Assembly (NCBI GenBank): GCA_016861085.1
Contig: BOKR01000001.1
Location: 1,098,040 to 1,162,039, forward strand
Source: Patescibacteria group bacterium
GTDB lineage: Bacteria > Patescibacteriota > Microgenomatia > UBA1400 > PJMF01
Length of the DNA: 64,000 bases
Direction of reading: 5' to 3'
The position numbers and the translations under genes are program-made. Every line of letters starts with the position of its first letter. The stretch's first letter is position 1. The notes beneath the pieces are model-generated. The model did no database searches and was not told where the DNA came from. It was given only the letters and a program-made list of their open reading frames with translations. Shown piece by piece: positions 1-64,000 of the stretch.

Positions 1-619
1 CATGCGATAAAGCAATAGTGACCATATTCATCCCCATTGCTTCATCGGTATCAAAAACAAAACGAATATACAGCAATTTATCTCGCATAAAAATCTCATG
101 AGAAAGAAATTGTAAATGGCTACTGGTTTCCTCACAAAACTTTGCAAAAACAGCATAATTTTGTGAAAAGTATTTTGAAAATGTAATGGCGTCTTCAATA
201 GATTGGCACTCAAACACAACAGATCTACTCATTCCAACTTTTTGCACAATGACTGTTGTTTTCCCTAAATCAAGAATTTTTAGACCTCTGTGAATTGAAG
301 CAACCAAAGCACCTTCTGTTGTAGCTAATGGGATAAGAAAAGTTTGGCTCTTTTTTTCAAGAATTGCCCCCTCATGGCTAACATAAGCAACTTTTGCAGT
401 GACTGGACCTGCAACTCCAACTGGTATTTCCACTGATCCAACAAGGTTTTCACAGTTTTTTTGCCCAGCTATATCAACAGGTAAACCAATCACAAAAAAA
501 TCTTCAAGCTCTTCTTTTTTTGTACTTGTCACAGAACACAGTAACTCCTGCCGAATTGCTACTTTTTGCTTTTCAGACGCGTCAATATCACGAATAAAAA
601 AAGATTTTTTCTGAGTCAC
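1..619 (-). CDS. HMG-CoA reductase (class I catalytic domain), partial; 3' end runs off the window start; provisional GTG start at 619
   Basis: Minus-strand translation gives CENLVGSVEIPVGVAGP, ATTEGALVAS and DAMGMNMV, the class I HMGR motifs. It is absent from the ORF track because the window holds no stop codon. An in-frame stop lies just upstream of the GTG. Confidence 0.75.
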   Translation of the reverse strand, partial: MTQKKSFFIRDIDASEKQKVAIRQELLCSVTSTKKEELEDFFVIGLPVDIAGQKNCENLVGSVEIPVGVAGPVTAKVAYVSHEGAILEKKSQTFLIPLATTEGALVASIHRGLKILDLGKTTVIVQKVGMSRSVVFECQSIEDAITFSKYFSQNYAVFAKFCEETSSHLQFLSHEIFMRDKLLYIRFVFDTDEAMGMNMVTIALSH

Positions 620-657
620 AACACATTAGTCGCAAAACAGAACAACTTTCATGCAGA

Positions 658-1332
658 TTATTTGTTTTTTTTGAGAATTTGCTTATACGCATCAAACAAT
701 ATTGGGTTTTTAAGCATAAAAATGGTCCACGGACTTATTTGAAATTCTTTTTCGCCAATTGTTACTAAAGCTGTTGGTGTCTTTTCCTGCAGCTCACCAC
801 CCTCTATCAGTAGTGAGTTTTCTGGAGAAATATACTCTAAAACTGAAATTTGGGCGAAAAGCTTTTCAAACTCTACCCATTGGTATTCACTGACTTCTTC
901 AGGATTTGGTTGTACCACACCTTCATATAAGCCGATATACACTTGGTCTAACTCATGTTCGCCATATTCCGCATTTCCATACGCTTTGTACCCAAATTTA
1001 TATACTGGGATTAGTTGAACACCGTTTACTATGCCCAACTCAACCTTAAGTCTTCTTACTGCGCAATCAAAATATGTTTCTGTTGGCCAAACGTTTCCAC
1101 ATACGCTGTTAGCCCACCAATCGGCACCAACAATTTTCTTTTTACTTCTCTTTTGAAGTAGAGTCTGTCCTTTAGAATTAAACAACCACACTGAGATTGC
1201 TAAATGCATCTGAGACGGGTATTTATGCGCAATGTATTTATCTGCTCGCCCCACAACTGTGCCATCAAAACTACATAAAGAAACCTCGTCTTTATCTATC
1301 AGTAATTGTCGTATAGTTTTGTTGTCATCCAT
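658..1332 (-). CDS. idi: Isopentenyl-diphosphate delta-isomerase type 1 (Nudix fold) with a C-terminal extension
   Basis: HLAISVWLFN...WWANSVCGNVWP...AVRRLKVELGI...EEVSEYQWV match the IDI-1 motifs (HRAFSVFLFN / WTNTCCSHP / Nudix box). It lies directly upstream of HMGR on the same strand. Confidence 0.65.
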   Translation of the reverse strand: MDDNKTIRQLLIDKDEVSLCSFDGTVVGRADKYIAHKYPSQMHLAISVWLFNSKGQTLLQKRSKKKIVGADWWANSVCGNVWPTETYFDCAVRRLKVELGIVNGVQLIPVYKFGYKAYGNAEYGEHELDQVYIGLYEGVVQPNPEEVSEYQWVEFEKLFAQISVLEYISPENSLLIEGGELQEKTPTALVTIGEKEFQISPWTIFMLKNPILFDAYKQILKKNK

Positions 1333-1337
1333 ATCAC

Positions 1338-1676
1338 TTATCTTCTAAATACTAGAGTGAATCTAATTAATAAATACAATAATAACACCTGCCAGTAAAT
1401 ACAAAAGAACGTCACCATATTTGAAAAAAATGAAATCCAACTGCAGGCAAAAAAGCCAGTTTGGGCGCAACTAAATACAATCTGCACTGTCGGCACGAAA
1501 ACAAGTTTCCAAAAAATTGTCAAGAAACTAAGAAACAAACTAGGAAGTAATGCCATCCAAATAAAAATGTTCTGCCTCACTAAAGATTGCATTGTTTGGT
1601 ATGGGTGTAGTAACAAGCCTGTCGTTATTTGACCAAGTGAATAAATGAATGAAAATAGTATCCGTCTGAACTTCAT
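1338..1676 (-). CDS. small polytopic membrane protein, function unknown
   Basis: 112 aa, almost entirely hydrophobic helices. Tightly packed between the anti-sigma candidate and idi. Confidence 0.4.
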   Translation of the reverse strand: MKFRRILFSFIYSLGQITTGLLLHPYQTMQSLVRQNIFIWMALLPSLFLSFLTIFWKLVFVPTVQIVFSCAQTGFFACSWISFFSNMVTFFCIYWQVLLLYLLIRFTLVFRR

Positions 1677-1876
1677 ACTCTTTTTACCAGTTCGACAATA
1701 ATTGCTGAGAGTACAGATAAAACACTCAAGACAACAAATGTATGTTCGCCAATAAATGAGGTAAGTGGGTCGAACGGCTGAGGAATAATTCTTGAGCTAT
1801 ACAATTTTTGCTGCTGTTTAGCTTCGTTTTGTAATTGTTTCAAAAAATCATTAGTCATACTCAAACCATTACCCAC
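1673..1876 (-). CDS. small single-pass membrane protein, candidate anti-sigma factor
   Basis: 67 aa with a C-terminal TM helix. Overlaps the 3' end of the ECF sigma gene by 16 nt (translational coupling). Confidence 0.3.
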   Translation of the reverse strand: MGNGLSMTNDFLKQLQNEAKQQQKLYSSRIIPQPFDPLTSFIGEHTFVVLSVLSVLSAIIVELVKRV

Positions 1877-2385
1877 AATTCTTTAAATTCTTTTCTCGCT
1901 CGAAACAGATCTGATTCTACTGATTTAACACTTTTTTGTAATTCTATTGCTATATCGATCACTTTTTTATTATCAGCATACTTTAAGAGGAGAAGCTCGC
2001 TATAGTACTTTCTCATTTTCGATAAGACAACAGTGACCTTTTGCGAAACCTCATCACTATCAGAAATTTGATTTAATGGAAGCAACTCTGATAAAGGAAT
2101 TGTTTGCAAGGCTTTTTTAGCATACTTTTTTCTAAAATAATCTGCTACCTCATGACGAGCAATTGAATTCATCCACGTCCAAATACTAGATTTGCCTAAA
2201 AACAGAGGTAAATGCTTTAGACAGTTCAAAAAAGTCTGCTGAACAATCTCTTCAGCATCTTTTCTATTTGAAACTTTATACTCAATAACTCTCAGTAACC
2301 GAGCGGAATAGGTATTAAACCAGACTTTAACTGCGTGTTCACTACCAGTTTTTAATTCTTTAATAAGTTGTTGTTCATCTAGCAT
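1861..2385 (-). CDS. RNA polymerase sigma-70 family, ECF subfamily sigma factor
   Basis: Region 2 (AEEIVQQTFLNCLKHL...WTWMNSIARHEVADYFRKK) and a region 4 HTH (YSELLLLKYADNKKVIDIAIELQKSVKSVESDLFRARKEFKE). Confidence 0.8.
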   Translation of the reverse strand: MLDEQQLIKELKTGSEHAVKVWFNTYSARLLRVIEYKVSNRKDAEEIVQQTFLNCLKHLPLFLGKSSIWTWMNSIARHEVADYFRKKYAKKALQTIPLSELLPLNQISDSDEVSQKVTVVLSKMRKYYSELLLLKYADNKKVIDIAIELQKSVKSVESDLFRARKEFKELWVMV

Positions 2386-2474
2386 TCCTCACTATTGTAC
2401 AACAAATTATTGGTTCCCAGGGAAACTTACATACTTTTCATCAAGTATCGCCTACTATATAATAGTACTACCTT

Positions 2475-2855
2475 ATGTTTTTTGGATTAGTACCAACCGC
2501 TTATGCTCAGGCTGAAGTTAATGAAAGTCCCTGTGGCGCCGGCACTGGAGGTATTGATCTCGGAAACTGTCTGCGACTCTCAGATAGCACTAAAGTCAGC
2601 GACGTATATGATACTCCCGCGTTCTTAGTCAATTTATTCGTAAGCAATATTTTTGTTATTGCAGGTATTGTCTTCTTTCTTATTGTCATTGTTGCAGGAT
2701 TTAAATTTATTATGGGCGGACAAAAAGGCGCTGAAGACGCAAAAGGTATCTTCCAGGCAGCATTAACTGGTTTTATCATCATGTTTGCAGCATATTGGAT
2801 TATTCAAATTGTCGCCTTGTTGACCGGCATACAAATACCTGGAGTAAGCGAATAA
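2475..2855 (+). CDS. TrbC/VirB2-like T4SS pilin paralog P1 (short 12-aa leader ending YAQ, then 2 TM helices)
   Basis: Architecture is leader-AQ / TM1 / short loop / TM2. It is paralogous to seven downstream genes. An in-frame TAG lies immediately upstream of the ATG, so the short leader is real. Confidence 0.5.
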   Translation: MFFGLVPTAYAQAEVNESPCGAGTGGIDLGNCLRLSDSTKVSDVYDTPAFLVNLFVSNIFVIAGIVFFLIVIVAGFKFIMGGQKGAEDAKGIFQAALTGFIIMFAAYWIIQIVALLTGIQIPGVSE

Positions 2856-2856
2856 T

Positions 2857-3240
2857 ATGTCACTCTTTTCTTTCCCTAAAGTCTATGCTCAAACACCAGA
2901 AGAATTGGTTGGAGACATTGCAATCCCAAAGGGTGTTGACCTCATTAATCAAGACGCAGGTGGCATTGGGGTTGTTTTATTCATCTCTAATATGATCCGA
3001 CTTATTATTATTCTAGGAGGAGTGTGGGCACTTTTGAATATTATTCTTGCTGCATTTGCGTACCTTACTGGGGGCGGAAAACCAGACACACATAGTAAAG
3101 TCAGTAGTCGGTTCACCATGAGTGTTATTGGCTTGTTATTAATGATTGTTTCATACAGTATTGCAGCACTCATCGGTTTACTATTCTACGGAGAAGCATC
3201 ATATATCCTTACACCAACAATAACACCAATTGGTGGATAA
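2857..3240 (+). CDS. TrbC/VirB2-like pilin paralog P2 (short leader MSLFSFPKVYAQ)
   Basis: Loop motif FAYLTGGGKPDTHSKVSSRF between two TM helices. C-terminal tail ILTPTITPIGG. Starts 1 nt after the P1 stop. Confidence 0.5.
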   Translation: MSLFSFPKVYAQTPEELVGDIAIPKGVDLINQDAGGIGVVLFISNMIRLIIILGGVWALLNIILAAFAYLTGGGKPDTHSKVSSRFTMSVIGLLLMIVSYSIAALIGLLFYGEASYILTPTITPIGG

Positions 3241-3245
3241 CAGAT

Positions 3246-3827
3246 ATGAAAGTATTTTTAATAAAAGCAATCAGACAGATCATCTTAAGTATTTTTACTG
3301 TGTTAATTTTTGCAGGTGTACTATTTTCCCCTCAGCTTTCTATTACAAAACAAACTTTTGCAGCAGACGGGTGTGCATATGCAGGACACTGCATAAATAA
3401 CAAAAAATGTGTTTGCCCTATCCCTGGTTATTATGACTGCAGATATAGTCCCCAAGCTTTGGTTTTAGGTGAAGAGCCTTGCGGTTCTGCAATTATTGGT
3501 GGTGTTGAACCTCCAGCTGCAGTTGGAGCTATCAATGCTGCATCAGGTGGTGACATTGGTTTGATTTTTTTCATTTCTCGAGCAATTGGTTTTGCTAATA
3601 TTGTTGCAGGAATTCTAGTAATGATTAACTTTGTTGTCGCAGGATTTTTGTATGTGACTGGGGCCGGTAACCCTAGCAATATGGCTAAGATTAATGAACG
3701 GATGCTCTGGAGTTTTGTTGGTATATTAATAATAGTTGGTTCTTATTCTCTGGCTGCCTTGTTTGGCTTAATATTTTATGGAGATCCGACTTTTATCATT
3801 ACTCCAACATTAACAGGAGCAGTTTAA
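3246..3827 (+). CDS. TrbC/VirB2-like pilin paralog P3 with a Cys-rich N-terminal insert
   Basis: Full signal/TM leader, a Cys-rich ~50-aa insert, then a conserved 2-TM core (FLYVTGAGNPSNMAKINERMLWSF) and the tail IITPTLTGAV. Confidence 0.5.
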   Translation: MKVFLIKAIRQIILSIFTVLIFAGVLFSPQLSITKQTFAADGCAYAGHCINNKKCVCPIPGYYDCRYSPQALVLGEEPCGSAIIGGVEPPAAVGAINAASGGDIGLIFFISRAIGFANIVAGILVMINFVVAGFLYVTGAGNPSNMAKINERMLWSFVGILIIVGSYSLAALFGLIFYGDPTFIITPTLTGAV

Positions 3828-3863
3828 TAAATACTTGGTATAATAAAGAAAAGAAAAGTCAGT

Positions 3864-4235
3864 ATGTTACTACCAACACTCATTGCACAACAATTTGGAA
3901 GTTTTAAACCAACCTCACCTCTCGTCGAGGGCGCTGAAGAAAATCCGGGAGCAAACTTAGAAGCAATTATTTCAAATGTACTTGGGGTTTTAACAATTGT
4001 TGGTGGAATTTTCTTCATTATTTATTTTATGGTGGCATCCTTTGAGTGGATTACAGCTGGCGGTGATGCTGGAAAACTTACTACTGCGCGAAATAAAATG
4101 ATGCAAGGAGTTTTAGGACTCATTGTATTGGTCGCAGCGTATGGAATTATTGGTCTTATTGGTAGCTTAGTTGGAATAGAGTTACTTAAACCAGCTGAAC
4201 TGCTTGAAAGTGTCACACCTGGTACGGGAACCTAA
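3864..4235 (+). CDS. TrbC/VirB2-like pilin paralog P4 (short leader MLLPTLIAQ)
   Basis: Core motif FEWITAGGDAGKLTTARNKMMQGVLGLIVL is shared with P5-P8. Confidence 0.5.
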   Translation: MLLPTLIAQQFGSFKPTSPLVEGAEENPGANLEAIISNVLGVLTIVGGIFFIIYFMVASFEWITAGGDAGKLTTARNKMMQGVLGLIVLVAAYGIIGLIGSLVGIELLKPAELLESVTPGTGT

Positions 4236-4237
4236 TT

Positions 4238-4660
4238 ATGAAATACCTTTCAAAAAAAATTACTACAGTTTTAACAGCACTTGGATTATTTTTATCAAAA
4301 ATTGTTTTCGTTCATGCCCAAATCAAAAATCCTGTAACAGGAGAACTAGGTGCAGATGCAGAAGAAGCTGCTTCAGGAGAAATTTTTGTGAGTTATTTTG
4401 TTACTTTATGGAATGCCTTCATTACCATTGGCGCAATAGCTGTTTTAATCATGTTCCTCTGGGGGGCACTTGAATGGATTACCGCCGGTGGTGAAGCCAG
4501 TAAAATTGAGAAAGCTCGTAATAGAATTATGCAGTCTTTCTTAGGTTTGCTCATTTTAGTTAGCTCATTTGTAATTATTGGTTTTGTCAGTCAATTATTC
4601 TTTGGTGAGGAATTTTCTATCCTTAACTTAACATTTACACAGGTTGGAGGTGAAGAATGA
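4238..4660 (+). CDS. TrbC/VirB2-like pilin paralog P5 (full signal peptide ...VHAQ)
   Basis: LEWITAGGEASKIEKARNRIMQSFLGLLIL core. Starts 2 nt after the P4 stop. Confidence 0.55.
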   Translation: MKYLSKKITTVLTALGLFLSKIVFVHAQIKNPVTGELGADAEEAASGEIFVSYFVTLWNAFITIGAIAVLIMFLWGALEWITAGGEASKIEKARNRIMQSFLGLLILVSSFVIIGFVSQLFFGEEFSILNLTFTQVGGEE

Positions 4661-5178
4661 AACAACTTTTTTTGACATTTTTACTTTTGCTTTCAATTGA
4701 AGTTGGTGTAGTAACACAAAAAGTACAACTCACTTCCACTGTTTATGCTCAAGAGCCAATTGAGCTCAACTTTGGAGATGTTGCCGATGAACGGGAGATT
4801 ATTGGTACAGATCTATACGAACCAGATGATGGTGAAGCTGGTTTTGGTGCGTTAATTGGTCGAATATTAACAATAGTAGTCACAATTGCTTCTATTATGG
4901 TGTTAATCATGTTCCTCTGGGGTGGTCTAGAATGGATTACTGCTGGTGGAGATAAAAGTAAAATTGAAAAAGCTCGTAATAGAATTACACAATCCTTTAT
5001 TGGAATGATTGTATTAGCTGCCATGCTTGCTTTGTTTATGCTTTTACAACTTTTCCTTGACTTTGAAGTATTTACCTTTGGTGGAGGTTCTTCTAACACA
5101 TCCACACCTCCAAGTGTTCCTGGAAATCCTAGCCAACCTGGCTGGCCTGGAGCTCCTGGAGGAAACATACCTTTATAG
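4657..5178 (+). CDS. TrbC/VirB2-like pilin paralog P6 with a C-terminal Pro/Gly-rich tail
   Basis: LEWITAGGDKSKIEKARNRITQSF core. ATGA overlap with P5. Tail is PPSVPGNPSQPGWPGAPGGNIPL. Confidence 0.55.
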   Translation: MKQLFLTFLLLLSIEVGVVTQKVQLTSTVYAQEPIELNFGDVADEREIIGTDLYEPDDGEAGFGALIGRILTIVVTIASIMVLIMFLWGGLEWITAGGDKSKIEKARNRITQSFIGMIVLAAMLALFMLLQLFLDFEVFTFGGGSSNTSTPPSVPGNPSQPGWPGAPGGNIPL

Positions 5179-5190
5179 TAAAAAGTAAAC

Positions 5191-5220
5191 TTGACGTTCT
5201 GTCTCAAGCACAGGTATAAT
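5191..5220 (+). promoter_or_regulatory. sigma70-like promoter (TTGACG-N18-TATAAT) for pilin paralog P7
   Basis: TTGACG at 5191-5196 and TATAAT at 5215-5220. The RBS AAAAGGA precedes the ATG at 5269. Confidence 0.55.
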
Positions 5221-5268
5221 TAGTAATAAGTAGTCAGTAATTAGCTGAAAAATAAAAAAGGAACACAT

Positions 5269-5637
5269 ATGAGAAACAAACTCAACGGTTTAGCTCTAAC
5301 AGCAGCCGCATTTGTAACATCAGCTCCAGCAGTATTTGCACAAATTCAAGTTGAAGAACCAGATTCATTCTTCTTTTCTGATATTGGTACACTGATTAAT
5401 AAAGCACTTAACTTTGTTATGGTACTTGGTGCTCTTTTGGTCTTCATGTACCTCATCTGGGGTGGAATTGAATGGATTACTTCTGGTGGTGACAAGGGTA
5501 AGACTGAGAGTGCTAGAAACAAGATTACCGCTGCAGTTCTTGGTTTGATCGTCCTTGCTGCATCTTGGGCAATTCTTGGCCTCGTCCTTAACTTCTTAGG
5601 CGCAGGTTCATTAAATGATGTCTTAGATAACATTTAA
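5269..5637 (+). CDS. TrbC/VirB2-like pilin paralog P7, monocistronic; candidate major expressed pilin
   Basis: Signal peptide ...VFAQ, core IEWITSGGDKGKTESARNKITAAVLGLIVL. It has its own promoter, a strong RBS and an intrinsic terminator. Confidence 0.6.
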   Translation: MRNKLNGLALTAAAFVTSAPAVFAQIQVEEPDSFFFSDIGTLINKALNFVMVLGALLVFMYLIWGGIEWITSGGDKGKTESARNKITAAVLGLIVLAASWAILGLVLNFLGAGSLNDVLDNI

Positions 5638-5658
5638 TACAGATTAGTTTTTTGAAAA

Positions 5659-5687
5659 GCCCCTCATTTATGTGAGGGGCTTTTTTA
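5659..5687 (+). terminator. Rho-independent terminator after P7
   Basis: GCCCCTCA-tttatg-TGAGGGGC followed by TTTTTT. Confidence 0.8.
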
Positions 5688-5752
5688 TTGATTTGTTAAA
5701 GGGGTGTGCTCCTTCGTCACTCCTAAAAAATCAATGTTATAATTAATTCATC

Positions 5753-6190
5753 ATGACTGGAAAAAACTATTTCTCTAAACTTGAAAAAATTTTTATTGCT
5801 GGTGTTGCTTACTTATATTCAACTTCAACAGCATTTGCTCAAACTACTGCCTGGTCTGGTGTGTGTGTAGGTGGAGTTGATAATGACGTTGCAACTATCC
5901 AAGGTCTTGAGTGTTTGATTGCAAATGTTTTCACCGTCATAATTACATTAATTGGTTTAGCAGCATTTGTGATGCTTATTGTAGGGTCTGTGCGCTGGTT
6001 AGTCTCTGGAGGTAATTCCTCTAATATAGATAAAGCCCGAAGCACTATGACCTATGCGGTGATTGGAATTGTTGTTGCACTTAGTGCATTTATTGTGCTC
6101 AATTTAATTGCTGGATTTACTGGTGTTGAAACAATCAAAACATTTACCATTCCTACTTCAGAAGATGTTGAACCACCTCCAAGTCCGTAA
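5753..6190 (+). CDS. TrbC/VirB2-like pilin paralog P8 (divergent)
   Basis: Signal ...TAFAQ, core VRWLVSGGNSSNIDKARSTMTYAVIGIVVAL, Pro-rich C-terminus. Confidence 0.5.
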   Translation: MTGKNYFSKLEKIFIAGVAYLYSTSTAFAQTTAWSGVCVGGVDNDVATIQGLECLIANVFTVIITLIGLAAFVMLIVGSVRWLVSGGNSSNIDKARSTMTYAVIGIVVALSAFIVLNLIAGFTGVETIKTFTIPTSEDVEPPPSP

Positions 6191-6244
6191 TTTTTGAATC
6201 AAAGTCAGCCTGTAAAATTATAGTTTGCAAGATATAATAGTGTT

Positions 6245-9200
6245 GTGCACAAAAAAGTACTGAGACTTCTGGTTCTACAGGTATTGTTTTTGTTGGTCTC
6301 ACTTGCAAAATTTGCAACACCAACCCATACTTTTGCGTCCGAGTTAATTGGTACTCACCTGGGTGAAGGTGATGTTGGGTATCAAGTCAACATCATCAAT
6401 ACAATCCTCATTCCTAATGGTTTAGAACCAGGAAGCCCAGTGACAGTCATGGTGCCTGTCACAATGCTACAGTCAAGCCAACAAGGATCAGTGCAACAAC
6501 TGGCAGCTGTTGTAGCTGGTGGTGGATTTTTTCCTATAGTTAGAATTAATGGAGTTTGTGAAGATTTTACTTCAGAAACAGGGCTAGATGCAGGGCAAGC
6601 AGTTGACCTTGCTCGAAATATTTTTGGTTCACAAGCATTGATTGTCTGGGGAAATGAAATTAATAATAAAGAAAACGAATGCCGCAATTGGTCAAAATAT
6701 GTAAGTGATTGGGCAAAAATTAGTGGGAAATCAAACGTCAGTCCAGCTGCTCTTGATTATTATATGGGACTGGATGCCTATAAAGTTTCTACTATGTTTG
6801 CCGAAACTCCTGGGATGGCAGCAATATTTAATACTGCACCAAGAGCTGCAAATGCGTACGGTTGTATTGGCCAAACAGCAGAAAGTTGCGAACCACTTGA
6901 AACAGTCACTCAACAAATTGGATATGAAGCTATTAATGGGACTCTCTTCCTTACAGAGTTTTCACTTTCTCCTGGAGGGAGTGCTCCAAATGCCCCAGAC
7001 ACCAATATTCAAAAAGTTTTAGAATTTATAGCGAGTAGAGCCGGTGAGACTCCCGCTGTAAAAGTCACCCCCCTTGTCAGGAATGTTTGTAACAATGAGA
7101 GTGACTGGTTACTTTACATTAATGGTAAATTATTTACTCCTCAAGGTACCGAAGTTTCTGAAAACTGCGAAGGAAGATCTGCAGACTCTAGTTATGATTT
7201 GAGCATTTATCCTGAGTATGATGTTGATGAAACCAAATTTTTCCTTTCCCCCATCAGAAACGTTATTGACTCAGGAAGCCTCCAGAGAACTACTGAAAAA
7301 TTAAGAAAAGAACTCGCACTACAAGGATATCAAGCATACTGTGCAACTGAGGGAGTTAAAATTGAACCTGAATATAACACTCAAGAAAAAATTAATCGGT
7401 ATTTTCTTCCAGAAAATTATAAAGGAGTTCAAATACTTGAGTTAGATGCAGTCGAAACCCTCAATATGACCAATGCTCAATACCCATTATGGAGAGATGT
7501 GAGTAACAAGCAATTTTTGCTTACCTCTCTTGAGGAATATTTTGGCTTTCGCGATGTGTACGTTTCCAACCCAGCCGATGCAGTACTAAACAGTTCCCCT
7601 ATCAACTCACTTCTTTCTGAGCCACAACTTTGTATGCAAGGGTGGAGAAATTTAGTAGCCCAAGAACTAGCTTGTGAGAGATTACAAAACCCTGGTGAAT
7701 GCGAACTTTTTACCAGACCAATCCCCAACTCGGCAATACCATACAATCCAGGTGTTGGCCCAGAGCTGTCACAGCAACAACAAAATATAGCTCCTCTTCC
7801 AACTGAAACGGAATTTACAGTCAAAACCTTACTTGATAAGTTAAAAGAATATGAGCCTGCATATAGAGATGGTACTGCAAAAGTTGGCTGTGAAGCCCTG
7901 ACGACAACTGATAGAGCCAGCAATGAGGCACTTTTACAAGGCCTTATGAACACCCCAACATATTTTGACAGAGCCTACAGATACGGATTTCTTGTTGCAG
8001 CAATCCATGCTAAAGATCCTGGCACAGATGAAGGTAATATTGCTACAAAACTATTTAATTTCTTCACCAAGAGAACTAGAACTCTTACTCCAGATGACGA
8101 AGTCTTGGTAGCCGCCTTTAAAATCCCAGATATTGGAACAAATAAAGGTGGTGGAGATGATACCGGTTCTCAATTTTGGTCTGATCCACTTGATTTAACT
8201 AGACAATTACTATTTAAAAACAAAGATAATAAAACCCATGAAGATGTAGATAGACCAAATAAGAGACAAACTATATTAGACCGAGCTGTTGGAGCAGCAA
8301 CACAAAATTCGGGAAGTAAAATTTATTGTGTGGATGGAAATAAAGCAACGGTCTCTTGTCAGAATGAGTTAACAAAAGCATTAACAGATATTATTAACGG
8401 AAATGTAGAAGGTTGTGGTGAGGCTGAAGCTGTAAACGTGATAAAAGACCTTGCTGGACTTGATAATCCTGCAGAGAAATATGGGAAAGCATTTAATAGC
8501 GATAATGGTCAACAAGTTATGCTTAACTTATTCTTTAAAGACCTTACTCACCCACCTCTTGGGGGCAATGGCCAAACAAATCCACAAATAGCAAAGACTG
8601 ATGATCCTGCGGAAAAATTACAATCATTATTTACTATTTCTGAAGATACCTGGCCTCCTGCAGTTGATTCAACTACTGTAGACTTTTATATTGTGTATCC
8701 AATGGGTTTCGAGCTTGATGCAGTTGAAAAAGCAATGAAGAGTGCGTTCTTTACCAAGGCTCAATTAGCCGCTTTAGAGACTGGGAATACTGTGGGAGGG
8801 TTTGAAATGACTGGACAAGCAATTGGTCTTGATGCTGGGTCTGTAGGTTTTAATTATGTTGACGAAATAAAGACGGCAAATGGAGAATGCGGTACTGAAG
8901 TAGCTACTTCAGGTGCTGTTACAAACAAACCTTGCGAAGAAGAGGTCACTATTGGGGTTAAACAGGAAAGTGCTGGAGTTGGAATACTTGGTGCTGAATT
9001 GGGATATTGGATGAGAAAAATTCAACTTCAACTCAACTCTCGCGCCTCAGAAGCATGGGCATACTTTGATTCGTGTAAAACAACAGAAGAATTTTTGCTA
9101 GGTCAATGTACTGGTGGAAATATAACTGGAAATGAAGGCGATGATGCACCACCAGTTACTGGTGATGCACTGGAGTCAGTTGCTCAATGTGATGGTGGAC

Positions 9201-9763
9201 CAAGAATCACTTCAGGAGAAACAGCAGAACACGTGGATACAACTGGAACCGGTGAATGTACTGGGAAACTCACCAGACTTTTTGTACCTGATGTTCATAA
9301 CATATCTGCCTGGAAAAATCCTGGTGATGCTGTCATCGATTGTGAAGACTTATACTCATATGCCGATTGTACATATCCCGAATCCCTCGTTCAAAATCCG
9401 GTTAATAGCCAAGGACAATTCGTAGAATCTGGAAATATAACGGCATGTGAGTTTGTAGTTAATGCGGCCAAAAGCGCTGGAGTTAGTCCAAGACTTGCTT
9501 TAGCAATGTGGGGTGAGGAGTCTGGCTTTAGCCATTATCGAGTCGCAGATTTTGGTGTGATTTCTAAACCAGCCCAAGATTTAGGTGCCCAAGTGAACTC
9601 ATTTATTAACATCTTGAAATCATATTCTTCATACATTGAATTTTTAGAAGCCTATTCTGGTGAAGAACGCGGATCTGGTGATCAGAGTCCAAATCAATTC
9701 TGTAACAATCCTAATTTTGTTGGAAGATTAAAGACATACTACGATTTTCTAGGTCCACAATAG
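6245..9763 (+). CDS. Large (1172 aa) Cys-containing secreted/anchored protein with a C-terminal peptidoglycan glycan-hydrolase-like domain (ESG motif of SLT/GH73 type); candidate PrgK/TraG(pIP501)/VirB1-like cell-wall hydrolase
   Basis: N-terminal signal/anchor LRLLVLQVLFLLVSLAKFA. C-terminus AAKSAGVSPRLALAMWGEESGFSHYRVADFGVISKP resembles the ESG(W/F)...FG motif of PG glycosidases. The ~1000 aa in between are unassigned. Confidence 0.4.
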   Translation: MHKKVLRLLVLQVLFLLVSLAKFATPTHTFASELIGTHLGEGDVGYQVNIINTILIPNGLEPGSPVTVMVPVTMLQSSQQGSVQQLAAVVAGGGFFPIVRINGVCEDFTSETGLDAGQAVDLARNIFGSQALIVWGNEINNKENECRNWSKYVSDWAKISGKSNVSPAALDYYMGLDAYKVSTMFAETPGMAAIFNTAPRAANAYGCIGQTAESCEPLETVTQQIGYEAINGTLFLTEFSLSPGGSAPNAPDTNIQKVLEFIASRAGETPAVKVTPLVRNVCNNESDWLLYINGKLFTPQGTEVSENCEGRSADSSYDLSIYPEYDVDETKFFLSPIRNVIDSGSLQRTTEKLRKELALQGYQAYCATEGVKIEPEYNTQEKINRYFLPENYKGVQILELDAVETLNMTNAQYPLWRDVSNKQFLLTSLEEYFGFRDVYVSNPADAVLNSSPINSLLSEPQLCMQGWRNLVAQELACERLQNPGECELFTRPIPNSAIPYNPGVGPELSQQQQNIAPLPTETEFTVKTLLDKLKEYEPAYRDGTAKVGCEALTTTDRASNEALLQGLMNTPTYFDRAYRYGFLVAAIHAKDPGTDEGNIATKLFNFFTKRTRTLTPDDEVLVAAFKIPDIGTNKGGGDDTGSQFWSDPLDLTRQLLFKNKDNKTHEDVDRPNKRQTILDRAVGAATQNSGSKIYCVDGNKATVSCQNELTKALTDIINGNVEGCGEAEAVNVIKDLAGLDNPAEKYGKAFNSDNGQQVMLNLFFKDLTHPPLGGNGQTNPQIAKTDDPAEKLQSLFTISEDTWPPAVDSTTVDFYIVYPMGFELDAVEKAMKSAFFTKAQLAALETGNTVGGFEMTGQAIGLDAGSVGFNYVDEIKTANGECGTEVATSGAVTNKPCEEEVTIGVKQESAGVGILGAELGYWMRKIQLQLNSRASEAWAYFDSCKTTEEFLLGQCTGGNITGNEGDDAPPVTGDALESVAQCDGGPRITSGETAEHVDTTGTGECTGKLTRLFVPDVHNISAWKNPGDAVIDCEDLYSYADCTYPESLVQNPVNSQGQFVESGNITACEFVVNAAKSAGVSPRLALAMWGEESGFSHYRVADFGVISKPAQDLGAQVNSFINILKSYSSYIEFLEAYSGEERGSGDQSPNQFCNNPNFVGRLKTYYDFLGPQ

Positions 9764-9794
9764 TGTGAAACTCATTCAAACTTTAGATAAAAAT

Positions 9795-10883
9795 TTAGGT
9801 CGAACTTGGTCCAAATCCTGAGGGATTATAGTTCAAGTCTCCTGGTTTAGGAGTATTTGTTTCCTTTTCAGGTGACTGCACGCCCTGTTGAATTTTAGAC
9901 TTATTTTTACTTCCTCTTGGTCTACCTCTTCCCCGTTTTGGTTCACTGGGAATACTCTTTTCTGACAGAATTTGAGGTTGTGGTGATACCGTTTCTTCTA
10001 CAACAAATACTTCGTCATCTTCATTTTGGCTTGATTGATTAAATACTTCTTGCTCAGTTTCATTTTCATTATTTGCAAGCTCATCACTTTGAGCTTCACG
10101 AGCAAATCTTCGTGCTCCGCTCCTGAGTAAGTAAGATACGACTTCAAACGTATCTGCGGTTGCTAAGTATGACTCTAAATTGTCTGTTTCTTCGTCGATA
10201 CCAGCAAGTAGATTAGTGGCAACTTCTTGATCTAGTTGATAGTTTAGTTCCCTTAAAAGTAACGCAACGTATTCACTGACACTCGAACTTCCCAAAATAT
10301 CTAATTTCAAATTTCCAAATGAGGTCTCGTATGAGTTAATACTGACTAAGGCTGTATTTTGGTACAAATTTTCGTACCCAATATACAGTTGATCAAGTGA
10401 TTCTAAATCATCAACTCCAACCAAAATCACCATGTCTGCTTCTGCACCAGTGTAAGAAAAGGTAACATTCTCTCTAGAAAGTGGATTTACACCTTTTTTT
10501 GGCTTAATCGTGAGATACAGTTTTTGAGTTGATTCATCTATTGCAGAGGTAATTTTTTCGACAGTTTCTGGTGTGTAGTCTAATGTTATACACAAGTTCT
10601 TGTTGCCGACCTCAGTTCTAGTTTCATCTAAATAGACGATATCAGGTTCTGCACTTGCTAAACTTTCACTAGATAACAAAGTAATTGACTTATTCCCTAA
10701 TTGTTGGAATGTTTTATATAGTGCGGTTGCAGCAAACAAATGATCACGTAAAGCATCTGGTGCATATATAATTAATACCGACTCTGCTTGAGCGAATAAT
10801 TCTTTAAAAAGGGATACTTTGTGCTGATCAATCATACTATCTTTATAGGTCATATTATATACTATATATGACAAAATATACAC
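9795..10883 (-). CDS. Degenerate DHH/DHHA1 (NrnA-like) family protein with an acidic linker and C-terminal AT-hook (KRGRGRPRGSKNK)
   Basis: IIYAPDALRDHLFAATAL aligns to the NrnA HxxPDGDAxGS region but lacks the catalytic residues. The GRGRPRG AT-hook sits near the C-terminus. Confidence 0.35.
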   Translation of the reverse strand: MYILSYIVYNMTYKDSMIDQHKVSLFKELFAQAESVLIIYAPDALRDHLFAATALYKTFQQLGNKSITLLSSESLASAEPDIVYLDETRTEVGNKNLCITLDYTPETVEKITSAIDESTQKLYLTIKPKKGVNPLSRENVTFSYTGAEADMVILVGVDDLESLDQLYIGYENLYQNTALVSINSYETSFGNLKLDILGSSSVSEYVALLLRELNYQLDQEVATNLLAGIDEETDNLESYLATADTFEVVSYLLRSGARRFAREAQSDELANNENETEQEVFNQSSQNEDDEVFVVEETVSPQPQILSEKSIPSEPKRGRGRPRGSKNKSKIQQGVQSPEKETNTPKPGDLNYNPSGFGPSST

Positions 10884-10995
10884 AGTTTAAAAGATATTTC
10901 AAGACTTACAATGCATTTCTTGCGATCAAAGTAGGTAAAGCGTATTTTACAAGTATATTCAGACTCACAAGTCTTTGTTATAATAGTATTCAAAT

Positions 10996-12633
10996 ATGGC
11001 AAAAAAAGCGCTTGCTATACTGCTGGTTCTCTTTTCATTCTTGGTAGTTACTACCAAAATTTCTTACGCACAAACACCAACACCTACTCCAATTCCTCTT
11101 TATGACGAACCATTCTCACCACAATCAGATGCTGGGCTCGTTAAAAGCTACAGAGCTGCAATTGATGATGACGGGTGTATGACACCCTCATTAGAATGTT
11201 TAGTACATCAAGTTTTTAGGTTTGTTTCATTAGAATTTGTAAACTCAACTTTATACACAGAATTCAAACCAAATATAGAAGAAGAAGCTCAAGGACCTGC
11301 TACAAATAAAAATATATTAGCAAGTGCTGGAACACTCATTGGTCATTTTTATGGATATCCTGTTGCGAATACTCAAACGTATGTTGCAGACCTCATGGAT
11401 TCAGCACATATTACTCCAAGAGCATATGCTCAAGGCCTAGGATTTGCATCTTTAAATCCTATTCTTGAACTTTGGAAAGCATTCAGAAATGTTGCGTACA
11501 TGTTCTTTGTTGTCATCTTTATTATTATTGGTTTTATGATCATGTTTAGACAAAGGATTGGTGGACAGGCAGCAATTACTGCTCAACAAGCAATTCCAAG
11601 TGTTATCGTAAGCTTACTTTTAGTCACGTTTTCTTATGCAATTGCCGGTTTTATGATAGACATGATGTATGTCCTCATGTTCCTCATCATAGGTATTTTT
11701 GGACAAACACTTCCTGATGGAAGTACAAATCTCATTGACATGACAATATTACAAGTAGCTGGAGCACTTTTTAGAGCTACAAATGTTTTGAGTCCAGGAG
11801 AAAATATAGATCTTGTTAGTAACTTATTTGGTAGTCTTCTTGAGGTACCTGCTCTCAATTCAGTCCTTGGAATTGTTGGAGGTCTTACCTTAACCGTAGT
11901 GCTTGCTGTTGCAATCTTGATCGGGACTGTAAGACTCTTTTTTGAATTGCTAAAATCATATGCAAGTATCGTTATTAGTGTTGTCACTTCGCCAATAGTC
12001 TTGATGATGGGAGCTATTCCTGGTAAAAATCCAATTGTCCCCTGGATAAAAGACTTAATCGGAAACCTATTGCCATTTCCTGTCGTTTTGTTAGTTTTAG
12101 TGCTTTTTTATCAATTTAAGGCTGTAGGAAGTGGTGCCGGTAATGAAGGTGGATTTATTCCACCGTTCCTTATTGCCCGAGGGCAAGCAAATGCTATTGC
12201 AAGTTTAATGGGACTAGCCCTAATTCTAGCTTTACCAGAAATTGTTAAAGACGCCAAGAAAGGTCTTGTTAAAGAAGGCTTTGGTTCAATGGTGTTTAAA
12301 GCAGCTGCTGAATCTGCAAAACAAGGTTGGAAAGGTGGCGAAATTATTCCAGGGGCTGCTTGGTCTGCACCTGGGAAGTATGGAGTTTCTGGCAGCTTAG
12401 TTCCAGCAGTTACAGTTGGTGCTCCATTGGGAGCAGCAGGTGGAGCTATTGGTAACGTATTTAGAAGAAGAGTCCTTAGACAACCTATTAAAGAAGGTGC
12501 TCTCGAATCTGCAGGAGTTGGTGCACTCAGAGGTACTTTAAGGACTGGTGGTGCTCTGGGTAATAAGGTTCTGAATAAAGAAGCTCCAAAGAAAATTAGA
12601 GAGTTTGCAACGAAAGTTAGAAAAGGAATATAA
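10996..12633 (+). CDS. Polytopic membrane protein with signal peptide; candidate VirB6/TrbL-like T4SS channel component
   Basis: Signal peptide ...KISYAQ and five or more hydrophobic helices spread over 545 aa. Lies between the T4SS hydrolase and the VirB4 block. Confidence 0.4.
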   Translation: MAKKALAILLVLFSFLVVTTKISYAQTPTPTPIPLYDEPFSPQSDAGLVKSYRAAIDDDGCMTPSLECLVHQVFRFVSLEFVNSTLYTEFKPNIEEEAQGPATNKNILASAGTLIGHFYGYPVANTQTYVADLMDSAHITPRAYAQGLGFASLNPILELWKAFRNVAYMFFVVIFIIIGFMIMFRQRIGGQAAITAQQAIPSVIVSLLLVTFSYAIAGFMIDMMYVLMFLIIGIFGQTLPDGSTNLIDMTILQVAGALFRATNVLSPGENIDLVSNLFGSLLEVPALNSVLGIVGGLTLTVVLAVAILIGTVRLFFELLKSYASIVISVVTSPIVLMMGAIPGKNPIVPWIKDLIGNLLPFPVVLLVLVLFYQFKAVGSGAGNEGGFIPPFLIARGQANAIASLMGLALILALPEIVKDAKKGLVKEGFGSMVFKAAAESAKQGWKGGEIIPGAAWSAPGKYGVSGSLVPAVTVGAPLGAAGGAIGNVFRRRVLRQPIKEGALESAGVGALRGTLRTGGALGNKVLNKEAPKKIREFATKVRKGI

Positions 12634-12689
12634 TTTTAACTCGCAAAATTATATTTTTTAGTAGCCTAAAAATTTGCAGAAACACTATA

Positions 12690-15326
12690 TTAGCTGCTCT
12701 TCGTGCTAGTGTCCTGTTCTTCCCATTTAATTGGTCCTGGGGGAATATCAGATTTTCCTTCTTTCTTTTCTTCGTGTCCTTCAATTTCACCCATAGTATG
12801 TTCTGTTTTTATGAGTAGTTTTCTCAAACTCATTGAAAGACCAGGCTCCATACCTCTTGTTGATTCCTCAACCTTTTGATGCTCTTTTTCATGATGTGAC
12901 GGGTTCATTGGTCGTAATAAATCACCATCACGATCTTGTGGCCTTTGATCAGATCTGGCTTCAGAAAGTAACCAAGTCATATATGCTTTTACTTGAGGTG
13001 GTATGCCACCTCCAGATTGACTTGAATCTTGATCTTGCACTTTCTTTAATGCAAGATTTCTGAATCTCTCAAATTCTGGATTACTCCTTGGTTCTAAATA
13101 TTTAAACATTTTAATTAAAAATAAAAGTGCAAGAACATTCATCATATTGTGATGTGCGCCATCGACAATCTTGGCTTTACCAAGTTCACTTAAGAAAACA
13201 TCGAGCTTCCTTAAGAGTGCTTCTCCATCAATTGGCTTAACAGGTTCTTTTATTATATCCAATGCTTTCATCCAGCCAGAACGAGCTGTTAAATACATAT
13301 TAAAGCCCTTTTCTCGTTTGTCTGATGAATCTCTAAAGTATTTTTTTGCGTATTCTTCAAATTGAGCATCATTAAAAATGATTTTTTGAGCTCTTGCTAA
13401 ATCACCCATCTCTGCAGTTACAATCCTACCGGCCTTTGGTACTGCGTCCTTCATCATTTGACCAACATAGAAATCATAAAGTGTCGGGAATGTAGAGCCT
13501 TTTGGTACAAATTCATAACCGTTCCCGTCTTCTCTTGGTCTAATCGGATGGCTCGCTTTCCCTACTGAGTAGTCTTTTTCCAATGCCTTTGCCAAACATC
13601 TGTGTACATCGCTTTCACTCAAAAAGCCTTCAAACCAAGACCTGATACGCTCAGTTTCTACCTCACCATCTTCGATACGTGCTTTAGCAGCACGCGCTTC
13701 TAAAGACTTTAATGCAGTTCTTAGCTCAGCGTGTTCTCTTTTTTGAACATCTGTTGCATCTTTTGGTAAAGAAGCAACTCTGTTATACAGGTCTAGTACT
13801 CTGGTAGGATTGGTAAGTATCTTTGACCTTTTGATTATTGATCGGATATCATCATTTTTTGCTACTACATCCCCAGTACTGTTAAAGAATGTATTATGAG
13901 CAGCCTTTTCATGCCATTCATTTGGCACATCAACAACGGCTAACAAATAGTGACTCGCCTTAGGCTCGCGGGCATACCTATTCATATCATAACCCACAGT
14001 TACCTGTGGGCTTGCCATCCATGAATAATCCTCTCCCCCGAACCCTTTTGTTACAGCTGCGGCTGTATCATCTAAGAAAAAATGTCCTCGAAGATCAAAC
14101 GCATTTGCCAGTCTAAAAGCATGTGTAGCAATATTATCTATTAAGTGTTTTTCTGCAGCATTCGTTCCCGAGTTTTTAGCCTTGGTAAGCCAACCATTAT
14201 CTTTAACTATTAACTCTATAGCTTCACGGAGATTGGATTCATTGCCATCCATATTCCTAGCTAAAAATTGTCCTGGTCTAACAATAACGGTGCCTTTTTT
14301 TAGCTTTCTACCGCTAGAATCTTCAAGTAATTCTACTGTTTTTCTATCTTTTTCTGGTTTTTTGTTTTCTTCTTCTTGTGCGACTCGCAAATCATCAACC
14401 GGACCGACATTAGTCAAATTATTTTTTAACGTATATCCCACACAATTTTCACCAGCGTCATACATATAGAGTTCGAGCAAAGCTAAAACCCTCATTGCTA
14501 GGTTCCCAAACCTTTTATTTCTCAAGATTTCATGAACGTGTGTTACATCAAACCCGCTTTGTTGAAAACTTTTTTCTAAATATGCTTTGTAATCAATGGT
14601 GAAGCCATTTCCTCCAGACCTAGGGTCAGCTTTATAGAGAACAGTCCAGGTAGTAAGTGCTGTTCTCCAATAACCCTCATACTGTTTAAATTCGGGATGT
14701 ACTTCGACAAGTCTGTTAAATTCACCTCTAACTCTAACATTATTTGCAAACTCAGCTTCGTCTGCAGGTTTAATTTCCGAAATTGCATAATTAATATAAT
14801 CCTCAGGGAGCCATCTATGTCTTTCTTGTGGTCTTTCTTCCCAAGCAGGCTTGACTTCACCAACAGCTGCTGTACCAGCATCGGCTTCTCTAGCAAACCT
14901 TGTTTCTCCTAGATCTCGCAAAGCTTTTTCTAATTTTTCTGAGGTGTTCTTAATTGGGCCAGTAACAAATTCATTATAGAACGTCACAGCTTCGTTATAA
15001 CTAATTCCTGATTTTTTTGAATCTTTAACAGCGAGATCAATTTTACCTAATATCGTTCTTCTATCTTTTATTTGATCACTATATCCACTGAAAACGTGAT
15101 AAAAAATTAGAAGGTTTTGTTTCATTGCCTCGGTGTTGAGTGTTCCAAGCGCAAGCATCTGGTTTGCTAATTCAGAATTTTTCCCAATTCTGATTATTAT
15201 CTCAATGAAAGGCTGCTTTAAATATTCTCCTTCAAATACTTTTAAAAAGTTGTCAACTTGCCAACCTAAATTAGTAACATCGTATCTGTTTAAAACTTGT
15301 TCTTCTTCTTGTCTTCTGCCTGGCAT
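12690..15326 (-). CDS. Large (878 aa) soluble protein of unknown function inside the T4SS locus
   Basis: Long ORF with no TM segment and no motif I recognise. Confidence 0.5.
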   Translation of the reverse strand: MPGRRQEEEQVLNRYDVTNLGWQVDNFLKVFEGEYLKQPFIEIIIRIGKNSELANQMLALGTLNTEAMKQNLLIFYHVFSGYSDQIKDRRTILGKIDLAVKDSKKSGISYNEAVTFYNEFVTGPIKNTSEKLEKALRDLGETRFAREADAGTAAVGEVKPAWEERPQERHRWLPEDYINYAISEIKPADEAEFANNVRVRGEFNRLVEVHPEFKQYEGYWRTALTTWTVLYKADPRSGGNGFTIDYKAYLEKSFQQSGFDVTHVHEILRNKRFGNLAMRVLALLELYMYDAGENCVGYTLKNNLTNVGPVDDLRVAQEEENKKPEKDRKTVELLEDSSGRKLKKGTVIVRPGQFLARNMDGNESNLREAIELIVKDNGWLTKAKNSGTNAAEKHLIDNIATHAFRLANAFDLRGHFFLDDTAAAVTKGFGGEDYSWMASPQVTVGYDMNRYAREPKASHYLLAVVDVPNEWHEKAAHNTFFNSTGDVVAKNDDIRSIIKRSKILTNPTRVLDLYNRVASLPKDATDVQKREHAELRTALKSLEARAAKARIEDGEVETERIRSWFEGFLSESDVHRCLAKALEKDYSVGKASHPIRPREDGNGYEFVPKGSTFPTLYDFYVGQMMKDAVPKAGRIVTAEMGDLARAQKIIFNDAQFEEYAKKYFRDSSDKREKGFNMYLTARSGWMKALDIIKEPVKPIDGEALLRKLDVFLSELGKAKIVDGAHHNMMNVLALLFLIKMFKYLEPRSNPEFERFRNLALKKVQDQDSSQSGGGIPPQVKAYMTWLLSEARSDQRPQDRDGDLLRPMNPSHHEKEHQKVEESTRGMEPGLSMSLRKLLIKTEHTMGEIEGHEEKKEGKSDIPPGPIKWEEQDTSTKSS

Positions 15327-15362
15327 AGATATCTGTTATTTTATCACTAAAACAAAAATAAA

Positions 15363-16622
15363 TTAAGCAGGGATGTTCCAGAGTTTTGCAAGTTTTTCAC
15401 CATCATCTTGTATTTGTTCAATAAAAAACAACATTGATTTGTCATCTAAATAGAATTTTTTATCTTTTTCACCCATTAAAGCAGATCCAAATTCCCTTCT
15501 GAATGCTTGTTTGTTTTTATCGCTCTCACCAGAATCGATAAACAACTCTTTCGTCATTTTAACTAGAAGGTCTTTCAAAGAGCCTTTGTCATCATCTTTT
15601 AAATCTTTAATTTTTTGTAACAATTCTCCATTCGACCCAGCCCATGTTTCATTAATTCTTTTTATTGAAGATTCTAAAGCAGCACCAACAGCACGGGGAT
15701 TGCTAAGCAATTCTCTAAAAAGAGGCAATGGTACGTTTTCATAAGAAACTCCATCAAACTCTGATGTCCCAAAACTCAAGCCGTCTCGCCCTCTTGTACC
15801 CACTGGATCAATTAAAAAAGATAGGAAAGTTTCCACACTACTTCCCTCATTAAGCTTAATTAGTGCATCAATCGATACAGATGTAAAGTTCAAAGCATCT
15901 TCAAGTTGTCTATTAATTTTTTCAGCTTTTTCAGCAGTAACATCAACTCCAATTTTTTCCCTGATTTTATTTTTTGCATCCTCAATACTTTGAGATTTTA
16001 GAGCTTCACCTAATCCTGTATGTGCTACAAAAACCAACTCTTTTTTTTGATGAATTAAATCAATTCTCTGTTGTATTGCCAAAAGGCTATCAATTTTTTC
16101 ATAAAGGTGCTTTATTTCTTCCTTTTGATGCTTACTTTCAAAGAAGTTTAACTGAGTTCCTACAGATTCAATTTTGTCTACAGTTTCAGCATATTGAAAA
16201 TCGAATGTTTGAGCATCTTCAAGAAAAAGCTGAACGTTATCTTTATTTTTTTCCATTTTTTCATATAACGTATTTAAGGAACCTTCTTTTTGTAAAAGAA
16301 AATCTCTTCCTTCATCTATATGCTGTAAAAAAGTTTCTTGTGTTAACTGTGGTATTGAACCTTGTAATTCGTCAGTAAGCTCAGTATCCAGTTCCTCAAG
16401 AGGTCCTTGTCCCCCAGCGCCAGCCTCAGCAGGATCTCCCCCACCTACTTGGCCAGTTGATGCATCAGTCCCAGCTTCAACAGCTTGAGGCTCGTCTCCT
16501 TCTGCGGGTGGTGTGTCAGCCGTTGATATAACCTCAGGTTCTCCAGCCTTTCCGCCTTCACCTTCATCTTTAACTACCAATACTTCATCTTCTGATAATC
16601 CGCCCTGTTCTTGCATATACAT
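15363..16622 (-). CDS. Hypothetical protein (419 aa) with an acidic, disordered N-terminus
   Basis: Long ORF co-oriented with and immediately upstream of the 878-aa gene. The N-terminus is rich in E/D/G/A. Confidence 0.5.
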   Translation of the reverse strand: MYMQEQGGLSEDEVLVVKDEGEGGKAGEPEVISTADTPPAEGDEPQAVEAGTDASTGQVGGGDPAEAGAGGQGPLEELDTELTDELQGSIPQLTQETFLQHIDEGRDFLLQKEGSLNTLYEKMEKNKDNVQLFLEDAQTFDFQYAETVDKIESVGTQLNFFESKHQKEEIKHLYEKIDSLLAIQQRIDLIHQKKELVFVAHTGLGEALKSQSIEDAKNKIREKIGVDVTAEKAEKINRQLEDALNFTSVSIDALIKLNEGSSVETFLSFLIDPVGTRGRDGLSFGTSEFDGVSYENVPLPLFRELLSNPRAVGAALESSIKRINETWAGSNGELLQKIKDLKDDDKGSLKDLLVKMTKELFIDSGESDKNKQAFRREFGSALMGEKDKKFYLDDKSMLFFIEQIQDDGEKLAKLWNIPA

Positions 16623-16826
16623 CTAGTTATACAAAACTCTGTTCGCTTTTTCCATTGCACTTTTTTGATAATTTCTGATATAACTACAACAACCAAAATA
16701 ATTGTGGAATCTAGTGAAATTCTAGAACTGTGCCGCAACGGTAAATTTGGCTGATAATTCCAGATAAGTCCGGTCTTCAATCGTTTTGAGTATTGGGTAA
16801 CCAATACAAGTAATTACCAACGTGCA

Positions 16827-18965
16827 TTGGATATCATGCTATATCAACCAACCGTAGAACATATTCCCAGGTTTTTACCTTTTCAGGGTGAACGCTCGTT
16901 TTGCCCTTCACTACCTGAAAGAATTACTTCTGTTCACAAACAACTTTTGGAACAAAGATTGCTGTTTCAACAGTTAGTTACAGAACAACTTAGAAAAAGA
17001 AAAAACAAAAAAAAAGAAGCACTGCATTCCAAAAACTCTATTTGGGATGCTGTTAAACTAGCACAGAGATTTCAAAAACCAGAATACCATACAAGACAGG
17101 CAAAAATTGATTTATTACGCTTTGATGCAGTTCACCATGCAAAAGAAATGGCACTTGTTGAGCCAGTTACTACATTTAGCTATTGGCATACAGTAGAAAA
17201 CAATCAAACGCTAGGTGACGGATATTTTGAAGACATGGGCCTTATGCTCAATACCTTTACTCAGGATTTAGCCCAAAACGGGTTTAACGCCAATAGAGCA
17301 AGTATAGAGTCTATCACCTTTGAAAGAGCAAAAAATATTTTAACCAAAATCGCTACTACAGGAAAAAAAGATGCCCTCTTAATAACAAGTTTTCCAGATG
17401 ATATTGAATCTGGCTATCACGGAGTTGATTCTAAACATAATTGGGACAAACCAGAAACGCACCATTCTTTTTACTACTTATTACAGGTAGGTGCAATTCA
17501 TAAAGATAAAGGTGGTTCAGTAACACAGTTTGAAATACATACTACTCAGTTCCGGGCTTGGCCAAATGCTCGTCAAGCGATTCAATTTCATGAACAACTT
17601 GGCTCTCCACTTACTCAATTTGACGCTCCAATCCCTAATTTATTATTTGCAAACACGATTCAATTAACTCAAGAAAACTTGGAATCTATCGCTAGCAGCA
17701 TGGGATTAACTGGACAATCAAGTATCGAGTCACTATTTAGAGAAATTTTGAACAGCTCTTCAGAAGAACATAGTATAAACAGCACACATATTCCTAAAGT
17801 GAATCTTTCAGAATTCTGGCAGGTTCAAGAAAATTATTTTAACGATTTTTATCTCACTGTTGCCCTCCCCGTTTTTGAAGAAATTTCTCAATTAGAAAAT
17901 AAAAAAATGGATCAAAAAACACAAAAATATCTTCAAACAAAAATTGATTATTTAGATAAAGCCTTCTTTTACTATTCAAAAATTATTCTTGGGTGGATTA
18001 AGATCCATAATACCAATCCAAATTATCTGGCTACATTTGCAGAAAAAAGTCGCATTCAAAAACTTATGGACTTTCAACAGAAATTACTGTTACAACTTTT
18101 GGGACAAAAACAAACAAATGATATCCCAAGCATTGATGATCTTAAAACAGTACTTGATATTGACCATAGACTAGCAACTCGACAAGCTGTTACAGGTGAA
18201 GAAAAGAAAAAATTATTGAGTATATGGGGATTTTTTTCTTACGTTGGCAATTTTGCGAGCTTATTGCAGTGTGGGGCTATGACGCCTTTTTCTATTCCCC
18301 TTTCAATTATGAATAGCACTCCAACTATGGGAGTATCACTTGCAGAGTTTTCTGGCTCACTGGTATCTATCTCATTGCCAGAAAGACAAAAGTTTTTATC
18401 ACTACTACAAAAAGAAACATATATTGAACTTGACTTAACAAAGCAAACCCCAGCAGCAAAGCGAGTGTATGTTGTACCCAAAAGTTACCTTGATGGTGCA
18501 GGTTGTATTGTAAATGACTCAGGTGAAGTATTAGGACCTTGTGTTGACCCTGTAACAAAACAGAGAATTTCTCTTGATGATCCAAGGGATACATTGGCTT
18601 TTCCAATGACTCTTGCTGAATTTACGCAATATATTAATAAATTGCAACAAAGTATTGAACAAACATCACTAACACAAATAGATTCTATTTTTCAAACAAG
18701 TGATTTTTCACCAATTGAAAAAAGAAAAGCTCAAGCTGTTATAAAAAAAATGAGACAAAAATTGATAAAAAATTCACTTGGTCTGCAAGAATTTATTTCT
18801 GGAAATATAACAAATGATCTCGAGTCAAATAATATATGGCTTCAAGAGTTAATTTTGAAATTGGCGTTTTCTATCAATCCAGTTCAAACCCTTATTGAAG
18901 AGGTTGAGCTTAGATTAAGGGAAAAAGATCCTATTTTGGAAGAGATTTTTGAGCAAAATAGCTAG
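16827..18965 (+). CDS. Hypothetical protein (712 aa), function unknown
   Basis: Long ORF. First gene of a long plus-strand block that runs into virB4. Confidence 0.5.
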   Translation: MDIMLYQPTVEHIPRFLPFQGERSFCPSLPERITSVHKQLLEQRLLFQQLVTEQLRKRKNKKKEALHSKNSIWDAVKLAQRFQKPEYHTRQAKIDLLRFDAVHHAKEMALVEPVTTFSYWHTVENNQTLGDGYFEDMGLMLNTFTQDLAQNGFNANRASIESITFERAKNILTKIATTGKKDALLITSFPDDIESGYHGVDSKHNWDKPETHHSFYYLLQVGAIHKDKGGSVTQFEIHTTQFRAWPNARQAIQFHEQLGSPLTQFDAPIPNLLFANTIQLTQENLESIASSMGLTGQSSIESLFREILNSSSEEHSINSTHIPKVNLSEFWQVQENYFNDFYLTVALPVFEEISQLENKKMDQKTQKYLQTKIDYLDKAFFYYSKIILGWIKIHNTNPNYLATFAEKSRIQKLMDFQQKLLLQLLGQKQTNDIPSIDDLKTVLDIDHRLATRQAVTGEEKKKLLSIWGFFSYVGNFASLLQCGAMTPFSIPLSIMNSTPTMGVSLAEFSGSLVSISLPERQKFLSLLQKETYIELDLTKQTPAAKRVYVVPKSYLDGAGCIVNDSGEVLGPCVDPVTKQRISLDDPRDTLAFPMTLAEFTQYINKLQQSIEQTSLTQIDSIFQTSDFSPIEKRKAQAVIKKMRQKLIKNSLGLQEFISGNITNDLESNNIWLQELILKLAFSINPVQTLIEEVELRLREKDPILEEIFEQNS

Positions 18966-18998
18966 AAATTAGCAGGCAACTCAGGGTATAATTAGTTC

Positions 18999-28552: not shown

Positions 28553-28635
28553 CCATAGCTAGTAAATCTGCCCTTGGGAGTGTTGTTTTACTTCCAAACT
28601 CACAAATTTGAAAAAACTAGAAGTCTGCAAACAAC

Positions 28636-30177
28636 ATGCAAGTGATTGAGGTGCAAGAAAACCAAATAAAAGAAATCTGGGCAAGAGCGTGCGCACAGCT
28701 TGAAATACAGCTTTCTTCTGCTGTTTTTAATACTTGGATTGCTGCAAATCCTCTTACTAAATTGGAATATGGTGAAGAAAATACTTGCTTAGCTACAATT
28801 AGTAGCCCAACCGCATTCCATTCTACGAATCTTAAAAAAAATTTACATATCCCAATTAAGCAAGTCCTAGATAAAATTACTGGGAAAAACTGCGACATTC
28901 AGTATATTGTGGGGTCAACGAGTCCAAATATTCCCCAACAAGGATTTTCTACAATTCGCTCTTCCATTCAACCAGAATTACAACAAACAGAGCTGTCTGT
29001 TAATCAAACGGTCAACTCTGTATTCAATCAATCATTTTCTACTGATAAACAAACCAATTCTACTCAATCACCTCGAGTGGAAGATTTGTTTTCGCAAAAT
29101 AATTTAATTTCTGCTTCTGAAGATCGTGTTCAAGCTATTTCTAAAAGAATTGGGTTAAGAACTGATTTTACTTTTCAAACCTATGCTGTTTCACCTACAA
29201 ATGAAATGGCTCACGCTGCTGCACGAGCAGTCTCAGATCGTCCTGGAGTAGCTTATAATCCCCTTTTTCTTTATGGAGGTGTTGGAGTTGGTAAAACACA
29301 TCTCATGCACGCTATTGGAAACAACATTTTACGAAGCAACCAAGATGCAAAAATCTTATATTGTACAGGCGAAGAGTTCACTAATGAAATCGTTCAGGCT
29401 ATTCAAAGAAAACAAACTGGAGGTTTTAAAAGCAAATATAGAAATACAAACGTACTTTTAATTGATGATATTCAGTTTATTGCTGGTAAAGAAGCTGTTC
29501 AAGAAGAATTTTTTCATACTTTTAATGCGCTAACACAAATGCAAAGTCAAATAGTGTTAACCTCAGACAGACCTCCTCGAGATATGACCCTATTAGTAGA
29601 TCGACTTCGTTCCCGTTTTGAAGCTGGGCTGATGATTGATATTGGACAACCTTCAGATGAACTTCGTGCCGCTATTTTATTGGTTAAAGCAAGAGCTGCC
29701 AATTTACTTATCCCAACAGATCTCGCCAGAATAATTGTCTCAAAAGTTGACTCCGCTCGAAAAATTGAAGGTGTTATTAAAAGTATTCGTTCCGAAGTTG
29801 AGTTAAAGGGAAAACCCATTAGTCCTGAATTAATTGCTCAAATATTGGCTAGTGAAACTCCAGAAAAAAAATCGCTTCTTCGAGTTTCACCCTCTGACGT
29901 TATCAAAACTGTTGCCGACCACTATAAACTCAAACAAACAGCTCTTAAGGGACAAAGAAGAGTTAAATCTCTTGTTATTGCCAGACATATAGCAATGTTT
30001 TTACTCAAAAACGAGCTAGACCTCCCATTAGTTGAGATTGGCCGTTGGTTTAGTGGCAGAGATCATACTTCAGTACTTCACGCAGTTAAAAAGATTGAAA
30101 AAGATCTTGCAACTGATGAAATAATTAGGCGCGATATAGCAAACATAAGACTCACTCTTACTGCTGCTTCCAAGTGA
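28636..30177 (+). CDS. dnaA: Chromosomal replication initiator DnaA
   Basis: AAA+ domain GGVGVGKTHLMHAIGN, box VII/sensor motifs and a C-terminal domain IV (VARHIAMFLLKNELDLPLVEIGRWFSGRDHTSVLHAVKKIE). Confidence 0.95.
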   Translation: MQVIEVQENQIKEIWARACAQLEIQLSSAVFNTWIAANPLTKLEYGEENTCLATISSPTAFHSTNLKKNLHIPIKQVLDKITGKNCDIQYIVGSTSPNIPQQGFSTIRSSIQPELQQTELSVNQTVNSVFNQSFSTDKQTNSTQSPRVEDLFSQNNLISASEDRVQAISKRIGLRTDFTFQTYAVSPTNEMAHAAARAVSDRPGVAYNPLFLYGGVGVGKTHLMHAIGNNILRSNQDAKILYCTGEEFTNEIVQAIQRKQTGGFKSKYRNTNVLLIDDIQFIAGKEAVQEEFFHTFNALTQMQSQIVLTSDRPPRDMTLLVDRLRSRFEAGLMIDIGQPSDELRAAILLVKARAANLLIPTDLARIIVSKVDSARKIEGVIKSIRSEVELKGKPISPELIAQILASETPEKKSLLRVSPSDVIKTVADHYKLKQTALKGQRRVKSLVIARHIAMFLLKNELDLPLVEIGRWFSGRDHTSVLHAVKKIEKDLATDEIIRRDIANIRLTLTAASK

Positions 30178-30454
30178 GTTTTTCACAACTGTGGATAACT
30201 CTGTGAATAAATAGTGTATAAATATGTGAATTAGTGTGAATAAAAAAAGTGAAATGTTGATAACTAATTACTTGTTAACAATTAAGGCACATAAATTCAC
30301 AACCATTATTAACATAAGAAAACCAGTAAAAAACACATATAATTCACACCATTATACTTGAGAAAAGTACCCGTAGTTATCCACGAAAGTGAGATGCCCT
30401 ACTACTAAAACTACTAGATATTTATATAATTACAACTAAACAAGGATCTCAAAC
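30178..30454 (+). other. oriC candidate: DnaA-box cluster plus AT-rich unwinding region between dnaA and dnaN
   Basis: TGTGGATAA (30190-30198), TGTGAATAA (30202-30210 and 30235-30243), TGTTGATAA (30255-30263), TTATCCACg (30377-30385). Very AT-rich between 30211 and 30360. Confidence 0.7.
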
Positions 30455-31564
30455 ATGAAATTAAAAGTACTACAAGAAAACCTTAATGGTTCACTCGCTC
30501 ATCTTTCAAAAGCTATCCCTAATAATCCCCAGCTTCCTGTTCTATCTTCAGTACTTATAACAACAGAAAATGGAATCTGTACTTTTAGTGCAACAGACTT
30601 GTATTTTGGAATTCGTTGTAGTTTGGTTGTAGACAGTGAAACTGATGGGTCTATCGTAGTTCCAGGGAAACAATTTAGAGAGATAGTTTCTTCTCTTGAT
30701 CCTGGAGTTTTAGAGCTTCTTTTTAAAGACAATTCACTTGCGATTGCAAATACAAAAACGAATATCTCTTTAGCTGGCTCATCCACACATGAATATCCTC
30801 CTTTTCCTCAAGTAGAAGGAGAAGAATATGTGTTTCCAATAGAATATTTAGAACAGATTGAAAACAACATCATCTTTAGTGCTTCAACAGATCAAGCAAG
30901 GCCTGTTTTAACTGCAGTACTATTCGTGTTTAATAATTCCGGTTTAACTTGTGTCAGCACAGACGGGTTTAGACTTTCAACGCTTATTGTTGATGATACC
31001 CAAAAATTTGAATCAAAAACATTCCTTATTCCAGCAAAAGCGCTCAGTGAAGTGTTTAAGATTGCTAGTAAACTTAAAGTGAAGGAAGTCCGTTTTAAGG
31101 TGTCTCAAGAACTAAAGCAAGTATTCTTTTCACTAGAAGGAGTTGAAGTTTTTGTAAGACTTATAGAAGGAGAATATCCACCTTATGAACGAATTATCCC
31201 TTCTTCTTTTACAACAGAAGTTGTTTTTGATACTGCTGAATTACTAGAAGCTCTTAAAAGAGCAATGATTTTTGCCAGAGAATCATCAAATATCGTCCGA
31301 TTTGAGATTTCTGAAAATAAAGTAATAATACACTCATCATCCCCTTCATTTGGGCAATATAAAGGCGAATTGCAGTTAGTCACTATTTCTGGAGAACAAA
31401 ATGAAATTGCATTTAATATTAAATATTTACTTGACTATTTGAGTGTCACTAAATCTGAAAAACAGTGGTTTGGTATGAGCGAAAGTTTAAAGCCTGCCCT
31501 GTTTATACCAGAAAATAATAAAAAACAAAGCTATGTTGTTATGCCATTTAAAGTAAATAATTAG
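30455..31564 (+). CDS. dnaN: DNA polymerase III beta sliding clamp
   Basis: Directly downstream of dnaA. Three-domain clamp of typical length (MKLKVLQENL...). The ARPVLTAVLF...TDGFRLS segment is characteristic. Confidence 0.9.
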   Translation: MKLKVLQENLNGSLAHLSKAIPNNPQLPVLSSVLITTENGICTFSATDLYFGIRCSLVVDSETDGSIVVPGKQFREIVSSLDPGVLELLFKDNSLAIANTKTNISLAGSSTHEYPPFPQVEGEEYVFPIEYLEQIENNIIFSASTDQARPVLTAVLFVFNNSGLTCVSTDGFRLSTLIVDDTQKFESKTFLIPAKALSEVFKIASKLKVKEVRFKVSQELKQVFFSLEGVEVFVRLIEGEYPPYERIIPSSFTTEVVFDTAELLEALKRAMIFARESSNIVRFEISENKVIIHSSSPSFGQYKGELQLVTISGEQNEIAFNIKYLLDYLSVTKSEKQWFGMSESLKPALFIPENNKKQSYVVMPFKVNN

Positions 31565-31634
31565 AATATTTAGAGCCTTTTAAAGAATTTTTTTTCTGGT
31601 ACAATAGCATCCTCACGAATAGAAAGTTACAAGT

Positions 31635-31784
31635 ATGAAAAGAACTTGGAATCCAAAAAAACGCAAAAGAATTAGAAAACATGGCTTCATGAAGAGAATG
31701 GCCACCCTTTCTGGAAGAAACGTTCTCAAAAGAAGACGTTCTAAAGGCAGAAAAAGCCTAGCTGTTGCTAAAAAACAAAAATAA
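31635..31784 (+). CDS. rpmH: 50S ribosomal protein L34 (49 aa; below the ORF-track length cutoff)
   Basis: Translation [49 protein letters not shown] matches the L34 consensus (MKRTYQPS...HGFR.RM.T..GR.VL..RR.KGRK.L). Confidence 0.9.
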
Positions 31785-31797
31785 AACTAAATAAAGG

Positions 31798-32133
31798 TTG
31801 TCAGTGTTGAGCAAGCAATTTAAATTACATTTGCGTCAAGAAACAGATTTTTTTTTACATTGCAAAAAAGTTCACTCCCCCTATTTTAGTTTATTTTATA
31901 CGGAATCAGAACAGTTCCAGATAACAGTGGTAGTTTCAAAAAAAATCTGTAAGTTAGCAACACAAAGAAACGCTGTTAAGAGAAGGTATACAAGTGCTCT
32001 ACAAGATCTTCTTGAAGAATTGCGTCAATTGAAAATTAAAGTAGCAATAGTTGTGCATGAAAAGGGTATTTCCTTGTCCGTAGCAGAAATTGCACAACAT
32101 ATTAAAATAAATGTACAAAAAATACGGATATAA
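31798..32133 (+). CDS. rnpA: RNase P protein component (TTG start)
   Basis: Basic protein. ATQRNAVKRRYTSAL aligns to the RnpA RNR-like motif (KKAVKRNRVKR). Canonical position after rpmH. Confidence 0.8.
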   Translation: MSVLSKQFKLHLRQETDFFLHCKKVHSPYFSLFYTESEQFQITVVVSKKICKLATQRNAVKRRYTSALQDLLEELRQLKIKVAIVVHEKGISLSVAEIAQHIKINVQKIRI

Positions 32134-32320
32134 ATTTTTATTTTTCATCTACCAAGCAGGTAGACAAATGAGGTATTTTCTGTTAAAAAGTGTTTTTGGT
32201 ATAGTGATTCATTGTAAACACACCCCAACTTGCGGTACATATCTGTTTCAGCAAATAAAAAAACGAGGGATGTTTTTAGGATTAGTATTAGGATTGAAAC
32301 GAGTTGCTACCTGTTGGTAG
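32111..32320 (+). CDS. yidD: Membrane protein insertion efficiency factor YidD
   Basis: CKHTPTCGTYLFQQIKKRGMFLGLVLGLKRVATC matches the YidD C(R/K)(F/h)xPTC(S/G)xY...G...G...R...C signature. Overlaps the rnpA 3' end. Confidence 0.7.
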   Translation: MYKKYGYKFLFFIYQAGRQMRYFLLKSVFGIVIHCKHTPTCGTYLFQQIKKRGMFLGLVLGLKRVATCW

Positions 32321-33098
32321 TAACATAGTAAGGACACACATGGAATTTATTACTCAAGGCTTTCAACAGTTATTAATGTTCTTAGTTGAAACGACTGGTT
32401 CACTTGGTTGGGCAATTATCGTTTTTACTTTTTTAGTGAGAAGCGCTCTTGTTCCAATCACTCTCCCCTCTTTAAGATCTACAAAAAAGATGATGGAACT
32501 CCAGCCAGAAATGAAAAAGCTTCAAAAACTTCATGGAAAAGATAGACAAGCCTTACAACAAGCTCAACTTGAATTGTATAAAAAATATAATGTTAATCCC
32601 CTTGCAGGCTGTGTTCCACAGTTAGCACAGTTGGTTATTTTAATTTTGTTATATCAAGCGTTAATAAAATTTATTGAGACAAATGGTGGATTAATAGACA
32701 TGAATTTCTTCTGGCTCAACCTATCCATTCCTGACTCTAAATATATCCTTCCAATTCTTGCAGTTATTACACAGTTAGTTCTTTCTTTAATGATTGCCCC
32801 AGGAGCTGAAACTCCAGATTTAGTTGCAAACAAATCTAAATCTAAAAAAATTCAAAAAGCAAATGAAAAAGAAGAAGATACTGCAGACATGGCCAGATCA
32901 ATGCAACAGCAAATGATGTTTATCATGCCATTAATGACAGGATTTATTGCGTTGCGATTCCCTTCTGGATTGGCATTGTATTGGGTAGCAACGACAGTGT
33001 TTAGTATCGGGCAACAATGGTATATTTCTGGTCCAGGTGGATTAGTTACGTATGCAAAAAGGGCTCAAGTATTTATTACTGCAAAATTAGGTAAATAA
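32304..33098 (+). CDS. yidC: Membrane protein insertase YidC (short, Gram-positive-type)
   Basis: NPLAGCVPQLAQLVILILLYQAL (YidC NPLxGCLPxLiQxPi signature), multiple TM helices, a basic C-terminus. Confidence 0.9.
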   Translation: MLPVGSNIVRTHMEFITQGFQQLLMFLVETTGSLGWAIIVFTFLVRSALVPITLPSLRSTKKMMELQPEMKKLQKLHGKDRQALQQAQLELYKKYNVNPLAGCVPQLAQLVILILLYQALIKFIETNGGLIDMNFFWLNLSIPDSKYILPILAVITQLVLSLMIAPGAETPDLVANKSKSKKIQKANEKEEDTADMARSMQQQMMFIMPLMTGFIALRFPSGLALYWVATTVFSIGQQWYISGPGGLVTYAKRAQVFITAKLGK

Positions 33099-33109
33099 TA
33101 AGGAAAAAA

Positions 33110-33580
33110 ATGACAATTGAAACTTTTTTAACACAACTATGTGAACACTGCGGAGTCGCAAAAGAAGATATTAAACTTGATATAGAAAATTTAGAATCAG
33201 AAATAATTATTGATTTACATCTTCCAGAAGAAGATTCAGGAATCTTCATTGGGCACCATGGTGAAGGAATTGATTCTATACAAAGATTGTTGAGAATTAT
33301 TTTTCAAGACGATACATCAAAAGACACAGATAAAAAAATTACCCTTAATATAAATAACTATAGAGAAAAACGTTCAGATAGATTAAAAGATTTAACTTAC
33401 ACAATTGGAAATAAAGTACTTCAAACAGGTAATCCATATACATTTAATTCATATTTACCAGCTCACGAGCGGTTTATTGTTCACTCTACTCTTTCTGAAG
33501 AGCCAGGATTTGGAGAACTTGAAAGCGTTTCAAGTGGAGACGGCAGAAACAGAAAATTGACAATCCAATTAAAAAAATAA
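33110..33580 (+). CDS. jag: Jag/KhpB-like RNA-binding protein (Jag_N + KH + R3H)
   Basis: Canonical position after yidC. The C-terminal R3H-like segment is FNSYLPAHERFIVHSTLSEEPGF. Confidence 0.75.
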   Translation: MTIETFLTQLCEHCGVAKEDIKLDIENLESEIIIDLHLPEEDSGIFIGHHGEGIDSIQRLLRIIFQDDTSKDTDKKITLNINNYREKRSDRLKDLTYTIGNKVLQTGNPYTFNSYLPAHERFIVHSTLSEEPGFGELESVSSGDGRNRKLTIQLKK

Positions 33581-33581
33581 T

Positions 33582-33995
33582 ATGAGATACCAAATTTACA
33601 CAGATGGTGGTTCTAGAGGTAATCCAGGAGACGCAGCCATTGGCGGTGTTGTATATGGTTTAAAAAAAGAGATAGTTTTTGAATTTTCAAAATACATTGG
33701 TGTTGCAACAAATAATGAAGCAGAATATACAGCAGTATTAACGGCACTTGAGTGGGCTTTACAACATACAACAGGTGTAGAAGCTATTGATTTTAATTTA
33801 GATTCAAAACTTGTTGTTGAGCAAATGAATAAAAAGTGGAAAATTAAAGAGCCAAGAATGTTGGTTCTAGCTCAAAAGTGTTGGGATTTAATTAAAGAAT
33901 TAGGAATTGAAGTAACGTTTTCACACGTCATGCGCGAAAAAAATAAAGAAGCAGATTTATTAGTTAATCAGGCGCTTGATGCACATCAACAGTAA
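33582..33995 (+). CDS. rnhA: Ribonuclease HI
   Basis: IYTDGGSRGNPGDAAIGGV, NNEAEYTAVLTALEWAL and HVMREKNKEADLLVNQA match the RNase H type 1 catalytic motifs. Confidence 0.9.
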   Translation: MRYQIYTDGGSRGNPGDAAIGGVVYGLKKEIVFEFSKYIGVATNNEAEYTAVLTALEWALQHTTGVEAIDFNLDSKLVVEQMNKKWKIKEPRMLVLAQKCWDLIKELGIEVTFSHVMREKNKEADLLVNQALDAHQQ

Positions 33996-34047
33996 TTGAT
34001 ACACAAAAAACCTCTTTAACTCTCTTCAGCTTTTTTTTACAATAAAA

Positions 34048-36969
34048 ATGATGTCTAGACTTGTAACCCAACTGGTCGCTGAAGAACCAGCGGTTGTTTT
34101 ATTGGGAGAAGATACTATTTTGAGAAAAACAGTTGCTTCTGTTTTAAATGACCAGAATGTACTGGTTGAATTTTTGTCAGCAAGTACTCTTTCTCAAAAT
34201 ATCACCAAACTGCAAAATGCATATAAAATTGTTTGGATTTGTGATCGAGAAAAAAAATCAGAAGAATATGCAGAGGGTTTTCAGTATCTTTCTCAATTTT
34301 CTTCAAAAGTTTTACTTGTTGTACCTATTTTTACCGGAGTTAATTCATGTCAAAGTGACATGTTGCAACGTTGGGTTATAGATACTCAAAAACAAGAACA
34401 GTTTATTGTTGATTGTAATTACTACTTGCAGTCTTCAAGCTTTCTTTTTGGAGAAAATATTATTGGTAATAATAATGATATATCAATATTTAATTATTTG
34501 TTTAACACAATACAAAAAAATATTTTAGTAGATCCATTAATAGATATCTCTTTTATAAGTCTTGATGATTTTGTTACCCAAATAGCTTCGCTTATCTTTG
34601 TTCCTAAAAAACAAGTTAGTAGCCTAATTACTGGAAAAGCAGTAAATAGTATAAGTTTCATTAGTCTAGTTAAAAAATTATATGATGCATATCACAACAC
34701 TAACTTAGAGATAGTTCAGGATAAAATTAGTAAGTCTCAAAGCATTCCTTTTTCAGTTCAAGAAAAACAGATTCAGACAGATATACGAACCATTGCAACT
34801 TACTTGGTTAAAAAGTTACCCGCACCAACTAAAAAAGAGGAAGTTTCTGTAAAAGTTCCCTTTCCTCAACCTGTACTAGAGACTGTCCCAATTCAAAAAC
34901 AAACTTTTACAGAAGAGATCCCTATAAACTTAATAACCCCAGAACCAATTGGAGTGCAACAAGTCGAATCAAAATCACAGCAACAGCCAGCTGTAGAACC
35001 AGAAATTAAACCAGCCTTAGAAGAGGTTGACCTCAATAAAGAAATTCAAAGAATTTTTAAAGACACAAGAACAGAACAAAAAGTTGAGAGAGTTGAAAAA
35101 ATTGTTAAATCAACTAAGACTATTACTAAAAAATCAAAACGCAAAACAAAGTTATTTTATGGTGGTTTACTTGCCATTGGTATGGCAGTAGGAATGATAG
35201 TGTTGGCTTTTACTTATCTAGTATCAGGTTCAATATTAAAAAAACAAATAATTAGTTTTTTAACAGAAACAGCAACTACTCAATCTTTAGCAACTTCTCC
35301 TGGAGTATCGCTAATAAAAACTGCAGATTTTGTAAATTCTCAAACAGAACTGTATAGCCAAATAATTGAATTGGCTGTAATTGCTCAAAATTCTGTTCTA
35401 GTAAATTTAACCAAAGGATTTGTAGAACTTCCAGAAGTTTTACTGAGAGCCGATGAGGCTTCAAAAAACCTTGTTATTAATATTCTAACTGGAACTATCG
35501 GAAACACAGGTGAATTGACCGAAATACTCACTCAGAGCGTCTCGGAGGCCTATGAAAAGCTTTCGCTTATTCAAGCAACCTTAGAGCAAATCGATTTGGG
35601 TGAAAATTCAGAAAAACAACAAACTGTTATTGAACAAATCGGAAAAGAAATTCAAGATATTCGATATGGACTCGAAATACATCAAGAATTACAGCAAATA
35701 CTTCCAGAAATGGTTGGAATACACGAAAAAAGAACCTATGCTCTACTCTTGCAAAATAACCAAGAACTCAGACCAACTGGCGGGTTTATTCAGGCAATTG
35801 CCCTCCTTAACTTTGATAAGGGCAGTTTAGTTTCTTATCAAGTTTATTCTGTTTATGAGTTAGATAAAAAACTTCCTGGACAAGTTGTTCCTCCAGACGA
35901 AATAAAACTACATCTTGGAGAAACAAATTGGTTTTTAAGGGATAGTAATTGGGATCCGGATTTTTCTAGAACAAGCAAACAAGTAACTTGGTTTTTAGAA
36001 AAAGCTCTTGGAGTACAAGTTGATGGAGTTATTTCCTTAAATGTATTCAGTCTTGAGGACCTTTTAAAGGCCGTAGGGCCCATTGACCTCCCTGAATATA
36101 ACGAAGTTATAACAGATAAAAATATTGAAGAGCGTATGGAATTTCATTCAGAAGTGGTTCTAGTAGATTCCCCTGAAGCAGTTGACTATTCGGTAAAAAT
36201 TCTTTCAGAAACTCTTGCTGCTCTATCAGCCTTAAAAGAAGAAAATGTACAAACTCTTCTCTCTGGGTTAAATAATTCCCTTGAAACAAAACAGACACAG
36301 ATCTATTCTCGATTTGAAAGTGAACAATCCATACTGCAGACACTTGGTTGGGCCGGTGTTTTGACTCAACCCTCCTGCCCTTCTCGATTAAGCGTAGTTG
36401 ATTGTTTAGTGGATACAATGACCCAGGTTGAAGCAAATATCGGGATAAATAAAGCGAATTATTATCTTGAAAGGTCTATTAATCATAAAATTTCTGTTTC
36501 AAAAACAGAGGCACAGCATGTGAGAACAATTGTTTTTAATAATAAAGCTCAATCAAACTCCTGGCCAAAAGGCACATATAAAACATATCTTAGATTTTAT
36601 GTAAATTCTAATTCAAAAATAGAAAAAGTATTGATAAATGGCTCAGAATTAACCATAAATCAAATTTTTCAGACACAAGAGAATGGATTTGATGTTGTCG
36701 GAGTAAGAGTTGATGTGCCAATTCAAAAACAAATCACCGTAGAACTTGTCTACTCTACCCCATTAAGTACAAATGAAGCTTTTTCATATGTCTTTTATAA
36801 CAGAAAACAGTCTGGTCTAGATGACGATCCATTTTCTGTGAGCATTACACATACTCCAGATATTAAACCAGTATTGATTGCTCCAAGCGCTACAATTTCA
36901 GGTAATACAATAACCTTCTCTACTCTGTCTCTAGACGACGCTTCACTTTTTGGTGTCCAGTTTGAATAG
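34048..36969 (+). CDS. DUF4012-family membrane-anchored protein (973 aa) with a ~360-aa cytoplasmic N-terminal region
   Basis: Single TM (LFYGGLLAIGMAVGMIVLAFTYLV) followed by LLQNNQELRPTGGFIQAIALLNF, the DUF4012 signature (N.ElRptGGfiGs). Confidence 0.55.
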   Translation: MMSRLVTQLVAEEPAVVLLGEDTILRKTVASVLNDQNVLVEFLSASTLSQNITKLQNAYKIVWICDREKKSEEYAEGFQYLSQFSSKVLLVVPIFTGVNSCQSDMLQRWVIDTQKQEQFIVDCNYYLQSSSFLFGENIIGNNNDISIFNYLFNTIQKNILVDPLIDISFISLDDFVTQIASLIFVPKKQVSSLITGKAVNSISFISLVKKLYDAYHNTNLEIVQDKISKSQSIPFSVQEKQIQTDIRTIATYLVKKLPAPTKKEEVSVKVPFPQPVLETVPIQKQTFTEEIPINLITPEPIGVQQVESKSQQQPAVEPEIKPALEEVDLNKEIQRIFKDTRTEQKVERVEKIVKSTKTITKKSKRKTKLFYGGLLAIGMAVGMIVLAFTYLVSGSILKKQIISFLTETATTQSLATSPGVSLIKTADFVNSQTELYSQIIELAVIAQNSVLVNLTKGFVELPEVLLRADEASKNLVINILTGTIGNTGELTEILTQSVSEAYEKLSLIQATLEQIDLGENSEKQQTVIEQIGKEIQDIRYGLEIHQELQQILPEMVGIHEKRTYALLLQNNQELRPTGGFIQAIALLNFDKGSLVSYQVYSVYELDKKLPGQVVPPDEIKLHLGETNWFLRDSNWDPDFSRTSKQVTWFLEKALGVQVDGVISLNVFSLEDLLKAVGPIDLPEYNEVITDKNIEERMEFHSEVVLVDSPEAVDYSVKILSETLAALSALKEENVQTLLSGLNNSLETKQTQIYSRFESEQSILQTLGWAGVLTQPSCPSRLSVVDCLVDTMTQVEANIGINKANYYLERSINHKISVSKTEAQHVRTIVFNNKAQSNSWPKGTYKTYLRFYVNSNSKIEKVLINGSELTINQIFQTQENGFDVVGVRVDVPIQKQITVELVYSTPLSTNEAFSYVFYNRKQSGLDDDPFSVSITHTPDIKPVLIAPSATISGNTITFSTLSLDDASLFGVQFE

Positions 36970-37122
36970 CGATAAATCAACATATTTTGTTTATTGTTTT
37001 TGATAAGATTTTTTGATATTTTCAAGAAGACATATGGTTGTCGTGTGTATCCGAGGAAGGGTACGCCAGGTAAGAGATTTCACTTTTGGAAGGCCTGCGG
37101 GTAGAAGCGGAGCTGCAGGTAC

Positions 37123-37150
37123 TTGATATATGTCTCATTCGCTGTATACT
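37123..37150 (+). promoter_or_regulatory. Candidate rplY promoter (TTGATA-N16-TATACT) embedded in an 11/12-matched inverted repeat (37119-37130 / 37145-37156)
   Basis: gtacttgatata ... tatactaagtac. The two arms carry the -35-like and -10-like hexamers. Confidence 0.35.
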
Positions 37151-37214
37151 AAGTACGGTAGTAATTCTAGTGGGAAAAACACAAATTTTTTCCTAAGAAA
37201 GTAATACATACTAT

Positions 37215-37904
37215 ATGATAAGTTCTTCAGAGAAGGTTCTTTTTCACGTCTTTTCACGCGACGTAGCAGGCACAAGTTCTGCAAAGAAACTCAGAAAACA
37301 AGGAAAAGTAGTCGGGAACGTATATGGTCTGGGATCAGACTCTGTAGGCGTTTACATGGATAAAAATGCTATTAAAAAGCTTTATGCAGCACATGGTGAC
37401 ACTGGTTTAATTTACCTTCAAATCGGTGAATCAAAACAACAGGTGCCAGTCTTGATTTCAGATTATATGACCGATCCTTTTGGTGAAAATGTACTTAATG
37501 TAGCTTTTAGAAGGGTAGACCTTTCTGATCCAATTAAGGCGGAAGTATCAGTCTATATGGTTGGTGAAGCAAATATTCCAGAAGCTGTTGTTTCACTGGT
37601 TAAAGATAGTGTCGAAGTCGAGGCATTACCAGCCGATCTTCCAGATAAATTTGAGATTGATATATCAAGTCTTACTGAAATTGGCCAAACAATTAGTTTA
37701 GCAGACTTAGTCTATGATAAGAGCAAGGTAACATTAGTCCTTGAAGAAGATGAAAAACCAGAGGAAATCTTATTGGTCATTGTTCAAGAGATTGCTGGCG
37801 AAGTCGCCGAAGAGGAAACTCCAGAAACAGTTGTTGAAGGTGAGGTTTCTCAAGAAGAAGGGACTGCGGAAACAGCAGCTCCAGAAGAGAAAAAAACAGA
37901 ATAA
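37215..37904 (+). CDS. rplY: 50S ribosomal protein L25 / general stress protein Ctc, with an acidic C-terminal tail
   Basis: AKKLRKQGKVVGNVYG...VLISDYMTDPFGENVLNVAFRRVDLSDPIKAEV matches the L25/Ctc beta-barrel domain. Confidence 0.85.
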   Translation: MISSSEKVLFHVFSRDVAGTSSAKKLRKQGKVVGNVYGLGSDSVGVYMDKNAIKKLYAAHGDTGLIYLQIGESKQQVPVLISDYMTDPFGENVLNVAFRRVDLSDPIKAEVSVYMVGEANIPEAVVSLVKDSVEVEALPADLPDKFEIDISSLTEIGQTISLADLVYDKSKVTLVLEEDEKPEEILLVIVQEIAGEVAEEETPETVVEGEVSQEEGTAETAAPEEKKTE

Positions 37905-37929
37905 TTTTTTATTTGAAATAAATTAAAAA

Positions 37930-37956
37930 CCCCCGATTTTTATCGGGGGCTTTTTT
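37930..37956. terminator. Bidirectional Rho-independent terminator between rplY and the convergent minus-strand gene
   Basis: aaaaaCCCCCGATttttATCGGGGGcTTTTTT. Confidence 0.85.
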
Positions 37957-37977
37957 GTCTGATTCATTTACTATTTT

Positions 37978-38397
37978 TTATTCAAAAATTGGATTGTTTG
38001 GATCGATTATTCTAGCTGTATTTTTATATTCTTCAGCTTTTTGTGTTTCACCTAGGGCAGCATAGAGTAGAGAAAGGTTTAATAAAATATCTCTGGAATG
38101 GGGCTGAATAGCAAGTACCTTCTCAAGAGAGTTGATCTCTAATGCGATTTGTTCTTTAGTCATTCTTTTAGCAACAAACAAATCGACATTTTTAGGAATA
38201 ACTGCAGAGGCAGAAACAACCTCGACGGGTTTTTGTGTAGTGTTTAAAAGCGAAATTCCACCAATAAACAAAACTAACCCAATAATAAAAAAGGCTAAAA
38301 TAGCGGGCTTTGTTTTATTAGAAAAATTGGCAGTTAATTTTAAAATAAAAACGAATAAATGAAGTGCAAGTCGTAGTTTAAACAGTAGAAATTTCAT
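37978..38397 (-). CDS. Membrane-anchored TPR-like repeat protein, function unknown
   Basis: N-terminal TM (AILAFFIIGLVLFIGGISLL) plus a helical-repeat C-terminus. Overlaps the valS 3' end by 20 nt. Confidence 0.4.
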   Translation of the reverse strand: MKFLLFKLRLALHLFVFILKLTANFSNKTKPAILAFFIIGLVLFIGGISLLNTTQKPVEVVSASAVIPKNVDLFVAKRMTKEQIALEINSLEKVLAIQPHSRDILLNLSLLYAALGETQKAEEYKNTARIIDPNNPIFE

Positions 38398-40687
38398 AGG
38401 GCCAGTTTGCGGTAATAAGCAATTTTTCTTTTGTGATATTAAGTATACTGAATTCTTGCCAAATTGCTTCCGTTATAAATGGCATAAAGGGATGTAGCAA
38501 CTTGAGGAAAATGAGCATGCCTTGAAGCAGTGCTTTTCTTGAAATATGTCCTGACTTGCTTGCTTCAATACATTCATCACAATACCAATGCCAAAATTCA
38601 GTATATACAGTATCAGCTGCCAGACCAATTTTAAAGTCATTGAGCTGTTTTGTCACAGTTTGGACTACTTCTTTTAGTTTTTTTTCAAATGCTTCATCTT
38701 GTGGCGCATCTTTTTCAGCACTTCCTTCAGAAGGCTTTTCTGTCTGCAACATGACAAAGCGTGCAGCGTTCCAAACTTTGTTTGTGAGATTTCGCGCTGC
38801 TTTAAAATCAGGCAATCCAACAGATTTGTCTTGTCCTGGTGTAGAGCGGATGACTAAAGCCATTCTTAAGGCGTCGGCTCCATATTCTTCTTTGACTGAC
38901 AATGGGTTAATGACATTGCCTTTTGATTTAGACATTTTTTGACCCTTTTGGTCACGAACCAGTCCATGTAAGTAGACGTCAGAAAATGGCGTTTTTTGGG
39001 TCATGTAAATGCCTAGAAGCATCATGCGCATTACCCAGAAAGGAAGAATGTCATATCCGGTTTCCATAACAGAGGTAGGGTAGAAGCGATCGAAGTCTCC
39101 TGGTTTTGCATTTTTGAGTGTGACAACTGGCCACTGACTCGAAGAAAACCAAGTGTCAAAGGTATCAGTTTCTTGTAGATATTGGTCATTTGATGGTTTT
39201 GAAAGAGAAACGACATAAGGTACGGAAATGTCGGCGTTCATTGATTGCAGATTTTGTTCAATTTCCTCGAGAGAATATGTTTGTAGCGCCTCAGAGAGTA
39301 GGGCAGAGGTGTATTTTTTTTCTTTGTCTAAGAAGTTAACAGTAATTTTGTTTTCGTATCCGGAGATTTGGTACCAAACTGGAATACCAATTCCCCATAC
39401 AATTTGGCGTGAAATGTTCCAATCCTTGAGGTTATTGAGCCAATGACGCAGGATTTTTTCACGGCCAGCGCCATGAATTTTTGTAGCACCAGAATCAAGG
39501 GCTTGTAGTGCATTTTGAACTAAATTATTTTTTTCATGATTCACACTGATAAAAAATTGAGGCAATGGTAATGGTTCAATCTGGCGGCCACAGCGATAGC
39601 AAATGCCGACTGAGTGTGAGTATTTTTCGTTTGTGTTGAGTAGAAGGGCTCCTCCCTTGTAGGTTTTATATGCTTCAAGGGCGGCTTTTCGAGCATTCAC
39701 AATACCAAGACCGACGTATTCTTTTGGTATAAGTATGTTGTTTTGATCTGCGTTGTAGAGTTTTCCAGAAGTGTTAATCACGGGTTGTGGTACTTCAGAG
39801 ATTTCATTTTTATGGTTTGTCCACATCATAAAATCGTTTGGATCATGATATGGGGTCACTTTCACAGCTCCAGTGCCAAATTCAGGATCAACATATTCGT
39901 CGGCGATAACGGGCATTTTTTTGGTACCCCACGGGAATTCTACCTCTATTTGAGTGCCAATATACTGTTTATATCGTTTATCGTTTGGATTAACTGCGAC
40001 GGCTACATCGCCAAAAATTGTTTCTAAACGTACAGTTGCAACGGTAAGTGGGCCATATTGAATTGTGTGTAAAGGATCGACTTGGTCTTTGTGATCTACC
40101 TCAAGTTCAGAGTAACTTGTTCCGCATTTAAGACAATAGTTGACCAATTTAAAATCACGATACACCAAACCATCTTTATAAAGGGTTTCAAAAGTTTGTA
40201 ACACATTTGAAACGATATCTTTGTCGAGAGTAAATTTAAATCGAGACCAGTCTGCACTAGCACCAAGTTTTTTGATTTGATCAACCGCTACACCAGAGTT
40301 TTCTTGTACGTAATCCCAAATCATTTGAAAGAGGGTAGAACGGTCAAAATTAAATCGAGATTGGTCTTTGGCGGCCAATTTTTTTTCAAAGACAAATTGT
40401 GTTTCGATACCGGCATGATCAGTACCAGGTATCCAAATGGTGTCATTGCCTAGCATACGGTTATAGCGAATTAGTACGTCCTCAAGAGAAACAAACATAG
40501 CATGACCAACATGGAGAGGATCATTTGCATTTGGTGGTGGCATGACGATAGAAAATGGTTTATTTGTGACAGGATTATTTTCTTTTTTGCGAAGTTCCAA
40601 AACAGCGTCGGGGTTAAAAGCATCAGCTTTTTCCCACAAGTCATACATTTTTTCTTCTGTTTGTTGGTGTAAATATCTTGGTTCCAT
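38378..40687 (-). CDS. valS: Valyl-tRNA synthetase (compact, 769 aa; no C-terminal coiled-coil)
   Basis: PPPNANDPLHVGHAMF (HIGH motif), IPGTDHAGIETQ and KMSKSKGN (KMSKS motif). Editing-domain segments are present. Confidence 0.85.
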   Translation of the reverse strand: MEPRYLHQQTEEKMYDLWEKADAFNPDAVLELRKKENNPVTNKPFSIVMPPPNANDPLHVGHAMFVSLEDVLIRYNRMLGNDTIWIPGTDHAGIETQFVFEKKLAAKDQSRFNFDRSTLFQMIWDYVQENSGVAVDQIKKLGASADWSRFKFTLDKDIVSNVLQTFETLYKDGLVYRDFKLVNYCLKCGTSYSELEVDHKDQVDPLHTIQYGPLTVATVRLETIFGDVAVAVNPNDKRYKQYIGTQIEVEFPWGTKKMPVIADEYVDPEFGTGAVKVTPYHDPNDFMMWTNHKNEISEVPQPVINTSGKLYNADQNNILIPKEYVGLGIVNARKAALEAYKTYKGGALLLNTNEKYSHSVGICYRCGRQIEPLPLPQFFISVNHEKNNLVQNALQALDSGATKIHGAGREKILRHWLNNLKDWNISRQIVWGIGIPVWYQISGYENKITVNFLDKEKKYTSALLSEALQTYSLEEIEQNLQSMNADISVPYVVSLSKPSNDQYLQETDTFDTWFSSSQWPVVTLKNAKPGDFDRFYPTSVMETGYDILPFWVMRMMLLGIYMTQKTPFSDVYLHGLVRDQKGQKMSKSKGNVINPLSVKEEYGADALRMALVIRSTPGQDKSVGLPDFKAARNLTNKVWNAARFVMLQTEKPSEGSAEKDAPQDEAFEKKLKEVVQTVTKQLNDFKIGLAADTVYTEFWHWYCDECIEASKSGHISRKALLQGMLIFLKLLHPFMPFITEAIWQEFSILNITKEKLLITANWPYEISTV

Positions 40688-40753
40688 GGTTTCTTAATTA
40701 TAACATCTCGAGGTGGTTTTGGATGAGTTATTTTTGATTAAGACCTATAGTAC

Positions 40754-40781
40754 TTGACTTTAACAACCTATAAAATATAAT
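40754..40781 (+). promoter_or_regulatory. sigma70-like promoter A (TTGACT-N16-TATAAT) driving the long leader of membrane-protein paralog A
   Basis: ttgactttaacaacctataaaatataat. The same consensus promoter precedes cassette B. Confidence 0.55.
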
Positions 40782-40860
40782 ATGCTGGCAATAAAAATCC
40801 ATAGGAAATGGGAAACCGTTTTTTATTCTTTCTTATTGTATGGTAAAGAATTACTAAAAA

Positions 40861-40918
40861 CCCCAATTTGCTTGGGGTAGTTTTGGTAGATCTTTGCACT
40901 TTAACATCCTAGTTATTT
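40861..40918 (+). repeat. Conserved leader element, copy A (hairpin CCCCAA-tttgc-TTGGGG + TCTTTGCaCTTTAACATCCTAGTTATTT)
   Basis: ~80% identical to 43269..43326 with a compensatory G-U change in the stem. Lies ~80 nt downstream of promoter A. Confidence 0.6.
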
Positions 40919-41066
40919 TTAATTTTTAGAGTTTAGTCCTATATAGTGAGCTCTGTTAAGTTGTTGATTTGATGAACAATTTGAGAGAGCTCATTATTTT
41001 AAAAACAGAGCTAAAAGGCCAATGATGGCTTGTCACTGGGAGGCTTTGCTTCCCGAAAACTAAATT

Positions 41067-41087
41067 AGCCGAAGGGCTTAAACTCAA
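41067..41087 (+). repeat. Conserved motif 2, copy A: AGCCGAAGGGCTTAAACTCAA (5-bp stem, GAAG loop)
   Basis: Matches 43703..43724 (AGCCGGAGGGCTTTAAACTCAA). Confidence 0.5.
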
Positions 41088-41241
41088 GAACAAAAATAAA
41101 TTGAAAAAATTCCAAAAAAATAAAAAATTCGGAAAAAAGTTTGAACGGCGTCTCAATAGGCGCGCACCACCGGCCTCGAAGAGGTCATGGCGCAACTCTG
41201 CGCCGATCATCTCTGGAGCGAATAAAAACGCTCGCAGATAG

Positions 41242-42900
41242 GTGACAAAGATGAAAATTTCAGTTCAAGATTTTGGTAAGAAACTGACAGAAATTGTTAC
41301 GTTTCTAAGTGACGAAAAGGGAAACCCCGAGTGGTATTTCCCCGGTCATGCTCGCACCATCAAGTCTCGTTTAACAAGTAATTGGCTGTCAAAGAAGGAA
41401 TCCATTGCGGATACGCTGGATAATCTTGCTTTAGCCATTACGACAAAGTATCCAGAAAAGCACCAGCAACTTGGTCTTACGGCCATGAATAACTCAAACT
41501 CTTTGCGGAGGAGTGCGCGAATTTTGCGTACATTGACTGAAGAAGGGGTTGAGCTGACTGGATTGGACGAGCAGTATTGGCGCGATGTTGAATTGCCTGT
41601 TGAAGTCATCAAAATGGATTTCGTTGCGATTTCCAAAGGTACGTTTGCTGTGACTGATGGTGATTTTTACCGCCAAAAAGAGCAGGCAAAGAAGGAAGAA
41701 GAGTCTAAAAAAGAAGAAGCCAAGCAGGCCAAGCGCGACCGTCGAAAAAATCGTTCCCAAGAACCCCCAAAATCTGAAGGCGCTCCTGTTGCTGAGGGTT
41801 CTACCAGTGGCGAAGCCCAAACCCAAGCTCAGGCCTTTCTGCAGAAAATCAATCTGCGGGCGATCCTGATTGTGGTTGCTTTGTTGATTGGTTTATGGAT
41901 TGCATGGGGCCTTTGGCAGAATAATGGTGACAGCATTATGACTTTCTTCAACAGCACAGGAAATAGTGGTGTCGAAACCACAAACCAGGGGACAAGTGAA
42001 ACTGAAACCACTGGAGGTGAAAACAACGCTGACAGCGGTTCTGGTGTTCCAGGAGAAAACTACAGTGTCATTCCAGACGGCCAACTTTCCGACAAAATGG
42101 TCGCGGCCAAGTTCCTGTTCCTTAAAGTCCAGGGGATGTTGGAAATGCCCGTTACGATTGCCGTGGCATTCCTCATTGCTTTTGTGTTCTACAAGATCTT
42201 TTTAGATCGGACACATGGTGGTGATCCCGGCGATTTTGGCCTGGTGGTTGGTGGGATGCTTGTCTTTGCTTTCCTGGTTTGGCTCCCGATTGGGGAATAT
42301 TTCTTCCCTGGTCAGGGTTTGGTTACGAAGGACGGTGAGCTCATCACTATCAGGGCTATTCAAAACTTTGTGTGCCTGATTGCTTTGGGGGTTTACCTCC
42401 TGGCTGTAGCCATTAACGGGGTGGGTGATTTGACCCCACTGTCCGGCGGCTTCTTCATCGCAGGGTTTGTTTTCTGGTTTGGCCAGCCCGATATGTACCT
42501 TAACTGGGTACCTCCCCAAATTACTTTCGCCTGCTGGGCGATTGGGGCGGGCCTTCATGCGCTAGAACTGTTCCGTCAAGGGACAGTTTTGACTACGATC
42601 ATTTTCGTGATTGTGGGTGGCATCGCGCAGGTACTGATTTTTCTTGGCCTGGCACGCGTTTTTGGTGCAACCGACATGCCAGTCGTCCTGAAATATGCCC
42701 AACTGATGGCTTTTGTTATCTCCCAGAGCGCTGTAGTTGGTGTGGTGGGTTTCCTGCTTTCCGCGGTTGGTAAAAACAAAGTGATCCCGATTAACGGGGT
42801 CATGGTCGGGAAGTTTTTCCAGGCTGTTGACAGTGTGGCGCACGACGCTGCGATTGCCCTCTGTTTCTGGGGGGCTATCTTCTTGGCCTTGTTCTGGTAA
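41242..42900 (+). CDS. Paralog A: ~150-aa cytoplasmic N-domain, K/E-rich linker, polytopic (6 or more TM) C-domain; function unknown. The likely true start is the ATG at 41251.
   Basis: EWYFPGHARTIKSRL...LGLTAMNNSNSLRRSARILRTL...GLDEQYWRDVELPVEVIKMDF aligns with paralog B. The codon usage is GC-rich and unlike flanking genes. Confidence 0.55.
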   Translation: MTKMKISVQDFGKKLTEIVTFLSDEKGNPEWYFPGHARTIKSRLTSNWLSKKESIADTLDNLALAITTKYPEKHQQLGLTAMNNSNSLRRSARILRTLTEEGVELTGLDEQYWRDVELPVEVIKMDFVAISKGTFAVTDGDFYRQKEQAKKEEESKKEEAKQAKRDRRKNRSQEPPKSEGAPVAEGSTSGEAQTQAQAFLQKINLRAILIVVALLIGLWIAWGLWQNNGDSIMTFFNSTGNSGVETTNQGTSETETTGGENNADSGSGVPGENYSVIPDGQLSDKMVAAKFLFLKVQGMLEMPVTIAVAFLIAFVFYKIFLDRTHGGDPGDFGLVVGGMLVFAFLVWLPIGEYFFPGQGLVTKDGELITIRAIQNFVCLIALGVYLLAVAINGVGDLTPLSGGFFIAGFVFWFGQPDMYLNWVPPQITFACWAIGAGLHALELFRQGTVLTTIIFVIVGGIAQVLIFLGLARVFGATDMPVVLKYAQLMAFVISQSAVVGVVGFLLSAVGKNKVIPINGVMVGKFFQAVDSVAHDAAIALCFWGAIFLALFW

Positions 42901-43015
42901 ACCAATCCGAGGAGTCTGGTGGCTTAAAGGTGAAACCAAAAAATAAATAAAAAAAGAATGGCTCCAAGTGAGCCAATATACTAAAAATAAACAAAAAAAT
43001 ATAACTAGGATGACG

Positions 43016-43055
43016 GCCGTGAGCGGGGAGGACAATAATATACCCCGCTCACGGC
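43016..43055 (+). terminator. GC-rich 13-bp stem-loop after paralog A (no U-tract); probable terminator or structured 3' end
   Basis: GCCGTGAGCGGGG-aggacaataatata-CCCCGCTCACGGC. Confidence 0.45.
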
Positions 43056-43129
43056 GCGAATCACAAGAATTTTAACTGATTTATTAGAATTTTTCTGATT
43101 TGTAAATAATTTAAACCTCTTGTTATTAA

Positions 43130-43157
43130 CTTGACTTTTCAGACCTATAACATATAA
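43130..43157 (+). promoter_or_regulatory. sigma70-like promoter B (TTGACT-N16-TATAAT) for cassette B
   Basis: ttgacttttcagacctataacatataat. The hexamers and spacing are near-identical to promoter A. Confidence 0.55.
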
Positions 43158-43268
43158 TACAAGAACTATGAAAGAGCATCATAAGAGTGCATCTGTTAAC
43201 TCTTCACTAAGAGGAGGGTACGGTGCGCTTTTTTTGTTTGAGTAATAGATGATAAAGATATATGGAAC

Positions 43269-43326
43269 ACTCCAATTAGCTTGGGGTAATTCTAGCGTAT
43301 CTTTGCTCTTTAACATCCTAGTTATT
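43269..43326 (+). repeat. Conserved leader element, copy B
   Basis: ctccaattagcttggggtaattctagcgtatctttgctctttaacatcctagttattt. Lies ~110 nt downstream of promoter B. Confidence 0.6.
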
Positions 43327-43702
43327 TATTGTTAAGTAACTTTTATAGATATTTAGATACTTTGAAAAGCGATTTTCATGTATTCCCTTGAGTTTTAGCC
43401 AAGTAGTAGGCTCTGGTAAGTTGTCTTGTTTCTTTTTAGGGACATGGCGATTTACTTGAGCCTGCTATCAACTCACGCTAAACCTGTTTTAAATAACAGA
43501 ATCTGTTGTGCTACCCTGTGTTGTGAAAACGATGCTTTGAGGTGCCCAGATTTGGTAAAGTGTGAGTTTACTTTAGGCTCTCTTTATTAAGATGCCCATT
43601 GAAAAGTGGGCTTAATTACGAACTGCCCGGTCAACGGGCGCTTATGGCCTGTTGGCCGTTTATTGTGATGGGGTTTTTAAAAATGCCCCGAGTAAATCTA
43701 AA

Positions 43703-43724
43703 AGCCGGAGGGCTTTAAACTCAA
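43703..43724 (+). repeat. Conserved motif 2, copy B, immediately upstream of the RBS/ATG at 43734
   Basis: AGCCGGAGGGCTTTAAACTCAA, followed by aaGGTGGataATG. Confidence 0.5.
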
Positions 43725-43733
43725 AGGTGGATA

Positions 43734-44090
43734 ATGAAAGCGAATGTTAGTGCTCCCGATACTTCGTCTGCTGAAACAGGGGGAAACTCTGTTCAGCGTG
43801 ACCTTATTTTATTGGTTATCTTTTACGCGATTGGCGTTGCGATTCAGGTATTTGGAAAGCTCCCCATCGGGATCTTTTTCAACTTGATCATCGCGGCTGA
43901 AATCGCGGCAATCCCGACCCGGATGTTGTTTGCTCCTAAGGTCAATCAAATGACCGCTAATAGCAAAAAGCACCTCGGCGAGGAAGCCCACGAAGTGGGC
44001 AAGGGGATTGCTTTCCTGTTTTTCTCGATTCTGGTTGGTATTCCGGCGTTTGGGTTGCTTTGCATCCCCTACATCCTGTTGTTAGTATAG
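43734..44090 (+). CDS. Small polytopic membrane protein (118 aa)
   Basis: Three or more hydrophobic helices. Sits in the GC-rich island and is preceded by motif 2 and an RBS. Confidence 0.45.
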   Translation: MKANVSAPDTSSAETGGNSVQRDLILLVIFYAIGVAIQVFGKLPIGIFFNLIIAAEIAAIPTRMLFAPKVNQMTANSKKHLGEEAHEVGKGIAFLFFSILVGIPAFGLLCIPYILLLV

Positions 44091-44116
44091 TCGGCCGGTG
44101 GCCGAAAACTTAGAGG

Positions 44117-44818
44117 GTGAATAAAATGATGCGTTTAATGGATAAACTGTTCGAGCGCCCTTTGTTGGCACTACTTGTTCTTGCTCTATTAATCGGTTTT
44201 TCTGTGTTGCCCGACATAATTGGTGGGCCACCGCAACCCATGGGCACAGACTATGTTGGTCTGGTCCGCGAGTTTGACGGCAAAACCTATTATTGTAATC
44301 AGGTGACCAACACAAACCATTGTAGTGAGTGGGAGGACGTGGCAGACAGTGCGACAGATGTTGCCGATGCCTTTGGCCCCGGAATGTTGGGGGTCGCCAA
44401 AGGGGAAGCGCCGTTGCTTCCCACCGATTTGTGGTATTCTGCATTCCTGAACCCGATCAACACGACCGTTTTCAGCCTTAGCATGGAAACCGGGATACCC
44501 GTGTTTGCCATTTTGCTAGGTAGTGTGTTGCTTTTTTGGTTTTTGACCCTCAGGGCGTTGAAGCCAAAGAGTGTTGGTGTGGTGTTGGCGGTCACCGTTT
44601 TACCGGGATATGTGGCATTCATGTCGGCCGCCACGTTGAGTGGTGGCATGGCCCTAGTTACTATCGTCCACCTTTGTGGTGTGCCATTGCTATTGCTAAT
44701 TGTTGTTCTTAAGCTTTTTGCAGGGATTAACATTAGCACTGGTTCTCGGCGATCCGCTGATGGGGAATTTGAAACTTATACTGTGATTGGAAAAGGCGGA
44801 GGTCTCCGCCGTAAATAG
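44117..44818 (+). CDS. Membrane protein (233 aa): N-terminal TM, Cys-containing extracytoplasmic segment, C-terminal TM bundle
   Basis: Long ORF with GC-rich codon usage. Hydrophobic segments are LLALLVLALLIGF and IPVFAILLGSVLLFWFL. Confidence 0.45.
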   Translation: MNKMMRLMDKLFERPLLALLVLALLIGFSVLPDIIGGPPQPMGTDYVGLVREFDGKTYYCNQVTNTNHCSEWEDVADSATDVADAFGPGMLGVAKGEAPLLPTDLWYSAFLNPINTTVFSLSMETGIPVFAILLGSVLLFWFLTLRALKPKSVGVVLAVTVLPGYVAFMSAATLSGGMALVTIVHLCGVPLLLLIVVLKLFAGINISTGSRRSADGEFETYTVIGKGGGLRRK

Positions 44819-44871
44819 TTTTTTGAGGGGCGGCTTGAATAAGGTCGCCCCCAAAAAGGGGTGAAATTACC

Positions 44872-46509
44872 ATGAAAATCACGAGCAAAACCTTAAGGGA
44901 AAAATTGGTTAAGCTCTGTAACGAACTTAATCAAGAAACAGGGGAGTACCAAGATTGGTACTTCCCGGAAGAATCAAAGTCAATTCGAGAACATCTGCCT
45001 CCTGGTGGCTGGCTGAAGCAAAAAGCCAAGCTGATGAAAGGCCTGGAGGCCGTGGCGAACGCTATGACTTCAAAATACGGCAAAGGCCATGAGTTAGGCC
45101 TGGCGGCAATCAGTAACTCTAATATGGTTCGTCGTCTTGCTCATATCTTAGACCAGTTTACTGGCGAAGATATGGAGATTGGCGGCCTTGATGAGCTATA
45201 CTGGAAAGAAGCCGATATCGCAATAGAAGTCATAGAAATGGACTTTGCCAGGATCAAGAAAAAGGTCTTCGCATCCACAGAAGGTGAACTCTACCGTCTT
45301 GAAAAGGCAGATGCTGATGCAAAGGCCAAAGCAGAGAAGGAAAAGCAAGAAGCAAAGAAGAGTAAAGGTAAGAAAAAGAAGGAGAAGAAAAATGAAAGTT
45401 CTCCTCCTGAAGCTCCTGCCCCAGAAGCTGAAAATGCTGAATCCGAACCTGCACAAGAACAAACGGCCGCACCGGCCGGTAAGAAATTCGGCTTACCCAA
45501 TGTGAACTTTTCAATGAAGAAAGTGGTTGGGGTCGTAGCTGTTTTAGTTGCCCTCTATCTGATTCTGGGTACAGGTTTGCTTGGTACCATCACTGGCATG
45601 ATTAGCGGTGATGGCGCCAGTCAACCGCTGGTGTACAATCAGGTAGATCCGAATGCAACTTCGCCAGGTTACACTGTTAACCCAGATGGGACAATCACGT
45701 TGAACCCCACTGATAACAGCTCCAACCCTGCCGTACAGATAACGCCATCGGCCCAAAACTTGCAAACGAAAGTTCAAAACTTACTTGCCCTTTTAAAAGA
45801 AGGGAGGTTGGTGGCGATGATTCTCCTGAGTTTGGGCGGCCTGGTTTTAATAATGTTTGATCGTGCGGCCGACTTCGAAGTAGAGGATTTCTACGTTTCT
45901 CTGGCAATATTGGCGGCATACCTTGTCATGGTACTCCTGACAGATGGTACTGTGACTTTGGCCGGGAAGCAAATAGAAATGGACCTGCTCTTAACTATCC
46001 TGATGGCTGGGGCGCTCTTTGTGGTTGCCTGGCTGGGCAACCGCGACTTCACTGTCGTTTCTGTTGGGATGTTTCTAGCTGGGAACATCCTATTCGTCAC
46101 GAACATTACAGCTTTTGCGGCGTTCCAGCCACCACCGGTTGCCCTGCAAGCCTGGGCCATAGGTGGAGCAGTTCAATTAATGGAGATGATCCGCCAGGAA
46201 AATACGGGTAAGACGATTCTGATTGGGGCAGTTGGGATTGTTGTTCAGGCAGTCCTGTTTTTCGTGATTCTGGGCAAGCTTTCCACAGCGACAGACCCGT
46301 TTGTTGTGAGCCATGTGCAGGTGATCAGTTACACGTCAGCGATCATTCTCACGTTCATCGGCATCGTTGGCTTCATGTTTGCTGGCCTAAAAACGGATGT
46401 GTTCAAAAACATCAACGGCATCCAAAATACAATTAACACGGCGATGTTCGACGTCGCTGTGGTTGCGAACTGTTTTGGGGCGTTATGGCTTATGCTCTAC
46501 ATTTGGTAA
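44872..46509 (+). CDS. Paralog B of the 41242..42900 protein (N-domain + K/E/A-rich linker + polytopic C-domain)
   Basis: DWYFPEESKSIREHL...LGLAAISNSNMVRRLAHILDQF...GLDELYWKEADIAIEVIEMDF. The RBS GGGGTGA precedes the ATG. Confidence 0.55.
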   Translation: MKITSKTLREKLVKLCNELNQETGEYQDWYFPEESKSIREHLPPGGWLKQKAKLMKGLEAVANAMTSKYGKGHELGLAAISNSNMVRRLAHILDQFTGEDMEIGGLDELYWKEADIAIEVIEMDFARIKKKVFASTEGELYRLEKADADAKAKAEKEKQEAKKSKGKKKKEKKNESSPPEAPAPEAENAESEPAQEQTAAPAGKKFGLPNVNFSMKKVVGVVAVLVALYLILGTGLLGTITGMISGDGASQPLVYNQVDPNATSPGYTVNPDGTITLNPTDNSSNPAVQITPSAQNLQTKVQNLLALLKEGRLVAMILLSLGGLVLIMFDRAADFEVEDFYVSLAILAAYLVMVLLTDGTVTLAGKQIEMDLLLTILMAGALFVVAWLGNRDFTVVSVGMFLAGNILFVTNITAFAAFQPPPVALQAWAIGGAVQLMEMIRQENTGKTILIGAVGIVVQAVLFFVILGKLSTATDPFVVSHVQVISYTSAIILTFIGIVGFMFAGLKTDVFKNINGIQNTINTAMFDVAVVANCFGALWLMLYIW

Positions 46510-46531
46510 GTATCTATGAATTAAACAAAAC

Positions 46532-46624
46532 GCTCCCACTAGGGAGCCCTTAACAATTCGCCCGAGAGGGCGATACATAATAACTAGGATTCACATGCCG
46601 CAGGCGTAACCCGCCTGCGGCATG
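46532..46624. terminator. Three consecutive GC-rich hairpins between convergent genes (6-bp GCTCCC/GGGAGC; CGCCC-gaga-GGGCG; 13-bp CATGCCGCAGGCG-taacc-CGCCTGCGGCATG)
   Basis: Perfect inverted repeats. No U-tract follows. Likely a bidirectional terminator or REP-like structure. Confidence 0.5.
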
Positions 46625-46627
46625 AAT

Positions 46628-48457
46628 CTATATTCCCACCATATATTTCGCAGACCACGGTCTGTAATTAGAATAATATGTGTCGTTGTGGATAATATTT
46701 CCGTTTTTATCTTTTACCGTGTGGGTAAACTCAGTTTTAATTCCCCCAACCGCCCAATCAATTTGTTTTTTGACCCCAGTTGGTAGTTCAGTGGTTGGAT
46801 AATACTCTGTTGGCAGTGGCCCAGTAGCTCCCCATTTTTTATAGTCATGAATTTCCGCGACGCGCCCATCATCAGTTCCATAAATTTCTACATTCATATA
46901 CAGCTCATCTGAATCATTGTTGTATACCAAAATAATGTGATTTGGGGTGTCATTTATAAATCTAAAATCGATATCTCCAGAATAGACTGTCGCATCAAAG
47001 CCAGGGTCAGAATTGAGTTCATAATATGAAACTCGGTACGCATGTTGTAACCGTTTGGTTATATCTAGTCCAGCATCTAGAGCTGCTCTAAAAGTAGTAC
47101 TACTCACTTGGCAAACCCCACCACCATCACCAAGCACGGTTTTCCCACCAGAAATCACATACGCTGGTCTATATCCAGTAGCAGCAGAAACATCTCCTAA
47201 AATTTTATTAAATGAAAACTCTTTTCCAGGAGGCACAATTGTCATGTTCATTTTTTTAGCAGTAATTCCTACATTGTGTATGCGATTTGGAATTGAGTGA
47301 TAGTAGTAACTTTCTCCAAACCCAATACGTTCATTGATGCCTAGATCATTTGTTTGGGCAAGGGTGATTTCTGGCTGTGTACGGTTGAGTGGAACCTCAA
47401 GCATTTGGGGTGTATCAGTAAACTGAGTACCCGATGAGGTAATTCCTTTTATGCTTGTCTCAGTTTCTATGTTTTCAACCCAATCCATGATTTGTGTTAC
47501 ACTGGCATTTTGATCAAGCTCAAGCCCGTCTTTGTGTGGGGTAAATTCATCTACTCGTAATGTGTTTGAGTCATATTTAAAGACTGCATTTTGAGCAGGG
47601 CGATTCACCTCTTCAGAAATTTCAGCCACAAACTCTTTTATTACTTCATCAAAATAATTTCCCAGAGGATTCAAAAACGAAACAAAATCTTGGTCGGATA
47701 AATAGAATTTTTTGTCTTCAGCCGCTAGTGTGACCTTTTTTCCTACGAATATTCTTGCTCTTGCTATTGTTGCGTCAATTGCTTCTTGAGACAGTACGCT
47801 ACTGGTTGAAGCAATTTCAGCAGTGACTGCATGTTTATTTTCTTGAATCGCATCTAGAATTTTTTGTGAGGTTTGTTGTGAATTGAGTGTTCGGCCGGGT
47901 TTTCCTGGAAATACAATAATTGATTTTTCAGAACCACTGACTTTTTGTTCAACACTTGGGTTTTTTCCAACGAGTTCAACTTTTTGATTAAATTGTGCTA
48001 AAAATTCCGCAAGTTTCGTTTCGTCATATTTTTTGGGAGCAACATATTCGTTTTTTTGGATATATGCAGTGAGAGCAGAAAATGCAGTAATAATTGGATT
48101 ATTTTTATGCTGATCAGTGTAGACTTCATCTATAGCTTGAGTAAAATCAGTCGTATAGCCAAGCTGTGCAGAACTACTTGCTAAAGAAATATTATCAACG
48201 CTCAATACAAATTCATGCGAATCAAGTTCTTGCCTGTGGCTTTCCAGAACAGCGATACCTTCTGACAGCTCAAGCCCAGAAACGTCTATACTATTTATAT
48301 AGGTATTTGCAAATATTCTATTGCGATATGAATTTCCGAGCAAAAAGATCCCGGTAACCAAAAAACTGATCCCAGCAACTGAACACAAAAAGATGAATTG
48401 CTGAGTGGTTACTTGCGTTTTGATTTGTGTTATCATTTGTACAGAGTATTTTGTCAA
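46628..48457 (-). CDS. VanW-family protein with an N-terminal membrane anchor. The start is probably the internal Met (48436), because the annotated start overlaps the divergent gene.
   Basis: PPGKEFSFNKILG...GGGVCQVSSTTFRAALDAGL...H matches the VanW domain signature (PG..FSFN...GGGvCQ.SsT). Confidence 0.75.
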   Translation of the reverse strand: MTKYSVQMITQIKTQVTTQQFIFLCSVAGISFLVTGIFLLGNSYRNRIFANTYINSIDVSGLELSEGIAVLESHRQELDSHEFVLSVDNISLASSSAQLGYTTDFTQAIDEVYTDQHKNNPIITAFSALTAYIQKNEYVAPKKYDETKLAEFLAQFNQKVELVGKNPSVEQKVSGSEKSIIVFPGKPGRTLNSQQTSQKILDAIQENKHAVTAEIASTSSVLSQEAIDATIARARIFVGKKVTLAAEDKKFYLSDQDFVSFLNPLGNYFDEVIKEFVAEISEEVNRPAQNAVFKYDSNTLRVDEFTPHKDGLELDQNASVTQIMDWVENIETETSIKGITSSGTQFTDTPQMLEVPLNRTQPEITLAQTNDLGINERIGFGESYYYHSIPNRIHNVGITAKKMNMTIVPPGKEFSFNKILGDVSAATGYRPAYVISGGKTVLGDGGGVCQVSSTTFRAALDAGLDITKRLQHAYRVSYYELNSDPGFDATVYSGDIDFRFINDTPNHIILVYNNDSDELYMNVEIYGTDDGRVAEIHDYKKWGATGPLPTEYYPTTELPTGVKKQIDWAVGGIKTEFTHTVKDKNGNIIHNDTYYSNYRPWSAKYMVGI

Positions 48458-48464
48458 AAAAACT

Positions 48465-50423
48465 ATGAATTCGCCACTGCCAAAGCCAACGCCACCAACA
48501 AATACTGATGATAAGCAGCAAACTGTGGTTTTTGACCAAAAAGTGCCGTTGCAACAAAAGGCGGCTACTCCAGGTGCACCCGCATCTCAATCTCCAACGC
48601 CAGCCCCAACTATGCCGTCTCCAACACCTCCTAAACCAGCAGTTGCACCATCAGCGGGAAATCAAACCGAACCAAAAGATATACCAACTACTCCTCCTCC
48701 TTCAACTTTAAAACCCACATTACCTCCAACTTCTTTGAGTGCACTCTCTTCAATGAGCAGTAACAAAATTCCTGATGGAAAAAGTGCCCCTGTAGTGCAA
48801 CCAGCAACGCCAATGCCTCAAAAAACAGTTTTGGGGCAACCGATTCCGCAAGCAATTCGTGGTGAAGCAACTCCTGTAGGTATGGGTAAGTCAGCCCCAG
48901 GAATGACACCACCTCGTGGAATAACACCTGCAGGAATTGCGGCAACTGGTGCTGCTGCTACCACAACTACAACAACGCAAACAGCAATCAAACAAGAATC
49001 ACCCAGTATTGGTGGTTCAAAAAACGCACCTGCCGGTAACGCTCCCAAGTTCGCCGAAACCAAAAGCCCAATTATGAGGTTTCTTCCCTTTATCGCTGGT
49101 GGAATTATTTTATTAGTAGTAATCGTTTTTGCTTTATCCAGATTTCTAGGGGGTTCATCTACTTCGGTTTCTGATAACCAAGGGACAACGCCGACGGCTC
49201 CAACAACAGGTGGATCCCAAAGAACAGAAGTTCCTGCCCAAAGGGTAACCTTAGAATATTGGGGATTATGGGAACCAACAGAGGTTATGGAGCAAGTGAT
49301 CACCTCATTTGAAAGCGAAAATCCAGGAATTGAAGTGAATTATGTTAAGCAATCTCCGATAGACTATCGAGAACGACTGCAAACTGCTATTCAAAGTGGC
49401 TCTGGTCCAGATTTATTCAGATTTCATGCTTCTTGGGGTCCAATGTTAAAAACGCAGCTAGATCCAATACCGGCAAGTGTTGCAACTGCAGCTGAATTTA
49501 GAGAAAATTACTATCCAATAGTTACAGAACAATTGGTAAATGCTGGCCAATATGTTGGTTTGCCACTGATGTACGATGGACTGGTACTATATTATAACGA
49601 AGATATTTTAGCTACTGCTGGGGAGACACCGCCAAAAACTTGGCCAGAACTGAGAAGAGTAGCAAAAAAAATAACAGTTCTTTCTGCAAATAAAATTCAA
49701 CGAGGTGGTCTAGCAATTGGAAATGCTACAAATGTAGAACATTTTTCTGATATTTTAGCTACACTTATTTTGCAGAACGATGGTAATCTATCAGAGGCAG
49801 ACTCAGTTGAAACTAGAGATGCATTGTTATTCTATACAAACTTTCAGTTAGAGGATAAAGTTTGGGATGAAACACTGCCAAGTTCTACGGTTGCATTTGC
49901 TCGAGGTGATGTAGCGATGATGTTTGCTCCTTCCTGGAGGGCTCATGAAATAAAAGCGTTAAATCCAAACTTAAAGTTTGCAACAGCCCCAATGCCGCAA
50001 CTTTCTGATGATACAAAAATTGCATGGGCGAGTTATTGGGCAGAAGGAATTTCATCTGCAAGTAAAAAGAAGACAGATGCCGCAAAGTTCTTGGCATATA
50101 TTAATAGAACTGATGTCCTTAAGAAATTTTTCTCAGATGCGAGTAAGGTTCGTGCGTTTGGTGAAATCTATCCTAAAGTTGATATGGCTGAAGAACTTTC
50201 TGAAGATAAAATTATCGGACCAATCTTGGAAGATGCTCCAATCGCAAAAAGTGGTTACCTGAACTCTTTCACACATGACAATGGTATTAATGATCAAATG
50301 ATTACGTATTACAAAGCAGCTATAGATGCATTACTCAAGAGCGGTGATATTGAAGAAATTCAAGAGACTTTGAGTGCTGGAGTTGCCCAAGTTTTAAAAC
50401 AATACAGTGTTAGTACAAAATAA
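48465..50423 (+). CDS. Membrane-anchored extracellular solute-binding protein (ABC transporter SBP family 1-like) with a Pro/Thr-rich N-terminal region. Start taken at the internal ATG 48465 (ORF track: 48405).
   Basis: A single TM IMRFLPFIAGGIILLVVIVFAL is followed by a LEYWGLW...DLFRFHASWGPML...GLPLMYDGLVLYYN sugar-SBP-like fold. Confidence 0.55.
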   Translation: MNSPLPKPTPPTNTDDKQQTVVFDQKVPLQQKAATPGAPASQSPTPAPTMPSPTPPKPAVAPSAGNQTEPKDIPTTPPPSTLKPTLPPTSLSALSSMSSNKIPDGKSAPVVQPATPMPQKTVLGQPIPQAIRGEATPVGMGKSAPGMTPPRGITPAGIAATGAAATTTTTTQTAIKQESPSIGGSKNAPAGNAPKFAETKSPIMRFLPFIAGGIILLVVIVFALSRFLGGSSTSVSDNQGTTPTAPTTGGSQRTEVPAQRVTLEYWGLWEPTEVMEQVITSFESENPGIEVNYVKQSPIDYRERLQTAIQSGSGPDLFRFHASWGPMLKTQLDPIPASVATAAEFRENYYPIVTEQLVNAGQYVGLPLMYDGLVLYYNEDILATAGETPPKTWPELRRVAKKITVLSANKIQRGGLAIGNATNVEHFSDILATLILQNDGNLSEADSVETRDALLFYTNFQLEDKVWDETLPSSTVAFARGDVAMMFAPSWRAHEIKALNPNLKFATAPMPQLSDDTKIAWASYWAEGISSASKKKTDAAKFLAYINRTDVLKKFFSDASKVRAFGEIYPKVDMAEELSEDKIIGPILEDAPIAKSGYLNSFTHDNGINDQMITYYKAAIDALLKSGDIEEIQETLSAGVAQVLKQYSVSTK

Positions 50424-50436
50424 ATCTGCCCTATAA

Positions 50437-51342
50437 ATGGAGTGCATGCAATTATTTGTAGCCCGTAGGATTTTGTTGACGCTTGCGTATAGTGAGCAGT
50501 TTCAGTTTCCTTTAAAAGCGTCAGAACTATTTACCCGATTACTTACAAAAATTTCTGTAACTGTTGATGAGTTTGTAGCTGCACTTACTTTTTTAGTAGA
50601 TAAGCAGTTAATTTCATACGATTCAGGTTACTTTGTCATATCTGGTTTGAGTGGCAGTGATATAAAAAAATTAGTTGATACTCGAGTAGAAAGAGCTGAA
50701 TATGCGAGCAAAAAATGGAGTGAAGTTTTAGATTTTATTTCAGTTATCCGCAGTATCCCATTTATTACAGGAGTTGCAGTAACTGGCTCACTTGCGGTGC
50801 ACAATACGATAAAAGACGATGACATTGATTTTATGATAGTAACGCCAAAAAATAGATTGTGGCTTGCCCGACTGTTGGTCGTTTTGTATGCAAGCTTGAG
50901 AGGAAAGCGGCGATCATTTGCAAAAGAAGAAAAAAATAGTTGGTGTTTTAACTTATGGATTGAAGAAAGTGATTTGCAGTTACCAGTTGGTGCTCGATCA
51001 GTGTATGAAGCATATGAAGTCATTCAGGCAACCTGGGTATTAAGTAGAGGAGGAGTGGCAAACAGATTTAGACGACTCAATGACTGGACTAAAAAAATTG
51101 TTCCAAGAGCTAGAAAATTTTGTGATGTCATAGAACAAAAATCTACGACTGTTTTTGATCTTCCCGTTATTTCTCAGATGTTAGATGTTTGTAATCAGAC
51201 CGCTTACTATTTTCAATTTCAGTATATGAAATCACATATGACCAGAGAAAAAGTTAGTAAAAGTCACGCTTTTTTTCACCCTCGTGATACGAAATCAGAA
51301 GTATTTAAGAATTGGAAAAAAACGATACTAAGGCTACTATAG
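50437..51342 (+). CDS. Nucleotidyltransferase-fold protein (Pol-beta-like NTase motif GS...DIDFMIV), function unknown
   Basis: GVAVTGSLAVHNTIKDDDIDFMIVTP resembles the minimal NTase hG[GS]...D.D motif. Confidence 0.3.
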   Translation: MECMQLFVARRILLTLAYSEQFQFPLKASELFTRLLTKISVTVDEFVAALTFLVDKQLISYDSGYFVISGLSGSDIKKLVDTRVERAEYASKKWSEVLDFISVIRSIPFITGVAVTGSLAVHNTIKDDDIDFMIVTPKNRLWLARLLVVLYASLRGKRRSFAKEEKNSWCFNLWIEESDLQLPVGARSVYEAYEVIQATWVLSRGGVANRFRRLNDWTKKIVPRARKFCDVIEQKSTTVFDLPVISQMLDVCNQTAYYFQFQYMKSHMTREKVSKSHAFFHPRDTKSEVFKNWKKTILRLL

Positions 51343-51767
51343 AGAATATGCAACAAGGCAAAAAAGTATTAGTAACAGGAGTTTTTGATGTTTTACATGA
51401 AGAACACCGTAATTTTTTAAAGAAGGCAAAAAGTTTGGGTGAGTATCTAGTTGTTGGAATTGAGTCTGACGTTCGAGTTCGACAAATAAAAGGTGAGGGT
51501 AGGCCGGTTAATACTGAGCAACTCAGAAAGAAAAATGTAGAGGCATTAGCTATCGCTGACGAGGTTTTTATTTTGCCAGAGCAGTTTAGTAAACCAGAAG
51601 ATCACAGTACACTAATTCAAAAAATTCGACCGGATTATTTAGCAGTTTCATCGCATACAAAGCACCTAGATAAAAAGCAAGCAATTTTAGAGCAGTTTGG
51701 AGGAGAGGTTGTTGTGGTGCATGAATACAATCCAAAAATTTCTACCACAAAGCTACTGCAAAAATGA
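51312..51767 (+). CDS. Cytidylyltransferase-like nucleotidyltransferase (HxGH class; RfaE-domain-II / TagD-like). Likely start at 51351.
   Basis: KVLVTGVFDVLHEEH matches the G.FD..H.GH motif. ~140-aa Rossmann-like fold. Confidence 0.55.
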   Translation: MEKNDTKATIENMQQGKKVLVTGVFDVLHEEHRNFLKKAKSLGEYLVVGIESDVRVRQIKGEGRPVNTEQLRKKNVEALAIADEVFILPEQFSKPEDHSTLIQKIRPDYLAVSSHTKHLDKKQAILEQFGGEVVVVHEYNPKISTTKLLQK

Positions 51768-51779
51768 TACGATTATCGT

Positions 51780-52100
51780 ATGCATAAAAAGATTTTATTT
51801 TCTCTGTTAGTTATTACTGTTTCAGCAGGACTTTTTTCTGCTTGCTCCCATGCAAAAAACGCGAATGACACAATGCTTAATGAAGAGTATGAACAAAAAA
51901 ATGCAGTTATCACTGTAACTGGAACACTTTCAAAAAATGGTGAATTGTTTTTCGTAACAGATGCCGCGGGAACCATTCATGATGTGGAAACATATGCTGT
52001 TGCTTTTGATGAGTATGTCGGTCAAACGGTTACTGTATCTGGTCAGTACAGTGGAAACACGCTGTTTGTAACCGAAATATCAAGTGGCTCCTCATATTAG
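51780..52100 (+). CDS. Small lipoprotein (lipobox LFSAC), function unknown
   Basis: MHKKILFSLLVITVSAGLFSAC signal with a Cys lipobox. Confidence 0.45.
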   Translation: MHKKILFSLLVITVSAGLFSACSHAKNANDTMLNEEYEQKNAVITVTGTLSKNGELFFVTDAAGTIHDVETYAVAFDEYVGQTVTVSGQYSGNTLFVTEISSGSSY

Positions 52101-52160
52101 TAGGTATTCCTACAGTTTTTGTCAGAGTTGTGTGGTTTAATTGGTTTGTAAGGAGAGTGT

Positions 52161-53570
52161 ATGGCAAAAGGTGATACTGTTTTTGTGTGTCAAAATTGTG
52201 GTTGGACAACCGCTAAGTGGGTTGGTCAGTGTTATGAGTGCCACACATGGAATGCAATGGTTGAGGAGCTGCCAATTGAAACTATAGCGAACAAAAAATC
52301 TGCCAAAGCTCAAAAAATAGAAGATTTTACCGTTACTTTTTCTCAAGTGGAGACGCTGAGTGCTTCAAAATCAAGACTTTCAACAAATATCGATGAGTTC
52401 GACAGGGTTTTAGGTGGTGAAGATTCAAACTTTGGAATGGTTTTGGGAAGCGTGATGTTAATTGGTGGTGAACCCGGTATTGGAAAGTCAACCCTGCTGA
52501 CACAAATGGTAGTTGGTATGTTACAGCCAAGCAAGACCGGTAGTAGTAAATCTGAACACAAATTTATGTACGTCTGTGGAGAGGAAAATCCTGCTCAGGT
52601 GGCGCTTAGAATTGAAAGAATTGCCAAACAATTCCATGAGAATGTCACTACTGTCAAAGATAACTTAATATTTGTGACAACTGCAGATGTAGATGCTATC
52701 ACAGCTGCAATGCAAAAATTGAAACCCAGGTGTGTAGTTGTAGATAGTATTCAAACGGTTACAACAACTGACCTGAGTGGGGCGGCTGGGAGTGTGGGGC
52801 AAGTTCGTGAGTGTGCAGAGCGATTAACTACAACTGCTAAAGCATTACATATTCCATTGTTTTTAGTTGGGCATGTGACCAAAGAAGGAGTGATTTCTGG
52901 GCCAAAAGTACTAGAACATATTGTTGACTCAGTTCTTGAACTAAGTGGCGATAGAACAGGAGATTTAAGGATATTGCGGGCGATAAAAAATCGGTTTGGA
53001 GCTACGGATGAAGTTGGGGTTTTTCGAATGAGAGAATATGGCTTTGAATCAGTGTCAAATCCTTCTGAATTGTTTTTAGAATATGCAGATACTCAAGTAC
53101 CAGGCAGCATCACAGCATGTGTGATGGAAGGGACTCGGCCGTTGCTGGTTGAAATTCAAGCCTTAGTGGTTGAATCTCAGCTGGCAATGCCGCGAAGAGT
53201 AGGTCGAGGAATAAATTTACCCAGAATTCAAGTTCTTTCAGCAGTCCTGCAAAAGCACTGCTATTTACCGCTTGGATCAACAGATATCTTTGCATCGGTA
53301 GCAGGTGGGTTTGAAGTCAAAGAACCAAGCATAGACTTGGGGTTGGCGGTAGCGATGGCCAGTTCTTTAAATAATAAGCCAATAAAAGAGAAAACTGTTT
53401 TTATCGGTGAGATAGGCCTTTTAGGTGAAATCAGATCAGTCAATTTACTCGACAGAAGAATTAAAGAAGCAAAACGCTTAGGTTTTACGAATATAATCAG
53501 CAAAAAGACTCACAAATCAGTAAGACAAGTGCTTTCAGACTTACAGTTACTTAAATCAAAGACTACTTAG
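52161..53570 (+). CDS. radA: DNA repair protein RadA/Sms
   Basis: N-terminal Zn finger (CQNCGW...CYECHTWN), Walker A GGEPGIGKSTLLTQ, KNRFG motif, C-terminal Lon-like domain. Confidence 0.9.
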   Translation: MAKGDTVFVCQNCGWTTAKWVGQCYECHTWNAMVEELPIETIANKKSAKAQKIEDFTVTFSQVETLSASKSRLSTNIDEFDRVLGGEDSNFGMVLGSVMLIGGEPGIGKSTLLTQMVVGMLQPSKTGSSKSEHKFMYVCGEENPAQVALRIERIAKQFHENVTTVKDNLIFVTTADVDAITAAMQKLKPRCVVVDSIQTVTTTDLSGAAGSVGQVRECAERLTTTAKALHIPLFLVGHVTKEGVISGPKVLEHIVDSVLELSGDRTGDLRILRAIKNRFGATDEVGVFRMREYGFESVSNPSELFLEYADTQVPGSITACVMEGTRPLLVEIQALVVESQLAMPRRVGRGINLPRIQVLSAVLQKHCYLPLGSTDIFASVAGGFEVKEPSIDLGLAVAMASSLNNKPIKEKTVFIGEIGLLGEIRSVNLLDRRIKEAKRLGFTNIISKKTHKSVRQVLSDLQLLKSKTT

Positions 53571-55746
53571 CATATCGCTCTCGACTGACTTGCACGACCT
53601 TATCTTTACCAAGATTGCTTGACGTAGCAAGCGGTAGCGTCAGGGCAGGGAACGGTTTGGAGACAATATTATCTATAGAGAGTTTGTTAATGATTTGGTA
53701 TCTACTCAACGAAACAAGGTCTTCTTGAGAATATCTGCTGCCAAACTCTTTTGTAAAAACTGAAGCGTCATCTGCTCCCATCACAAAACTGACCATGCTT
53801 CCACAGTTACCAAAGATAGCTTTCTGCACTTCCTCTGGAATTTGTGCAATATATTGGTTTGCAAGGATAAGGTCTAGGCGATATTTTCTAGCTTCTGACA
53901 AGATTTTAGTGAATGAGTCGGTGGCAAAATTCTGAAACTCGTCGACATACAGATAAAAATCTTTGCGTTCTTCCTCTGGGAGATTGACTCTTCCCATAGC
54001 TGCTAGTTGGATTTTTGTAATTAACATTGAACCAAGCAGAGTAGCATTATCTTCTCCCAACTTACCTTGGGATAGGTTAACCAACAGAATTTTGCCCTCA
54101 CTCATTGCGTCTTCAATACTAAATGAGCTTTTACGGGCGTTAACGATGTTTCTGACCAGAGGAGAAGAAACAAACTGACCAACTTTATTCAAGATAGAAG
54201 CAATAGATTCTGTCCTTTGCTTTGGCAGCATTTTATCGTATTCATCGACCCAAAATGATTTTAAAATCGGGTCATCAAGTTTCTCAACAATGCCATCTCT
54301 AAATTTCTGATTAACGAGCAGATCGAGTACATCAGAAAGCCGAGCTTGATCAGTTTTAAGTAAAGTGAGTAAGGAATTCCGTAAAATATACTCAAGTCTA
54401 GGTCCCCAAGAGTAGGCATAGAGTTTTTTGAAGACTGAAACAATACCAGAGGCAATTAGTTCTCTATGAACGACATTTTCACCTTCAAACAGGTTTAGTT
54501 TGACAGTTCGTTCAGTATCACTTGGGTCAAAGTAAATAACATCATTGATCCTACGTTTTGGAATGTAGTTTAAAAGGGTTTCAACTAGGTCACCATGAGG
54601 ATCGATGACACACATACCTTCATCATTCTTGAGGTCGTTTATAGCCATGTTAGCCAGCAGAGTGGATTTACCTGTACCAGTTTTTCCAATGACATACATA
54701 TGGCGCCTGCGATCGGAGCGTTTGAGTCCATAGATTACTTCTTTATTCTTAAACTCAGTCTTTGCAAAGACATTGATATCTCGTTTTACCTCTGGATCCA
54801 TGTCCTTGGTAACCACAGGCAGGTCTTCAGGGGGTTCTCCAAGCAGATTCTTTCCCCAAGCAATATTAGGAATCGTTGAGAGTTTTTCACTTGGCATGTG
54901 CATGAGGGTAGCCATTTCTTCAAGAGATAAGTGAAAACTGACCACAGCTTTATAGTCTCGAGCTTTCATGTGTTTTAGGAACCTACCTTTGAAGAGATAG
55001 GTTTTTTTGAGTCGAAGTGAATTACCCTGGTGGTCATTGAGTGTTTCATAGGCGCTAGCAAGATTTTCAAGTAGGTTTTTACTTCTTTGCTTATCGGTTG
55101 AGCCTAGTGCCATACGAATAGAAACTCTCAGTGCAAGGTCTTTTTCTTTTGTGGACGGTTTTTCAGTAGATTCTGTCGTGGTAGAGCTCACAACAGAAGA
55201 AAGAATGCTTTTAGGTGATTTACTGACAATGTATTGCAATACGACCTTATCGTGTTCTTCAAGTTTAGAAAGAGTAGATAAAATGGGGGCGAGGGTATCT
55301 ACTTCGTGGAATGCTTTGTAGGTTTTAATTGAAAGATGCTCCGCATTTCGTAGTGCTAAGCTGCCCATTTCAAAAAAATATTCTTCGTTGGTGTCATGGG
55401 TTGGTTTTGGGTTGATGTAGTAATCCAAAGAATCATGTTGAATTTCTTTTATAACAATCTCGGGATAACTAGAAACTAATATGCTTTTAATATAAGTAAT
55501 CAATCGAACTGGTACATATGCTTGAAAAAATATGGTTTGATTTTCAACTATTATCTCAAAAGAGATTGATTCGTTTTTACCCAGGATTCTCCAGAACCAC
55601 ATGTTTTTGAGGCTGGGGAGTGAAGAAAAGAGTTGAACTGCCGATTCTGGGGTGTGTTGTGAGTCTCTGCTGGTGCGTAACTCGAGGATAGTGTGTGGTG
55701 CTGACATATGCAAAACAAGTATAGCATTTCTAGAGAAAAGGGTCAT
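53563..55746 (-). CDS. T4SS coupling-protein-like ATPase (VirD4/TraD/TraG-type), with no evident N-terminal TM anchor
   Basis: YVIGKTGTGKSTLLANMA (Walker A) followed by CVIDPHGD, then LYVDEFQNF (Walker B-like). Lies ~25 kb from virB4. Confidence 0.5.
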   Translation of the reverse strand: MTLFSRNAILVLHMSAPHTILELRTSRDSQHTPESAVQLFSSLPSLKNMWFWRILGKNESISFEIIVENQTIFFQAYVPVRLITYIKSILVSSYPEIVIKEIQHDSLDYYINPKPTHDTNEEYFFEMGSLALRNAEHLSIKTYKAFHEVDTLAPILSTLSKLEEHDKVVLQYIVSKSPKSILSSVVSSTTTESTEKPSTKEKDLALRVSIRMALGSTDKQRSKNLLENLASAYETLNDHQGNSLRLKKTYLFKGRFLKHMKARDYKAVVSFHLSLEEMATLMHMPSEKLSTIPNIAWGKNLLGEPPEDLPVVTKDMDPEVKRDINVFAKTEFKNKEVIYGLKRSDRRRHMYVIGKTGTGKSTLLANMAINDLKNDEGMCVIDPHGDLVETLLNYIPKRRINDVIYFDPSDTERTVKLNLFEGENVVHRELIASGIVSVFKKLYAYSWGPRLEYILRNSLLTLLKTDQARLSDVLDLLVNQKFRDGIVEKLDDPILKSFWVDEYDKMLPKQRTESIASILNKVGQFVSSPLVRNIVNARKSSFSIEDAMSEGKILLVNLSQGKLGEDNATLLGSMLITKIQLAAMGRVNLPEEERKDFYLYVDEFQNFATDSFTKILSEARKYRLDLILANQYIAQIPEEVQKAIFGNCGSMVSFVMGADDASVFTKEFGSRYSQEDLVSLSRYQIINKLSIDNIVSKPFPALTLPLATSSNLGKDKVVQVSRERYAK

Positions 55747-55914
55747 CTAGTGTCCCTGGCATAGCAGGGAAGAACTAAACACCAGGATAAGACATGTTTT
55801 TTCACAATATAGTGGTGCGTTTAATTGATGTTGATAACTTGTTTAGACTCATCTATAAATTGAACACAATTATAATTATAAGATCTGATTAATATGACAA
55901 GATATAAATTATAG

Positions 55915-56159
55915 GTTGACTAAATGAGTGAAATTAGTTATACTCCTGGTAATCATCAAAATTCCTGCTTTTTAGGTGCAACGGGACAGAAGGACAGGCT
56001 CAAAGAGCCTTAAAAGCAAAAGAGTAACTGGTGAAAGCAATTTAAAACACAAATACGCAGCATAATTACACCAGCGCCATTTTCTAGAGAAAATAGTGGG
56101 TGTAAAAATTAAAAAAGCATTATTATCGCTGGACAGACCACGAGTAACAATGCTTTTTT
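55915..56159 (+). ncRNA. Candidate small RNA / rho leader-attenuator unit: sigma70-like promoter (TTGACT-N17-TATACT, 55915-55943) plus intrinsic terminator (56115-56159)
   Basis: ~210-nt interval with no ORF. Contains the internal hairpin AGGCTC-aaa-GAGCCT. Terminator is AGCATTATTA...TAACAATGCT + TTTTT. rho begins ~290 nt further downstream. Confidence 0.35.
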
Positions 56160-56447
56160 ATCTTGCACGGAAAGCTAGTAAAAACTTTTTTAAAACACCG
56201 TGTGCAAGAGAGAATATCAAGTAGGGTTTACTTTGTAAATTCTATCTTTGTGGTTTAAATGATATAAAAATATATCAATCAAGGGTGGTTGTGTGGAGGT
56301 TCGGTAGTTGGGCAGGCAACCGAGCTTCCACTCAGCCACAGGTTTGACTTTTCAATAATCATCTGAAATAATCAAAGCTATTGTTCTGAATATATTTTCA
56401 TTTCGCACTCGTAAGGTGATTTTGACTAAAAGATTACATTTTTCATT

Positions 56448-64000: not shown

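Follow-up and report, generated by a model that had tools for sequence, protein, structure and literature searches.

A long, conserved and folded leader ahead of orphan membrane-protein genes in Patescibacteria is a candidate family of cis-acting RNA

The stretch of DNA analysed here (the window, 64 kb) comes from a Patescibacteria (CPR) MAG and holds two cassettes, A and B, each consisting of an undescribed, heavily folded leader followed by one or more orphan membrane-protein genes. We propose, with moderate confidence, that the leader represents a new family of cis-acting structured RNA that controls translation and probably transcription read-through as well. The grounds computed here are the conservation of the leader, covariation in its helices, a strand bias, the absence of a coding signal and the predicted pairing of a Shine-Dalgarno (SD) sequence.

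Cassettes, promoter-like sites and related loci

Both cassettes begin with near-identical promoter-like sites, as originally predicted, and carry the following genes.

40754..40781, + strand: promoter-like site of cassette A, TTGACT-16 nt-TATAAT, 11/12 vs the consensus; the pattern recurs in the window at cassette B alone
43131..43158, + strand: promoter-like site of cassette B, TTGACT-16 nt-TATAAT, 11/12; kept in L012, L018, L019, L025 and L030
41251..42900, + strand: gene A, a 549-aa orphan membrane protein and g3 paralogue (41% identity over 143 aa to the 545-aa protein, E = 5e-32)
43734..46509, + strand: operon g1-g2-g3, orphan membrane proteins, syntenic in all related loci
43734-44090, + strand: g1 of operon B, 118 aa
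44117-44818, + strand: g2 of operon B
44872-46509, + strand: g3 of operon B, 545 aa

The two promoter-like sites are the top two of the region by consensus score, and their 31-nt pattern occurs exactly twice in the 64 kb, where shuffles expect no occurrence. Counted from the predicted starts (near 40788 in A and 43166 in B), the leaders measure ~462 nt (A) and ~568 nt (B), in line with the ~450-580 nt claimed for them, and beyond the B promoter no promoter-like site was found between g1 and the 5′ hairpin T1, described below. We infer the transcription starts from these sites and suggest that a near-consensus promoter of the sigma-70 type would drive each cassette, with a long untranslated leader at the 5′ end of the transcript.

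A search of 5.8 billion proteins with gene A returned the query alone, and the operon proteins had no significant match in Pfam, NCBIfam or PADLOC, all matches lying below the curated cut-offs. The g1 family comprises only 7 clusters in the database, and AlphaFold2 modelled the N-terminal domain common to gene A and g3 with a pLDDT of 47. In episymbionts such as these, the orphan membrane proteins could plausibly take part in interaction with a host or a phage.

Nine distinct leaders were found across seven related Patescibacteria lineages. The order is always leuS (minus strand), leader, three orphan membrane-protein genes and vanW (minus strand), with one leader copy per locus, in constant linkage to a single operon family; in the window, copy B lies without an adjoining leuS. 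The original prediction had staked itself beforehand on conservation and covariation in further genomes, and both were found (seven lineages, compensatory pairs). In metagenomes, a first search pattern (CCTAGTT) gave no match, and a second returned L019 again together with three chance matches and nothing further; in the pattern search of genome contigs, 6 of the 7 matches arose by chance, and a viral scan gave no match.

Nucleotide identity is 72-81% in the leader and 75-77% in leuS, and the operon proteins share 23-74% amino-acid identity. L006 and L030 are 80-100% identical in the leader, and this drops to ~50% exactly at the g1 start codon (g1 is 33% identical); across genomes, g1, g2 and g3 show a mosaic of identities. 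The L006 contig ends inside the leader, as a repeat would cause. All three observations could be read as conservation at the DNA level, with the leader acting as a homology arm or recombination platform for operon exchange among strains and its RNA fold being incidental. We consider this reading very unlikely, since such an arm would need neither the compensatory changes nor the G-U-dependent strand asymmetry reported below, and the pairing of anti-SD with SD is preserved despite sequence change. The homology-arm and RNA roles are in themselves compatible with each other.

Helices, covariation and coding potential of the leader

The fold z-scores were -9.1 for leader A and -9.3 for leader B, compared to -0.30 for a coding control. 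The reverse strand folded with z = -3.9 and an MFE 37 kcal/mol weaker than that of the sense strand, and an RNA from the minus strand was rejected on this weaker fold, on the G-U pairs that would turn into C-A, and on the variable ORF in the reverse complement of the 17-mer listed here.

40860..40878, + strand: H1 hairpin of copy A, ACCCCAA/UUGGGGU (fold, covariation tables)
43269..43287, + strand: H1 hairpin of copy B, ACUCCAA/UUGGGGU (fold, covariation tables)
40893..40909, + strand: invariant 17-nt segment of copy A, UUUGCACUUUAACAUCC; GCUC in all B-type leaders
43302..43318, + strand: invariant 17-nt segment of copy B, UUUGCUCUUUAACAUCC (sequence comparison)
40911..40924, + strand: P3 of copy A, a short version of a small AU-rich hairpin (manual table; pair 2 is G-C, G-U or A-U)
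43320..43341, + strand: P3 hairpin of copy B, AGUUAUUUA/UAAGUAACU (fold, manual table)
40943..40997, + strand: H2 long hairpin of copy A (covariation)
43403..43468, + strand: H2 long hairpin of copy B (covariation; predicted independently by RNAalifold)
43472..43566, + strand: P5 helix, 43472-43479 with 43559-43566, enclosing H2b and H3 (RNAalifold)
43484-43499, + strand: H2b hairpin (RNAalifold)
43499-43553, + strand: H3 hairpin (RNAalifold, covariation)
41017..41054, + strand: two small GC-rich hairpins of copy A, 41017-41030 and 41038-41054 (single-sequence fold of the sole A-type sequence)
43594..43689, + strand: four small GC-rich hairpins of copy B, 43594-43611, 43625-43639, 43646-43657 and 43670-43689 (folds, RNAalifold)

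H2 is 95% paired with 7 of 23 pairs compensatory (both sides altered), and H3 is 98% paired with 5 of 14 pairs compensatory, neither being equalled in 500 shuffles. T1 and H1, taken jointly, are 95.5% paired with a covariation score of 0.264 vs 0.183 (0/500 shuffles). The covariation of T1 with H1, of H2 and of H3 was counted on structure-independent alignments, and the whole covariation set comprises nine sequences from a narrow clade, which limits the statistics, kinship also inflating the shuffle controls. RNAalifold on four homologous sequences, a check proposed at the outset, gave 14 compensatory pairs out of 90 and predicted the anti-SD:SD pairing independently. The small GC-rich hairpins of the B region differ in number and sequence among lineages. 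Taken as a whole, the leader would be a functional multi-helix RNA with a cis effect on the downstream genes.

The original prediction centred on a block of 58 nt, which turned out to be a real but small and statistically weak part of this ~460-570-nt multi-helix RNA. Aligning 40861-40918 (A) with 43270-43327 (B) gives 49/58 identical positions (84%), which bears out the ~80% expected and the coordinates in A, those proposed for B (43269-43326) being one base off. As described, 80 nt (A) and 112 nt (B) separate the start of the block from the -10 element, and the genes follow 333 nt (A) and 407 nt (B) beyond it, against an expected ~330-400 nt. Its hairpin reads CCCCAA/UUGGGG in A and CUCCAA/UUGGGG in B with the G-U pair foreseen in B, but as a compensatory change this is weak: in H1 alone, 94.6% of cells are paired (8 sequences), the sole varying pair is C-G/U-G/U-A, and 208 of 500 shuffles reach the same score. 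Neither H1 alone nor P3 alone has statistical support for covariation, and the formal P3 counts are poor as the covariance-model alignment left its register unfixed. The tail said to be single-stranded looks so over 17 nt only, UUUGCNCUUUAACAUCC, and its end, AGUUAUUU, is probably the 5′ arm of P3.

The 29-nt tail pattern occurs exactly twice in the 64 kb (0 expected from shuffles), and the 17-mer is the same in 8 of the 9 leaders, barring one base that sets copy A apart. A conserved pairing partner for it was not found when RNAduplex was run against the rest of each leader, the sites differing from sequence to sequence. Three specific partners were rejected: the 5′ segment AAAGAGCA, an 8-bp complement in B, L012 and L018, is broken in L025, L030 and L019; the H1 3′ arm pairs perfectly in L018 and L019 only; and AUCCU of the 17-mer, taken as an anti-SD, matches the variable SDs over just 3-4 nt. 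Lying between T1 and the 3′ domain, H1 and the 17-mer would most likely be recognised by a trans-acting protein or RNA on which the state of the leader depends.

The conservation might also be that of small protein genes, unannotated on either strand, and two ORFs of cassette A come into question.

40956-41210, - strand: 84-aa ORF
41101..41241, + strand: candidate 46-codon basic ORF with a TTG start in the g1 position of cassette A (read from sequence; no family match)

ORFs of 30-84 codons do occur in every leader, the leuS called in L025 and L030 was extended over it, and the 46-codon ORF occupies the position of g1. We nevertheless find a coding origin hardly credible. The mismatches between leaders lack 3-nt periodicity (p = 0.34-0.99), unlike the g1 control (p = 1e-4), and ORF frame, position and length change from leader to leader; none of the ORFs is conserved, and none has a family match. 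The minus-strand ORF that starts in the 17-mer has 14, 17 or 47 codons or is fused to leuS, depending on the locus. The 84-aa ORF is probably spurious, as had been suspected, because it has no Pfam match, overlaps covarying helices and has no counterpart in the other leaders. The candidate 46-codon ORF, known from one A-type locus only, stops 9 nt before the gene A ATG and overlaps four GC-rich hairpins (41147-41233).

Predicted burial of the Shine-Dalgarno sequence and the hairpin T1

The B-type leader is predicted to have a long-range helix and a terminator-like hairpin, listed here with their counterparts in A.

40923..40939, + strand: 5′ strand of the long-range helix of copy A, UUUUUAGAGUUUAGUCC; its duplex with 41074-41091 has -16.0 kcal/mol vs -7.3 for shuffles
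41067..41091, + strand: terminal hairpin AGCC-GAAG-GGCU and long-range 3′ strand GGGCUUAAACUCAAGAAC of copy A, counterpart of 43703-43734 in B
43381..43400, + strand: 5′ strand of the long-range helix of B, anti-SD-like UAUUCCCUUGAGUUUUAGCC; SD partner in the unconstrained MFE fold
43703..43734, + strand: terminal hairpin AGCC-GGAG-GGCU (43703-43714) of B, then the long-range 3′ strand up to the ATG, with the SD AAGGUGG at 43724-43730
43165..43180, + strand: conserved 5′ segment ACUAUGAAAGAGCAUC at the predicted transcript start of B, kept in 6 B-type leaders
43185..43235, + strand: T1, a two-tier hairpin with an invariant 3x3 internal loop, then U7; resembles an intrinsic terminator
40801..40826, + strand: weak A/U hairpin of A at the position of T1, with its own U-run inside the stem (-9.7 kcal/mol)

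The B duplex (43381-43400 with 43710-43734) has -21.2 kcal/mol vs -10.1 for shuffles (0/300), and the long-range duplex reaches -15 to -21 kcal/mol in 8/8 sequences, shuffles giving -7 to -10. All seven unconstrained full-length folds pair the SD to the same strand 330-375 nt upstream, which contains a UUCCUCU-like sequence, and the mean P(unpaired) of the SD across them is 0.07-0.41. One position of the helix varies as G-C, A-U and U-A, counted on a hand-made, structure-leaning alignment because the bulges fall in different registers; MAFFT failed to place the strands in one register. A pair of the terminal hairpin changes from C-G to U-A in L012 and L018. The pairing that defines an SD-sequestering operator, of an anti-SD with the SD of the regulated gene, is thus found computationally, with gene A as an exception: in cassette A, the long-range helix leaves the gene A SD uncovered and precedes the doubtful 46-codon ORF, which has no clear SD.

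The 3′ two-thirds of the leader would therefore be best described as a putative domain made up of H2, P5 with H2b and H3, several small hairpins and the terminal hairpin, and closed by the long-range helix, whose 5′ strand is anti-SD-like (UUCCUCU or UUCCCUU) and whose 3′ strand consists of the linker and the SD of the first gene. The folded domain would occlude the ribosome-binding site, and its default state would therefore keep g1, and through coupling the operon, at a limited level of translation. Both this repression and a trigger that would relieve it, whatever its identity, are steps that we infer. A conserved alternative pairing with covariation support, of the anti-anti-SD or antiterminator kind, was not found among the leaders compared, and therefore nothing yet favours a switch over a constitutive structure.

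At the 5′ end, T1 has a stability of -20 to -22 kcal/mol in 4 lineages, with U6-7 directly 3′ of it, and compensatory pairs (G-C/A-U and A-U/U-A). In B-type leaders, T1 is thus a predicted intrinsic (Rho-independent) terminator by its stable GC-rich hairpin and U-tract; the hairpin at 40801..40826 in cassette A does not qualify, at -9.7 kcal/mol and with the U-run taken into the stem. Lying ~20 nt past the predicted start, T1 may be a second control point of B-type leaders, which would halt most transcripts barring read-through. An antiterminator between an upstream GCACU and AGUGC of the T1 5′ arm was rejected, as the G-to-A change in L019 is compensated within T1 only. The ATG within ACUAUGAAAGAGCAUC opens ORFs of only 5-25 codons, which are not conserved.

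Known RNA families and possible roles of the leader

An Infernal search with the 4227 covariance models of Rfam 15, judged by family gathering thresholds, went against any known identity: for the leaders (40600-43900 and 5 related loci), only spurious miRNA-type matches to H2, far below threshold, appeared at E <= 5-10. The sole Rfam match in the window is an AdoCbl riboswitch at 16679-16837. The idea of a riboswitch-like or attenuator RNA stands in part: cis-regulation or attenuation agrees with the predicted SD burial and with T1, and 'riboswitch' stays a guess.

A true small-molecule riboswitch would have the ~330-nt domain as its aptamer, a ligand that stabilises the closing helix and turns translation off, and perhaps in T1 a second sensor embedded in a terminator. 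The leader does have the conserved structured domain of riboswitches in general, here multi-helix and covarying in seven lineages, with invariant internal loops, among them the 3x3 loop of T1. SAM-II and preQ1 riboswitches are translational OFF switches with the SD in a closing helix, and the leader resembles them in this arrangement. Moreover, GGCU can pair with either the local AGCC (terminal hairpin) or the distal AGYC (long-range helix), and both partners tolerate the GACU of L012 and L018. Still, we judge this reading quite unlikely. Unlike SAM-II and preQ1, the leader matches no Rfam riboswitch class, and its domain of ~330 nt is several times the size of, and to our knowledge much larger than, any known aptamer; the orphan membrane-protein genes give no clue to a ligand, the distribution is tiny (7 lineages), and no mutually exclusive expression-platform structure has covariation support.

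A T-box is defined by Stem I with a specifier loop, the T-box sequence and a terminator/antiterminator, in sense orientation upstream of an aminoacyl-tRNA synthetase or amino-acid gene. B-type leaders share with T-boxes and transcription attenuators a strong hairpin with a U-tract between promoter and genes, and leuS adjoins. Unlike in a T-box, leuS lies on the opposite strand (divergent, and not adjoining copy B in the window), no Rfam T-box model matches, and no antiterminator is supported (GCACU/AGUGC is uncompensated in L019).

With its ~0.5 kb, many covarying helices and narrow phylogenetic range, the leader also recalls OLE, ROOL, GOLLD, HEARO and raiA, and it could be a stand-alone large ncRNA, trans-acting or a scaffold, that merely lies upstream of the operon. 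Its length of 460-570 nt, a housekeeping-level conservation even though the genes behind it are replaced, and the invariant 17-mer, which suggests a sequence-specific partner, fit such an RNA. We regard it as unlikely: the leader is by prediction continuous with the mRNA and holds its SD, that of g1, within the closing helix of every B-type leader; no convincing 3′-end terminator or separate g1 promoter was found; linkage is constant to one operon family, in single copy per locus; and the covariance models of these large RNAs gave no match in the region even at E <= 10.

The cis-acting reading has its closest parallels among mRNA leaders. In the E. coli rpoS leader (~570 nt), an upstream sequence pairs with the ribosome-binding region and keeps translation off until a trans factor opens it; the inhibitory stem there is a local one, and known sRNAs open it with Hfq. 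The leader studied here is likewise very long with an upstream strand predicted to pair with the ribosome-binding region, but the pairing spans ~330 nt round a covarying domain, and there is no kinship in sequence or Rfam. In the L20 (rpmI-rplT) operator, a long-range pseudoknot blocks the ribosome-binding site of the first cistron, coupling carries the control downstream, and the effector is the encoded ribosomal protein. Here, too, strands hundreds of nt apart are predicted to pair over the ribosome-binding site of the first cistron; the encoded proteins are, unlike L20, orphan membrane proteins, so that autoregulation is a guess, and the RNA between the paired strands shows strong conservation of its own.

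A wider reading, which we offer only tentatively, sees in the leader a sensor RNA of a new class, large and ornate, that would stay fixed as the expression platform while strains of episymbiotic CPR bacteria exchange a hypervariable membrane/surface-protein cassette by recombination, and in which the 17-mer and the 330-nt domain receive a signal that opens the ribosome-binding site and/or allows T1 read-through. The signal would be a ligand, host contact, an sRNA or the cytoplasmic N-terminal domain common to gene A and g3. If so, one RNA switch would govern whichever cassette allele recombination puts behind it.

Regulatory RNAs are almost uncharted in Patescibacteria, whose small genomes hold few recognisable regulators, and neither this locus nor any structured leader of Patescibacteria came up in our searches of the literature. 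An RNA of ~0.5 kb with many covarying helices and leuS-level conservation would rank among the largest bacterial cis-acting leaders, and it gives experiments a way into an operon whose orphan membrane proteins evolve fast and are apparently exchangeable. The practical consequences are more modest: the leader repeat disrupts assemblies, and the public gene calls that extend leuS over the leader are wrong.

Structure and coding capacity of the two leaders

Cassettes A and B each consist of a promoter-like site, a long untranslated leader and orphan membrane-protein gene(s): gene A (549 aa) behind leader A and the operon g1-g2-g3 behind leader B. The original prediction that both start with near-identical promoters holds, as TTGACT-16-TATAAT occurs at 40754-40781 and 43131-43158, each matching the consensus at 11/12 positions, and these are the region's two best sites. 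Across the 64 kb, exactly two matches exist for the promoter pattern and two for the 29-nt tail pattern, where none is expected by chance. The shared block of about 58 nt was recovered with the expected identity of about 80% (49/58), but its position in B had been placed one base off and is 43270-43327. A covariance model of this block found only the two window copies and one copy per related locus (150 kb searched). The earlier observation on both cassettes is confirmed.

Both leaders fold to an unusual degree, and do so on the + strand: the fold z-score is -9.1 for leader A (40784-41245) and -9.3 for leader B (43161-43740), compared with -0.30 for a coding stretch of equal length, while the reverse complement of leader A gives z = -3.9 with an MFE 37 kcal/mol weaker. 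Hidden ORFs were considered as a rival explanation. Mismatches between leaders have no 3-nt periodicity (p = 0.34-0.99; g1 control, p = 1e-4), ORFs of at least 30 codons vary in frame and position from leader to leader, and the leader is not coding. The 84-aa minus-strand ORF, suspected from the outset of being spurious, has no Pfam match and no counterpart in the other leaders. The elements of B-type leaders, at their positions in leader B, are as follows.

Predicted elements of the B-type leader (window positions)
43131-43158, +, promoter-like site, TTGACT-16-TATAAT
43165-43180, +, conserved segment ACUAUGAAAGAGCAUC after the promoter (B-type)
43185-43235, +, T1, a two-tier hairpin with an invariant internal loop, then U6-7; -20 to -22 kcal/mol
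between T1 and H1, +, spacer
43269-43287, +, helix H1
43302-43318, +, invariant 17-nt segment UUUGCUCUUUAACAUCC
43320-43341, +, helix P3, with an AU-rich spacer 3' of it
43381-43400, +, 5' strand of the long-range helix
43403-43468, +, helix H2
43472-43566, +, helix P5, enclosing H2b and H3
between P5 and the terminal hairpin, +, four small GC-rich hairpins
43703-43714, +, terminal hairpin
43710-43734, +, 3' strand of the long-range helix with the Shine-Dalgarno (SD) sequence; the ATG is next

Leader A is a shorter, diverged paralogue, which has in common with leader B the promoter, H1, the 17-nt segment, P3, the long-range helix, H2 and the terminal hairpin, and is without a convincing T1 (-9.7 kcal/mol) and without H3. 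Between its terminal element (41067-41091) and gene A lie a doubtful 46-codon ORF and four GC hairpins. In two related loci, H2 is lengthened at its apical loop by some 100 nt of AU-rich sequence (L012, 9650-9740, and its equivalent in L018), an insertion which leaves the basal 23 bp of H2 intact and is absent in all other leaders.

Distribution and covariation

A tail-motif scan of the genome collection gave one true homologue, L006 (CAZDWQ010000009.1). Its contig is filed under a MAG labelled 'uncultured Pseudomonadales bacterium' and shares its gene order (leader, g1-g3 and vanW) with the Patescibacteria locus, and so is probably mis-binned. It begins within the leader, as a repeat-induced assembly break would make it do, a hint that this genome may also have a second cassette. 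The motif was absent from the viral collection, and its match in the JGI metagenome collection was the L019 contig only. A set of 5.8 billion proteins holds no more than 7 sequence clusters of g1 (118 aa, the first gene of cassette B). The contigs encoding these clusters gave further loci (L012-L030), and nine distinct leaders remained after the removal of duplicates (A, B, L006, L012, L018, L019, L025, L028 and L030). Every locus has leuS(-), a gap of 420-780 nt, g1-g2-g3(+) and, where the contig extends that far, vanW(-).

In L025 and L030, the public gene calls for leuS (697-3297 and 3-1364, both -) run about 97 codons too far, covering the promoter, T1, H1 and the 17-nt segment, and take as their start an ATG that lies within the invariant segment read on the opposite strand (GGATGTTAAAG). 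The gene proper begins about 280 nt downstream of that ATG, as it does in the window (769 aa), and the extension is an annotation artefact.

The alignments used to count covariation were made independently of the structure. For T1 and H1 together, 95.5% of the cells are paired, compared with 36-61% when the partner is slid, and the covariation score is reached by 0/500 shuffles. H2 is 95% paired, both bases change in 7/23 of its pairs (0/500 by all measures), and H3 is 98% paired with 5/14 such pairs (0/500). RNAalifold, run on four sequences, predicts H2, P5, H2b, H3, the terminal hairpin and the anti-SD:SD pairing, with 14/90 pairs compensatory. H1 and P3 taken alone have no statistical support (H1, score reached by 208/500 shuffles; P3, aligned in no fixed register). 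A hand-made helix table, which leans towards structure, holds 21 compensatory pairs.

The long-range helix and the proposed control of translation

The strand just 5' of H2 pairs with the 3' arm of the terminal hairpin, the linker and the SD in 8/8 sequences (-15 to -21 kcal/mol; shuffled strands, -7 to -10 kcal/mol), so that UUCCUCU, UUCCCUU or CUUU upstream faces AAGGAG, AAGGUGG or AAGGG. In the hand-made table, one position of the core reads G-C, A-U and U-A across lineages. In 7/7 unconstrained MFE folds of leaders of 494-613 nt, the SD is paired with this same strand 330-375 nt upstream, and its mean probability of being unpaired in the seven full-length leaders is 0.07-0.41. Hence, we propose translational control. 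In cassette A the long-range helix is present, and the SD of gene A lies outside it.

The best-supported reading is that these leaders form a new family of structured RNAs, of narrow distribution, that act in cis. A first control point, in B-type leaders only, would be the promoter-proximal terminator-like hairpin T1, and a second the long-range helix, which closes a 330-nt domain and would sequester the SD; the invariant 17-nt segment between them probably binds a partner. That the promoters are used, that transcription terminates and translation is repressed, and that a trigger exists are all inferences. Of the original suggestions, a cis-regulatory or attenuator RNA fits the predicted SD pairing and the T1 hairpin, and a riboswitch is a guess. 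Less likely rivals are a true riboswitch and a stand-alone large ncRNA. No known riboswitch class was matched in Rfam, where no family reached the threshold for the leaders and E <= 5-10 gave only spurious miRNA-like matches to H2; the literature search found nothing on this locus.

Genes behind the leader and their surroundings

Between genomes, leader nucleotide identity is 72-81%, compared with 75-77% (nucleotide) and 79-81% (amino acid) for leuS and 65-69% (amino acid) for VanW. The proteins of the operon diverge much further, in a mosaic manner (g1 28-74%, g2 26-66%, g3 23-52%): the window g1 is closest to that of L006 (74% vs 28% to L025), while g2 and g3 are closest to those of L025 (66% and 52% vs 56% and 35%). 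The L006 and L030 leaders are 80-100% identical in 50-nt windows (about 90%), and only about 50% identity remains from precisely the g1 start codon onwards (g1, 33%). The leader thus persists while the genes behind it are replaced. In its hypervariable, mosaic make-up, g1-g2-g3 resembles a cassette that is exchanged behind a leader that stays the same. The same sharp break suggests the rival idea that the leader is a DNA-level recombination arm, which is compatible with its reading as a cis-acting leader. None of g1-g3 has a significant match in Pfam, NCBIfam or PADLOC.

The gene order in the window is rnpA-yidC-jag-rnhA-DUF4012-L25-TPR-leuS(-), cassettes A and B, vanW(-), and the extra cassette A is confined to the window among the loci found. 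A Patescibacteria group bacterium MAG encodes, on a 1.17-Mb contig, a protein (BroJett025_11210) identical to the gene A product, and gene A is a g3 paralogue (41% identity across the N-terminal 143 aa). At the position of g1 in B, cassette A has the very basic 46-codon ORF with a TTG start (41101-41241, +), whose stop lies 9 nt 5' of the gene A ATG, so that translational coupling is possible. Its status as a coding gene is doubtful; a family search gave no match and the loci found hold no second example.

Elsewhere in the window, an AdoCbl riboswitch match at 16679-16837 (+), barely above threshold (51.4 vs 50 bits), lies directly upstream of ORFs of 712 aa (16827-18965) and 1439 aa (18999-23318), neither with a Pfam match; this context is unusual for a cobalamin riboswitch, as is its presence in a CPR genome. 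G+C is raised to 0.45-0.48 at 42001-46000, compared with about 0.33-0.40 across most of the window; this is where gene A ends and the g1-g3 operon lies. About 115 nt past the gene A stop, a strong GC-rich hairpin (43016-43056, +; GGCCGTGAGCGGGG ... CCCCGCTCACGGC), without a T-run after it, could be where the cassette A transcript ends, or act as a barrier ahead of the B promoter.
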